This document shows positions 1-40,644 of a DNA stretch of 40,644 bases, in pieces. Both the position numbers and the translations under genes were made by a program. The stretch comes from a virus. The first letter of the stretch is position 1, and each line of letters starts with the position of its first letter. Under the pieces are notes generated by a model. It was not told where the DNA came from. It made no database searches and saw only the letters and a list, made by a program, of their open reading frames with translations. The stretch lies in UHGV virus genome UHGV-0202126; one strand, given 5' to 3'.

Positions 1-336
1 ATGGATCAGATACTAGAAGCGTATAAGGGAGTTTACAACTTTCAGATAAAAGATGGCAAAGTATGTCCGCCAAAGTATAAATTACCTAAAAAAGTAAAAG
101 AAAGATGTGACTATTTTGCAGAAGATATGGAGCACGGACTTTCTTTTCTAGGAGCATTAACATTTATCCTTGCTTATTCCGAAGAGAATTGTAAGAAGGA
201 CTATGCCTTGGCATTAACAAAAGAATGGCTGCCACTCAATCAAGAAGTAGAAGAATGGTTTAGAAAGTTTCGCGGTGTCGGAGAAATGTTGGTAGCTGTC
301 TATTTGATTTATGGATTAGAGGAGGACGGCGAATGA
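1..336 (+). CDS. hypothetical phage early protein (111 aa)
   Basis: ORF begins with ATG at base 1. An RBS for it (AAGGAG + 7 nt) sits at the window end (40632-40644) if the sequence is circular. No recognisable motif. Confidence 0.5.
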   Translation: MDQILEAYKGVYNFQIKDGKVCPPKYKLPKKVKERCDYFAEDMEHGLSFLGALTFILAYSEENCKKDYALALTKEWLPLNQEVEEWFRKFRGVGEMLVAVYLIYGLEEDGE

Positions 337-488
337 CATGGACCATTATTCTATTCATTTTAGGCATAGCGCTTGGAAGAGAATATGCAAACATGAAATT
401 TAGAAACAGAAATCAGATTATTTTTTACAGATTAAGTAAATCCGCTAAGTCAGAAGTTGTAAAAATTATTAATGAAATGGACGAATAG
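333..488 (+). CDS. small membrane protein (51 aa), translationally coupled
   Basis: ATGA start/stop overlap with the 1..336 ORF. GGAGGAGG lies 7 nt upstream. N-terminal hydrophobic helix TIILFILGIALG. It is below the ORF-track length cut-off. Confidence 0.4.
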   Translation: MTWTIILFILGIALGREYANMKFRNRNQIIFYRLSKSAKSEVVKIINEMDE

Positions 489-520
489 TTCCGGTAACCA
501 CGCCAATTAAGGAGGTAATT

Positions 521-799
521 ATGAAAAAAAGTGAATTACCAGAAATTGAACGTCCGTTTCGGATAAACGGTAAGGATTTAACTTTCTTCAAGTTAGAACA
601 TTCTGAAACCTCTGAGAACAATGTTCGTATTCAAGTTTATTTCCGTCATGAGGATATCTGGCATTATCCGCCGTCAAATCAAATGGTAACTCGTGCATGG
701 AAAGCATTAGAAAAAAATGGATTTCATTATGCGGATAAAGAATATGAGGCGGAAGTAGACCGGCATAAAAAAATGGAGGAAGCAAGATGGGAAATATAA
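521..799 (+). CDS. hypothetical protein (92 aa)
   Basis: Strong RBS AAGGAGGT 6 nt upstream of the ATG. Function unknown. Confidence 0.6.
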   Translation: MKKSELPEIERPFRINGKDLTFFKLEHSETSENNVRIQVYFRHEDIWHYPPSNQMVTRAWKALEKNGFHYADKEYEAEVDRHKKMEEARWEI

Positions 800-1065
800 A
801 TATTGAGTTATTGAAAGAGGCATCAGACGAACTACGCCAAATTAAGGATGGCAAAGGCCATTTAAAAATTGGAGATCGTTTAGAAGCTGCTAAGGCCTTA
901 AAAAAGATTCTCTCGCTAGTTTTGAAACTGGAGGAATCTAAGAAACAAGGGGAACGAGTTGCTAAAGAAGTCAGAGAAATGGATCCTGATGAGGTTTCTG
1001 AGCTGAAACGCGAAATGATGCATGATATGGATGCTTACTTTGCTAAAAAAAAACCGGCTGATTAA
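787..1065 (+). CDS. hypothetical protein (92 aa)
   Basis: Overlaps the previous ORF by 13 nt (coupled). Charged helical protein. Function unknown. Confidence 0.5.
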   Translation: MGNINIELLKEASDELRQIKDGKGHLKIGDRLEAAKALKKILSLVLKLEESKKQGERVAKEVREMDPDEVSELKREMMHDMDAYFAKKKPAD

Positions 1066-1175
1066 TCTTTTAACTCAGCCTATCAAGTATGAATCTATGT
1101 GATCATTAATCAACTTTTTGATCACATAGAAATTTAGGAGGTATGAAATGAATAAGCAAGAGTTGAAGCATATAA

Positions 1176-1640
1176 ATGGGCGGAGTTATGTTCTGGCATG
1201 ATAGAGAAAGTGTAGGTGTGAGAATGAGTAAAGAAAGCCGATGCGAATTAGCAAATGAGCTTATTCGTTTAATCGCTTCTACTGGTCGACAATTCTTTAA
1301 TTACGAAGAAAACGGCGGCTCTATTGGACGGTTTGAGTTAAGAAGTGGGAGAACGTATTTTATTGATGGTTATTTAGGTAAATCAATATATGCTTATGAG
1401 AATCGCTTTTTTAGACAGAAATTTACAGAAGGCGGAACGATGCAAGCTTTAATCTTGGATATCGCCGAGTGGATTCGAACTGGTAAAGCTACGAACGCGA
1501 AAAATGGATACGGCGGCATCTATTGTGATCATTGGGGCTATCCAGATGAAGATATGAAAAAGGTAAGAGAGAAAGCTATAGAGATTGGCTTTTCGAAAGG
1601 GCAAGATACAGATATCTACAAGTTTAACTATATTAATTAA
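1176..1640 (+). CDS. hypothetical protein (154 aa; alternative start at ATG 1224)
   Basis: Long ORF preceded by RBS AGGAGG (1135-1140) and a 17-aa leader ORF (1149..1202). Function unknown. Confidence 0.5.
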   Translation: MGGVMFWHDRESVGVRMSKESRCELANELIRLIASTGRQFFNYEENGGSIGRFELRSGRTYFIDGYLGKSIYAYENRFFRQKFTEGGTMQALILDIAEWIRTGKATNAKNGYGGIYCDHWGYPDEDMKKVREKAIEIGFSKGQDTDIYKFNYIN

Positions 1641-1663
1641 GATCCGGTAACCGACCCGATAGC

Positions 1664-1698
1664 AGAAAAAAGACTGCCGCGGTATGAAACGGCAGTCT
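1664..1698 (-). terminator. minus-strand intrinsic terminator-like hairpin
   Basis: Perfect 9-bp inverted repeat AGACTGCCG/CGGCAGTCT. A U-run follows on the minus strand only (plus strand AAAAAAG upstream). Confidence 0.4.
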
Positions 1699-1839
1699 AT
1701 GGCTAGGTGGGGAAGCATGTTTACCTAGCTGCGCACAATTGATGTCTTCTCAAAAGACACCAAAAGCGTAACAAGTAACCGTTTTAGTTTCAAGCGCGAA
1801 CGGTAGTTAAGAAGAAATAAGTCATAAATAATTTGTAAC

Positions 1840-1870
1840 AAAAAAGACCGCTGGGGATTGGTCAGCGGTC
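1840..1870 (-). terminator. second minus-strand terminator-like hairpin
   Basis: GACCGCTG/CAGCGGTC 8-bp stem. A U6 run follows on the minus strand only. Confidence 0.4.
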
Positions 1871-1986
1871 GTGAGCTGGGCATTAAAAGCATAGCATTCA
1901 AAAGGAGTACCAGCTCATATGTATTGTACCTCAAATAAGAAGTGGAAGTGAAGCATATGATACTGAATAAAAAGGAGATTTTATAA

Positions 1987-2178
1987 GTGAACGAGAATGA
2001 TTTACATGACATTTTAGAGAAAATAAACGAAAGAGATCAAGCTAGATCAGGAATGTTTGAGTTTGGAAAAAATCTTGGTAGTTTTAGAAAGGCTCTTTTA
2101 GAAGACGGATTTGCAGAGTCTGAAGCTTTAGTATTATCGGCATTATTTATGGTAAGTACTCTGAACAACAGCAAATAA
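1987..2178 (+). CDS. hypothetical small protein (63 aa, GTG start)
   Basis: RBS AAAGGAG lies 8 nt upstream of the GTG. It sits just upstream of the primase gene. Confidence 0.4.
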   Translation: MNENDLHDILEKINERDQARSGMFEFGKNLGSFRKALLEDGFAESEALVLSALFMVSTLNNSK

Positions 2179-2228
2179 TGAACTACATAAACAATGACGA
2201 AAAAGAATAGTAGGAAGGTATAAATCAA

Positions 2229-4466
2229 GTGGAAAGCAAATTAAATTTAACGGAATTACTTCAATATGTTGATCCATCAATGCTTTCTTATCAAGAATGG
2301 GTCAACGTTGGAATGGCACTCAAACATGAAGGCTATACAGCAGCGGATTGGGACCAATGGAGTCAGAATGATTCCAGGTATCGATCGGGAGAAACGTTTA
2401 AAAAGTGGAGTTCCTTTGAAGGTGCGAGTCAACCTGTGACTGGTGCGACGATTACCCAATTAGCAAAAGAAAACGGATGGCAGCCAATCCATAATGAAGA
2501 CGACGATATGATTTTAGGATGGAATGATAGTTTTACCGCTACAGCAGTAGATAAGAGCTATCGCTTAGTAAATACCGATTGGGTACTTGGTCAAGAAGTT
2601 CATGAGCCCAAATCGTGGAATCCATCCAAGGAAATTATTAATTATCTAGAAGCTGTTTTTAATCCAGGGGATATCATTGGTTATGTGAATGACGGTTTTC
2701 CAGTGAAACGGACAGACGGAACAGAAAAATGGCTGCCCAAATCATCAGGGGTGTATACGAAAACTGCAGGCGAATTGATCGATAGTCTACGACGTTGCAA
2801 AGAGGATATCGGAGCAGTTCTAGGAGACCCGAATCCGAATAGCGGCGCGTGGATTCGTATCAACCCGCTAGATGGAGAAGGCGTAAAAAATACTAATGTT
2901 ACTGATTTTCGTTACTCATTGGTTGAGTCGGATAGCATGTCGATTGACCAACAAAATGAAATCCTTCGAGAGTTAGAATTACCAATCGTTGCTTTGACAT
3001 ACAGTGGAGAGAAAAGCCTTCATGCAATCGTCAAAATCGACGCTGTTAATTACCCGCAATATCAAGAACGGGTCGATTATTTATATAAGATCGTCGAAAG
3101 TAACGGATTGAAAGTTGATAAACAAAACAAAAACCCTTCTAGGCTTAGTCGTCTACCCGGATTTATTCGTGGCGAAAAGAAGCAATTTCTTGTGGCTACG
3201 AATATTGGTAAAGGTTCATGGGAAGAATGGCAAGAGTACATTGAAGATATGAATGACAACTTGCCTGATCCTGAAAGCCTAGGAGATTTATTCGATAAAG
3301 CAATTGAATTAGCGCCTGAACTTATCAAAGGAATGTTACGACAAGGGCATAAAATGTTGATTGCTGGACCAAGTAAAGCCGGAAAGTCTTTCGCGTTGAT
3401 TCAATTGGCAATAGCTATAGCTGAGGGACGCAAGTGGTTTAACTTTGACTGTATTCAAGGGAAAGTACTATATGTCAATCTCGAATTAGATGAAAACTCA
3501 GCTAAAAAACGTTTTTTTGATATCTACAATAAACAAGGATTAGGCCACGCAAACGTATCGAATATTGACATTTGGAACTTGCGAGGTAAAACGAGTCCAA
3601 TGGATAAACTGGCACCGAAGCTGATCCGCCGAGCTCAAAAAGAGAACTATATTGCAGTGATTATCGACCCTATTTACAAAGTATTGACCGGAGACGAAAA
3701 CAGCGCTCACGAGATGGCCAACTTTACAAATCAGTTTGACAAGATCGCTACCGAATTAGGTTGCGCAGTCATCTATTGTCATCATCACAGTAAGGGTTCT
3801 CAAGGTGGAAAAAACTCAATAGACCGATCATCAGGATCTGGAGTATTTGCACGGGACCCTGACGCGATCTTAGATTTAATCGAATTACCAGTAACTGAAG
3901 ATCGTTACATGCAATTGGAAAACGAAGCAATATGTCAGACTTTCAGCAAAGCAATTAAGACCTACAATCCAACTTATGATGATGTGGGGTTGGATGATCA
4001 GTTTAGCAAGAAACAAATGCAACATCATTTAATGTCAGCCATTCGATCACAGGATATTTTGAAGCAGATAGAAATTGAACGTCAAGATGCAGTTCGTGCT
4101 GCACGTCAAGCAACCGCATGGCGTATTGAAGGAACCTTGCGAGAATTTCCGAAGTTCGATCCAGTCAATGCTTGGTTTAGATATCCTGTTCATGTGTTGG
4201 ACGAAACGCTGCAGGACATCAAGCTTGAAGAAGATCCCAAGGAGAATTGGAAAAAGGGTGTTCAGAAATCGAATGAGTCACGATCAGAAAAGGCAGCAAA
4301 AGAATTGGAAGAAGCCTTCAACATTTTGAGTGAAGACGGAAGCCCAATTGAAGTAAATCAAGTTGCTGACTATTTAGAACTATCGAAAAAATCAATTTAT
4401 GGAAGAGTAAAAAAACACGAGGGATTCAGTGTTGATGGCGGTTTAGTTGTTAAAAATAAAGAATAA
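2229..4466 (+). CDS. DNA primase/helicase (prim-pol-like N-terminus with a RecA/DnaB-like P-loop NTPase, AAA_25/VirE-like)
   Basis: 745 aa. Walker A GPSKAGKSF. HHHSKGSQGG...RSSGSGVFARDPDAIL motif is typical of RepA/AAA_25 helicases. The N-terminal region resembles bifunctional primase-polymerases. Position is typical of a phage replication module. Confidence 0.7.
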   Translation: MESKLNLTELLQYVDPSMLSYQEWVNVGMALKHEGYTAADWDQWSQNDSRYRSGETFKKWSSFEGASQPVTGATITQLAKENGWQPIHNEDDDMILGWNDSFTATAVDKSYRLVNTDWVLGQEVHEPKSWNPSKEIINYLEAVFNPGDIIGYVNDGFPVKRTDGTEKWLPKSSGVYTKTAGELIDSLRRCKEDIGAVLGDPNPNSGAWIRINPLDGEGVKNTNVTDFRYSLVESDSMSIDQQNEILRELELPIVALTYSGEKSLHAIVKIDAVNYPQYQERVDYLYKIVESNGLKVDKQNKNPSRLSRLPGFIRGEKKQFLVATNIGKGSWEEWQEYIEDMNDNLPDPESLGDLFDKAIELAPELIKGMLRQGHKMLIAGPSKAGKSFALIQLAIAIAEGRKWFNFDCIQGKVLYVNLELDENSAKKRFFDIYNKQGLGHANVSNIDIWNLRGKTSPMDKLAPKLIRRAQKENYIAVIIDPIYKVLTGDENSAHEMANFTNQFDKIATELGCAVIYCHHHSKGSQGGKNSIDRSSGSGVFARDPDAILDLIELPVTEDRYMQLENEAICQTFSKAIKTYNPTYDDVGLDDQFSKKQMQHHLMSAIRSQDILKQIEIERQDAVRAARQATAWRIEGTLREFPKFDPVNAWFRYPVHVLDETLQDIKLEEDPKENWKKGVQKSNESRSEKAAKELEEAFNILSEDGSPIEVNQVADYLELSKKSIYGRVKKHEGFSVDGGLVVKNKE

Positions 4467-4710
4467 ACCATTACTAGCTTTTTAGATGGTAAAAGAGTGT
4501 AAAAAAACTTCGTCTTCGTAACTGCCTATCAGCTAGTAATTAGCCCGTGATAGCTAAGAAAGCTTATTCTGTCGCTGTCTCACTGTCCCATTACTCTCTC
4601 CCTCTGGGAGTAGAGAGTAATGGAGACTGAGAGAGACAAAAAATGGAGTGTAAAAGAAAAAGCAAAATAGGTATATACCAAAATAAAATAACATGAAATG
4701 AGGTTTTTGA

Positions 4711-5028
4711 ATGGATAAAAAAGATTATGGATGGGCGACGCTGTCGGCAATAGGTATTTCAGTTGGTTCGATCGTGTTGGCGTTTGTAGCAATGCTTTAT
4801 GGTGGATTTGTCACTATGAAATTGTGGAATGGGATTATTTCACCAACGTTTAGTCTGATTCAATTGAATTTTTTTCAAGCGTGGGGATTAGATGTTTTTG
4901 TAAGCTACATTGTTTCAGGAACGAAAAAATCTGATGATGAAGATTCTTTTATTTATATCTTCTTCAAAGCAATTGCAGCTACTACAGCATTTTGGATTAT
5001 TGGAGTCATTATTATGAATTTTATTTAG
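4711..5028 (+). CDS. small membrane protein (105 aa)
   Basis: Two or three predicted TM helices (IGISVGSIVLAFVAMLYGGFV, FWIIGVIIMNFI). RBS GAGG upstream. Confidence 0.45.
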   Translation: MDKKDYGWATLSAIGISVGSIVLAFVAMLYGGFVTMKLWNGIISPTFSLIQLNFFQAWGLDVFVSYIVSGTKKSDDEDSFIYIFFKAIAATTAFWIIGVIIMNFI

Positions 5029-5039
5029 GAGGTGTTTTG

Positions 5040-5219
5040 ATGTTAATGGATAAATGTATTGAACTGACCAGAAAATATGTTGATTGCCCTGCATGCGGCA
5101 ATGGCTTGATCGGAGAAAATGAAGGCGGCATAGTTATCGAAGAATATACTTTTGATCGCTGGTGTAAATGCGGATGGAAAGTACATGTTGATTTGAGGGA
5201 GGAAAAAGAAGATGATTGA
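5040..5219 (+). CDS. small zinc-ribbon protein (59 aa)
   Basis: RBS GGAGG 7 nt upstream of ATG 5040. CPACG...CKCGWK four-cysteine motif. The ORF track starts it at an upstream in-frame ATG (4992). Confidence 0.45.
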   Translation: MLMDKCIELTRKYVDCPACGNGLIGENEGGIVIEEYTFDRWCKCGWKVHVDLREEKEDD

Positions 5220-5607
5220 ATTCTTTATGCCGATAATCCCACCAGAAACGACTCATCAACAAAAGAAGGTTCATGTTGTGAATGGTAAGCCATATTTTTA
5301 TGAGCCGGATGATTTGAAAAAAGCTCGTGTAAAGTTAATGAGCCATCTATCGGAACACACACCAAAAAGCAAAATCATGCGGCCGGTTCGGATGATGGTG
5401 AAGTGGTGCTTCCCGATTGTAGGTAGTCATGAGGATGGCGAGTACAAATATACCAAACCAGACTTAGACAATAGCAACAAACTTTTGCAAGACTGTATGA
5501 CTAAATTAGGATTCTGGAAAGATGATTCTTATGTAGTTAGCTTAATCATTGAAAAATTTTGGGCTGCGACTCCTGGCATTTATATAAGGATTGAGGAGAT
5601 CGAATGA
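5212..5607 (+). CDS. rusA: RusA-family Holliday junction resolvase
   Basis: 131 aa. KPDLDNSNKLLQDCMTKLGFWKDDSYV matches the RusA catalytic D-D-N...DD region. Position between replication and late genes is typical. Confidence 0.65.
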   Translation: MIEFFMPIIPPETTHQQKKVHVVNGKPYFYEPDDLKKARVKLMSHLSEHTPKSKIMRPVRMMVKWCFPIVGSHEDGEYKYTKPDLDNSNKLLQDCMTKLGFWKDDSYVVSLIIEKFWAATPGIYIRIEEIE

Positions 5608-5828
5608 ATTGGGGGAATTTCTTTCAAGACATTCAAAAATGGATGCAGTCATCCAATGAGTTCATGAAGCAACATCCGATCACATCTGATGAATATTGGC
5701 AATGGCTAATTGAATCAATGGGAATGCTAGGAAATAAATACAATAACCATCCGGTTGCTATTAGGTTTTTATCTGTGTTAATAGAAATTCAGGATGACAA
5801 TTTCAAAATCGCTATGGGGAGGAATTGA
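5604..5828 (+). CDS. hypothetical protein (74 aa)
   Basis: ATGA overlap with rusA. No recognisable motif. Confidence 0.45.
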   Translation: MNWGNFFQDIQKWMQSSNEFMKQHPITSDEYWQWLIESMGMLGNKYNNHPVAIRFLSVLIEIQDDNFKIAMGRN

Positions 5829-6367
5829 GTTTGGCTGAAAAACTGACTAAAGATACACTAGCTGCAATCACTCAAGAGGTTGTAAAAATTGAAGCTATGA
5901 AAGGAAAAGAAAGAAAGCGAGAACGAAGGAATTGGAAACTGAGGAACACAACTCTTTTATTAAAAAAGTATCAAATGCTTCGTGAACATTGCGAAGGTGT
6001 AATACCGAAATTGACAGAATATGAAAATAGTATATTTGATCCAGAAGAGTTAAATCTCGAAACTTTGATGAAGTATAAGGCTCGGACCAAGGAGATGTTA
6101 GACTACTTTGATCTAATGTTCTCTTCTTATTGCCAATACTGTCATAATCAAGGTCTGATGGCTGAAAGAAGGTTCAATATTATTCGTCAATTATATGTTT
6201 TCGAAAATTCAAATGAGTATAAGTCAAAGAATGATCTAGCTGCTTTTTACAATGTTGATTCTAGAACAGTTGATCGAGACATCAAGAAAGCCAGTGAGGA
6301 ATTATCAATTTTCCTTTTTGGTATTGATAGTTTGGATGATTTGTCTCATGTCCTTTTCTTGTCTTGA
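5825..6367 (+). CDS. late-gene transcriptional activator (ArpU/RinA-like, sigma region-4-type HTH)
   Basis: 180 aa. C-terminal AAFYNVDSRTVDRDIKKASEEL resembles sigma-70 region 4.2. It sits immediately upstream of the packaging genes, as ArpU-family regulators do. TTG start. Confidence 0.5.
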   Translation: MSLAEKLTKDTLAAITQEVVKIEAMKGKERKRERRNWKLRNTTLLLKKYQMLREHCEGVIPKLTEYENSIFDPEELNLETLMKYKARTKEMLDYFDLMFSSYCQYCHNQGLMAERRFNIIRQLYVFENSNEYKSKNDLAAFYNVDSRTVDRDIKKASEELSIFLFGIDSLDDLSHVLFLS

Positions 6368-6437
6368 GTACGTCTTACCTTAAATGTTAATATGATAGCG
6401 TGAAATAAATGTGATTATTAACCAGCTTACCAATAAA

Positions 6438-6446
6438 TGATATAAT
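6438..6446 (+). promoter_or_regulatory. extended -10 promoter (TGATATAAT) of the YbjQ-like moron
   Basis: Perfect TGnTATAAT lies about 40 nt upstream of the moron's RBS. The -35 is weak (TTAACC). Confidence 0.5.
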
Positions 6447-6466
6447 GACTTTGTTTATCATTTAAA

Positions 6467-6757
6467 GTGGGAGGGACGATAATTATGCAAGTGAGATTTG
6501 GTGGACCAAAGATAGATGAAGATTATGATCATCTTGATGCGATTTATACTGTTACTATTAGCCAATCAGGGATGTTTAAACAAGCAGATTTTAGTGAAGC
6601 AATACAGGAAGCCTTAAATAACTTAGTGGCAACGGCGTCTAGTATAGGTGCTAACGGTGTAATAAATATAAACGTAAAGCCTGAGTTGGCAATGTTTGAC
6701 AGAGGAATCAATCAAGCGGTCATTATAGGGACAGCAGATGCTGTAAAATTTAAGTAA
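6467..6757 (+). CDS. YbjQ/UPF0145 (DUF74)-family protein, phage moron (probable start ATG 6485)
   Basis: SIGANGVININVKPELAMFDRGINQAVIIGTADAVK aligns with E. coli YbjQ ALGADAVVGIDIDYE...MVSVSGTAVK. Own promoter upstream, own terminator downstream. Confidence 0.6.
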   Translation: MGGTIIMQVRFGGPKIDEDYDHLDAIYTVTISQSGMFKQADFSEAIQEALNNLVATASSIGANGVININVKPELAMFDRGINQAVIIGTADAVKFK

Positions 6758-6764
6758 AGATTTT

Positions 6765-6791
6765 GGCACCCTTTGTGGGTGTCTTTTTTTT
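6765..6791 (+). terminator. rho-independent terminator after the YbjQ-like moron
   Basis: Hairpin CACCC-TTTG-TGGGTG followed by T8. Confidence 0.6.
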
Positions 6792-6817
6792 GTGTAAAAA
6801 GAAGGAAGGTGAATATC

Positions 6818-7243
6818 ATGACGGACAAACAACGAATTTTTGCAGATGAATATTTAAAAGATCTGAACGGCACGCGAGCTTATAAGGTGGCCTATCCCAA
6901 CGTTAAAAAGGATTCCTCAGCAGCTACTGCCGCAGGAAGATTGTTGAGAAATGTTGAGATTAAATCTTATATAGATGAACAGCTCGAACAAATGCATAAC
7001 GAACGAACGGCCGACGCAAAAGAGATTCTAGAATATTTAACAGCAGTTATGCGCGGTGAGGAAACGGAGACAGTTGCAACAGCGAAAGGACTCTATGATG
7101 GAGTTGAAGTTAGTGCTAAAGACCGCTTGAAGGCGGCTGAACTTCTTGGAAAACGTCATGCGCTGTTTACCGATAAATCCGAAGTGGCAATTATAGAGCC
7201 ACCGCAATTTATTGACGACACAGGTGACTTAGATGGCAGTTAA
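6818..7243 (+). CDS. terS: terminase small subunit
   Basis: MTDKQRIFADEYLKDLNGTRAYKVAYP is the classic Terminase_2 N-terminus. RBS GAAGGAAGGTG. The ORF track starts it at an upstream in-frame ATG (6773). Confidence 0.8.
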   Translation: MTDKQRIFADEYLKDLNGTRAYKVAYPNVKKDSSAATAAGRLLRNVEIKSYIDEQLEQMHNERTADAKEILEYLTAVMRGEETETVATAKGLYDGVEVSAKDRLKAAELLGKRHALFTDKSEVAIIEPPQFIDDTGDLDGS

Positions 7244-8528
7244 GAAGATATCCCAATTTTTGCCTAAAGCCTTTCATACAACTTGGCGTGCCGCTTTAAA
7301 TCAAAATATTTTGAATATTGTTGAAAAAGGCGGTCGTGGTTCTGGTAAATCATCAGATATCGCGCATATTATTATTCAACTGATCATGCGTTATCCAGTA
7401 AATGCTGTAGCCATTCGTTACGTAGGAGAGAACATTGAGCTATCTATTTATGAACAATTGAAGTGGGCAATTGAAGAGCAAGGTGTATCGAGCTATTTCA
7501 AGGTCAACAAAAGCCCAATGAGAATTACATATCTGCCTAGAGGAAACTACATTACTTTTAGAGGTGCACAAAATCCAGAACGGATCAAATCTTTAAAGGA
7601 TAGCAAGTTTCCTTTCGCGATAGCTTGGATTGAAGAATTAGCAGAGTTTAAAACAGAAGAAGACGTAACGACCATTACAAACTCCCTTTTACGTGGCGAG
7701 CTTGCTGATGGTCTTTTTTATAAATTCTTTTATAGTTACAACCCACCGAAAAGAAAACAGAGCTGGGTAAATAAAAAATATGAGACCAGTTTTCAGCCGA
7801 AAAATACATACGTTCACCATACAACCTATAAAGACAATCCCTTTATAGCTAAAGCCTTTATAGAAGAGGCAGAAGCGACAAAGGGACGTAATTTAAGGCG
7901 GTATGATTGGGAGTATTTAGGCAAAGCCATCGGTTCAGGTGTTGTTCCGTTCGATAATCTTCAAGTAGAACCGGGCAGTATTACGGATGAGATGGTTGCG
8001 AACTTTGACAACATCAGAAATGGTCTCGATTTCGGATATGCTACTGATCCACTAGCGTTCGTTCGTTGGCATTATGACAAAAAGAAAAATGGGATTTATG
8101 CTATCGATGAAATCTATGGTCAAAAAATAAGCAATCGAGAATTCGCTGGAAAAGCCAAATCAAAAGGCTATCAAACAGACAGGATAAATGCAGATTCAGC
8201 TGAACCTAAGTCAATTGCAGAGTTAAGGAACGAACACTTTATGACAAATGTTTATGGAGTCAAAAAAGGTCCTGATTCTGTAGAGTACGGGGAACAATGG
8301 CTGGATGATTTAGATTTTATCTGCATAGACCCTTTACGAACGCCGAATATTGCAAAAGAATTCGAGAATATCGATTATCAAACGGATAAGGACGGCAACC
8401 CAAAGCCAAGACTTGAAGATAAAGACAATCATACGATTGATGCAACTCGATATGCTTTTAACGATGATATGTACGCGAAACAGGATATGAAGCAGAAAAT
8501 GGACGCAGCCAAATTCTATTTTGGCTAG
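7233..8528 (+). CDS. terL: terminase large subunit (PBSX/Terminase_3-like)
   Basis: 431 aa. Walker A EKGGRGSGKS. Overlaps the terS stop. Followed by the portal gene. Confidence 0.8.
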   Translation: MAVKKISQFLPKAFHTTWRAALNQNILNIVEKGGRGSGKSSDIAHIIIQLIMRYPVNAVAIRYVGENIELSIYEQLKWAIEEQGVSSYFKVNKSPMRITYLPRGNYITFRGAQNPERIKSLKDSKFPFAIAWIEELAEFKTEEDVTTITNSLLRGELADGLFYKFFYSYNPPKRKQSWVNKKYETSFQPKNTYVHHTTYKDNPFIAKAFIEEAEATKGRNLRRYDWEYLGKAIGSGVVPFDNLQVEPGSITDEMVANFDNIRNGLDFGYATDPLAFVRWHYDKKKNGIYAIDEIYGQKISNREFAGKAKSKGYQTDRINADSAEPKSIAELRNEHFMTNVYGVKKGPDSVEYGEQWLDDLDFICIDPLRTPNIAKEFENIDYQTDKDGNPKPRLEDKDNHTIDATRYAFNDDMYAKQDMKQKMDAAKFYFG

Positions 8529-8543
8529 AAAGGAAGGTGTCTG

Positions 8544-10073
8544 GTGGATAAAGGAGTTACTTTTTTACGTGATCATCGGTATCACAAAAATGCAAATGCA
8601 GTGTTTAGGATGTCACAAGAAGATTTCGAAGCTTCCGATTTCGAAAGTGAAAAATGGATTCTTAAATTAGAAAAGTTTATCAATCGACATCGAACGGAAC
8701 AGCTACCTAGATTGCAAGAATTGAAACGGTACTACCTAGCAGATAACAATATTAAGTATCGACCTGCTAAGACAGATGAATTCGCTGCAGACAATCGAAT
8801 TGCGAGTGATTTCTCGAGATATATTACCATTTTTGAACAAGGGTATATGTTAGGGCAACCCGTTCAGTACAAAAACGAAAACGACGAGTTGCAGCAACAG
8901 ATTGACGAGTTTAACAAGCGCAATAACGAAACCTATCATAATGTTTTAATAAAAACGGATTTGTCCATCTATGGGCGAGCGTATGAGCTTGCAACTGTTG
9001 GGTTGGACGAAAAGCAAGCATTTGTAAAAATAGTGAAATTGGACCCTGAGAAGACATTTGTTGTATATGACGATACAACAGACAATAATTCACTATTTGG
9101 CGTTTATTACTACACAATTGATTATGGGAATGGAGAAAGGAAAGATTTCGTTAACGTCTACACCAGCGACATGGTTTATATCTATCTGAATGATAATCAG
9201 GAAGAACGCGGCCTGCACTTAGACGACTACGATGATTATGCTTTTGACGGAGTGCCAATCAACGAATACGCAAATAATGAAGATCGAACAGGAGCTTACG
9301 AGCCTGTTTTAGATGCCATAGACGCTTATGATCTATCACAATCAGAACTGGCAAACTTTCAACAAGATAGTATGGATGCGATTTTAATGATCACTGGCAA
9401 TCCTTACACAGGAACTGCGAAAAACGACCTAGACGAAGAAGGAAACATTGTTCCTAATTCGCGCTTGGCCGTTTCTTTGGCATTTAAACGAGCTCGAATC
9501 ATGATTATGGATGATAATCCTAATCCTAATGGTTCGACACCAGATGCGAAGTATCTAGTTAAGGAATATGATGCAGCTGGATCGGAAACCTATAAGCAAC
9601 GCTTAGTCGATGATATCTTACGTTTTACATTCACGCCAGATACGTTGGATACCAATTTTAGCGGGACGCAATCTGGTGAAGCAATGAAATATAAACTCAT
9701 GGCTGCTGACAATAGGCGAGTGATGCAACAAAGATTATTTGAAAAGGGATTGATGAGACGCCTACGCTTAGCAGTCAATATTTGGCGAGTTAAAGGGAAT
9801 GAATCGACGGCGTATGAAGATATCAACGACACGAATATTATCTTTACCGCTAATGTTCCTAAATCTGATAACGAAATTGTTTCTTTAGCTAGCCAATTGT
9901 ACGGAACAGTATCTGATGAAACTCTATTCGAGATTCTAAACACAGTAACTGGTATTGATCCAGAAGTGGAGTTAGATCGGATCAAAAAAGAGTCCGCCAA
10001 AGAATCAGATCCAAGGCGTCCGAGTGAAATCGATAAGAATGCTAAGGATAAAGAAAAACAGTTTGGAGAGTGA
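8544..10073 (+). CDS. portal protein (SPP1 gp6-like)
   Basis: 509 aa. Position after terL. Acidic C-terminus. Confidence 0.75.
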   Translation: MDKGVTFLRDHRYHKNANAVFRMSQEDFEASDFESEKWILKLEKFINRHRTEQLPRLQELKRYYLADNNIKYRPAKTDEFAADNRIASDFSRYITIFEQGYMLGQPVQYKNENDELQQQIDEFNKRNNETYHNVLIKTDLSIYGRAYELATVGLDEKQAFVKIVKLDPEKTFVVYDDTTDNNSLFGVYYYTIDYGNGERKDFVNVYTSDMVYIYLNDNQEERGLHLDDYDDYAFDGVPINEYANNEDRTGAYEPVLDAIDAYDLSQSELANFQQDSMDAILMITGNPYTGTAKNDLDEEGNIVPNSRLAVSLAFKRARIMIMDDNPNPNGSTPDAKYLVKEYDAAGSETYKQRLVDDILRFTFTPDTLDTNFSGTQSGEAMKYKLMAADNRRVMQQRLFEKGLMRRLRLAVNIWRVKGNESTAYEDINDTNIIFTANVPKSDNEIVSLASQLYGTVSDETLFEILNTVTGIDPEVELDRIKKESAKESDPRRPSEIDKNAKDKEKQFGE

Positions 10074-10077
10074 TTGA

Positions 10078-10980
10078 ATGAGAAGCTCCCAAGCATACTG
10101 GAAAAAGCGCATGGACGAAATCTTTGTATATGTTGATCAAACAGATCTTGATTTCTTTGATGAATTACAAACCATCTACACAGAAAGTCGCCAAAACATC
10201 CAGAAAGAGATTTATGCTTTTTATGCTCAATATGCTAAAGAGAATAAAATCACTTTACAGGAAGCGAAAAAACGGCTAATACGAGAAGATTTGTCTGATT
10301 ATCGTGAGAATGCAAAGAAGTATTTTAAACAATTCGAAAAAGACCCTGAGTTGCTGAAGCGATTAAACGAACAATATGCTGCTGGGAAGGTCACACGATT
10401 AGAAGCGTTGCAGTTTGACCTAGCTTATCAGTTAGGGAAAATGTCTGATAAATTGCATAAATCATTTGAGTCTTATCTAAAAGAAGTAGGGAAATATGCT
10501 TATCGCAAAATCAATTTTGGTAATTCTGCCAGCACGTTAAATGGGCCAACTTTACAACAATTAGTAGAAACTCCGTTTAACGGAAAGAATTATTCTCAGA
10601 GTATATGGGGCAACGTTGATGATTTGGCTAAAGATTTGAAAGATGTTTTGATCAAAGGATTCATTCGAGGGTTAGGACCTGCCGATATTGCTCGTGAATT
10701 ACGAAAAAAGTACAACGTTGCTAGAAGCAGAGCTGAAGCAATCGTTCGAACGGATGGAACAAATATCATCAATAATAGCGCAGTCAAAAGGTATCAAGAA
10801 GCTGGATTAACTGAATACGAATATCTGGCTCATATCGACAATCGAACCACAGAGATATGCAAGGGACTGAATGGTGAAGTATTTAAGATTAAAGATTACC
10901 AACCAGGAACTAATGCGCCACCTATGCATGTAAATTGCAGAAGTACGATTGTGCCGACAGATAACGAGTTAGGATTATAG
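10078..10980 (+). CDS. minor head / head morphogenesis protein (Phage_Mu_F / SPP1 gp7-like)
   Basis: 300 aa directly after the portal gene. The C-terminal ...TTEICKGLNGEVFKIKD...PPMHVNCRSTIV is typical of the MuF domain. Confidence 0.65.
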   Translation: MRSSQAYWKKRMDEIFVYVDQTDLDFFDELQTIYTESRQNIQKEIYAFYAQYAKENKITLQEAKKRLIREDLSDYRENAKKYFKQFEKDPELLKRLNEQYAAGKVTRLEALQFDLAYQLGKMSDKLHKSFESYLKEVGKYAYRKINFGNSASTLNGPTLQQLVETPFNGKNYSQSIWGNVDDLAKDLKDVLIKGFIRGLGPADIARELRKKYNVARSRAEAIVRTDGTNIINNSAVKRYQEAGLTEYEYLAHIDNRTTEICKGLNGEVFKIKDYQPGTNAPPMHVNCRSTIVPTDNELGL

Positions 10981-10993
10981 AGGAGTGAATATT

Positions 10994-11101
10994 TTGATTG
11001 TTAAAGCTATTTGCGTATTGGTAGGGATGCCACTTTTGGCGCTATCGCTTTTTATCACAATAGGAATAATTAAAGAAACGGTCAAATATCTAAGAAAGTG
11101 A
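10994..11101 (+). CDS. 35-aa hydrophobic peptide (TTG start)
   Basis: RBS GAGGAG 8 nt upstream. Single TM helix AICVLVGMPLLALSLFITIGII. Below the ORF-track cut-off. Confidence 0.3.
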   Translation: MIVKAICVLVGMPLLALSLFITIGIIKETVKYLRK

Positions 11102-11106
11102 ATCAG

Positions 11107-11135
11107 CGTAGCTTTTGCTAGGCTTTTTTATTTTG
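11107..11135 (+). terminator. terminator-like hairpin + T-run
   Basis: GCGTAGC-TTTT-GCTAGGC (one mismatch) followed by TTTTTTATTTTG. Confidence 0.4.
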
Positions 11136-11212
11136 TCCAAGCGTGATGACATTAAAAGCATCGGAAGTGTAAGCATTGATCCACGTTAAAAGCTATGGAA
11201 GGAGTAACAACT

Positions 11213-11833
11213 ATGTTTAAAAAACAATTATTGCCAATGCATCTACAATTTTTCGCTGAACCTGGTGACGATGATACTCCACCGGCCGAGGAGCAAACAC
11301 CTGAATTTGATGCGGAAAATTTAACTGATGAACAGTTGGCAGCCATCAAAGAAAAATTTGGATTTAAGGATAATGACGAGATCGACACCATTGTCAAAGG
11401 CAAAAAATCAAAATGGCAGAAAGAACTTGAACAGGAAAAAAACGAGGCGGCTCGACTTGCTAAGCTTTCCGAATCTGAACGTCAAAAAGCATTGATACAG
11501 AAAGAAAAAGATGACTTCGAGAAAGAAAAAGCTGAGTTTCGCAAAGAACAGTTATTTGTCGAAAAAGGAAAACAACTCACTGCAAATGGGATGCCTGCGG
11601 ATTTCGCTACGCGTGTTACTGGTGAAACAGCTGAAGAAATCCTAGAAGACGTAAAAGCGTTACGCGAAGAATGGGATAGAGCAGTAGAAGCCAAAGTGAA
11701 TGAACGGCTTGCTTCGAAATCAAAAACACGTGTAGGAACAGGGGCCGGGCAAATGACTAAAGCTGAAATCATGGCAATCAAGGATTCTAAAGAACGTCAG
11801 CGAATGATTGCCGAAAACAGAGATTTATTTTAG
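11213..11833 (+). CDS. scaffolding protein
   Basis: RBS GGAAGGAG 8 nt upstream of ATG 11213. Highly charged coiled-coil protein between the MuF and capsid genes. N-terminal MHLQFFA motif. Confidence 0.7.
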   Translation: MFKKQLLPMHLQFFAEPGDDDTPPAEEQTPEFDAENLTDEQLAAIKEKFGFKDNDEIDTIVKGKKSKWQKELEQEKNEAARLAKLSESERQKALIQKEKDDFEKEKAEFRKEQLFVEKGKQLTANGMPADFATRVTGETAEEILEDVKALREEWDRAVEAKVNERLASKSKTRVGTGAGQMTKAEIMAIKDSKERQRMIAENRDLF

Positions 11834-11844
11834 GAGGAAGACAC

Positions 11845-12801
11845 ATGAAAAATATGTCGAAAACGAATAAAGACAAATTATTAAAAATGGATTTACAAAT
11901 GTTTGCTGCAGAAACAGACTTAACAAAAATGGACGATCTAGGAGAAATTAAGTCCATTGATTTCGTTAACCGTTTTGAAGCAGGAATCAGAGAATTACTT
12001 ACTTTACTAGGTGTAACTCGTCTAGAAGCGTTGTCACAAGATATGAAGATCCAAATGTACAAATGGACAGCAACGTTAAAAGATGGAGCTGTCAGTGAAG
12101 GAGAAGATATTCCGCTATCTAAAGTTACTCGTGCTAAAGATAAATCTTTCCAAGTGACTTTTAACAAATGGCGTCGTGCTGTTTCAGCAGAATCAATTGC
12201 TCGTCATGGGGCTTCATTGGCTATCGATCAAGCGGACAACAAATTGTTGCGTCAAATTCAAGGAGGAATCAAAACGAAATTTGTTGATTTCTTAGGAACT
12301 GCGCCAACTAAAATTAATGCAGAAGGGTTACAAAAAGCTTTAGCCCAATCTTGGGGAAAATTGAGTACTTTTGAAGAGTTTGATGGTGCTGAATTCGTTT
12401 CATTTATCAACCCAATGGATGCAGCAACTTATCTAGGAGATACAAAAGTTTTGGCTGATGCTTCGAATGTGTTTGGCATGACTTTGCTTAAAAACTTTCT
12501 AGGAGCTAACAATGTAGTTGTGTTAAACGCAGTTCCAGAAGGAAAGGTTTATTCTACTGCTGTTGATAACATCGTTTTAGCCTACTTAGACATGAAAGCC
12601 TCTGATTTAGGAGATATCTTTGTAGACTTTACTGACGAAACAGGGTTTATCTCTGCAACTCGTGGACGTACATTGCGTAATGCGACTTACGAATCATTGT
12701 TCATGAATGCATTGGTGTTATTCCCTGAAATTCCAGCAGGCGTTGTTGAAGCAACAATTACAACGGAACCTGTAACACCGCCAGTTAGTAGTGGCGAATA
12801 A
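11845..12801 (+). CDS. major capsid protein
   Basis: 318 aa directly after the scaffold gene. RBS AGGAGGAAG. N-terminal MDLQMFAA motif. Confidence 0.75.
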   Translation: MKNMSKTNKDKLLKMDLQMFAAETDLTKMDDLGEIKSIDFVNRFEAGIRELLTLLGVTRLEALSQDMKIQMYKWTATLKDGAVSEGEDIPLSKVTRAKDKSFQVTFNKWRRAVSAESIARHGASLAIDQADNKLLRQIQGGIKTKFVDFLGTAPTKINAEGLQKALAQSWGKLSTFEEFDGAEFVSFINPMDAATYLGDTKVLADASNVFGMTLLKNFLGANNVVVLNAVPEGKVYSTAVDNIVLAYLDMKASDLGDIFVDFTDETGFISATRGRTLRNATYESLFMNALVLFPEIPAGVVEATITTEPVTPPVSSGE

Positions 12802-12817
12802 GAGAGGATGAAGCTTA

Positions 12818-13165
12818 ATGCTAGATGATATTAAGCTATTACTTGGAATCTCTGATATTCTTCAAGATTCGTTGCTAAATCTGCTGATCCAAGATAGCGA
12901 AGAAAGAATTCTCGCTACTATCAATCAATACACTTCTGCGAATGGAACTTCTAAGCTTGATGCTATTCCAGATGAGTTTGAGTACATCAAAAGAGATGTG
13001 ATTTTGAAACGATTTAATAAACTGAATAGCGAAGGCACAACTGCCGACAGCGAAGAAGGGCGGTCCTATTCGTGGGAAAAGAATTACCTTGAAGAGTATC
13101 TTCCGCTTTTTGATGAATACACGAAAACGAAGACAGCCGGAAAAGGGATCGCGAGGTGGATCTAA
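12818..13165 (+). CDS. head-tail connector (gp6-like)
   Basis: 115 aa. MLDDIKLLLGISD...DSLLNLLIQD is typical of Phage_connect_1 proteins. Confidence 0.6.
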   Translation: MLDDIKLLLGISDILQDSLLNLLIQDSEERILATINQYTSANGTSKLDAIPDEFEYIKRDVILKRFNKLNSEGTTADSEEGRSYSWEKNYLEEYLPLFDEYTKTKTAGKGIARWI

Positions 13166-13446
13166 TGAACTATCGATATCGATGTAAGATTACTTCTTCC
13201 GGTACAGTCCCAGGTTATTTAGGCGAAGATGAACAGAAAAATGAATCTGTGATCGTACCTTGCTTAAAAAGTGATCTTTCACTTGATGAACAGATTTCTG
13301 TCTTTGGCAAGTATACGAAATCGGCATTTAAGATTCATCTTCGAGGGACGTGGTACGACATCAGCGAGATTGAATTTGAAGGCATGCGAAGAAATATCTT
13401 CGGATTGAGGCATCATAAGAATTCTACAGTAGTGATCGTCTCATGA
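13156..13446 (+). CDS. head closure / head-tail adaptor protein
   Basis: 96 aa. Called from its position in the connector cluster. Confidence 0.5.
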   Translation: MDLMNYRYRCKITSSGTVPGYLGEDEQKNESVIVPCLKSDLSLDEQISVFGKYTKSAFKIHLRGTWYDISEIEFEGMRRNIFGLRHHKNSTVVIVS

Positions 13447-13787
13447 GTAAGACGGTAAAAATTGTAGGGCTGGATAAGTTTACTCGTGGTGTGATCCAAC
13501 AAAAGAAGAAAATGGAACAAGCAGCGCATCAAGAGGTCATAAAATCCGGTTTACGTGTCGAGAAACGCGCGAAACAACTAGCACCGTTTGATACAGGTTG
13601 GTTAAGTGACAATATTTATGCGTATGAATCAGGAAGGCTTCGAACGATCGTGTCATCTCCTGTTGACTACTCTATCTATGTGGAAGAAGGTACACGATAC
13701 ATGGCCGCTCAACCGTTTCTTTTTCCTGCGGTAAAAGAAGAGTTTCCAAGATTTATTAAAGCAATGACAAAAATAACGAGAGGGTGA
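13443..13787 (+). CDS. HK97 gp10-family protein
   Basis: 114 aa. MSKTVKIVGLDKF...YVEEGTRYMAAQPF is typical of the HK97_gp10 family. Confidence 0.6.
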   Translation: MSKTVKIVGLDKFTRGVIQQKKKMEQAAHQEVIKSGLRVEKRAKQLAPFDTGWLSDNIYAYESGRLRTIVSSPVDYSIYVEEGTRYMAAQPFLFPAVKEEFPRFIKAMTKITRG

Positions 13788-13791
13788 TTCA

Positions 13792-14151
13792 ATGGAACAC
13801 GCTCCGAATACGAGATTTTTAAAAGGAATTTCTGATGGCTTAAGTCAAACAGGAATTCCTATTTATTTTAAGCTCCCTGGCAAAGATGTCATGGAGCCTT
13901 TTTACGTGATAGGAACTCACCTTGACGATGACAGTCCAAGTGCTAAGTTTGGTCCTGCAGTTGTGGATACAGATTTACAGATTGATTTGTTTTACCCGAC
14001 TAACAGCCGTACAGCTGCAGAAGATGCAATTCATCAGACAAAAGCGGCGCTTGGTGTGCGCAAGAAAGTGTCATCTGACTTACGAATCGACGACACAATT
14101 GGGAGAGAAGTCTATCACATAATTTTTAGAATTTCAGATTATATATTTTAG
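13792..14151 (+). CDS. tail completion protein
   Basis: 119 aa, immediately upstream of the major tail protein gene. Confidence 0.5.
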   Translation: MEHAPNTRFLKGISDGLSQTGIPIYFKLPGKDVMEPFYVIGTHLDDDSPSAKFGPAVVDTDLQIDLFYPTNSRTAAEDAIHQTKAALGVRKKVSSDLRIDDTIGREVYHIIFRISDYIF

Positions 14152-14162
14152 GAGGAATATTC

Positions 14163-14789
14163 ATGAAGAAAAATCAATTAATGCAAATGCGCCTACAATA
14201 TTTTGCGGATCCAGTGAATAATGGTGTAACAAAATTTCAAGGCACACCAATTAAAGGGAACCGTGTTTGGTATTTCATCCAAGCAGTATCCGCACCAATC
14301 GGATCACCAGCATTATTACCAGCATTTCAAACGGAAGGGACTACAACTATCGGTGGTGACAACATTGATGAACAAACCAAAATGGGTCGAATCATCCTTA
14401 AATCGACTGATGAACACAGTATTGAATTAACGCAATACTTTGCCCCTGACGATAACTCTATTCAAATTATTGAAGATGCAAAGAAGAACGGGCAATCGGT
14501 CAAAGTGTGGCGTGTCGTAGTTTCAGAAACATTGGGCGAGCCAGAAGGGGAAGAAAGCTTAAAAATCAAAGCATACCCTGCTAAATTTGGCTATGGTATC
14601 CCAGATGAATTGGAATATGACGAGGGCGATGACTTAGTTGAAATTAGCTATACTTTGAATATTATCGGTAAATTACAAGACGGGACCTTCCCTCTTTCTG
14701 ATGAAGATGTTGCCATGATCGAAAGTCTGTATCAGTTCCAACGTCCAGGGGAAACTACTGGTGATTATGATGATATCCAGTCAAAATAG
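14163..14789 (+). CDS. major tail protein
   Basis: 208 aa after the connector genes. Strong RBS AGGAGG. N-terminal MRLQYFAD motif. Followed by the chaperone genes and the tape measure. Confidence 0.7.
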   Translation: MKKNQLMQMRLQYFADPVNNGVTKFQGTPIKGNRVWYFIQAVSAPIGSPALLPAFQTEGTTTIGGDNIDEQTKMGRIILKSTDEHSIELTQYFAPDDNSIQIIEDAKKNGQSVKVWRVVVSETLGEPEGEESLKIKAYPAKFGYGIPDELEYDEGDDLVEISYTLNIIGKLQDGTFPLSDEDVAMIESLYQFQRPGETTGDYDDIQSK

Positions 14790-15049
14790 TAGCCCCAGTC
14801 GTAGGAAATGTCACTCCTAAGGCAGATGGGGCGTCTGTAGAATTGTCACATGAGTTCCTAGATACATTCAAAATCTATAAAAAAGAAGGTTCTGAAGTAT
14901 CTGAAGGGGCTTCTCCATTAGCAATCACAGGATTAGCTCCAGGGACAGAAGTGGTTAAAGGTGATTACGCAGCTGTGGCAGTTGAAGGTGATCGGATTTC
15001 CGAACCTGTTGATATTCCCGCTTTTACAGTCCCAGCAGTAGAAGGTTAG
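14774..15049 (+). CDS. -1-frame C-terminal extension ORF of the major tail protein (putative programmed frameshift product)
   Basis: The -1 frame is open from 14774 to 15049 and overlaps the last 5 codons of the major tail gene. There is no RBS or ATG; the listed ORF starts with TTG at 14843. An A-run (A AAA) lies directly before the TAG. A terminator follows. Confidence 0.4.
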   Translation, partial: YPVKIVAPVVGNVTPKADGASVELSHEFLDTFKIYKKEGSEVSEGASPLAITGLAPGTEVVKGDYAAVAVEGDRISEPVDIPAFTVPAVEG

Positions 15050-15075
15050 TCTAACGGCTAGCCTTTTTATTTTTG
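15045..15075 (+). terminator. rho-independent terminator after the major tail gene
   Basis: GTTAG-TC-TAAC and GGCTAGCC hairpins followed by TTTTTATTTTTG. Confidence 0.55.
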
Positions 15076-15097
15076 TACAAAACAAGGAGGAAACGAA

Positions 15098-15598
15098 ATG
15101 GCATTTACAGTTGAATTAAAAGGAAAACCATTAGAAATAAAATTTGGATATGGCATGTTGTTCAAAGCGAATAAAAAACTAGCCAGCAAAGATAAAAACG
15201 GGAACTCTCAAAACGACGGTGCAGGAATTCTATTTGCACAAGTTCTTGAAGAAGATGATGACGCACTAGTCAATATTATCAAACTCGCCGCAAAAGGTGA
15301 CCCGTCAGAAAACGACGTATTAACTGCCATTGGTGAATACGTTGAAAGATTTGAGGATGAAGAAGAAGGATACGGTAAAATCTTTTCTGATTTGAAAGCA
15401 GAGATGTTGGCTTCAGGTTTTTTCGTGAAGAAACTGAAGAAATATATTGGCAATCTAGAGAAAGCAAGCGAAGCGGTGAAAGGGATGAATCCGACCGAGG
15501 ATATCGAAAATCCCGAAGCTCAATCCAAGGCTATGCAGGAATTGGCGGATCGGATGAAGAAAGAAATCTCATTATCGACTGTGCAAGACAAGGATTAA
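15098..15598 (+). CDS. tail assembly chaperone (gpG-like)
   Basis: 166 aa acidic protein between the major tail and tape measure genes. Confidence 0.65.
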   Translation: MAFTVELKGKPLEIKFGYGMLFKANKKLASKDKNGNSQNDGAGILFAQVLEEDDDALVNIIKLAAKGDPSENDVLTAIGEYVERFEDEEEGYGKIFSDLKAEMLASGFFVKKLKKYIGNLEKASEAVKGMNPTEDIENPEAQSKAMQELADRMKKEISLSTVQDKD

Positions 15599-15888
15599 CA
15601 GACATCGATCTAATTATGAATTGTTATTTGTGGGAACTTGAATCAATCCTTGAAGGTTTAGCGTTAAGGGATATTGATATACAAGAACGACAATCAATTT
15701 TTGCGTTCAATCTTCGATATGTTCTAAATGCAAAAAAACCAAAACTCACAAAAGTTTTCGACAAGAAAAAAGCGGAGAAAAAAATCAGGGATCTATTCTC
15801 AAGAACAAATTCCTCAAACGAGAAACATCAAATGGCGAAACAAGTAAAAACGGTAACAGACTATTTCAAAAATAAGAATTGGAGGTGA
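15418..15888 (+). CDS. tail assembly chaperone, frameshift extension (gpGT-like, -1 frame)
   Basis: The -1 frame is open from 15391 to 15888 and overlaps the 3' part of the G-like gene. Slippery heptamer T_TTT_TTC at 15418-15424 is in the correct phase. The listed ORF 15616..15888 is its distal part. Confidence 0.55.
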   Translation, partial: FFREETEEIYWQSRESKRSGERDESDRGYRKSRSSIQGYAGIGGSDEERNLIIDCARQGLTDIDLIMNCYLWELESILEGLALRDIDIQERQSIFAFNLRYVLNAKKPKLTKVFDKKKAEKKIRDLFSRTNSSNEKHQMAKQVKTVTDYFKNKNWR

Positions 15889-15892
15889 GGGA

Positions 15893-18800
15893 ATGGCTTT
15901 TGATGGATCAATCAATGCAATTATCGGCGCAGATTTATCACAATATAACGATGCTATGAACAAGGTTGTAAACATGACTAATTCTGGCATGAAGGCTGCA
16001 GCTGCTGCAGCGACGAATCACAGCAACTCAATGGTCCAAAAGGTTGGGCAGATTATGAGTAAATTAAGTGCGAATATGCCAACGAACTTGGCCGGCATTG
16101 CCCCAGCAATGACTGCAGTTTTCACAAAAGCAGGTGGTCAGATTCAGCGGGTAATTGCATCTATTGGCGAAAAAATTCCCCAGCCGTTTAAATCGGCATT
16201 CAATCAAGTTGCTAGTATTGCTCAGTCAGGGTACTCGAAAATAAGTAGCGGTTTTTCGAGTGTTCTGAATTCCATTTCTAAATCGGCTAGCGGGCTAGGG
16301 TCATCCGTTAGTAGCGGCTTTGAAAAAATTGCTTCTGTGGCCAATTACACAGCAACAAAAGTTCCGGCACCATTCAAGCAAGCTTTTCAAACAATTGGAT
16401 ACACCGCAAGTACATTAGGCAATTTAACAAATAAAGGATTCTTAGGAATTGCTAGTGTCGCTCAGAATACAAGCAATAAAATTCCTTCAACATTTACTAA
16501 GGCATTCTCTGCAGTAGTATCAAGCGCCAATAATATGGCTAATAAGATCACTGCTCCAATTAATAAAGTTGTTACTACTACTGGGAATTTAGCCACACAG
16601 GTAGGATCGAAGCTAACCAATGCTTTTAGTAATGCTGGTTCTAAAGCGGCCAATGCTTTGAATAGTATTGGTTCCAATACGGATAAAGCTTCCTCAAAAA
16701 CAGCAAGCTTAGTCAAACAAATTGTAGGTGTAGGTGTTGCGTTCGCTGCTTTAAATAAGATCAAAAGTGGCATTACGGATACTGTTTCGAAAGCTGCAGA
16801 GTTTGAGCAAAAGATGAGTAACATCAAAGCAGTAACCGGTGAGAGCTCGGAGACGATGAAGAAATTCAATGATGCGGCAATCAAAGCTGGTGCAGAAACT
16901 GCTTATTCAGCTAGTGAAGCGGCAGATGCCATTGGAGAGCTTTCTAAAGCCGGAGTCTCTACTAAAGATATCTTAAATGGTGGTTTGACAGGCGCTCTAA
17001 ACTTAGCAACCGCAGGAGAACTAGATTTAAAGAGCGCAGCAGAAATAGCATCGACGGCACTGAATGCGTTTAAAAACGACAATCTCACTGTTGTAGATGC
17101 TGCAAATCAATTAGCCGGTGCAGCAAATGCATCAGCGACAGACGTTGGAGAATTGAAATTCGGCTTGTCCATGGTTTCAGCGGTCGCTTCTGGTGTTGGA
17201 TTAAGTTTTAATGATACAACAGATGCTCTTGCAGTATTCGCTCAAAACGGTTTAAAAGGATCAGATGCGGGGACTTCATTGAAGACAATGCTTCAAAACT
17301 TACAACCGCAAACGGATAAAGCACAAGCTAAGATGCAAGAATTAGGCTTGATGACGGAAGAAGGAGCCAATCAGTTCTTTGACGCAAATGGGAAGATTAA
17401 ATCTTTTGCTGATATTTCGCAATTGTTAAAAGACAAATTGTCTGGTCTTACCCAACAGCAGCAACAACAAGCACTTAAAACGATGTTTGGTACTGATGCA
17501 GTCCGTGCAGCTACTATCGCAATGAATGAAGGTGCTGATGGAGCTAATTCTATGCAAGAAGCCATCAGCAAAGTCACGGCGGCAGAAGTTGCAAAAGAGA
17601 AGCTCAACAACCTAAAAGGTGCAATAGAGGGACTAAGCGGATCTTTTGAGACGTTACAGATTAAAGTTGGAACAGCCGTTTTACCATTGTTAACAACATT
17701 AGTACAAGCTGTTGACAAATTCGTTGATAAACTTGGTCAATCTCAAGGGCTTGATAATTTCGTCAATATTTTAGGCCAATTGAATCCGATTTTAGACCAT
17801 TTTGTAAATGGAACCAAATTATCAGGCGATCAATTGATTAAGTACAGAAAAGCAGTTATGGATGTCACGTCAGCAATTAAGCCTTTGATTCCTTTAGCAT
17901 CTGTGGTGGGAGGGGCTTTAGCATTAGACGCTGCACTTCCAGGAATCAAATTGTTAAGCAAGGGTTTTACCAGTTTCTCTGGAATCATCGGCGGAGTAGT
18001 AAGCGGGCCGATGAAACTATTTGAAAGTGGTATTTCAAATTTGATCGGACTTTTTCCAAAAATCGGCGGGAGTTTAGCCGCTTCGTCTGCTGTCGGCATG
18101 AGTGCTTTGAACGGAATGACTACAGCTATGGCAACAATTATGCAAGTAGCTTTAGCCGCTATTGGACCAGCAGCCATTTTAGGGTTAGTAGTAGCAGGAT
18201 TAGGTCTAGTAAATAATCAATTCGGAAAACAAATTGATGAAATGTTAAATACAGTTACAACCAAAGGTCCTGAACTCATCACGAATCTAGTTAATGGTAT
18301 TACTTCCCAGTTGCCACAATTGATGGCCAGTGGGACAGAGTTGATTTCTAAATTTGCTAGTGCAATTTCTACAATGATCCCGGTATTGATTAATGCTGGT
18401 ATGCAGATAGTTGGTACCCTAGTTCAAGGTGTAGGACAAAATGCTCCTTCTCTGATTAGTTCAGCTTTGCAAGTAGTAACATCATTTATTAGCTCTGTCG
18501 CTTCTGCCTTGCCTCAACTAATCAACATGGGGATGCAACTGCTACTGAACTTAGTAAACGGGATTATTCAAAATATTCCACAAATAGTTAGCTCGGTTCA
18601 ACAAATACTCTCTTCCTTCGTCGGATCAATCACTGAGAATTTACCACAAATTATTCAAACAGGTATTCAGATTCTTTTAGGATTGATTGATGGGTTAACT
18701 CAAATGCTCCCACAGTTATTGCCAGTTGCATTAAACGCAATCTTACAATTGATTCAAGGGCTAATGAGTAATATTCCTCAATTAATGCAAGGAGCAGTCC

Positions 18801-20362
18801 AGATTGTCAATGGATTATGTAATTTCATTGTGCAAAATTTACCTATGATTCTACAAGCAGCTATTCAGATAATCATGGCTATTGTAAATGGGTTGGTCCA
18901 GAACTTGCCTCAGATTATTTCTGCGGGTATTCAGATTATTATCTCGTTAGTTACAACGATCATACAGATGCTTCCTCAGATCGCGATGGCGGGCTTACAA
19001 ATTATCACCTCATTAGCGTCTGCAATATTAGAAGCTATACCGAATGTTTTGCAGGGGGCGTGGGATGGTATTAAAAATGGGTTTTCGAACCTATGGAATA
19101 CTATTACAGGAAAATCTAAAGAAACTAGTACAAATGTTTCTAATGACGCTACAAGCACCTCAAATAGTATGGGTTCAGCCTATAGCCAAGCGAACATGAA
19201 TATTACTGCATCTATGAATCAGATGAATACGAATGTTAGCACTCTAAGCACGATGAGTTCAAACAATGCCATCAATGCAGCAGCGAATGCAAAAAACCAA
19301 ACTACTGCGCAGTATCAAGGGATGCAAAGCAATGTCTCTACTAGCACAAGCAATTTAGCTAATAACGTAAGTCAAAATACACAATCGGCTTCTTCTATGG
19401 CTTCTAAGAATGCTAGTCAAGCAAATGCTAATGTCTCTAAGGATTTCCAAAGTATGTATGGAAATGTTAATCAGACAACAGCGAGCGCTTCGAATGCAGT
19501 AAGCCAGAATATGAATCAAGCTTCAAGCAACGCCTCAAAAGCATCTAATACGATGTACAAGAATGTAACTGGTAACGCGAAAAATATTAATACTGGTTCA
19601 AGTAAAGAGATATCTACTATGACTCGAAACGTGAATCAGTCAATGAATAACATGAGTCAGACAGTTACATCTGCTATGAGCAAAGTAACAAATACGGTTA
19701 ATAGTGGTTTCTCTAAAATATCTACTTCTAACACGCAGTCTATTAGAAACATGGTTCAAACCCTATCATCTGGAATGAATCAAATGCGCAACGCGTTTTC
19801 TAGCGGAATGAATACAATGGTTTCGATTGCTTCTAATGTATCAGGACATATTTCATCTGCTTTTAGTTACTTAGGAAACTCTTTGTACTATGTTGGATAC
19901 AACGCTGGTATTGGCTTAAACAATGGTTTAGTTAATGCGGCAAATACGATATACAACACAGCAAATAGAATTGCTAGTAATGTGGCCAACCAGATGAGAG
20001 CGGCACTTGATATCCATTCACCGTCTCGTGTTATGGCAAAAATTGGGGGCTTTATTGGTTCCGGTTTAGTCAAGGGGATGCAAGCAATGTTGCCAAAAAT
20101 TGATGGTCAAGCATTAGCTTATGCGAATGCCATTTCAGATCAAGAATATTCTGCACGATCTGTTGTTACTGCAGATACTAGAGCTGTAACTGGTAAGCTT
20201 TCTTCATCTTTTAGTGAGTTAAGCGACGATGTGCAAAACAGTCCTAATTCTGATATCAATCTTACGATTGAACAAAATTGGGATGGAAAAAAAGTTTACA
20301 ACTATATCAAGACCGAAGATGCGCGAAATGCAAATCGAATCAATTTGATCAATAAGAACTGA
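15893..20362 (+). CDS. tail tape measure protein
   Basis: 1489 aa. About nine 22-aa LPQ(L/I) repeats. Long S/N/T/M-rich periodic region. Position after the G/GT genes. Confidence 0.85.
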   Translation: MAFDGSINAIIGADLSQYNDAMNKVVNMTNSGMKAAAAAATNHSNSMVQKVGQIMSKLSANMPTNLAGIAPAMTAVFTKAGGQIQRVIASIGEKIPQPFKSAFNQVASIAQSGYSKISSGFSSVLNSISKSASGLGSSVSSGFEKIASVANYTATKVPAPFKQAFQTIGYTASTLGNLTNKGFLGIASVAQNTSNKIPSTFTKAFSAVVSSANNMANKITAPINKVVTTTGNLATQVGSKLTNAFSNAGSKAANALNSIGSNTDKASSKTASLVKQIVGVGVAFAALNKIKSGITDTVSKAAEFEQKMSNIKAVTGESSETMKKFNDAAIKAGAETAYSASEAADAIGELSKAGVSTKDILNGGLTGALNLATAGELDLKSAAEIASTALNAFKNDNLTVVDAANQLAGAANASATDVGELKFGLSMVSAVASGVGLSFNDTTDALAVFAQNGLKGSDAGTSLKTMLQNLQPQTDKAQAKMQELGLMTEEGANQFFDANGKIKSFADISQLLKDKLSGLTQQQQQQALKTMFGTDAVRAATIAMNEGADGANSMQEAISKVTAAEVAKEKLNNLKGAIEGLSGSFETLQIKVGTAVLPLLTTLVQAVDKFVDKLGQSQGLDNFVNILGQLNPILDHFVNGTKLSGDQLIKYRKAVMDVTSAIKPLIPLASVVGGALALDAALPGIKLLSKGFTSFSGIIGGVVSGPMKLFESGISNLIGLFPKIGGSLAASSAVGMSALNGMTTAMATIMQVALAAIGPAAILGLVVAGLGLVNNQFGKQIDEMLNTVTTKGPELITNLVNGITSQLPQLMASGTELISKFASAISTMIPVLINAGMQIVGTLVQGVGQNAPSLISSALQVVTSFISSVASALPQLINMGMQLLLNLVNGIIQNIPQIVSSVQQILSSFVGSITENLPQIIQTGIQILLGLIDGLTQMLPQLLPVALNAILQLIQGLMSNIPQLMQGAVQIVNGLCNFIVQNLPMILQAAIQIIMAIVNGLVQNLPQIISAGIQIIISLVTTIIQMLPQIAMAGLQIITSLASAILEAIPNVLQGAWDGIKNGFSNLWNTITGKSKETSTNVSNDATSTSNSMGSAYSQANMNITASMNQMNTNVSTLSTMSSNNAINAAANAKNQTTAQYQGMQSNVSTSTSNLANNVSQNTQSASSMASKNASQANANVSKDFQSMYGNVNQTTASASNAVSQNMNQASSNASKASNTMYKNVTGNAKNINTGSSKEISTMTRNVNQSMNNMSQTVTSAMSKVTNTVNSGFSKISTSNTQSIRNMVQTLSSGMNQMRNAFSSGMNTMVSIASNVSGHISSAFSYLGNSLYYVGYNAGIGLNNGLVNAANTIYNTANRIASNVANQMRAALDIHSPSRVMAKIGGFIGSGLVKGMQAMLPKIDGQALAYANAISDQEYSARSVVTADTRAVTGKLSSSFSELSDDVQNSPNSDINLTIEQNWDGKKVYNYIKTEDARNANRINLINKN

Positions 20363-20376
20363 TAGGAGGAACATAG

Positions 20377-21228
20377 ATGGATTTATACATTGAAAAAGAT
20401 GGTCTAAAGACAAGAATGTCCTCCTTGGGCGTTCTTGTTCAGGATATTCAAGTGTCAAATGCTGTCGTTGAATCGAATCGCAAAAGAATCAATGGGAAGA
20501 ATGGCAATTTGTTTATGGGTGCAACACATACTGAAAAAAAGATATCTGTTGTTGGGAAGTATTATGTTTCTGACGAACTACAGGATGAATTAATGAAAGA
20601 TAGGCTCAATGGTATCTTCGCTGATACTGAGCCTTATTTTATTACTCGAATGTACAGTACAGGGACAATATATGAATTTGAAAGACCCGGTCAAAAACTA
20701 GGTTTTGACTTATTAAAACCTGATAAACAAAGAAAATATCATTATCGCTATAAAGTATTACTAGATGGTGAGATTGATTATTCTTTTCAAGGATTTAGCG
20801 ATGCAGGGCTACTTTATGAGATTAGCTTTACCTTGGTAACAGCAGATGTCCCTTTTGGTATGACAGAACCAGATACAATCGAATTGTCAGGAAAGGGTGG
20901 ATTCATCGAGTACAAGGGGACCGCACCATGTAGTCAGTTAGAATGGCCGTGGGCGGTTCAAGTTATAGCAAATTCCAGTCCTGGAACAAAATTTACTGTG
21001 ACGATTGGTGATCGCACGCTAAGCTATGAAGGTAAAAAATCTATAGTATCAGGTGATATTTTCTTATTAGAGGGATCGAGTTTTACACTCAATGGTCTCA
21101 ATATTAACGATCAAACTAACCTTGAGTACTTTGTATTAGAACCTTCTGAACAAGGCTTTATCCCATATAGTACATCAATGATTGGGGCTTCAATAAAACT
21201 AATAAATAAAGTAGATTTCTATAGATAA
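20377..21228 (+). CDS. distal tail protein (Dit)
   Basis: 283 aa directly after the tape measure gene, in the conserved siphovirus order. Confidence 0.6.
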   Translation: MDLYIEKDGLKTRMSSLGVLVQDIQVSNAVVESNRKRINGKNGNLFMGATHTEKKISVVGKYYVSDELQDELMKDRLNGIFADTEPYFITRMYSTGTIYEFERPGQKLGFDLLKPDKQRKYHYRYKVLLDGEIDYSFQGFSDAGLLYEISFTLVTADVPFGMTEPDTIELSGKGGFIEYKGTAPCSQLEWPWAVQVIANSSPGTKFTVTIGDRTLSYEGKKSIVSGDIFLLEGSSFTLNGLNINDQTNLEYFVLEPSEQGFIPYSTSMIGASIKLINKVDFYR

Positions 21229-21236
21229 GTTAGTAG

Positions 21237-23252
21237 GTGAAATTGGTGACAGTTTTTAAAAATATTCGTGGCGAAGAATTTATAGCTTTAACTGAATTAA
21301 CATATACGCACAAAGTAAATGGAGAAAAATCCATTAAAGGGTCTATTTACACAGGTGACGAGGTCATTACAGGCATTGATAGAGGCTGGTCTGTAGAGTT
21401 TCAAGATGAACTTTATTATATTACGTATGCTTTACCAGTGGATAATGGCGAATCTGTGACAGTTGAATTTGATGCGATTCATGAATTTTTCTTTAAAATG
21501 GGAAAGTCTTCCGTTTATACTATTTTAAATGGATCGAATACTGCGAAAGCGTATCTTGATTTAATATTCACAAATAGTGGCTACAATTATCAATTGGGTG
21601 TTACTCTTTCAGCTTTTGAGAAACAAAACTTCGGTATGAAGAATCGGCTTGCTTTGTTCAATGATTTTATAAATAGTACGTCTACCGAATTCAAAGTGGT
21701 CGGTAAAACTGTAACGATTGTAGAGAAAGTAGGTAGTGATCTTTCGACAATTGTTCGTAAAGGATTTAACATGCAAGATTTAGTTTTAGAACATAACATA
21801 GGTGATTTTGTCACTTATGCAAAAGGATTTGGTGCTTTTTATGATTCGGAAGATGAGTCTAAAGGGCGGTTGGAAGTTGAATATATTAGCCCATTGGCTA
21901 GTATATATGGAAAATTAGAAGCTGATCCTATTGTAGATGAGAGATTCACCAATTCAATTAATTTGTACAATAAAGTAAAAGACTTCGTTGATTCATCATA
22001 TGGTATTGCCGTTTCTCTGACTGTAGAAGATTTACAAAAAGCAGGATACAAATATTCTTTGCCAAAACCGGGAGATTATATTCTTGCTATTGATGAAGGC
22101 TTAAATTTTCAGCAAAAAATTAGAATCGTTGGAATTGATGAAAGTTTTGATGTTCAAGGTAATTCGATATATAAAAGCGTAACTTGTAATTCGTTGAATG
22201 CTGCTGATCAAAAAAATGTAGCAGATTCGACAAATTCAAAAAACTGGTCTGATATTGCGAATGGAATAAAACAAATTCCTAATGACTGGCTTTCCGATGC
22301 GATTCAATCCGCTACTTCTGATTTATTGAATGCACAGACAGAATTAAAGTTCACTAAAAATGGAATACTTGCTATAGAAAAAGATAATAGCAATCGTCTG
22401 GTGATTCTAAATTCTGCTGGGTTAGGCGTTTCTACAGATGGTGGTAAAACATTTGGTTCGGCGATAACAGCAGAAGGCGTTAACGCATCAGCAATTCACA
22501 CAGGGATTCTTAAAGCTATTAATATTGAAGGAGTAACTATTAATGGTAGTGAAATTTATGGTGGAAAAATTAGAGGGGCGGAAATCATACAAGAAACAGA
22601 AGACTTCTCAGATAATCTTCTGTTAGGAATGCAGCGAAGCGCATTAAGGTTTTATAAAAATGCTAGTGATGCAGAAGATCCTAACAAAAGAATCATATCT
22701 ATTTGGGGGGATAAATCGACAAATGGGACCCTCATAATTAGTGTCAATAGCAGTTTTTATTTCAGAATGTATGGTGATAGTCATTCTGAAATGTCGACGT
22801 CTAGGTTATTGGTTTTAGGAGATTTCACTGTTACTGGTGCCAAAAATGCAATACACCTAACAAGAGATGGTGCTAGAGCAACACCAGCTTATGAAACAGC
22901 TGAAAGCTATTTAGGAGATGTCGGCAGAAGTGTAACAAGCTCAAAATGCGAGATTTGGGTTCCGATAGACGAAATCTTTAGTGACACTGTTAATTTAGAC
23001 ATTCCGTACGAAGTTTTTTTACAACCTTATGATAATGCGAAAGTTTGGGTGTCTGATTTTAAATCGGATGCTTTTTTAGTATGTTCTGATAAACCGAATA
23101 TTAGATTTACTTGGGAATTAAAAGCAAAACGTAGAGGCCATGAACATGAACGCTTAGTTTTGGCGGATGATATAAACAATGACAAGTTAGAACAAATTTG
23201 GGGACCAGAAGAATATAAAGAAAAATTGAGAGAAGGTGATGGAGAATGCTGA
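21237..23252 (+). CDS. tail-associated lysin / tail fibre base (Tal)
   Basis: 671 aa after Dit. GTG start. Confidence 0.55.
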   Translation: MKLVTVFKNIRGEEFIALTELTYTHKVNGEKSIKGSIYTGDEVITGIDRGWSVEFQDELYYITYALPVDNGESVTVEFDAIHEFFFKMGKSSVYTILNGSNTAKAYLDLIFTNSGYNYQLGVTLSAFEKQNFGMKNRLALFNDFINSTSTEFKVVGKTVTIVEKVGSDLSTIVRKGFNMQDLVLEHNIGDFVTYAKGFGAFYDSEDESKGRLEVEYISPLASIYGKLEADPIVDERFTNSINLYNKVKDFVDSSYGIAVSLTVEDLQKAGYKYSLPKPGDYILAIDEGLNFQQKIRIVGIDESFDVQGNSIYKSVTCNSLNAADQKNVADSTNSKNWSDIANGIKQIPNDWLSDAIQSATSDLLNAQTELKFTKNGILAIEKDNSNRLVILNSAGLGVSTDGGKTFGSAITAEGVNASAIHTGILKAINIEGVTINGSEIYGGKIRGAEIIQETEDFSDNLLLGMQRSALRFYKNASDAEDPNKRIISIWGDKSTNGTLIISVNSSFYFRMYGDSHSEMSTSRLLVLGDFTVTGAKNAIHLTRDGARATPAYETAESYLGDVGRSVTSSKCEIWVPIDEIFSDTVNLDIPYEVFLQPYDNAKVWVSDFKSDAFLVCSDKPNIRFTWELKAKRRGHEHERLVLADDINNDKLEQIWGPEEYKEKLREGDGEC

Positions 23253-25924
23253 ATTTAGACATAGGCAAAGAACTTTCAGGCGGACATATCGTTCACGGCC
23301 GTGTTGGTGATAATAAGAGTTATACGGAAAAGATCAGTGTAATTAATGAAGACGGCTCACCATTTGATTTAACAGGATTAACAATTACTTTCATGGGAAA
23401 TACTCATAATTTCCAAACGAAGGTGATTGATTCTGATGGTGCAGCATTAAACGATGCAGAAAAGGGATTGTTCCAGTATACGTTTCCTAGTGAGGCGTTT
23501 GGAGTTGCAGGGCCTTATGAACGTGCGTATTTTCAATTTACTAATAAAAACGGAGTTGTTGCAACAACAGGAGACTTTGAAGTTATTGTACTGGATAATG
23601 CCGATTTGAACGCCAGTGAAGCCGAAACGGTTATATCTGAATTCAATAAACTGATTGAAGAATTGCAAAAGCTTCAGGAAGAAAATATTGCTGATCTTAA
23701 ACAACAACAAGATGATTATGTTGTAGAATTATCTCAAGCTTTTGCTGGAATTCAAACTGATTTAATTACTTTAGAAGGTAAGATTAATAGTTACGAAGCA
23801 AGCATAAATGAAACAGCAACGGAGGTTCAAGGTACGATCTCAGGTGCTGTGGCCGAAGCGTTAGACACAGTTAGTCAAGCGCTTGACGATTTTCAAAATG
23901 GAAACTTCTGGACAAAAGAAGAGAGTTTCAATAAAGAAGAAAGTTCCGCAAACGTGATCTACCAAGTAATTGGGAAAGAAAAAGCTGAAATAACTTTTAG
24001 ACTGGATGCAAAAAGTGAGTTTGTTAAGGTTTCGTCAGTAGGTTACACAACTTTATTATCACCAACGAATGTGAGTTGGACACCATTGACAGAAGAACAA
24101 TTGAACAACTTATCTTCTTTGGACGGAAGTCTTTACTCTGCTAGAGATGTCGCTGCTAATTATATGCAACAACTCAAATATGATTGTGATATTCTTGGTT
24201 TCTTTAAATCACTTTTGGGTGAGAAGTTCTTTACTATTCGTGGAGCGACTACTGATTCTCAAAAAGTAGAAGTATTAGAAAGTTTAATAACTGATTTCAC
24301 TTCAAATGTTTACGGTTATGGCTCTGGTGGCGGTATTAATAAACTTACTCATCGTAATTGGAATGGAACATGGACGGTTAGTGATTCTACCGCAGCAAAC
24401 GAAGTTACCAGAATTGGTCAGACTATAGAAAGTACCGATACTAACTGGAAGAAATTGATTAATGGCGGAAAAATCTCTGTTTTAAGCAACAGTGAGCCCA
24501 CGATTAGTCCAAACTATTCAACAGTGAATATTGATTATCTGTGTCTTGATGTCACTATTGAGCTATCTGCTAATGAACATTTTGAATACATGATAGCGGC
24601 CTATAGCGGAGAAAATATTGATAAAAAGTTTGTTGGTTTGGAAAATGTAGACAATTATGGAACTGCAACGCAAGCTGAGGCTGAGAGTGGAACGGCAACT
24701 GACAAGTTCATGACTCCTTTACGAACAAAACAACATGTAAGCTCGCGCATAGCTACACAGGCAGAAGCTGAAACGGGAACTTCTAATTCAAAGGTTATGA
24801 CACCAATTAGAACGAAACAGTTCTATGATCAACAAGCAATTGAAAGACCAAAATTTTTGAGCAATGCAACAAATTTTTGTGCTCATAGGGGTAATAACGC
24901 AGAATTTCCAGAAAACTCAGTAATGGCCTTGAAATCAGTCACACGTCACAGATTTACTGAATTTGATGTAGATATCACAAAAGATGGTAAATGGGTAGTC
25001 ATGCATGATGATACGGTTGATCGTACTACTAACGGAACTGGTAGAGTGGACTCATTAACTTTAGCTCAAATCAGAGCATTAAGAATCGACACAGGAGCTG
25101 GGTTGGGCTATTTAACAGATGCTGAAAAAATAATTCCTACAATGAGTGAAGCAATTCAATATTGCAAATCGGCGGGGAGTGTTCCATTCGTTGAGATTAA
25201 ATCTAACAATTACACAGACAGTCATCTTCAAGAATTTATTAATGTGCTGAAACAAGCAAAGATTCTAAACGGTGGTTGTGTCGTCATTTCTTTCGATAAG
25301 ACAATTTTAGAAAGACTTCGAAATATGTCTAATGAAATTGAACTTTCGTGGGTCATGAATTCGGTTACTCAGACTGAATTAAGTGAATGTATTCGGTTGC
25401 GGATGTCAGCGGACGTTGCTTATAATCATGCGACTGTCACAAAAGACATGGTTAATGCATTTCATGACAATGGCTTGCAGTTGAATGTCTGGACAGCTCC
25501 TGACGATTCGTTTGAAAGCTTGAAAGAAAAGGGCGTTGATGTGATCACAACGAATAGCCGTTCTGGTGATCTACGTTGGAGCTTGCTTACTTTGGATAGT
25601 AATTTTACTCACTACGCTGAAGGTGGGAATTTAAGACAGCCATTTGTCGAAGAGGTATCACCAGGAGTCGCCAAGGTAACTTTTACAGTAATCGGCGGAG
25701 TAAATACGAAGCAAACTAGAATATTATCTTTTCCAGACTGGGCGACACCGTTGTACACAAGTTGGCATCTTTGCAATATACGGACTTCTAGTGGATCTGA
25801 CTTTGCTACGGTCGATGTGTATGGTAAGGCTTTAAGCGCGGATAAGCGTGGAGTGGTCGTTGGATTGAATTGGGATGCTCGGACAACTTGGGCAAATGGA
25901 AGTTTTACTTATGATTTGTATTAG
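23246..25924 (+). CDS. receptor-binding / upper-baseplate-like protein with C-terminal glycerophosphodiester phosphodiesterase (GDPD) domain
   Basis: 892 aa. BppU-like N-terminus, then coiled coil. Two phage-fibre repeats (TQAEAE.GT...K.MTP.RTKQ). C-terminal HRGNNAEFPENS...MHDDTVDRTTNGTGRV has the GDPD signature. Confidence 0.65.
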   Translation: MLNLDIGKELSGGHIVHGRVGDNKSYTEKISVINEDGSPFDLTGLTITFMGNTHNFQTKVIDSDGAALNDAEKGLFQYTFPSEAFGVAGPYERAYFQFTNKNGVVATTGDFEVIVLDNADLNASEAETVISEFNKLIEELQKLQEENIADLKQQQDDYVVELSQAFAGIQTDLITLEGKINSYEASINETATEVQGTISGAVAEALDTVSQALDDFQNGNFWTKEESFNKEESSANVIYQVIGKEKAEITFRLDAKSEFVKVSSVGYTTLLSPTNVSWTPLTEEQLNNLSSLDGSLYSARDVAANYMQQLKYDCDILGFFKSLLGEKFFTIRGATTDSQKVEVLESLITDFTSNVYGYGSGGGINKLTHRNWNGTWTVSDSTAANEVTRIGQTIESTDTNWKKLINGGKISVLSNSEPTISPNYSTVNIDYLCLDVTIELSANEHFEYMIAAYSGENIDKKFVGLENVDNYGTATQAEAESGTATDKFMTPLRTKQHVSSRIATQAEAETGTSNSKVMTPIRTKQFYDQQAIERPKFLSNATNFCAHRGNNAEFPENSVMALKSVTRHRFTEFDVDITKDGKWVVMHDDTVDRTTNGTGRVDSLTLAQIRALRIDTGAGLGYLTDAEKIIPTMSEAIQYCKSAGSVPFVEIKSNNYTDSHLQEFINVLKQAKILNGGCVVISFDKTILERLRNMSNEIELSWVMNSVTQTELSECIRLRMSADVAYNHATVTKDMVNAFHDNGLQLNVWTAPDDSFESLKEKGVDVITTNSRSGDLRWSLLTLDSNFTHYAEGGNLRQPFVEEVSPGVAKVTFTVIGGVNTKQTRILSFPDWATPLYTSWHLCNIRTSSGSDFATVDVYGKALSADKRGVVVGLNWDARTTWANGSFTYDLY

Positions 25925-25926
25925 TA

Positions 25927-25950
25927 GCACACTTTCGGGTGTGCTTTTTA
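25927..25950 (+). terminator. rho-independent terminator after the tail genes
   Basis: GCACAC-TTTCGG-GTGTGC followed by TTTTT. Confidence 0.6.
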
Positions 25951-25975
25951 TATTGAGAGAGGAAGGGGAAGTCAT

Positions 25976-26332
25976 GTGGGAATGGAACTTGAAGCTCAGG
26001 TAAAACAGCACGAAGATAAGCTAAAGCAACACGACAAAGAAATCAGTCGCTTAAATGACCTTTCAATAGAAATGCAAAAATCAATGAACGAAGGGCTTGC
26101 TCGTGTGGATGAATCAAATAGATTTTTGCGAGAACAAAATACGCGCCAATCGGAACAAAACGCTGAAATTTTGAGAGAGGTCCTAAATCGTAACAAAGAA
26201 GAAGAGAAGCATAAGTACGAACTACGTATGATTGATAAGACTAACATATGGAAACTAATCTTGGGAATTGGTGGTGGTGCTGGCGTTGTATTTGCATTCG
26301 TACTGGAATTGCTTAAATTTTTGAGGGGGTGA
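25976..26332 (+). CDS. XhlA-like lysis-associated protein
   Basis: 118 aa. N-terminal coiled coil plus a C-terminal TM helix (ILGIGGGAGVVFAFVLELL). Sits immediately upstream of the holin gene. Confidence 0.5.
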   Translation: MGMELEAQVKQHEDKLKQHDKEISRLNDLSIEMQKSMNEGLARVDESNRFLREQNTRQSEQNAEILREVLNRNKEEEKHKYELRMIDKTNIWKLILGIGGGAGVVFAFVLELLKFLRG

Positions 26333-26544
26333 GAATAATGCAAAATAAGACGTTTGAAATTTTGAAATGGGTGGCCGCAATTGTCATTCCTGCGCTGGCG
26401 ACATTTGTTGGTGTGGTAGGAAAGGCGGTTAATTGGGAGTACACCGATATCACGGTAATCATTATCACAGCGCTAGGCACTTTTTTGGGAACCGTTTTGG
26501 GGGTATCAAATCGAACATACAAGATGTTTTCAGCAGATGAATAG
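26329..26544 (+). CDS. holin
   Basis: 71 aa. Two TM helices and a charged C-terminus. ATGA overlap with the upstream gene. Overlaps the endolysin start. Confidence 0.65.
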
Positions 26545-27847
26545 GAGAGAATACATGAAAAAGAAAATTATTGTAGGAGCTATTGTAGCTCTTTTTTTGT
26601 TGCCTTTTTTTCCGAGTAACGTACAAGCTGCGAAAGGTGATCAAGGCGTTGATTGGGCTGTATATCAAGGAGCACAAGGGAAATTTGGGTATGGCTCGGA
26701 TAAATTTTCGATTAGTCAAATCGGTGGATACAATGCTGGTGGTTTGTACAATCAGTGGACTTATTCTAGTCAAGTAGCATCGACGATCGCACAAGGCAAA
26801 CGAGCGCATACCTATATTTGGTATGACACGTGGGGAAGTATGAGTATTGCAAAAACAACAATGGATTACTTTTTGCCTAAGATTCAAACGCCGAAAGGGT
26901 CAATCGTAGCGCTTGACTTTGAACATGGTGCTTCAAGCAACAAACAAGCCAATACAGAAACCATTTTGTATGGCATGCGGCGAATTAAACAAGCCGGTTA
27001 CACTCCGATGTATTATTCGTATAAACCATTCACGCTTCAGTATGTGAACTATCAGCAAATTCTAGCGGAGTTCCCTAACTCGTTGTGGATGGCTGCCTAT
27101 CCGAATTACAATGTAACGCCAAAACCTGTCTGGAGTGTTTTTCCAAGCATGGAAGGCGTAGCAATCTATCAGTTTACATCTACGTATGTCGCTGGTGGCT
27201 TGGACGGTAATATTGATTTGACAGGTATTACAGATAACGGCTATAACGGAGCTATCAAAGACGATGACGGCAAAGTTACTGTGAAGCCTGATACTGAAAC
27301 GCCTGCGATTGATCAAGGTCAGCAAGCGAACGAAACGCCTAAGAATGACATCAAAGCTGGATTCAAAGTTAAAGTGAACTTCTCTGCTTCTACTTGGTCA
27401 ACCGGCCAAGCGATCCCTCAATGGGTCAAAGGCAATAGTTACACCGTTAAGGAAGTAAGCGGAACGAAAGTATTGCTCGATGGCATCATGAGTTGGATCA
27501 ATCGCAAGGATGTTGAAATCTTGCAAACGACAAGTGTAGCTCCTTCTACAGCAAGCACTCACGTTGTCCAATCAGGTGAGACTTTGAGCGGTATCGCTAG
27601 TAAGTATGGGACAACATATCAAGCGTTAGCGAGCCTAAACGGACTAGCTAATCCGAATTACATTTATGTTGGTCAACAACTGAAGGTTTCGGGAACGGCT
27701 AGTGCATCAAGAGTTTATGTTGTCCTTTCAGGGGATAACTTATCAACGATCGCTCAAAAACTTGGGACGACTTATTCTAGCTTGGCTCAAAAAAATGGCA
27801 TTGCGAATCCGAATCTGATTTATCCAGGACAACGCTTAGCGTACTAA
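26537..27847 (+). CDS. endolysin: signal peptide + GH25-like muramidase + SH3b-like domain + 2x LysM
   Basis: 436 aa. [25 protein letters not shown] looks like a signal peptide. GVDWAVYQG resembles GH25. The two LysM repeats are [17 protein letters not shown]...YVGQQLKV and [17 protein letters not shown]...YPGQRLAY. Confidence 0.75.
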
Positions 27848-28023
27848 TAAACTAGACTTCAGCTTAATTGGATGCTCTGCACAAATGACCCGAAAGGCAA
27901 CACAGCTGGTGGCTTCCAAGATTTCTATGAAACTCGCTGGTATCACGATATTAAGTGACATTAAAAAAGAGTTTAGAAGAGAATGCGCTTGCAAGATATT
28001 AACAAAAGAGCTATTATGAATGT

Positions 28024-28053
28024 GTAAGTTTTACCAGAACTTACTTCTTTTTC
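28024..28053 (+). terminator. terminator-like hairpin
   Basis: GTAAGTT-TTACCAG-AACTTAC followed by TTCTTTTTC. Confidence 0.4.
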
Positions 28054-28076
28054 ATAACTAAGTTTCATCTTGATAG

Positions 28077-28108
28077 CAACCAGTCGTGTGCGAGCTGGTT
28101 GTTTTTTT
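28077..28108 (+). terminator. rho-independent terminator
   Basis: CAACCAGTCG-TGTG-CGAGCTGGTTG followed by T7. Confidence 0.6.
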
Positions 28109-28304
28109 GTGGAACTTAGAAACATGAGTGTATCATTTGCAAAGAAATCGGTTTCTAGGTAACATCTACTCTATTGGGAAGTCACTCGCCCATAAAAAAA
28201 AGGGAACGTCAGATACAGTTACTTGGGGAAGTGGACTGTGGGGAAGATCTGACGTTCTATTTCTTTATTGTAACACGTTTAAAAAATAATAATACTCATT
28301 TAAA

Positions 28305-28376
28305 GTACCCTTAGTTCAATTGGTAGAATACTCCGGTTCATATCGGAAGATGCGGGTTCGAGGCCTGCGGGGTACA
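28305..28376 (+). tRNA. tRNA-like element (possibly degenerate tRNA-Met/CAU-type). Probably linked to the attachment site.
   Basis: Acceptor stem GTACCCT/GGGGTAC (7 bp, one G.U) with discriminator A. D-arm GTTC/GAAT. T-arm GCGGG-TTCGAGG-CCTGC. No encoded CCA. The anticodon arm is irregular: candidate loop TTCATAT, but the stem pairs poorly in every register. Confidence 0.5.
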
Positions 28377-28380
28377 TAAA

Positions 28381-28410
28381 AAGACTACTGTAAAGGTAGT
28401 CTTATTTTTT
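28381..28410 (+). terminator. rho-independent terminator directly after the tRNA-like element
   Basis: AAGACTAC-TGTAAA-GGTAGTCTT followed by ATTTTTT. Confidence 0.65.
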
Positions 28411-28928
28411 ATATTATAGAAGCTTTATCAAGATGTCGATTAATAGAATTACAATTAATAGCCAAAGCGTTAACCTTTTCCATAATGGAGTTTTCCCGCG
28501 GAAAATTGTTATATCTTCATGTATTTTCTTTCGAATCTTCTTAATTTTCCTATCCGTCATGGTAGTCACCTTGATTGCGTTTTCTTTATTCTAACAAATG
28601 ATGAGGCAAGTAATCAATGGTATTTTCCAATATAAAGATATGATCTGCATAAACTTAAACAACTACCCTCTCGTAACTCTATCATAATTTTTGTTTTTCC
28701 GATCACAGCATACTTTTTAACAACGAATTGTTTTCTAATATTATAACGCCCCGCTTTTGCCCCGCCGAATTTAAATCGGTATGCATTGATATAAGTAGAA
28801 AAAGCATGACATAGCAATTTTTAAGGTTCATGGATTTCGCTATATATAGCTGTTTTAGCTTATTTAAATCACATTGATTTATACAAAATGTTAATTAATT
28901 AGTGTGAAATCCCTTATTTTTTCTAGTT

Positions 28929-30158
28929 TTAAGGAAGTTGATTTTTGGTTTTTAAAGATTGCCCCGCTTTTGCCCCGCTATCAAGTTTTTTAAGCATTTG
29001 ATCAAATTGAGCGATCGTTTCTTTACGCTTATCCCCAGTTATATGAGCATATATGTCTAAAGTAGTTTTTATATTTGAATGACCTAGAAGTAATTGAAGG
29101 GACTTTGGGTCTGTTCCTGCTTGAATCTGCAAAGCAGTATACGTGTGTCTCAGTCCGTGTAATGTAATTCTTGGTAGATTAGTTTTATTTATTATAATAT
29201 CAAATTTAGAACCTACATCTCTTGGGATAAGTGGAGAACCATCTTTTTTACAAAATAGATATTTTGATTCTCGGAAGACTAAAGGAAAAAGAGCAGCATA
29301 TTCTTTCCTTAGCTCTATCCAACTTTCTAGTTGTTTGTATGCTACCTCTGGTATAGGAACAATCCTATTAGAACTTTTATTTTTTGGTGGGAAAACTTTA
29401 TAACTGCTTTTCAGTTGATTCGAAGCAGGTGATCCTAGTGTTTTTGAGATATTGATTTCCTTTGTAATCGGATAATAATCATTAATATACAAGGCACAAG
29501 CTTCACCTATTCTAAGCCCACCGTACATTAGCAAATAGAATAAAGCTAGGTCTCTTTGTTTCTCTAAAGTAATATAATAGCTGGTCTCTTTCCTTTTTTT
29601 ATTTATTTCAAAAGAACAGTAATCTCTAAACTTTTGAATATCAACTGGTTCCCAGAATTTTTTATTTTCTTCTGAATCTTCATAATAAGGTATTTTTATG
29701 TCTGAAATTGGATTGACTTTGAAATATCCGTCTTTGACAGCCTGTTTTGCAATCATTTGAGCTATTTGATTTATCGCCAACAGAGAATTTCTTTTGTATC
29801 TTTTAGATAACTCATTTAATTTTTTTTGATAAAGATTATGAGAAAGTTTGTTTAATCTCATTTGTTTAAATGTATTTTTTAATGTATTGAGGAAGGTTTC
29901 TCGAGACCGTAAAGACGTTTCTTTAACAGAACCTTTATAGGTATCAAACCAATTATCTGCGTAATCCTTAAAGAGTATATTGGGATTCTTAGCCACGGTT
30001 CCGTCTTTAACATCAATATAAGCTTCCGCAGCTGCATACTCCGCTTCTGGTTTCGTGTCAAATCCACCTTTGCTATGCTCAGTTTTTTTACCTGTAATGG
30101 GATCAACGTAACGAATACGATACTCCCATTTTTTACCGCGTTTTCTGAATGTAGCCAT
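28929..30158 (-). CDS. int: tyrosine site-specific integrase with AP2-like arm-binding N-terminal domain
   Basis: 409 aa. N-terminal MATFRKRGKKWEYRIRY is the Arm-DNA-bind pattern. C-terminal LHGLRHTY...TLDIYAHI are the box II / catalytic Tyr motifs. Transcribed towards the tRNA-like element. Confidence 0.85.
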   Translation of the reverse strand: MATFRKRGKKWEYRIRYVDPITGKKTEHSKGGFDTKPEAEYAAAEAYIDVKDGTVAKNPNILFKDYADNWFDTYKGSVKETSLRSRETFLNTLKNTFKQMRLNKLSHNLYQKKLNELSKRYKRNSLLAINQIAQMIAKQAVKDGYFKVNPISDIKIPYYEDSEENKKFWEPVDIQKFRDYCSFEINKKRKETSYYITLEKQRDLALFYLLMYGGLRIGEACALYINDYYPITKEINISKTLGSPASNQLKSSYKVFPPKNKSSNRIVPIPEVAYKQLESWIELRKEYAALFPLVFRESKYLFCKKDGSPLIPRDVGSKFDIIINKTNLPRITLHGLRHTYTALQIQAGTDPKSLQLLLGHSNIKTTLDIYAHITGDKRKETIAQFDQMLKKLDSGAKAGQSLKTKNQLP

Positions 30159-30212
30159 AAATTAGTCCTCCTTTTAGCGAACGTACGTTCGCTTATTGTT
30201 AAAAAATAATAA

Positions 30213-30623
30213 TCAATACACTTGCTGATAAATGATAGGCATCCATTTCTTTACGACTGGCTCTAATGAATAATCGATATTATAGCAATCCATGAAATAA
30301 ATCCAGTTTAATTGTGATCTATCAGTCACTTGTGCATTGTTTAAATAATGCGATAGAGAAGTTTTTACTGCTTCTATATCTGCCTCGTTTTCCGCTTTAC
30401 AATGTGAAATATAAGAGTCTCTGTACTCGTTGTAGAAATTTTTATGCTTAGAAGCATGGGATAATTCATGTGACAAAACTTGGATTTCTTCGTATTCAGA
30501 CAATCCAGGATGGATGTATATTACATTGTGTTCTGGCAGATAGCACCCATCCTCATCAATATCATCTAAATAGAGTACATCCACACCTATTTTTTTGGCA
30601 AAGTTCCTCAAAAAAATTAACAT
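30213..30623 (-). CDS. ImmA/IrrE-family metallopeptidase
   Basis: 136 aa. HELSH (HEXXH) motif. Lies directly downstream of the XRE repressor, as in ImmR/ImmA pairs. Confidence 0.65.
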   Translation of the reverse strand: MLIFLRNFAKKIGVDVLYLDDIDEDGCYLPEHNVIYIHPGLSEYEEIQVLSHELSHASKHKNFYNEYRDSYISHCKAENEADIEAVKTSLSHYLNNAQVTDRSQLNWIYFMDCYNIDYSLEPVVKKWMPIIYQQVY

Positions 30624-30631
30624 ACAGACAC

Positions 30632-30988
30632 CTACTTAGATTTTTTTCTTTCTTCTTCTTCACGTGCCCTTTGTTCAACAAGAGCTCGTGTTGCTGCAAG
30701 AATGATTTCACGATCTTTATCTGAAACAGGTTTTCCGCCATAGGTCATGATGACAGTATCATCTTTGATATCGATTTCCTTTGGATTTGTTGAAGGGTTA
30801 TCAGTTCGACCAAGAAGATAATCAGCAGAAACTTGGAAATAATCAGCTACCTTTTGCAGAGTTTCTATTTTCGGACTCTGCTTTTTCCATTTGTAAATGG
30901 AGTTCTTTCCAAATCCTATCCGATCTTCCAACTCAGAAATTGATATCCCTCTTTTATTAGAGAGCTCTTTTACCCGTTCAAAAAGCAT
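30632..30988 (-). CDS. XRE-family (cI-like) repressor
   Basis: 118 aa. N-terminal HTH (ISISELEDRIGFGKNSIYKWKKQ). Divergent from the cro-like gene across the operator region. Confidence 0.75.
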   Translation of the reverse strand: MLFERVKELSNKRGISISELEDRIGFGKNSIYKWKKQSPKIETLQKVADYFQVSADYLLGRTDNPSTNPKEIDIKDDTVIMTYGGKPVSDKDREIILAATRALVEQRAREEEERKKSK

Positions 30989-31031
30989 GATATAACAACC
31001 TTTCTAGAGCACACGAAAAAAATACCAGAAA

Positions 31032-31074
31032 GTTGGATAGAAAATATTGACAATTCTATCCAATTGTCTTATAG
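31032..31074 (+). promoter_or_regulatory. rightward early promoter with operator inverted repeat
   Basis: TTGACA (31046-31051), 17-nt spacer, TATAGT (31069-31074). Half-sites TTGGATAGAA (31032-31041) and TTCTATCCAA (31053-31062) form an inverted repeat centred on the -35. Confidence 0.55.
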
Positions 31075-31206
31075 TTATCTCGTAAGCTAATTTAATAAGC
31101 AAACAAGCAATAAGAAAGACACCTAATAAAAATAAACAATTCGACGTCGCCAAACTAAGAATGTTGTTTTAATAGGGATAATTCTAGGCTTATTTAACTT
31201 TATATA

Positions 31207-31235
31207 AATATAAGACAGTTGGATAGAAAAGTCAA
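31207..31235 (-). promoter_or_regulatory. leftward promoter (towards the cI-like gene) carrying a third operator copy
   Basis: Minus strand reads TTGACT, 17-nt spacer TTTCTATCCAACTGTCT, TATATT. The spacer is nearly identical to that of the rightward promoter. Confidence 0.5.
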
Positions 31236-31292
31236 TATAAATTAGCGAATTTTATTAGCTTACAAAAAATTAATGAGGGAGAGTGATTTTCG

Positions 31293-31469
31293 ATGTCGCA
31301 AGATTTAATTACACAAATCAAGATTGCATTGGTCAAGAAAGAAAAGAATCAAGCTTGGTTAGCTAAGCAGCTAAATATTTCAACTGCTTATATGTCTGAC
31401 ATTATGAATGGAAAACGAAGTCCGAAAGAGAAAATCAAAGAAATTAAGGCTGCTTTGGACTTGGAATAG
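31293..31469 (+). CDS. Cro-like small HTH protein (58 aa)
   Basis: RBS GAGGGAGAG upstream of the ATG. AWLAKQLNISTAYMSDIMNGKR is an XRE-type HTH. Below the ORF-track cut-off. Confidence 0.6.
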   Translation: MSQDLITQIKIALVKKEKNQAWLAKQLNISTAYMSDIMNGKRSPKEKIKEIKAALDLE

Positions 31470-31481
31470 GAGGGGGTTAAT

Positions 31482-31781
31482 ATGTTAGATCAGCCAAACC
31501 TATTTGATCCAGTAGAGTATGCGAAAGAGTGTATCCGTGACGAAGTGAAAAAGTTAATGCCGAAAGAAATTCTATTCGCAACTATCGATATTAACAAGTT
31601 AGTACAAATCACGAGTCATAGTGTGACTTATTTAGAAAAACATTTCATCAATACTCCAGATGTACAAGCATTAGAATGCTCACCGACAACCAAGCGTCTT
31701 TGGAAGTATCCAGATATTCGGGACTGTTGGTTAGAGTTTTGCGAACAGAACAATATAAAAATAAAGGAGGAACCAAAATGA
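31482..31781 (+). CDS. hypothetical protein (99 aa)
   Basis: RBS GGAGGGGG upstream. Its stop overlaps the start of the next gene (ATGA). Confidence 0.5.
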   Translation: MLDQPNLFDPVEYAKECIRDEVKKLMPKEILFATIDINKLVQITSHSVTYLEKHFINTPDVQALECSPTTKRLWKYPDIRDCWLEFCEQNNIKIKEEPK

Positions 31782-32482
31782 CAGATTTAGTAATTATGAA
31801 AGATCGCCAAGCGGTCACGAGTAGTTTGAATGTAGCAGAGGGGTTTGAAAAGGAACATCGTAATGTTTTACGAGACATTGATTCGTTAAAAAGAGATGTG
31901 CTCAATTTTGAGCAGATGTTTTTCGAAGTGAACGAACCGGATTCTTATGGTCGATAACGTCGAGTTATCTATATGAACCGAGACGGTTTCACAATTCTAG
32001 CTATGGGATTCACAGGAAAAAAGGCACTCCAATTCAAACTGAAGTACATCGAAGCGTTTAATCAAATGGAAGAACACATTAAGCAACAAGTAAAAATTCC
32101 AACCACACCACGAGGATTGGCAAAACTTGCTTTAGCAGCTAACGAAGAAACGAATCAGCGTGTTGATGAACTAGACACTCGCGTCGCTGATTTAGAAGAG
32201 AACACGGTGCTCAGCGCTGGCGATTACGGATATATCAGTCGTCGAATCAATCAGCGAGTTTCGGAAGTTGCCAGAGGATTTGGGAAACTTACTCAAGAAC
32301 AACGAGGAAAACTTCATAAAGATATCAATTCAGGTGTAAAAGCTGTGACAGGTGTATCTACGCGGACGCAACTAAGAAACAGACACTATGAAACAGTCTT
32401 AGATTTCATTAATGATTGGGAACCATCTACAGCAACAAAGATGCAAGTGCGACAAATGAGCTTGGATTTAGAAACTGCATAG
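31778..32482 (+). pseudogene. Rha-family phage regulatory protein/antirepressor interrupted by a single in-frame TAA (31955-31957)
   Basis: N-terminal part MTDLVIMKDRQAVTSSLNVAEGFEKEHRNVLRDI and the following ORF ...RRVIYMNRDGFTILAMGFTGKKALQFKLKYIEAFNQME together form one contiguous Rha domain in one frame. They are split only by the TAA. Confidence 0.6.
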
Positions 32483-32492
32483 GAGGCTTAAA

Positions 32493-32666
32493 ATGAAAAA
32501 AATCTATTGGCTACGACGTGCCACTCTTGGACTGTCACTGCTTGGCGTAGGAGCGGGCTTAACAGGCTATATCCCAGTATGGCTACGAATTGTCTTACTT
32601 GCTGGCGTAGGTGGCAATTTGCTGTTAGGAGAAGAATTTGAGTTCGAGCGGCGTGTTGGGAGGTGA
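32493..32666 (+). CDS. small membrane protein (57 aa)
   Basis: RBS AGGAGG 6 nt upstream. Two hydrophobic segments. Not in the ORF track (below the cut-off). Confidence 0.35.
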   Translation: MKKIYWLRRATLGLSLLGVGAGLTGYIPVWLRIVLLAGVGGNLLLGEEFEFERRVGR

Positions 32667-33469
32667 CTTATATGAAAAACTGGACTACTAAAGAGATTCA
32701 ATATCTCAAGAAGCACGCGTTACTGGCTGAAACTAACGTTGTTCTAAATATCGACCAGTTAGCGAAAAAGCTAGGCCGATCTGCTAAATCCGTAGATGTA
32801 AAAATCTATAAGTTGCGAAGAGATGGTCAGTTCCCGCCAACTGATTTTAGCAAAGCATTTGATCCTAAAGGAAGAAATTTTACTGACCAAGAAGACAAAA
32901 GAATCATCGCCATGTACAAAAAAGGCGCAACCTATAAAGAAATTGGTATAAGCCTTGATCGTTCAGAACAATCCATCGGCGGTAGAATTATGAGACTTAA
33001 AAAGATAGGTAAGTTAAAACAACCAAAAAAACAATGGTCACAAGATCAAGTAAATATTTTACTAGCAAATATCAGATTTGATGAAAATGGGTTCTGTTGT
33101 AATCATGTTGAGCTTGCTAGATTGTGTAACCGTACTTTTGAACAGGTGAATAGAAAACTAAATGACCTAAGAAAAAAAGGTGTAATCACCGTAATGCCTG
33201 ATCGAAGTAAAACAAGCGTTAAATCCAAGGAAGCTATGAATCGTTTCAATGATGCCCGTTTTGCCCATATTCCTAAGAAAAAGGAGGATGTTCCAGTGAC
33301 TGGACCTACAGAAAAACTATCGGATGTTTCTATTGAATCAAAACAGGTTAGTTTGATTTTAACCACCGTTATTGTTAGCGGTCAGCGAACAGATCAATAC
33401 TTCACACAAGATGGGGAATTGATTGCGACAAAAAAGCCTACCTCGGCGGCAACCGAGATAAGCCGTTAA
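32663..33469 (+). CDS. hypothetical DNA-binding protein with three about 50-aa HTH-like internal repeats
   Basis: Repeats begin WTTKEIQYLKK..., FTDQEDKRIIAMYKK..., WSQDQVNILLANI.... Each ends in a (K/R)-rich ...R..L(R/K)K.G segment. Confidence 0.5.
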   Translation: MTYMKNWTTKEIQYLKKHALLAETNVVLNIDQLAKKLGRSAKSVDVKIYKLRRDGQFPPTDFSKAFDPKGRNFTDQEDKRIIAMYKKGATYKEIGISLDRSEQSIGGRIMRLKKIGKLKQPKKQWSQDQVNILLANIRFDENGFCCNHVELARLCNRTFEQVNRKLNDLRKKGVITVMPDRSKTSVKSKEAMNRFNDARFAHIPKKKEDVPVTGPTEKLSDVSIESKQVSLILTTVIVSGQRTDQYFTQDGELIATKKPTSAATEISR

Positions 33470-33502
33470 ATAAATAATCTATCTAAGGAGAGTGTAAAAC
33501 AT

Positions 33503-34807
33503 ATGGCTATGAAAATCAATAAGCTCGAGATTGAGAACGTCAAGCGAGTGAAGGCTGTCAAGATTGAACCGACAGCGAACGGCCTAACGATTGTTGGTGG
33601 TAACAACAATCAAGGTAAGACGAGCGTCCTTGATGCGATAGCGTGGGCCTTAGGTGGCAACAAGTACAAACCTAGCCAAGCACATCGTGAAGGCTCTATG
33701 ACGCCGCCACATCTAAGCATCACGATGAGCAATGGTCTAATCGTAGAACGTAAAGGGAAAAATTCTGATTTAAAAATTATTGATCCAAGTGGGCAAAAGG
33801 GAGGACAGAATTTATTAAATAGTTTCGTCGAAGAGTTAGCAATTAACTTACCGAAGTTTATGGATTCGACTTCTAAAGAAAAAGCGCAGACTTTGTTACA
33901 AATTATTGGGGTCGGTGATCAGCTTTTTGAATTAGAACGAGCTGAGAGCGAAGAATACAACAAGCGGCACACGATCGGCCAGATCAAGGACCAAAAAGAG
34001 AAGTTTGCTAAAGAGATGCAATATTATCCTGACGCACCCAAAGAGTTGGTATCTATCCAAGAACTTGTAAGTCAGCAACAAGCGATTTTAGCTCGTAACG
34101 GAGAGAATCAGCGTAAACGGCAACAGGTCAATGAAATTAGTCAACGTTTTGAATTAGAGCGGCAACAGATCGAAAATTTGCGTCAACAGCTGCTTGAATT
34201 GGAAACAAAGCACAATCTGACTGCAGCCGATCTCGAAACAGCCCAGAAATCTGCAAAAGACCTTCATGACGAATCGACAGAAGAACTTGAAAGAAATATA
34301 GCTGAAATCGATGAAATCAATCGTCGGGTTCGAGTTAATCTTGATAAGGACAAGGCCGAAGAGGATGCTGCAGAGTATCGCCTGCAATACGACAAATTGA
34401 CCACGACAATCAATGAAATTCGCCAACAGAAAGCGGAACTACTCGACAATGCAGAATTGCCACTACCGGGCTTATCAGTAAAAGAGGGCGAACTGGTTTA
34501 CAACGGTCAGCAATGGGACAACATGAGCGGTTCTGATCAGCTTAAAGTATCCACGGCAATCGTTCGCAAACTGAAACCAGACTGCGGATTTATATTGCTG
34601 GATAAGTTGGAACAGATGGATATGAATTCACTAGAAGAATTCGGTAAGTGGCTAGAACAGGAAGGCTTACAAGCTATTGCCACGCGAGTTTCTATGGGTG
34701 ATGAATGCAGCATCATTATTGAAGACGGCTATGCAGTCAAAAATGAAACAGTTGCACCAACGAATGAAGCACAAGCTACACCGACATGGAAAGGAGCAGC
34801 ATTTTAG
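33503..34807 (+). CDS. SMC/RecF/SbcC-like ATPase with central coiled coil
   Basis: 434 aa. N-terminal Walker A GGNNNQGKTSVLDAIAWALGG. Long Q/E-rich coiled coil. C-terminal signature-like SGSDQ. Walker B reads FILLDK. Confidence 0.6.
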   Translation: MAMKINKLEIENVKRVKAVKIEPTANGLTIVGGNNNQGKTSVLDAIAWALGGNKYKPSQAHREGSMTPPHLSITMSNGLIVERKGKNSDLKIIDPSGQKGGQNLLNSFVEELAINLPKFMDSTSKEKAQTLLQIIGVGDQLFELERAESEEYNKRHTIGQIKDQKEKFAKEMQYYPDAPKELVSIQELVSQQQAILARNGENQRKRQQVNEISQRFELERQQIENLRQQLLELETKHNLTAADLETAQKSAKDLHDESTEELERNIAEIDEINRRVRVNLDKDKAEEDAAEYRLQYDKLTTTINEIRQQKAELLDNAELPLPGLSVKEGELVYNGQQWDNMSGSDQLKVSTAIVRKLKPDCGFILLDKLEQMDMNSLEEFGKWLEQEGLQAIATRVSMGDECSIIIEDGYAVKNETVAPTNEAQATPTWKGAAF

Positions 34808-35818
34808 ATGAATATTACAACAGGAAAAGTACCGAAGGCTCAAAAGGTCGTTTTGTATGGCGTGGAGGGAATTGGTAAGTCAACTTTTGCCAGTCAGTTT
34901 TTTGATCCACTCTTTATTGATACAGAGGACTCAACGCTCCACATGGATGTGAAACGATTCGATAAACCAACGAGTTGGGCCATGCTATTACAGCAAGTCG
35001 ATTATGTGAAGCAAAACAAGCCTTGTCAGACGTTGGTCATCGACACGATGGATTGGGCCGAGGATTTATGCAAGCGTCATTTAATGGCAGCAAACGGCTG
35101 GAATGCCATCGATTCAGAAGGATATGGAAAAAAATTCGTGGCTTTAGCAGAACAAATGGGCTTTCTGCTGAACAAGCTTAGCGAAGTGATTGATTGTGGA
35201 ATCAATGTAGTTGTTACTGCTCACGCAATGCTCCGGAAAAAGGAAGAACCAGATGAAATGGGTGCCTTTGATCGGTACGAATTAAAGCTTGAAAAAAAGA
35301 CAGCACCAATTGTAAAAGAATGGGCGGATATGGTCTTATTTGCAAACTACAAGACTACAGTGATCACGGACAGTAAAACGAACAGCAAGAAGGCTACTGG
35401 CGGCCAACGGATGATGTACACCACTCACCGTCCTGCATGGGATGCAAAGAATCGGATAGGCTTAGCAGATGAATTACCATTTGACTATGCTCAAATTGCG
35501 CAGGCATTCAAAGAAGTAACGCCACAACCAGCAGTATCAGTTGTTGAGTCTGAAGTACAAAGTCAACCTGTTCAAAAGGAACCTAACTTTGCACCAGAAC
35601 GAAACGAAGAAATACCGGCAGTTATCCCACGTTCCGTAGCTGATTTGATGGGTAATGATCAAGTTAGCGTAGAAGAGATTATGCAAATCATTTATCAAGG
35701 TGGCTTTATGCCTGCAGACACACCGATTGAAAATGTGCCAAAAGATTTATGGGATTACCTAGCAACCAACTGGGGTAGCGCCATGAATTTATTAAATACA
35801 AATATTAGAAATTTTTAG
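34808..35818 (+). CDS. AAA_24-family ATPase (Sak4-like recombination protein)
   Basis: 336 aa. KVVLYGVEGIGKSTFASQF...PLFIDTEDS is typical of the AAA_24 N-terminus. Confidence 0.6.
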   Translation: MNITTGKVPKAQKVVLYGVEGIGKSTFASQFFDPLFIDTEDSTLHMDVKRFDKPTSWAMLLQQVDYVKQNKPCQTLVIDTMDWAEDLCKRHLMAANGWNAIDSEGYGKKFVALAEQMGFLLNKLSEVIDCGINVVVTAHAMLRKKEEPDEMGAFDRYELKLEKKTAPIVKEWADMVLFANYKTTVITDSKTNSKKATGGQRMMYTTHRPAWDAKNRIGLADELPFDYAQIAQAFKEVTPQPAVSVVESEVQSQPVQKEPNFAPERNEEIPAVIPRSVADLMGNDQVSVEEIMQIIYQGGFMPADTPIENVPKDLWDYLATNWGSAMNLLNTNIRNF

Positions 35819-35830
35819 GAGGATTTACAC

Positions 35831-36349
35831 ATGAATAATGAAGAAAACGAATTTTTAGGCTGGGGCGACAGTTTTATCGCCGAAGAAAGTTCATTCACAC
35901 TATTGCCAGCAGGAGAATATCCATTTAAAGTCGTTGGATTTGAACGGAAAATCTATGATGGGAATTCCGACAAAATCCAAAACGGAACACCGTACGCTGA
36001 GATTGAAATGGAGTTCACTGGTGCAGAAGGTACAACAAAAGTTTTTGATCGTCTCTATATGGTCAAAAAATGGCAATGGAAACTTACTCAATTCTTTACT
36101 GGCATCGGTCAAGCGCCAGTTATTGGACAACCATTTTCACCGAATTGGGGAGCTGTGGTAGGTAGCCAAGGTCGTGCAAAGTTAGGAATCAATAAATACA
36201 CTAGCTCAAAAACAGGGAAAGAAAATAAGAATAATCAAATCGATGAATACTTAGCACCTGCAGTAAATAATGGTGTTGTATCTCAACCGCAACAACCACC
36301 AGTTCAGCCAACACAACCGCAAGCCGGATTTCAACCAGGAGCATTTTAG
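35831..36349 (+). CDS. DUF669-like protein (Sak4-associated)
   Basis: 172 aa immediately downstream of the AAA_24 gene, the usual Sak4 neighbour. Pro/Gln-rich C-terminus. Confidence 0.4.
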   Translation: MNNEENEFLGWGDSFIAEESSFTLLPAGEYPFKVVGFERKIYDGNSDKIQNGTPYAEIEMEFTGAEGTTKVFDRLYMVKKWQWKLTQFFTGIGQAPVIGQPFSPNWGAVVGSQGRAKLGINKYTSSKTGKENKNNQIDEYLAPAVNNGVVSQPQQPPVQPTQPQAGFQPGAF

Positions 36350-36361
36350 GAGGAAATACAG

Positions 36362-36790
36362 ATGGAAAAACCAATTGATATTCAACTATCAGAGTTAGCC
36401 AATGGAGCCGTTCAAGAAAAATTGGACGGCGAGCTAAAGAAACTATTTGATAATATTCACGATCCAAATACTGCAGCAACTGCTAAACGTGGTGTAACGA
36501 TCAAACTGGAATTTAAGCCCGATGAAACACGTAAAGTGGTTTCCGTTTCAAGTGATCTTACAACAAAACTTGCACCAGTCGAAGGAGTAGCTACTACCGT
36601 ATTGACCGGTAAAGACCTAACAACCGGCACAATTGAAGCACATGAACTGAAATCAGAAGCTCCTGGTCAAACGTATATTGATACTGAAACCGGCCAAGCT
36701 AAAACTGATGTTGGCCAACCGATTGATGTAATCGAAAAAGAAGAAGCGAAACAAAAACAAATTATCGACTTACAAAAGAAAAGAGGATAA
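36362..36790 (+). CDS. hypothetical protein (142 aa)
   Basis: RBS AGGAGGAAA upstream. No motif recognised. Confidence 0.5.
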   Translation: MEKPIDIQLSELANGAVQEKLDGELKKLFDNIHDPNTAATAKRGVTIKLEFKPDETRKVVSVSSDLTTKLAPVEGVATTVLTGKDLTTGTIEAHELKSEAPGQTYIDTETGQAKTDVGQPIDVIEKEEAKQKQIIDLQKKRG

Positions 36791-36794
36791 ATAA

Positions 36795-37538
36795 ATGGAC
36801 TTAACAAAAGATGCAATCAAATTTATGACTGAAATGGAAACAAAACCACACGAAAGAATTGTTGAACTAAACGATCGCCTATTTGCGGTTAATGCTGCCG
36901 GCAATGTAGAAGAAATTTTTCCGCGAGTTTTTAATGCAGAAGAACCATTGGTGCTTAACACACTGTCAGGCTTCGTTAAATATGTTCAGTCTAATTTGGA
37001 TCGTCAAGATGAATCACTAATCATTCATGTAAAAAATGAATCTACCGTTTATTTAAAAGGGTTGATTGCAGGAGACGGTAGCCGCGAAAAATTGGCAGTA
37101 GCACAAGCGATCATTCCGAAATTCGATTTTAACTATTTCATGGATACAGAAGAATTCAACATTGCTTTGCAGTCAAAATTTGTTCCTAACAACGATCGTC
37201 AGATTTTACTTCAAGTCGTTGGTAATGTGTCTGAGGAAAATGTAAAAAATACTGGCGACGATGGAGTTAGTCAAGCCGTTACTATCAATCAGGGCGTTGC
37301 ATCAAAAGCAGATGTAAAAGTACCGAATCCTGTTGTCCTAGCTCCTTACCGTACTTTTTTAGAAGTTGAACAGCCAGAAAGCCAATTCATTTTCCGTATG
37401 AAGGATGGTCCACGAGGTGCAATTTTTGAGGCAGATGGAGGTGCTTGGAGAAATCAAGCTATCGTAAATATTCGGGAATATTTGAAGGAACAACTTAGTG
37501 AAGAAATCGAATCTGGCCGTATCACCATTTTAGCGTAG
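36795..37538 (+). CDS. hypothetical protein (247 aa)
   Basis: Long ORF in operon context. No motif recognised. Confidence 0.5.
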   Translation: MDLTKDAIKFMTEMETKPHERIVELNDRLFAVNAAGNVEEIFPRVFNAEEPLVLNTLSGFVKYVQSNLDRQDESLIIHVKNESTVYLKGLIAGDGSREKLAVAQAIIPKFDFNYFMDTEEFNIALQSKFVPNNDRQILLQVVGNVSEENVKNTGDDGVSQAVTINQGVASKADVKVPNPVVLAPYRTFLEVEQPESQFIFRMKDGPRGAIFEADGGAWRNQAIVNIREYLKEQLSEEIESGRITILA

Positions 37539-37548
37539 GAGAGAAGAT

Positions 37549-37782
37549 ATGGATAAAACGCAAAAAATTAATTTCAATGGTGGGTATGTGGAACTTTTTG
37601 TTCCGCTTCCACCTGTTTATGAATTAGGAAAATGGAAGATAAGAGTAATAGGAAAAGTAATTGGCTCTAATGAAATTACAAAAGCCGAAGGAAAGCGAAT
37701 CCTTATCAAAAAAGGATTCACTACCAACGGCAATAAAGAATGGGAGTTCTATAAAAATCTTACGATTTTGTACGACTTGTAA
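37549..37782 (+). CDS. hypothetical protein (77 aa)
   Basis: RBS GGAGAG upstream. Its 3' end overlaps the convergent minus-strand gene by 23 nt. Confidence 0.45.
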   Translation: MDKTQKINFNGGYVELFVPLPPVYELGKWKIRVIGKVIGSNEITKAEGKRILIKKGFTTNGNKEWEFYKNLTILYDL

Positions 37783-38473
37783 ATTCAATTGCTTCATCTG
37801 CTTTAAGTTCAGCTGAAATGAATAGTGCAGTGGCAGTAAGGAATCCCTTCATGTCTTGGATGTTTTTATCTTCATGGACTCTTACAAAATGGGTTTCATC
37901 ATTGCCAATCCAGACTGCTGCTTTAGCAAGAGCTTGAATTTTAGGAAATTCTGAAAGATTTTCATCAATTACTTTCCCTAAAAATTTTGATTTCACATTA
38001 TCCTCATTTTCTGGCTGTTTATGAATAACGTATTCCTTGATTAAAAATTCAATGGCTTTTCTATACCCAATTCCTGCAATTTGATCTAATCCTTGTGCTT
38101 CCGCTTCTAAAGATTGCTCATAAATGGTTTTGAATGCTGGAAAAGTGATGTTTACAATTTCTGGGAGATTGTTTACATGTTTAACCTTATAAGTATAAGG
38201 TATTTTCTTACCAATTTCTGCAATAGTTGATGAGCCAAAACTATTTTTTCTAAATGGAAATGCTTGAATATGAAATTTTTTACAGTTTCTCCGTGGGCAC
38301 TGCACAAAAAAAGCAACAGCATTTTCTAAATTATTAAAAGAATCATATGTCATTGATGAGAAAACGATTTGGGAACCTGGTTGTCCACAATGAGGACAAA
38401 ATTCATCAATATCAAACTCGTCTGAGGAAGTTGAGGAAGTTTGGGGATAGCGTACAGTTAGTGTTTGTTTCAT
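37760..38473 (-). CDS. zinc-ribbon + DUF4145-like protein (antisense moron, candidate defence/abortive-infection factor)
   Basis: 237 aa. N-terminal CPHCG...CPRRNC four-cysteine ribbon. C-terminal YRKAIEFLIKEYV...AKAAVWIGNDETHFVRVHE resembles the DUF4145 GN..aH core. Own extended -10 promoter. Opposite orientation to all neighbouring genes. Confidence 0.55.
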   Translation of the reverse strand: MKQTLTVRYPQTSSTSSDEFDIDEFCPHCGQPGSQIVFSSMTYDSFNNLENAVAFFVQCPRRNCKKFHIQAFPFRKNSFGSSTIAEIGKKIPYTYKVKHVNNLPEIVNITFPAFKTIYEQSLEAEAQGLDQIAGIGYRKAIEFLIKEYVIHKQPENEDNVKSKFLGKVIDENLSEFPKIQALAKAAVWIGNDETHFVRVHEDKNIQDMKGFLTATALFISAELKADEAIEFTSRTKS

Positions 38474-38510
38474 TGTATAAACTACATCTCCTACAAAATT
38501 ATTTATCTGA

Positions 38511-38519
38511 ATTATATCA
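38511..38519 (-). promoter_or_regulatory. extended -10 promoter (TGATATAAT, minus strand) of the DUF4145-like gene
   Basis: The reverse complement of 38511-38519 is TGATATAAT. It lies about 40 nt upstream of the ATG at 38473. Same 9-mer as the YbjQ moron promoter. Confidence 0.45.
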
Positions 38520-38538
38520 GTAAAGAAAGGAATTTTCT

Positions 38539-40128
38539 ATGCAACTAAGACCTTATCAACAGGAAGCGCGAGAAGCTATCCAGCAGCAGTGGAAAGACGA
38601 AAAGAAACGAACTCTTTTAGTTCTCCCCACCGGATGCGGAAAGACAATCGTATTCAGTAAGGTCATCGAGGATCGAGTGAAAAAGGGCGAGCGTGTGCTC
38701 GTCCTAGCTCATCGCGGTGAATTACTTGACCAAGCTTCTGACAAGCTACAAAAGTCCACAGGACTTAAAACTGCAACCGAAAAAGCAGACCAAACTAGTA
38801 TCGGAAGTTTTTTCAGAGTAGTCGTCGGATCTGTTCAAACTTTAATGAGAGAAAAACGCTTATCACAATTTCCACCTAATTTTTTCGACACGATCGTAGT
38901 AGACGAAGCACACCATTGTATCAGTGATGGCTACCAACGAGTATTGAAACACTTTGAAAATGCAAATGTCTTAGGTGTTACAGCAACACCCGATCGTGGA
39001 GATATGCGGAATTTGGGATCGTACTTTGAAAGTTTGGCCTATGAGTATTCATTACCACAGGCAATCAAAGAAGGATACTTATCACCAATTAAGGCACTTA
39101 CTTTACCCCTAAAACTAGATTTATCAGCAGTAAAACAACAGGCTGGGGATTTTTCAACTAAAGACTTAGGAACGGCACTTGATCCCTATTTACATCAAAT
39201 TGCAGACGAAATGGCAAAACACTGTAAAGACAGGAAGTCAGTGGTTTTCTTGCCATTAGTAAAAACGTCCAAAAAGTTTCGTGATATTTTAAACGATCGT
39301 GGGTTTAGAGCTGCAGAAGTTAATGGAGAATCTAAAGATCGCGCTGAAATTTTGGAGGACTTTGATCATGACAGATACAACGTCCTTTGTAATTCGATGT
39401 TGCTTACAGAGGGTTGGGACTGCCCGAGTGTCGATTGTATTGTAGTTCTTCGACCAACAAAAGTTCGTTCTCTATATTCACAAATGGTTGGACGGGGAAC
39501 ACGACTAAATGAAGGCAAAGAAGAATTGCTTCTATTAGATTTCTTGTGGCATACAGAGCGTCACGAGCTATGCCATCCAGCCCACTTGATTGCCAGCACT
39601 GACGAAGTCGCTAAGAAAATGACTGAGAATATCGAAGAATCTAGCGAAACAGGTTTTGCTATCGATCTTGAGGAGGCAGAGGTGCAAGCAGAAAAAGACG
39701 TTGTTTCCGAACGTGAAGAAGCGTTGGCGAAGCAGTTAGCAGAAATGCGAAAGCGAAAACGCAAGCTTGTTGATCCGCTTCAATTTGAAATGTCAATCCA
39801 GGCAGAAGATTTATCAAGTTATGTTCCATCATTTGGATGGGAAATGGCACCGCCATCTGATAAGCAAGTATCAGCGTTAGAGAAATTGGGGATTTTGCCA
39901 GATCAGATTGATAATGCCGGCAAAGCGGCTAAAATGTTAGATCGCTTAGAAAGACGACGCGTAGAGGGGTTAGCCACTCCTAAACAAATTAGACAGCTTG
40001 AACAACGTGGCTTCCTGAACGTGGGTACGTGGAGTTTTGAATCTGCTAGTAAAATGATCGGACGGATTGCAGCTAACGGCTGGAGACTACCTCAAGGAAT
40101 CACTCCAAGTACGTACACAGAGGAGTAG
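38539..40128 (+). CDS. DEAD/DEAH-box (SF2) DNA helicase
   Basis: 529 aa. Motif I LPTGCGKT. Motif II VVDEAHH. Motif VI QMVGRGTR. Part of the replication module. Confidence 0.8.
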   Translation: MQLRPYQQEAREAIQQQWKDEKKRTLLVLPTGCGKTIVFSKVIEDRVKKGERVLVLAHRGELLDQASDKLQKSTGLKTATEKADQTSIGSFFRVVVGSVQTLMREKRLSQFPPNFFDTIVVDEAHHCISDGYQRVLKHFENANVLGVTATPDRGDMRNLGSYFESLAYEYSLPQAIKEGYLSPIKALTLPLKLDLSAVKQQAGDFSTKDLGTALDPYLHQIADEMAKHCKDRKSVVFLPLVKTSKKFRDILNDRGFRAAEVNGESKDRAEILEDFDHDRYNVLCNSMLLTEGWDCPSVDCIVVLRPTKVRSLYSQMVGRGTRLNEGKEELLLLDFLWHTERHELCHPAHLIASTDEVAKKMTENIEESSETGFAIDLEEAEVQAEKDVVSEREEALAKQLAEMRKRKRKLVDPLQFEMSIQAEDLSSYVPSFGWEMAPPSDKQVSALEKLGILPDQIDNAGKAAKMLDRLERRRVEGLATPKQIRQLEQRGFLNVGTWSFESASKMIGRIAANGWRLPQGITPSTYTEE

Positions 40129-40131
40129 CCT

Positions 40132-40353
40132 ATGCCGAAAAAAAAGATCAGACAAATCGCAGAAAAGTATGGATATTATCGACTTAAAAACTATCGCCAA
40201 TGGGATGAAATTCATTTTTCTGCAGAGGTAAACGGAATTGTGATCGTTGTAAATATTTCATCAGGGGAATTGTTTGAAAGAAATCCGTTTACTAAACGGC
40301 TAGTGAAGAAGCAGGAGGAGGTAAAAAATGGTATTACAAAAACCGATTTATAA
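40132..40353 (+). CDS. hypothetical protein (73 aa)
   Basis: Starts 4 nt after the helicase stop. Basic N-terminus. Confidence 0.45.
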   Translation: MPKKKIRQIAEKYGYYRLKNYRQWDEIHFSAEVNGIVIVVNISSGELFERNPFTKRLVKKQEEVKNGITKTDL

Positions 40354-40449
40354 AGTAAGCGAAAATTGTAAAGAATCAGTACTGGTTCTTGAATAAGGAA
40401 GGGTATGCCGAAAGAGTAAGCTAACGGAGGATATGAAGGAGATTATTGA

Positions 40450-40611
40450 ATGAATCTATATCAAGTTTGGTACACAAAAACTGATAATAAATCATATACA
40501 AAGGCTGAGAAAGCAGATAACGAGGAACGTGCAAAGATTCAGGTTTTTGAGAAAGTTGACAATGTGGTTGAAATTGTCGAGATCAAGAAATTAGGATCGA
40601 TTGTAGGTTAG
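40450..40611 (+). CDS. hypothetical small protein (53 aa)
   Basis: RBS GGAGG.. upstream of ATG 40450. Below the ORF-track cut-off. Confidence 0.35.
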   Translation: MNLYQVWYTKTDNKSYTKAEKADNEERAKIQVFEKVDNVVEIVEIKKLGSIVG

Positions 40612-40644
40612 TTCCACAATCGACAACTATCAAGGAGTTTTTTT

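Follow-up and report, generated by a model that had tools for sequence, protein, structure and literature searches.

Predicted convergent promoters, repressor-specific spacer operators and a conserved overlap cassette in the lysogeny switch of an Enterococcus phage and its Firmicute relatives

The architecture of lysogeny switches is known in detail for lambda, P22 and 186/P2 and for some lactococcal and staphylococcal phages. In coliphages 186 (pR/pL) and P2 (Pe/Pc) the lytic and lysogenic promoters lie face to face, their transcripts overlap by about 62 nt and about 35 nt, respectively, and it is on the lytic promoter that the repressor acts. Such promoters are expected to be coupled by transcriptional interference. 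Convergent promoters, one to two hundred nucleotides apart, are also found in the prgQ/prgX region of the enterococcal plasmid pCF10 and in iad/traA of pAD1. In pCF10 the transcript from the repressor side runs antisense to the leader of the opposing operon, and regulation combines transcriptional interference with antisense RNA; the system controls plasmid conjugation through a peptide-responsive RRNPP regulator. The immR and xis promoters of ICEBs1 are described as divergent. Enterococcal prophages shape hospital-adapted E. faecium and E. faecalis, and no description of the cis-regulatory layout of their switches was found in the searchable papers.

The stretch of DNA analysed here, called the window, is 40,644 nucleotides of a viral genome, and it contains the lysis/lysogeny switch of a temperate Enterococcus siphovirus whose closest deposited relatives are Enterococcus phages EH-TP1 and vB_ElaS_B1578. 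The switch occupies a gap of 304 bp, with an operon read leftward on one side and an early operon read rightward on the other. The first gene of the leftward operon encodes a CI-like, ImmR-like repressor of 118 aa with an XRE HTH (30632..30988, minus strand; Pfam HTH_3, 1.2e-8), for which the nearest solved structure is the N-terminal domain of ICEBs1 ImmR (7t8i, 1.1e-5). Adjacent on the same strand is an M78/IrrE-family metallopeptidase of the ImmA/IrrE type, a putative anti-repressor protease (30213..30623; Pfam Peptidase_M78 1e-6 and DUF6782 1.3e-8; phrog_87 metallo-protease 1e-16), and the two genes are annotated alike in relatives. A tyrosine integrase (28929..30158, minus strand; ORF of 409 aa), annotated at the same position in relatives, is probably the last gene of this operon. 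The first early gene on the other side of the gap encodes a Cro-like XRE-type HTH protein of 58 aa (31293..31469, plus strand; phrog_1468, 5e-17). These four assignments identify the region as the lysogeny module of an ImmR/ImmA-type temperate phage. A leader ORF of 49 aa with a TTG start (31004-31153, minus strand) was also considered and was discarded, as its frame is broken by indels among close relatives.

A reading made from the sequence only had proposed that two promoters face each other in the gap, and the hexamers and 17-nt spacers can indeed be read directly. The putative lytic promoter PR (31047..31075, plus strand; 11/12 match) consists of TTGACA at 31047-31052, the 17-nt spacer ATTCTATCCAATTGTCT and TATAGT at 31070-31075, with a predicted +1 at G31082. 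The sequence and spacing of this promoter stand as first proposed, while the coordinates given for it, 31046-31074, were one base low. The putative promoter of the repressor operon, PL (31207..31235, minus strand; 10/12 match), is formed by TTGACT at 31235-31230, the spacer TTTCTATCCAACTGTCT and TATATT at 31212-31207, with a predicted +1 at A31200. PR and PL are the best promoter-like matches between 30500 and 31800. From the predicted starts, the PR leader runs 211 nt from about 31082 to the cro ATG at 31293 and the PL leader 212 nt from about 31200 to the cI ATG at 30988, in agreement with the leaders of about 210 nt expected earlier for both genes. The cro-ward and cI-ward transcripts, as had also been claimed, would overlap, sharing 119 nt (31082-31200). 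A terminator scan of the window, phiFL1A, BCJA1c and vB_ElaS_B1578 found no terminator-like site between PL and cI. Each predicted element of the convergent-promoter reading is supported by the comparisons that follow.

Conservation of the promoters was assessed in a family of 88 distinct homologous switch regions, which were gathered by short conserved strings and one protein-based search from viral contigs, a collection with one genome per species, metagenomes and deposited phages. The hosts include Enterococcus (E. faecium-type and E. faecalis with phiFL1/2/3), E. ratti, E. gallinarum, E. raffinosus, E. hulanensis, Marinilactibacillus and Floricoccus, and the Bacillus clarkii phage BCJA1c is also a member. 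PR is matched at 9/12 or better at a fixed register, 6 nt ahead of the conserved element E1 described below, in 85 of the 88 regions, and PL reaches at least 9/12 at its own fixed register in 86. The GTCAA of the PL −35 is invariant in alignment A2, and in phiFL1A, BCJA1c and vB_ElaS_B1578 the face-to-face pair is likewise formed by the top two promoter matches. Among 19 representatives of different repressor classes, the mean pairwise identity is 0.69-0.88 for the hexamers and falls to 0.38/0.40 for the spacers, 0.43 for the discriminators and 0.34/0.41 for the flanks. Conserved hexamers that alternate with variable spacers and flanks are the pattern predicted by selection on sigma-A promoters.

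Promoter-like hexamers could also arise by chance in AT-rich DNA, or be mere parts of operators. The number of promoter-like matches in 30500-31800 agrees with such a view, being 5 against 4.9 expected from shuffles, and the count is therefore not significant by itself. However, the hexamers, their 17-nt spacing and their position are kept in 85-86 of the 88 relatives, although the intervening DNA shows only background identity, which leaves chance a negligible probability. The promoter scan across relatives, which is blind to weak activator-dependent promoters, found no conserved alternative promoter nearer the cI or the cro ATG; a back-to-back pair close to each ATG, the arrangement named earlier as the competitor of the convergent one, is not conserved in the relatives. 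Nor was a conserved divergent pair found, and each leader has a predicted length of about 211 nt, so that a lambda-type switch with divergent promoters around one shared operator cluster close to both genes is not supported. A predicted convergent layout that recurs in about ninety related Firmicute phage switches with many different repressors is thus well supported.

The spacers of both promoters contain the 10-mer TTCTATCCAA. It has exactly three copies in the 40.6-kb window, at 31033-31042 (minus), 31054-31063 (plus) and 31219-31228 (minus), all within the switch. With one mismatch allowed there are 13 matches in comparison with 5.3 ± 2.2 expected, and none of 100 shuffles reaches 13. The copies belong to longer repeats, namely a direct repeat of 25 nt (31020-31044 and 31206-31230, 88% identity) and an inverted repeat of 50 nt (31029-31078 and 31204-31253, 78%). 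The shared operator unit is about 21 nt (21-25), TTCTATCCAAYTGTCTTATAT, and is longer than the 10-nt core. Three putative operators can be delineated in this way: O1 in the PR spacer (31054..31074, plus strand, core 31054-31063), O2 in the PL spacer (31208..31228, minus strand, core 31219-31228) and O3 (31022..31042, minus strand, core 31033-31042), which is inverted relative to O1, flanks the PR −35 and matches the O1/O2 unit at 18 of 21 positions. The three operators of the sequence-only reading, including the inverted copy at the PR −35, are therefore found again as three exact cores.

What these sites bind is indicated by the relatives. The 17-nt spacers occur in 41 and 42 distinct versions among the 88 regions, yet the PR and PL spacers of the same phage have an exact 9-mer in common in 59 of the 88 and agree in at least 8 of 9 positions in 85. 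Most family members have a third copy as well, located upstream of the PR −35 and matching as an exact 9-mer in 43 of the 88. The spacer motif changes along with the HTH recognition region of the adjacent XRE/ImmR-like repressor. The repressor of the window, whose recognition-helix region is GFGKNSIYKWKKQSPKIE, belongs with TCTATCCAA spacers, the motif that accompanies the region GFGKNSIYKWK..SPKIE; NFSKNSLYAWKKSKPSID is accompanied by TCTACAAAAC, GIGKNSLYSWKKN.PKGT by TTAAAACTAG, (D/N)IGRNTIYQWNKRTPS by TTTACAATAT, and GISNGQIRKWD by TTATTTGATA. At least a dozen repressor classes can be separated by recognition region and spacer motif. Such covariation of protein and DNA over a natural family is strong, if indirect, evidence that the spacer motifs are CI operators, and the assignment of the three predicted sites to CI is supported.

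The DNA between the two predicted start sites (31082..31200, 119 nt), which would be transcribed from both promoters, is conserved in length, fold and identity and is referred to as the overlap cassette. The distance between the predicted starts is 118-122 nt in nearly all members. The inter-promoter DNA of the window is about 81% identical to that of phages with unrelated repressors and operators, and a megablast comparison of an 8-kb stretch with deposited phages gave matches in the cassette only. One repressor class is found with both subfamilies of the cassette. That the cassette is independent of immunity and common to at least a dozen immunity types is partly shown by these comparisons. 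The earlier reading did not include this conserved cassette, which is probably the mechanistically important part of the switch.

Conservation starts at both predicted +1 positions among the 19 representatives, and three elements stand out. E1 (31082..31103, plus strand), GTAAGCTAATTTAATAAGCAAA, is the first 22 nt of the predicted PR transcript; it starts 6 nt after the PR −10, so that the initiating purine would be the first base of E1. E2 (31188..31200, minus strand), with the conserved sequence GCTTATTTAACT(T), forms the first bases of the predicted PL transcript. E3 (31242..31263, plus strand), TTAGCGAATTTTATTAGCTTAC, lies outside the overlap, just upstream of the cro ribosome-binding site, and is an inverted repeat of E1. 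The mean pairwise identity is 0.81 for E1, 0.70 for E2 and 0.72 for E3, the outer halves of E1 and E3 having been included in the patterns used for retrieval, which makes them partly invariant by construction. For E2, the value across repressor classes contrasts with 0.43 for the adjacent discriminator. E2 is able to pair with the inner half of the reverse complement of E1, and in the closing stem at E2, C-G pairs have changed to U.G on the minus strand.

The overlap folds as an imperfect rod-like hairpin on either strand and is more stable than shuffled sequences, with a mean z of −1.5 (plus) and −2.0 (minus) over 24 diverse members. A rod structure derived from one member, on the minus strand, was compared with the more divergent subfamily: 71% of the cells are paired versus 67% in shuffled and 28-50% in slid controls, and changes on both sides occur in 26 cells versus 12.3 ± 2.8, the sequences being related so that shuffle and permutation tests overstate significance. 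In the apical hairpin, CGUU-NNNN-AACG, a UA to CG change occurs in 4 sequences. G.U pairs in the rod are commoner on the minus strand (39 versus 22), the strand on which the structure was derived. Within each subfamily much of the cassette is too conserved to give covariation. The rod is moderately supported. A search of 30900-31400 on both strands against Rfam 15 gave a best match of E=1.9, far below the gathering score.

A cassette of this kind might have no regulatory role and serve instead as a patch of homology at a module boundary, enabling recombinational exchange of lysogeny and early modules. Its standing as the only megablast-level match in the 8-kb stretch is what such a patch would give, and so is the joining of the same cassette to many repressors and to different first early genes. 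The conservation is however patterned; it starts at both +1 positions, skips the discriminators and spacers and keeps the hexamers. Moreover, the two subfamilies differ centrally, yet they keep the length, the rod and the complementarity of E1 and E3 with compensatory changes. A mere patch of homology is therefore regarded as highly improbable.

The complementarity of E1, the 5′ arm, and E3, the 3′ arm, extends over a distance that includes PL. In an RNAalifold analysis of 39 sequences the E1:E3 pairing is the only consensus stem kept, as a 9-bp outer stem; only the outer stem is kept because MAFFT misaligns the two cassette subfamilies, and analysis at the level of subfamilies is needed. Over 33 distinct pairs the duplex of cognate E1 and E3 has −20.6 kcal/mol versus −17.7 kcal/mol for non-cognate combinations; the cognate partner is better in 30 of the 33, and none of 2000 permutations is as good. 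The duplex of the window reaches −16.0 kcal/mol, its inner half pairing poorly. Individual members are instructive. In L284, which was retrieved via its Cro gene and not by the E1 pattern, TACGCTAA pairs with TTAGCGTA. In L076, E3 has turned into a direct repeat without a hairpin and is still complementary to E1. In both members the local palindromy is gone and the E1:E3 complementarity is kept or improved. L214 carries two G.U pairs that work on the plus strand only, and by a hand count the G.U pairs of E1:E3 fall mainly on the plus strand. Since E3 lies upstream of the PL −35, both arms are present only in the rightward RNA. The covariation favours a long-range RNA pairing of about 20 bp in the early leader, with its 5′ end fully paired, and this duplex would enclose PL.

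Other roles for the two repeats were considered. As independent local hairpins, E1 and E3 have inconsistent energies without strand asymmetry, and those of the window amount to only −1.5 and −1.2 kcal/mol; this role was rejected in favour of pairing between the two elements. Inversion of the segment between the repeats was rejected as well, there being no opposite orientation among the oriented loci displayed and no invertase gene. The GenBank annotation of BCJA1c would make E1 and E3 immunity-specific repressor operators, a role that was rejected because the elements are the same across repressor classes.

A more general proposal is that E1 and E3 are DNA operators, palindromic sites (AGCTAA-N-TTAGCT) for the conserved Cro-like protein or for the repressor, which at +1 to +22 of PR and −42 to −63 of PL would turn down both promoters. 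Each element is palindromic in many members, the PL spacers of the BCJA1c group also carry ATTAGCTTAT, and the BCJA1c record marks both sites as protein_bind, "repressor". The Cro proteins of the family add to this. A Cro homologue is found in 83 of the 84 loci having at least 2.5 kb of downstream flank, either as the first gene or 0.5-2.3 kb further, behind inserted genes, and its recognition helix, S..Y(M/L)SDI..G(R/K)(R/K), is nearly invariant over all repressor classes and genera. Such a helix cannot read the hypervariable CI operators, unlike that of lambda Cro; it must read something conserved, and Cro is expected to have a conserved DNA target, E1, E2 and E3 being the evident though putative candidates. 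On the other hand, E1 and E3 are alike across at least a dozen repressor classes and so cannot be immunity-specific operators, the spacing of their half-sites is 12 to 14 bp and varies even within one phage, and the first base of E1 coincides with the +1 of PR. The loss of palindromy with retained or improved complementarity in L076 and L284, together with the weak local hairpins of the window, likewise speaks against a DNA site. DNA operators are a possible but doubtful explanation of E1 and E3, and binding by Cro may also complement the RNA reading.

The reading that we consider probable combines convergent PR and PL, an ImmR-like CI acting at O1, O2 and O3, the conserved overlap and the E1:E3 duplex. 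PR would drive cro and the early genes via its 211-nt leader, and PL would drive cI, immA and probably int via its 212-nt leader. CI is expected to read a site of about 21 bp with the core TTCTATCCAA in each promoter spacer and, inverted, upstream of the PR −35. The O1 and O3 pair brackets the PR −35, and cooperative binding of CI there would shut PR. The lone O2 may be bound more weakly, whereby CI would lower its own promoter at higher concentration; CI at O1 and O3 may also obstruct the polymerases that come from PL and head to cI. If CI is lacking, both promoters would fire into the 119-nt overlap, so that the stronger PR could suppress PL. The suppression may take place by transcriptional interference (collision and occlusion) together with pairing of sense and antisense RNA, as in 186 and pCF10. 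Upon induction, CI might be removed by ImmA or by an anti-repressor of the Rha type. In Firmicutes, stabilisation by 5′-terminal stems and phage RNase III sites are the usual roles for structures of this kind. The E1:E3 duplex may accordingly protect the 5′ end of the early mRNA from RNase J1 or be a place of processing by RNase III. Since the complement of E1 is part of the PL RNA, this RNA could compete with E3.

A bolder version, which is put forward tentatively and which we believe less likely to hold than to fail, takes the 180-bp block from the PR +1 to E3 as a portable decision module at the RNA level, in which mutual antagonism of the RNAs would set the choice between lysis and lysogeny. 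The repressor transcript would start inside the E1:E3 loop and be antisense to the enclosed rod. As it has an E3-like arm, it could open E1:E3, or RNase III could destroy both RNAs. The interchangeable repressor would then merely bias the choice.

The assignment of cI to PL has a competitor of its own, according to which PL yields only a short counter-transcript and cI is transcribed from a weak, possibly CI-activated proximal promoter that lies back to back with PR as lambda PRM does. On the minus strand, 24 nt ahead of the predicted cI start region, there is an extended −10 candidate, TGgTATTTT (31027-31019), at a sensible distance from the cI ribosome-binding site. However, it overlaps O3, so that CI would repress and not activate it, and relatives with the same immunity type do not share it. 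A short counter-transcript is suggested by a U-rich tract after the apical hairpin on the minus strand, seen in the window and in members of the phiFL type. With no more than 2-3 G-C pairs, though, this hairpin does not pass the terminator scan, and in L217 A's instead of U's come after it. Prophages of E. faecalis V583 provide arguments for both sides, as pp3 and pp5 have short cI leaders (25 and 14 nt), but the sole leftward start listed upstream of cI in pp1 is the distal one. Transcription of cI from such a proximal promoter is unlikely, and the convergent switch with cI under PL is preferred.

Neither the face-to-face layout nor the spacer operators nor the cassette was found described in the searchable literature, although earlier mention is possible in the papers on phiFL (PMC2812964), phiEf11 (PMC3709695) and BCJA1c. 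Judged from sequence comparison, the architecture is well supported and widespread, and the mechanism at the RNA level is plausible. The family provides a natural experiment, in which operators and repressor recognition helices change together and the promoters and their overlap stay fixed, and immunity groups are predictable straight from sequence. Annotation of prophages can be improved, the record of BCJA1c having the wrong sites marked as operators. The switch also offers a compact, testable model for convergent transcription combined with a long-range leader duplex in the lysis/lysogeny decision of Gram-positive hosts. It is further indicated which sites may be altered for turning temperate enterococcal phages obligately lytic for therapy.

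That a face-to-face layout is in use among enterococcal prophages follows from the mapped twin promoters of V583 pp1. In the dRNA-seq of that strain (PMC7724050, Table S1), the plus start of pp1, at 292433, precedes the cro gene EF0307 by 42 nt, and the minus start, at 292693 and immediately beyond the cro stop, is the only leftward one listed upstream of the cI gene EF0306. The corresponding promoters, TTGCGT-17-TATACT and TTGCGT-17-TATAAT, face each other with AATTAC in each spacer (PMC7724050). The pp1 switch nevertheless belongs to a different family. Its leftward promoter lies beyond the cro stop, as lambda PRE does, the overlap of 260 nt covers cro, the cro leader has 42 nt, and the two listed promoter-upstream sequences lack an E1- or E3-like motif. 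Prophages pp3 and pp5 show the usual layout with short leaders, pp5 having a divergent pair (PMC7724050). Among the V583 start sites covered (PMC7724050, Table S1), none matches the cassette or a PL-type upstream sequence of it, and the switches of pp1, pp3 and pp5 are all of other types than that of the window.

The Bacillus clarkii phage BCJA1c (AY616446), in contrast, is a true family member with the same promoters, E1, E2, E3 and Cro family. Its record annotates only E1 and E3, as protein_bind, and contains neither the face-to-face promoters nor the spacer operators. The modules of ICEBs1 (ImmR/ImmA) and of the phi105 type resemble the present one in that a single strand encodes an XRE repressor, a metallopeptidase of M78/IrrE-like type and an integrase. 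The promoters of the window differ from those of ICEBs1, being predicted to be convergent and to have long leaders.

With pCF10 the switch shares the host genus and predicted convergent promoters at a like distance. There is no sequence relationship between the two and no match in Rfam, and the window and three relatives lack a terminator-like site for a short antisense RNA comparable to the Qs/Anti-Q arrangement of pCF10. The likeness to the convergent layout of 186 and P2, to which the earlier reading had pointed, is upheld by predicted promoters conserved in 85-86 of the 88 regions and an overlap of 118-122 nt. As in 186 and P2, lytic and lysogenic promoters are predicted to lie face to face with overlapping transcripts. 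Unlike those switches, that of the window has a repressor of the XRE/ImmR type with an ImmA protease and not 186 CI or P2 C, a predicted operator in the lysogenic promoter too, an overlap of 119 nt that forms a conserved structured cassette, and as first early gene an XRE HTH Cro and not a Cox/Apl-type regulator with a second role as excisionase. Because the types of repressor and Cro differ, the switch is not a member of the 186/P2 or the pCF10 family; it resembles coliphages 186 and P2 and, at the RNA level, pCF10 prgQ/prgX as its nearest functional analogues.

A natural variant of the switch offers a potential ready-made test of the function of E2, the conserved element that forms the first bases of the transcript from the predicted repressor promoter PL. 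In this homologous locus (L008, IMGVR_UViG_3300011701_000038), a deletion of about 21 bp at cassette positions of about +108 to +130 takes out E2 together with the PL start region. The remaining PL −10 element reads TAATAC. In the group of Bacillus clarkii phage BCJA1c (L229, with L217 and L218), an E-like motif, AATTAGCTTAT or AATTAGCGAAT, is located in the PL spacer, where it adjoins the CI operator. This placement hints that whatever reads the E motif would act directly on PL in these phages.

The enterococcal switch cassette is also contained in PQ554527.1, "Acinetobacter phage D2SVT", labelled as a phage of Acinetobacter baumannii. The cassette match equals that of PQ283533.1, Enterococcus phage vB_ElaS_B1578, in identity and span, and the two phages are nearly equal in length. 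Mislabelling or contamination of the Acinetobacter entry is probable. An Anaerolineales MAG locus (L072) and most of the "m2-only" loci L047–L070 are chance matches without the switch architecture. Matches of this type arose from search strings of 16–19 nt and were left out of all counts.

Within the coding region of the repressor gene cI, on the strand opposite to it, the terminator scan placed a terminator-like hairpin of 9 pairs followed by TTTTT (30856–30881, +), which could end rightward read-through from the integrase side ahead of the predicted lytic promoter PR. On the lytic side, the second early gene (31482–31781, +; 99 aa) found no match in either Pfam or PHROG. A stop codon seems to divide a Rha/ORF6C-type anti-repressor gene into two ORFs. 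The first (31676–31957, +) has the C-terminus ...NEPDSYGR* with its stop at 31957, and the downstream ORF (31973–32482, +; 169 aa) carries ORF6C and a Phage_pRha match that begins only at profile position 58 in the Pfam/PHROG profile searches. Possible causes of the apparent split are decay into a pseudogene, recoding at this site, and an error in sequencing.

For prophage pp1 of E. faecalis V583, Table S1 of PMC7724050 lists dRNA-seq start sites at chromosome positions 292433 (+) and 292693 (−), the latter labelled solely as "antisense"; the main-text passages searched hold no discussion of the pair as a lysogeny switch. According to that table, these twin face-to-face promoters flank the pp1 cro gene EF0307, with a TTGCGT −35 and AATTAC in both spacers.

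Follow-up and report, generated by a model that had tools for sequence, protein, structure and literature searches.

The two ends of the window and the start of ORF1

The stretch of DNA analysed here, referred to below as the window, is the 40,644-nt viral genome record UHGV-0202126. Its first base opens an ATG-initiated open reading frame (ORF1) and its last bases form a purine-rich hexamer followed by a run of thymines. Read in the order that they take when the two ends are joined, the features of this region are the following (L numbers designate public contigs, described below):

38539–40128, plus strand: DEAD/ResIII helicase (Pfam), the last large gene before the end of the window
40450–40611, plus strand: 53-aa gene directly upstream of ORF1 over the join, called in L001–L006 and L010
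40612–40644, plus strand: 33-nt intergenic spacer from the 53-aa gene to ORF1
40632–40637, plus strand: Shine–Dalgarno core of ORF1, AAGGAG, read directly and conserved in L007 and L009
40638–40644, plus strand: T7 spacer between the Shine–Dalgarno core and the ATG at base 1, read directly
1–336, plus strand: ORF1, 111 aa, phrog_834, function unknown; the circle is opened at its start codon
2229–4466, plus strand: PriCT_2/AAA_25 primase, full-length match to phrog_2597 (DNA primase)

The first-pass annotation had proposed that the end of the window supplies the ribosome-binding site of the gene that starts at base 1. Direct rereading of the letters bears out the observation on which this proposal was built: the last 13 nt are AAGGAG (40632–40637, plus strand) and TTTTTTT (40638–40644), and bases 1–3 are the ATG of ORF1. 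When the ends are joined, they read AAGGAG-N7-ATG, i.e. a purine-rich core complementary to the 3' end of 16S rRNA and located 5–10 nt before the start codon, as expected of a Shine–Dalgarno sequence, with the 7-nt spacer found in many other genes of the phage. A 5–6-nt Shine–Dalgarno core with a spacer of 6–9 nt precedes at least 19 of the 46 plus-strand ORF starts (hand count from the ORF table), a lower bound given that the longest-ORF rule mis-sets some starts. A chance coincidence is unlikely, since AAGGAG with a 5–9-nt spacer lies ahead of only 0.26% of the genome positions and of 7 of the 916 plus-strand ATGs; from the genome's own motif frequencies, the chance of finding such a sequence before base 1 is about 0.002–0.008.

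Two observations indicate that base 1 is the true start of ORF1 and that the window boundary does not cut through a longer gene: (i) residues 1–106 of ORF1 align with positions 2–108 of the 109-position phrog_834 profile (E = 1e-31) and (ii) gene callers picked the identical ATG in the contigs that contain DNA upstream of ORF1. ORF1 is thus intact and equipped with a normal ribosome-binding site.

Querying public assemblies with the exact ORF1 protein returned 13 contigs. Seven of them, originating from seven different assemblies, cross the 40644|1 join at 100% identity: L001 (scaffold_63), L002 (SRR8090844), L003 (SAMN05826758), L004 (ERZ652564), L005 (ERZ652457), L006 (SAMN10275310) and L010 (ERZ652358). 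The Shine–Dalgarno sequence that the first reading had obtained by joining the ends therefore exists as contiguous DNA, and all seven contigs display the same gene order, namely the helicase (529 aa), a 73-aa gene, the 53-aa gene, ORF1, a 51-aa gene and two 92-aa genes. In two mosaic relatives, L007 and L009, a different gene lies upstream of ORF1 and the homology with the window begins at position 40608/40609; the Shine–Dalgarno sequence is nevertheless kept, as GAGGAGG-T6-ATG in L007 and as AAGGAG-T7-ATG in L009. That the Shine–Dalgarno sequence and its spacer are retained despite the exchange of the upstream gene indicates that the last ~25–36 nt of the window belong functionally to ORF1. 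None of the contigs carrying ORF1 has a bacterial gene ahead of it. When the 1.2-kb region formed by the joined ends was compared by megablast with 50,697 phage records, no match was obtained; in a viral contig collection, exact-pattern scans for the join and for the 43 nt that open the window were equally negative.

No plus-strand terminator-like site was found by scanning the region from the helicase gene to ORF1, suggesting that ORF1 is carried by the same early transcript and hence is probably co-transcribed with the early genes. Note that an 11-bp hairpin (40596–40624) straddles the point where the 53-aa gene stops. We considered it as a terminator or regulator of ORF1 and rejected it, because it scores on the minus strand only, has no plus-strand T-run and is not conserved in L007 or L009.

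The replication module around the join

To place the join in a broader context, we used the homologues of the helicase found by scanning one genome per bacterial species, which gave 80 loci. The closest ones belong to Enterococcus (96%, on a 1.48-Mb scaffold of Enterococcus sp. AZ128), the remainder being spread across the Bacillota. In 75 of these 80 prophage loci, a primase homologue is encoded downstream of the helicase gene and on its strand, and the gap between the two genes, which ranges from 0 to 6.5 kb, is occupied by variable small ORFs. RusA homologues are present in 71 loci, after the primase gene wherever the order was listed, while the genes found upstream of the helicase gene in the homologous loci encode an SMC-like ATPase, an AAA_24 protein and a 172-aa protein. 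The conserved succession of helicase and primase genes implies that the window was cut in the variable spacer of a widely conserved replication module and that joining its ends restores this module.

Two further features of the helicase region deserve mention. A 237-aa gene with no Pfam hit lies on the minus strand just upstream of the helicase gene (37760–38473), within the otherwise plus-strand replication module, and is also present in L001, L002 and L004. Helicase homologues with 81–85% identity occur in metagenome-assembled genomes labelled Veillonella and Gammaproteobacteria (L100 and L102), which probably reflect binning errors and not a true host range.

The temperate-phage gene order described in the first-pass annotation stands as far as the Pfam and PHROG matches are concerned, with the exception of two elements. 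One is the attachment site, dealt with below. The other is the late regulator: the protein in question (180 aa, 5825–6367, plus strand) matches HTH_11 below threshold only (17.4 bits for a cut-off of 25) and falls into phrog_1558, a family of unknown function; its homologues sit after RusA in several prophages.

Searches with the whole window against a collection of 50,697 phage genomes gave patchy, single-gene matches (71–84%), the coverage of the query by any one record of this collection not exceeding about 6%. Judged from its sequence, the genome is that of an unreported, mosaic temperate phage, and the closest helicase loci together with the phage matches point to an Enterococcus-like host. 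A literature search on the lysogen assembly GCA_002891055 / NBSM01 gave no result.

Circle closure, packaging genes and attachment site

The window corresponds to scaffold_63 of assembly VATT16-1_SAMN05826621 (ENA ERZ28648719; 40,699 nt) minus a 55-nt end overlap (40,699 - 55 = 40,644): the first 55 nt of scaffold_63 are identical to its last 55 nt, as an exact direct overlap. Position 9274 of the scaffold became base 1 of the window, so that the window join, scaffold position 9273|9274, is internal to the scaffold, and the point at which the scaffold closes lies elsewhere in the window:

31372–31426, no strand assigned: closure point of scaffold_63, the 55-nt stretch found at both its ends and once in the window

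The comparison was carried out with the first 19,609 nt (L001) and the last 18,181 nt (L022) of scaffold_63, which together cover 39,218 nt of the 40,699 once their small overlap is taken into account; each of the two occurs without any mismatch in the doubled window. Closure was not driven by a repeat, since the 55-mer is single-copy and the whole circle contains no exact repeat of 21 nt or more, whether direct or inverted. The exact lysin of the window is carried by no further contig on record, which fits with the window being the scaffold_63 assembly. Such a direct terminal overlap, also known as the assembler k-mer or 'DTR' criterion, is used to recognise complete circular viral contigs. 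Tandem prophages, concatemers, cos ends and short exact terminal repeats can likewise yield a circular assembly path. Circular assembly alone does not tell whether the molecule was a circle, permuted linear DNA, a concatemer or a set of tandem prophages.

The packaging genes are the following:

6773–7243, plus strand: TerS of the SPP1/SF6 gp1 type (PDB 3zqp/3zqq, E = 3.5e-21; PF03592; phrog_51)
7233–8528, plus strand: TerL of the SPP1 gp2 type (PDB 2wbn, E = 3.7e-81; PF04466, PF17288)
8544–10073, plus strand: portal protein of the SPP1 gp6 type (PF05133, E = 2e-100)

The nuclease domain of TerL (residues 232–413) is ~70% identical to SPP1 gp2 (2wbn) over 182 aa, the ATPase half of the protein matches gp2 of Shigella phage Sf6 (E = 5e-13), and a gene for a Mu F-like minor head protein follows the portal gene. 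2WBN and 2WC9 are structures of the nuclease domain of SPP1 gp2, and 3ZQQ is a structure of SF6 gp1 (PMC6316719). An SPP1-type terminase favours permuted virion DNA: by homology, the virion DNA of the window phage would most likely be packaged by a headful mechanism, and be terminally redundant and circularly permuted, which would explain the circular assembly.

The lysogeny functions comprise a PF00589 integrase, an HTH_3/HTH_19 repressor and a Peptidase_M78 protein. The features that define the integration module are:

28929–30158, minus strand: tyrosine integrase (PF00589, PF14659, PF14657)
about 28866–28894, plus strand: attP region, at the boundary of homology with integrated copies

In the window, these elements display an attP arrangement, with the lysin gene (26537–27847) followed by about 1 kb of cargo and by the integrase gene. 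An identical integrase adjoins host genes in L011 (a 3.26-Mb contig), L014–L018 and L020. The identity between the window and these lysogens extends from the integrase gene through 63 nt beyond its stop codon and ends at window position 28866; in the lysogens, the last 29 nt of a 659-aa host gene encoding a MucBP-domain protein, including its stop codon (28892–28894), come from the phage. The end of the homology within this gene locates attP at about 28866–28894 and integration at the 3' end of the MucBP-domain gene. In the assemblies that were searched, no contig linked the body of the window phage itself to host DNA; we infer its integrated state from other phages, whose integrase is identical.

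The site is thus not where the first reading had put it, at a tRNA. The tRNA-like gene of the window (28305–28376, plus strand; Rfam RF00005, 38.6 bits; 'tRNA-???' according to ARAGORN) was rejected as the attachment site, as it lies ~490 nt from attP and the host flank is the MucBP-domain gene; it belongs to the cargo. Its anticodon loop comprises 6 nt (UUCAUA, CAU-like but one base short), and it is followed by a weak hairpin and T-run at about 28382–28410. This gene may be either a tRNA in decay or a functional tRNA of an unusual kind.

The slot that separates the lysin gene from attP (27848–28865) is a swap site: in L013 (11610–12511), L019 and L021, a SocA_Panacea-domain gene and a 129-aa gene replace the tRNA-like gene next to the same integrase and a similar lysin. 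Among these contigs, L021 (ERZ28648487 scaffold_81, 39,741 nt), which comes from the same cohort, has an identical 892-aa tail protein and the same tail-gene layout but a different early region (Sak/HNHc_6), and looks like a recombinant sibling phage. In L011–L020, the 100% identical integrase and the 63-nt stretch downstream are paired with at least three early/replication modules: Sak with DnaB_2, ERF with Phage_rep_org_N, and IstB-like with HTH_36. There is strong modular mosaicism around this single integration module.

Origin of the circular record and comparison with known phages

The 55-nt overlap, the contigs that cross the join, the helicase–primase synteny in 75 of the 80 loci and the SPP1-type terminase converge on the simplest of the readings initially put forward, one phage genome, complete and either circular or permuted, that was opened at a gene start. 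We put at roughly 0.9 the probability that the window is a complete temperate phage genome, that it is a circular assembly cut at the ATG of ORF1 and that the phage is likely a pac-type headful packager. The following course of events best accounts for the record. A metagenome assembler closed the complete genome (40,644 bp) of a temperate siphovirus, whose host is Enterococcus-like, into a circle; the 55-nt k-mer overlap was then trimmed and the circle re-opened at the ATG of ORF1, presumably by a rotation step. The cut parts ORF1 from its own 5' leader and leaves the Shine–Dalgarno sequence at the far end, in the 13 final bases. In the actual phage DNA, ORF1 lies among the variable small ORFs that separate the helicase gene from the primase gene, in what is probably one rightward early/replication operon, and would be translated from its Shine–Dalgarno sequence, as its neighbours are. 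The source molecule would most likely be DNA, either replicating or packaged in virions, of a pac-type headful packager akin to SPP1. Inside the capsid, such DNA would have a linear form, with terminal redundancy and circular permutation, and after injection it would circularise and integrate via attP at about 28866–28894.

If the circle derived instead from two tandem prophage copies at one attachment site (attL–phage–attP–phage–attR) and not from free phage DNA, the assembly could look similar, as a tandem array holds an attP-like junction and offers a closed path too; moreover, the identical integrase does occur integrated in bacterial chromosomes. Yet, in the assemblies examined, no contig joins the lysin side or the specific body of the phage to host DNA, and the attachment site is not at a tRNA, so that we regard this explanation as improbable; the form of it that had been envisaged earlier, with two tandem prophages sharing a tRNA, has lost its basis. 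Note that even with tandem prophages, 40644|1 would be an ordinary internal point and the conclusion on the Shine–Dalgarno sequence would be unchanged. A linear virion genome with fixed ends, either cohesive or in the form of a short exact direct terminal repeat, could likewise have given rise to the circle by ligation or collapse of its termini, and assemblers circularise such genomes as well. This is very improbable in view of TerL, TerS and the portal protein, all closely homologous to their counterparts in the headful machinery of SPP1/SF6; the packaging of SPP1 proceeds by pac-initiated headful cutting (PMC6316719). Finally, the idea that the window ends are the real ends of a linear element or of a truncated contig, with AAGGAG-T7 as a chance match, has nothing for it but the frequency of AAGGAG on the purine-rich plus strand (21 copies versus about 16 expected from base composition) and is refuted by the seven contigs that contain the joined sequence at 100% identity and by the closure of scaffold_63 through a 55-nt overlap located elsewhere; the probability of encountering such a Shine–Dalgarno sequence before a random position, about 0.003, also speaks against it.

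Returning to the complete phage genome that we favour, the state of the phage in the source samples is a separate matter. In the infant-gut samples, several of which contain it at 100% identity, the phage genome is seen only in the attP form (excised or circular) and in no case attached to host DNA, and all integrated copies of its integrase belong to other phage bodies. On this basis, the circle might represent a phage population that is actively induced or that persists outside the chromosome, as opposed to a resident prophage, a suggestion that we consider tentative and rather doubtful.

The practical consequences mainly concern curation: the record is a complete genome whose ends hold no biological information, and the sequence should be treated as circular in analyses of gene order or termini. 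The attachment site is reassigned from a tRNA to the 3' end of a gene for a surface protein with a MucBP domain. The predicted headful packaging, for its part, bears on potential generalised transduction in Enterococcus. Opening a circular contig at a start codon parts the gene from its ribosome-binding site, a familiar artefact of writing circles as linear records; the result is an ordinary one and should not surprise phage specialists.

Among known phages, the temperate Enterococcus siphoviruses phiFL1/phiFL2, VEsP-1 and EH-TP1 share with the window patchy nucleotide matches (72–84%) in the terminase, holin/endolysin and regulator genes as well as a modular gene order, but none of these records goes beyond about 6% of the query. 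As an assembly, the window resembles the DTR-type circular metagenomic contigs: its parent scaffold has an exact and unique 55-nt end overlap, the trimming of which gives the window length. Nothing substantial sets it apart from them, except that the record was also rotated to begin at a start codon, and it is because of this rotation that the ribosome-binding site lies at its far end. The packaging genes are most akin to those of SPP1 and SF6, with TerL resembling SPP1 gp2, TerS resembling SF6 gp1 and a portal protein of the SPP1 gp6 type. SPP1, in contrast, is a virulent Bacillus phage, whereas the window phage, with its integrase, cI-like repressor and ImmA-like peptidase, is temperate and associated with Enterococcus; its replication module (SMC-like, AAA_24, DEAD helicase and PriCT_2 primase) is unrelated to that of SPP1.
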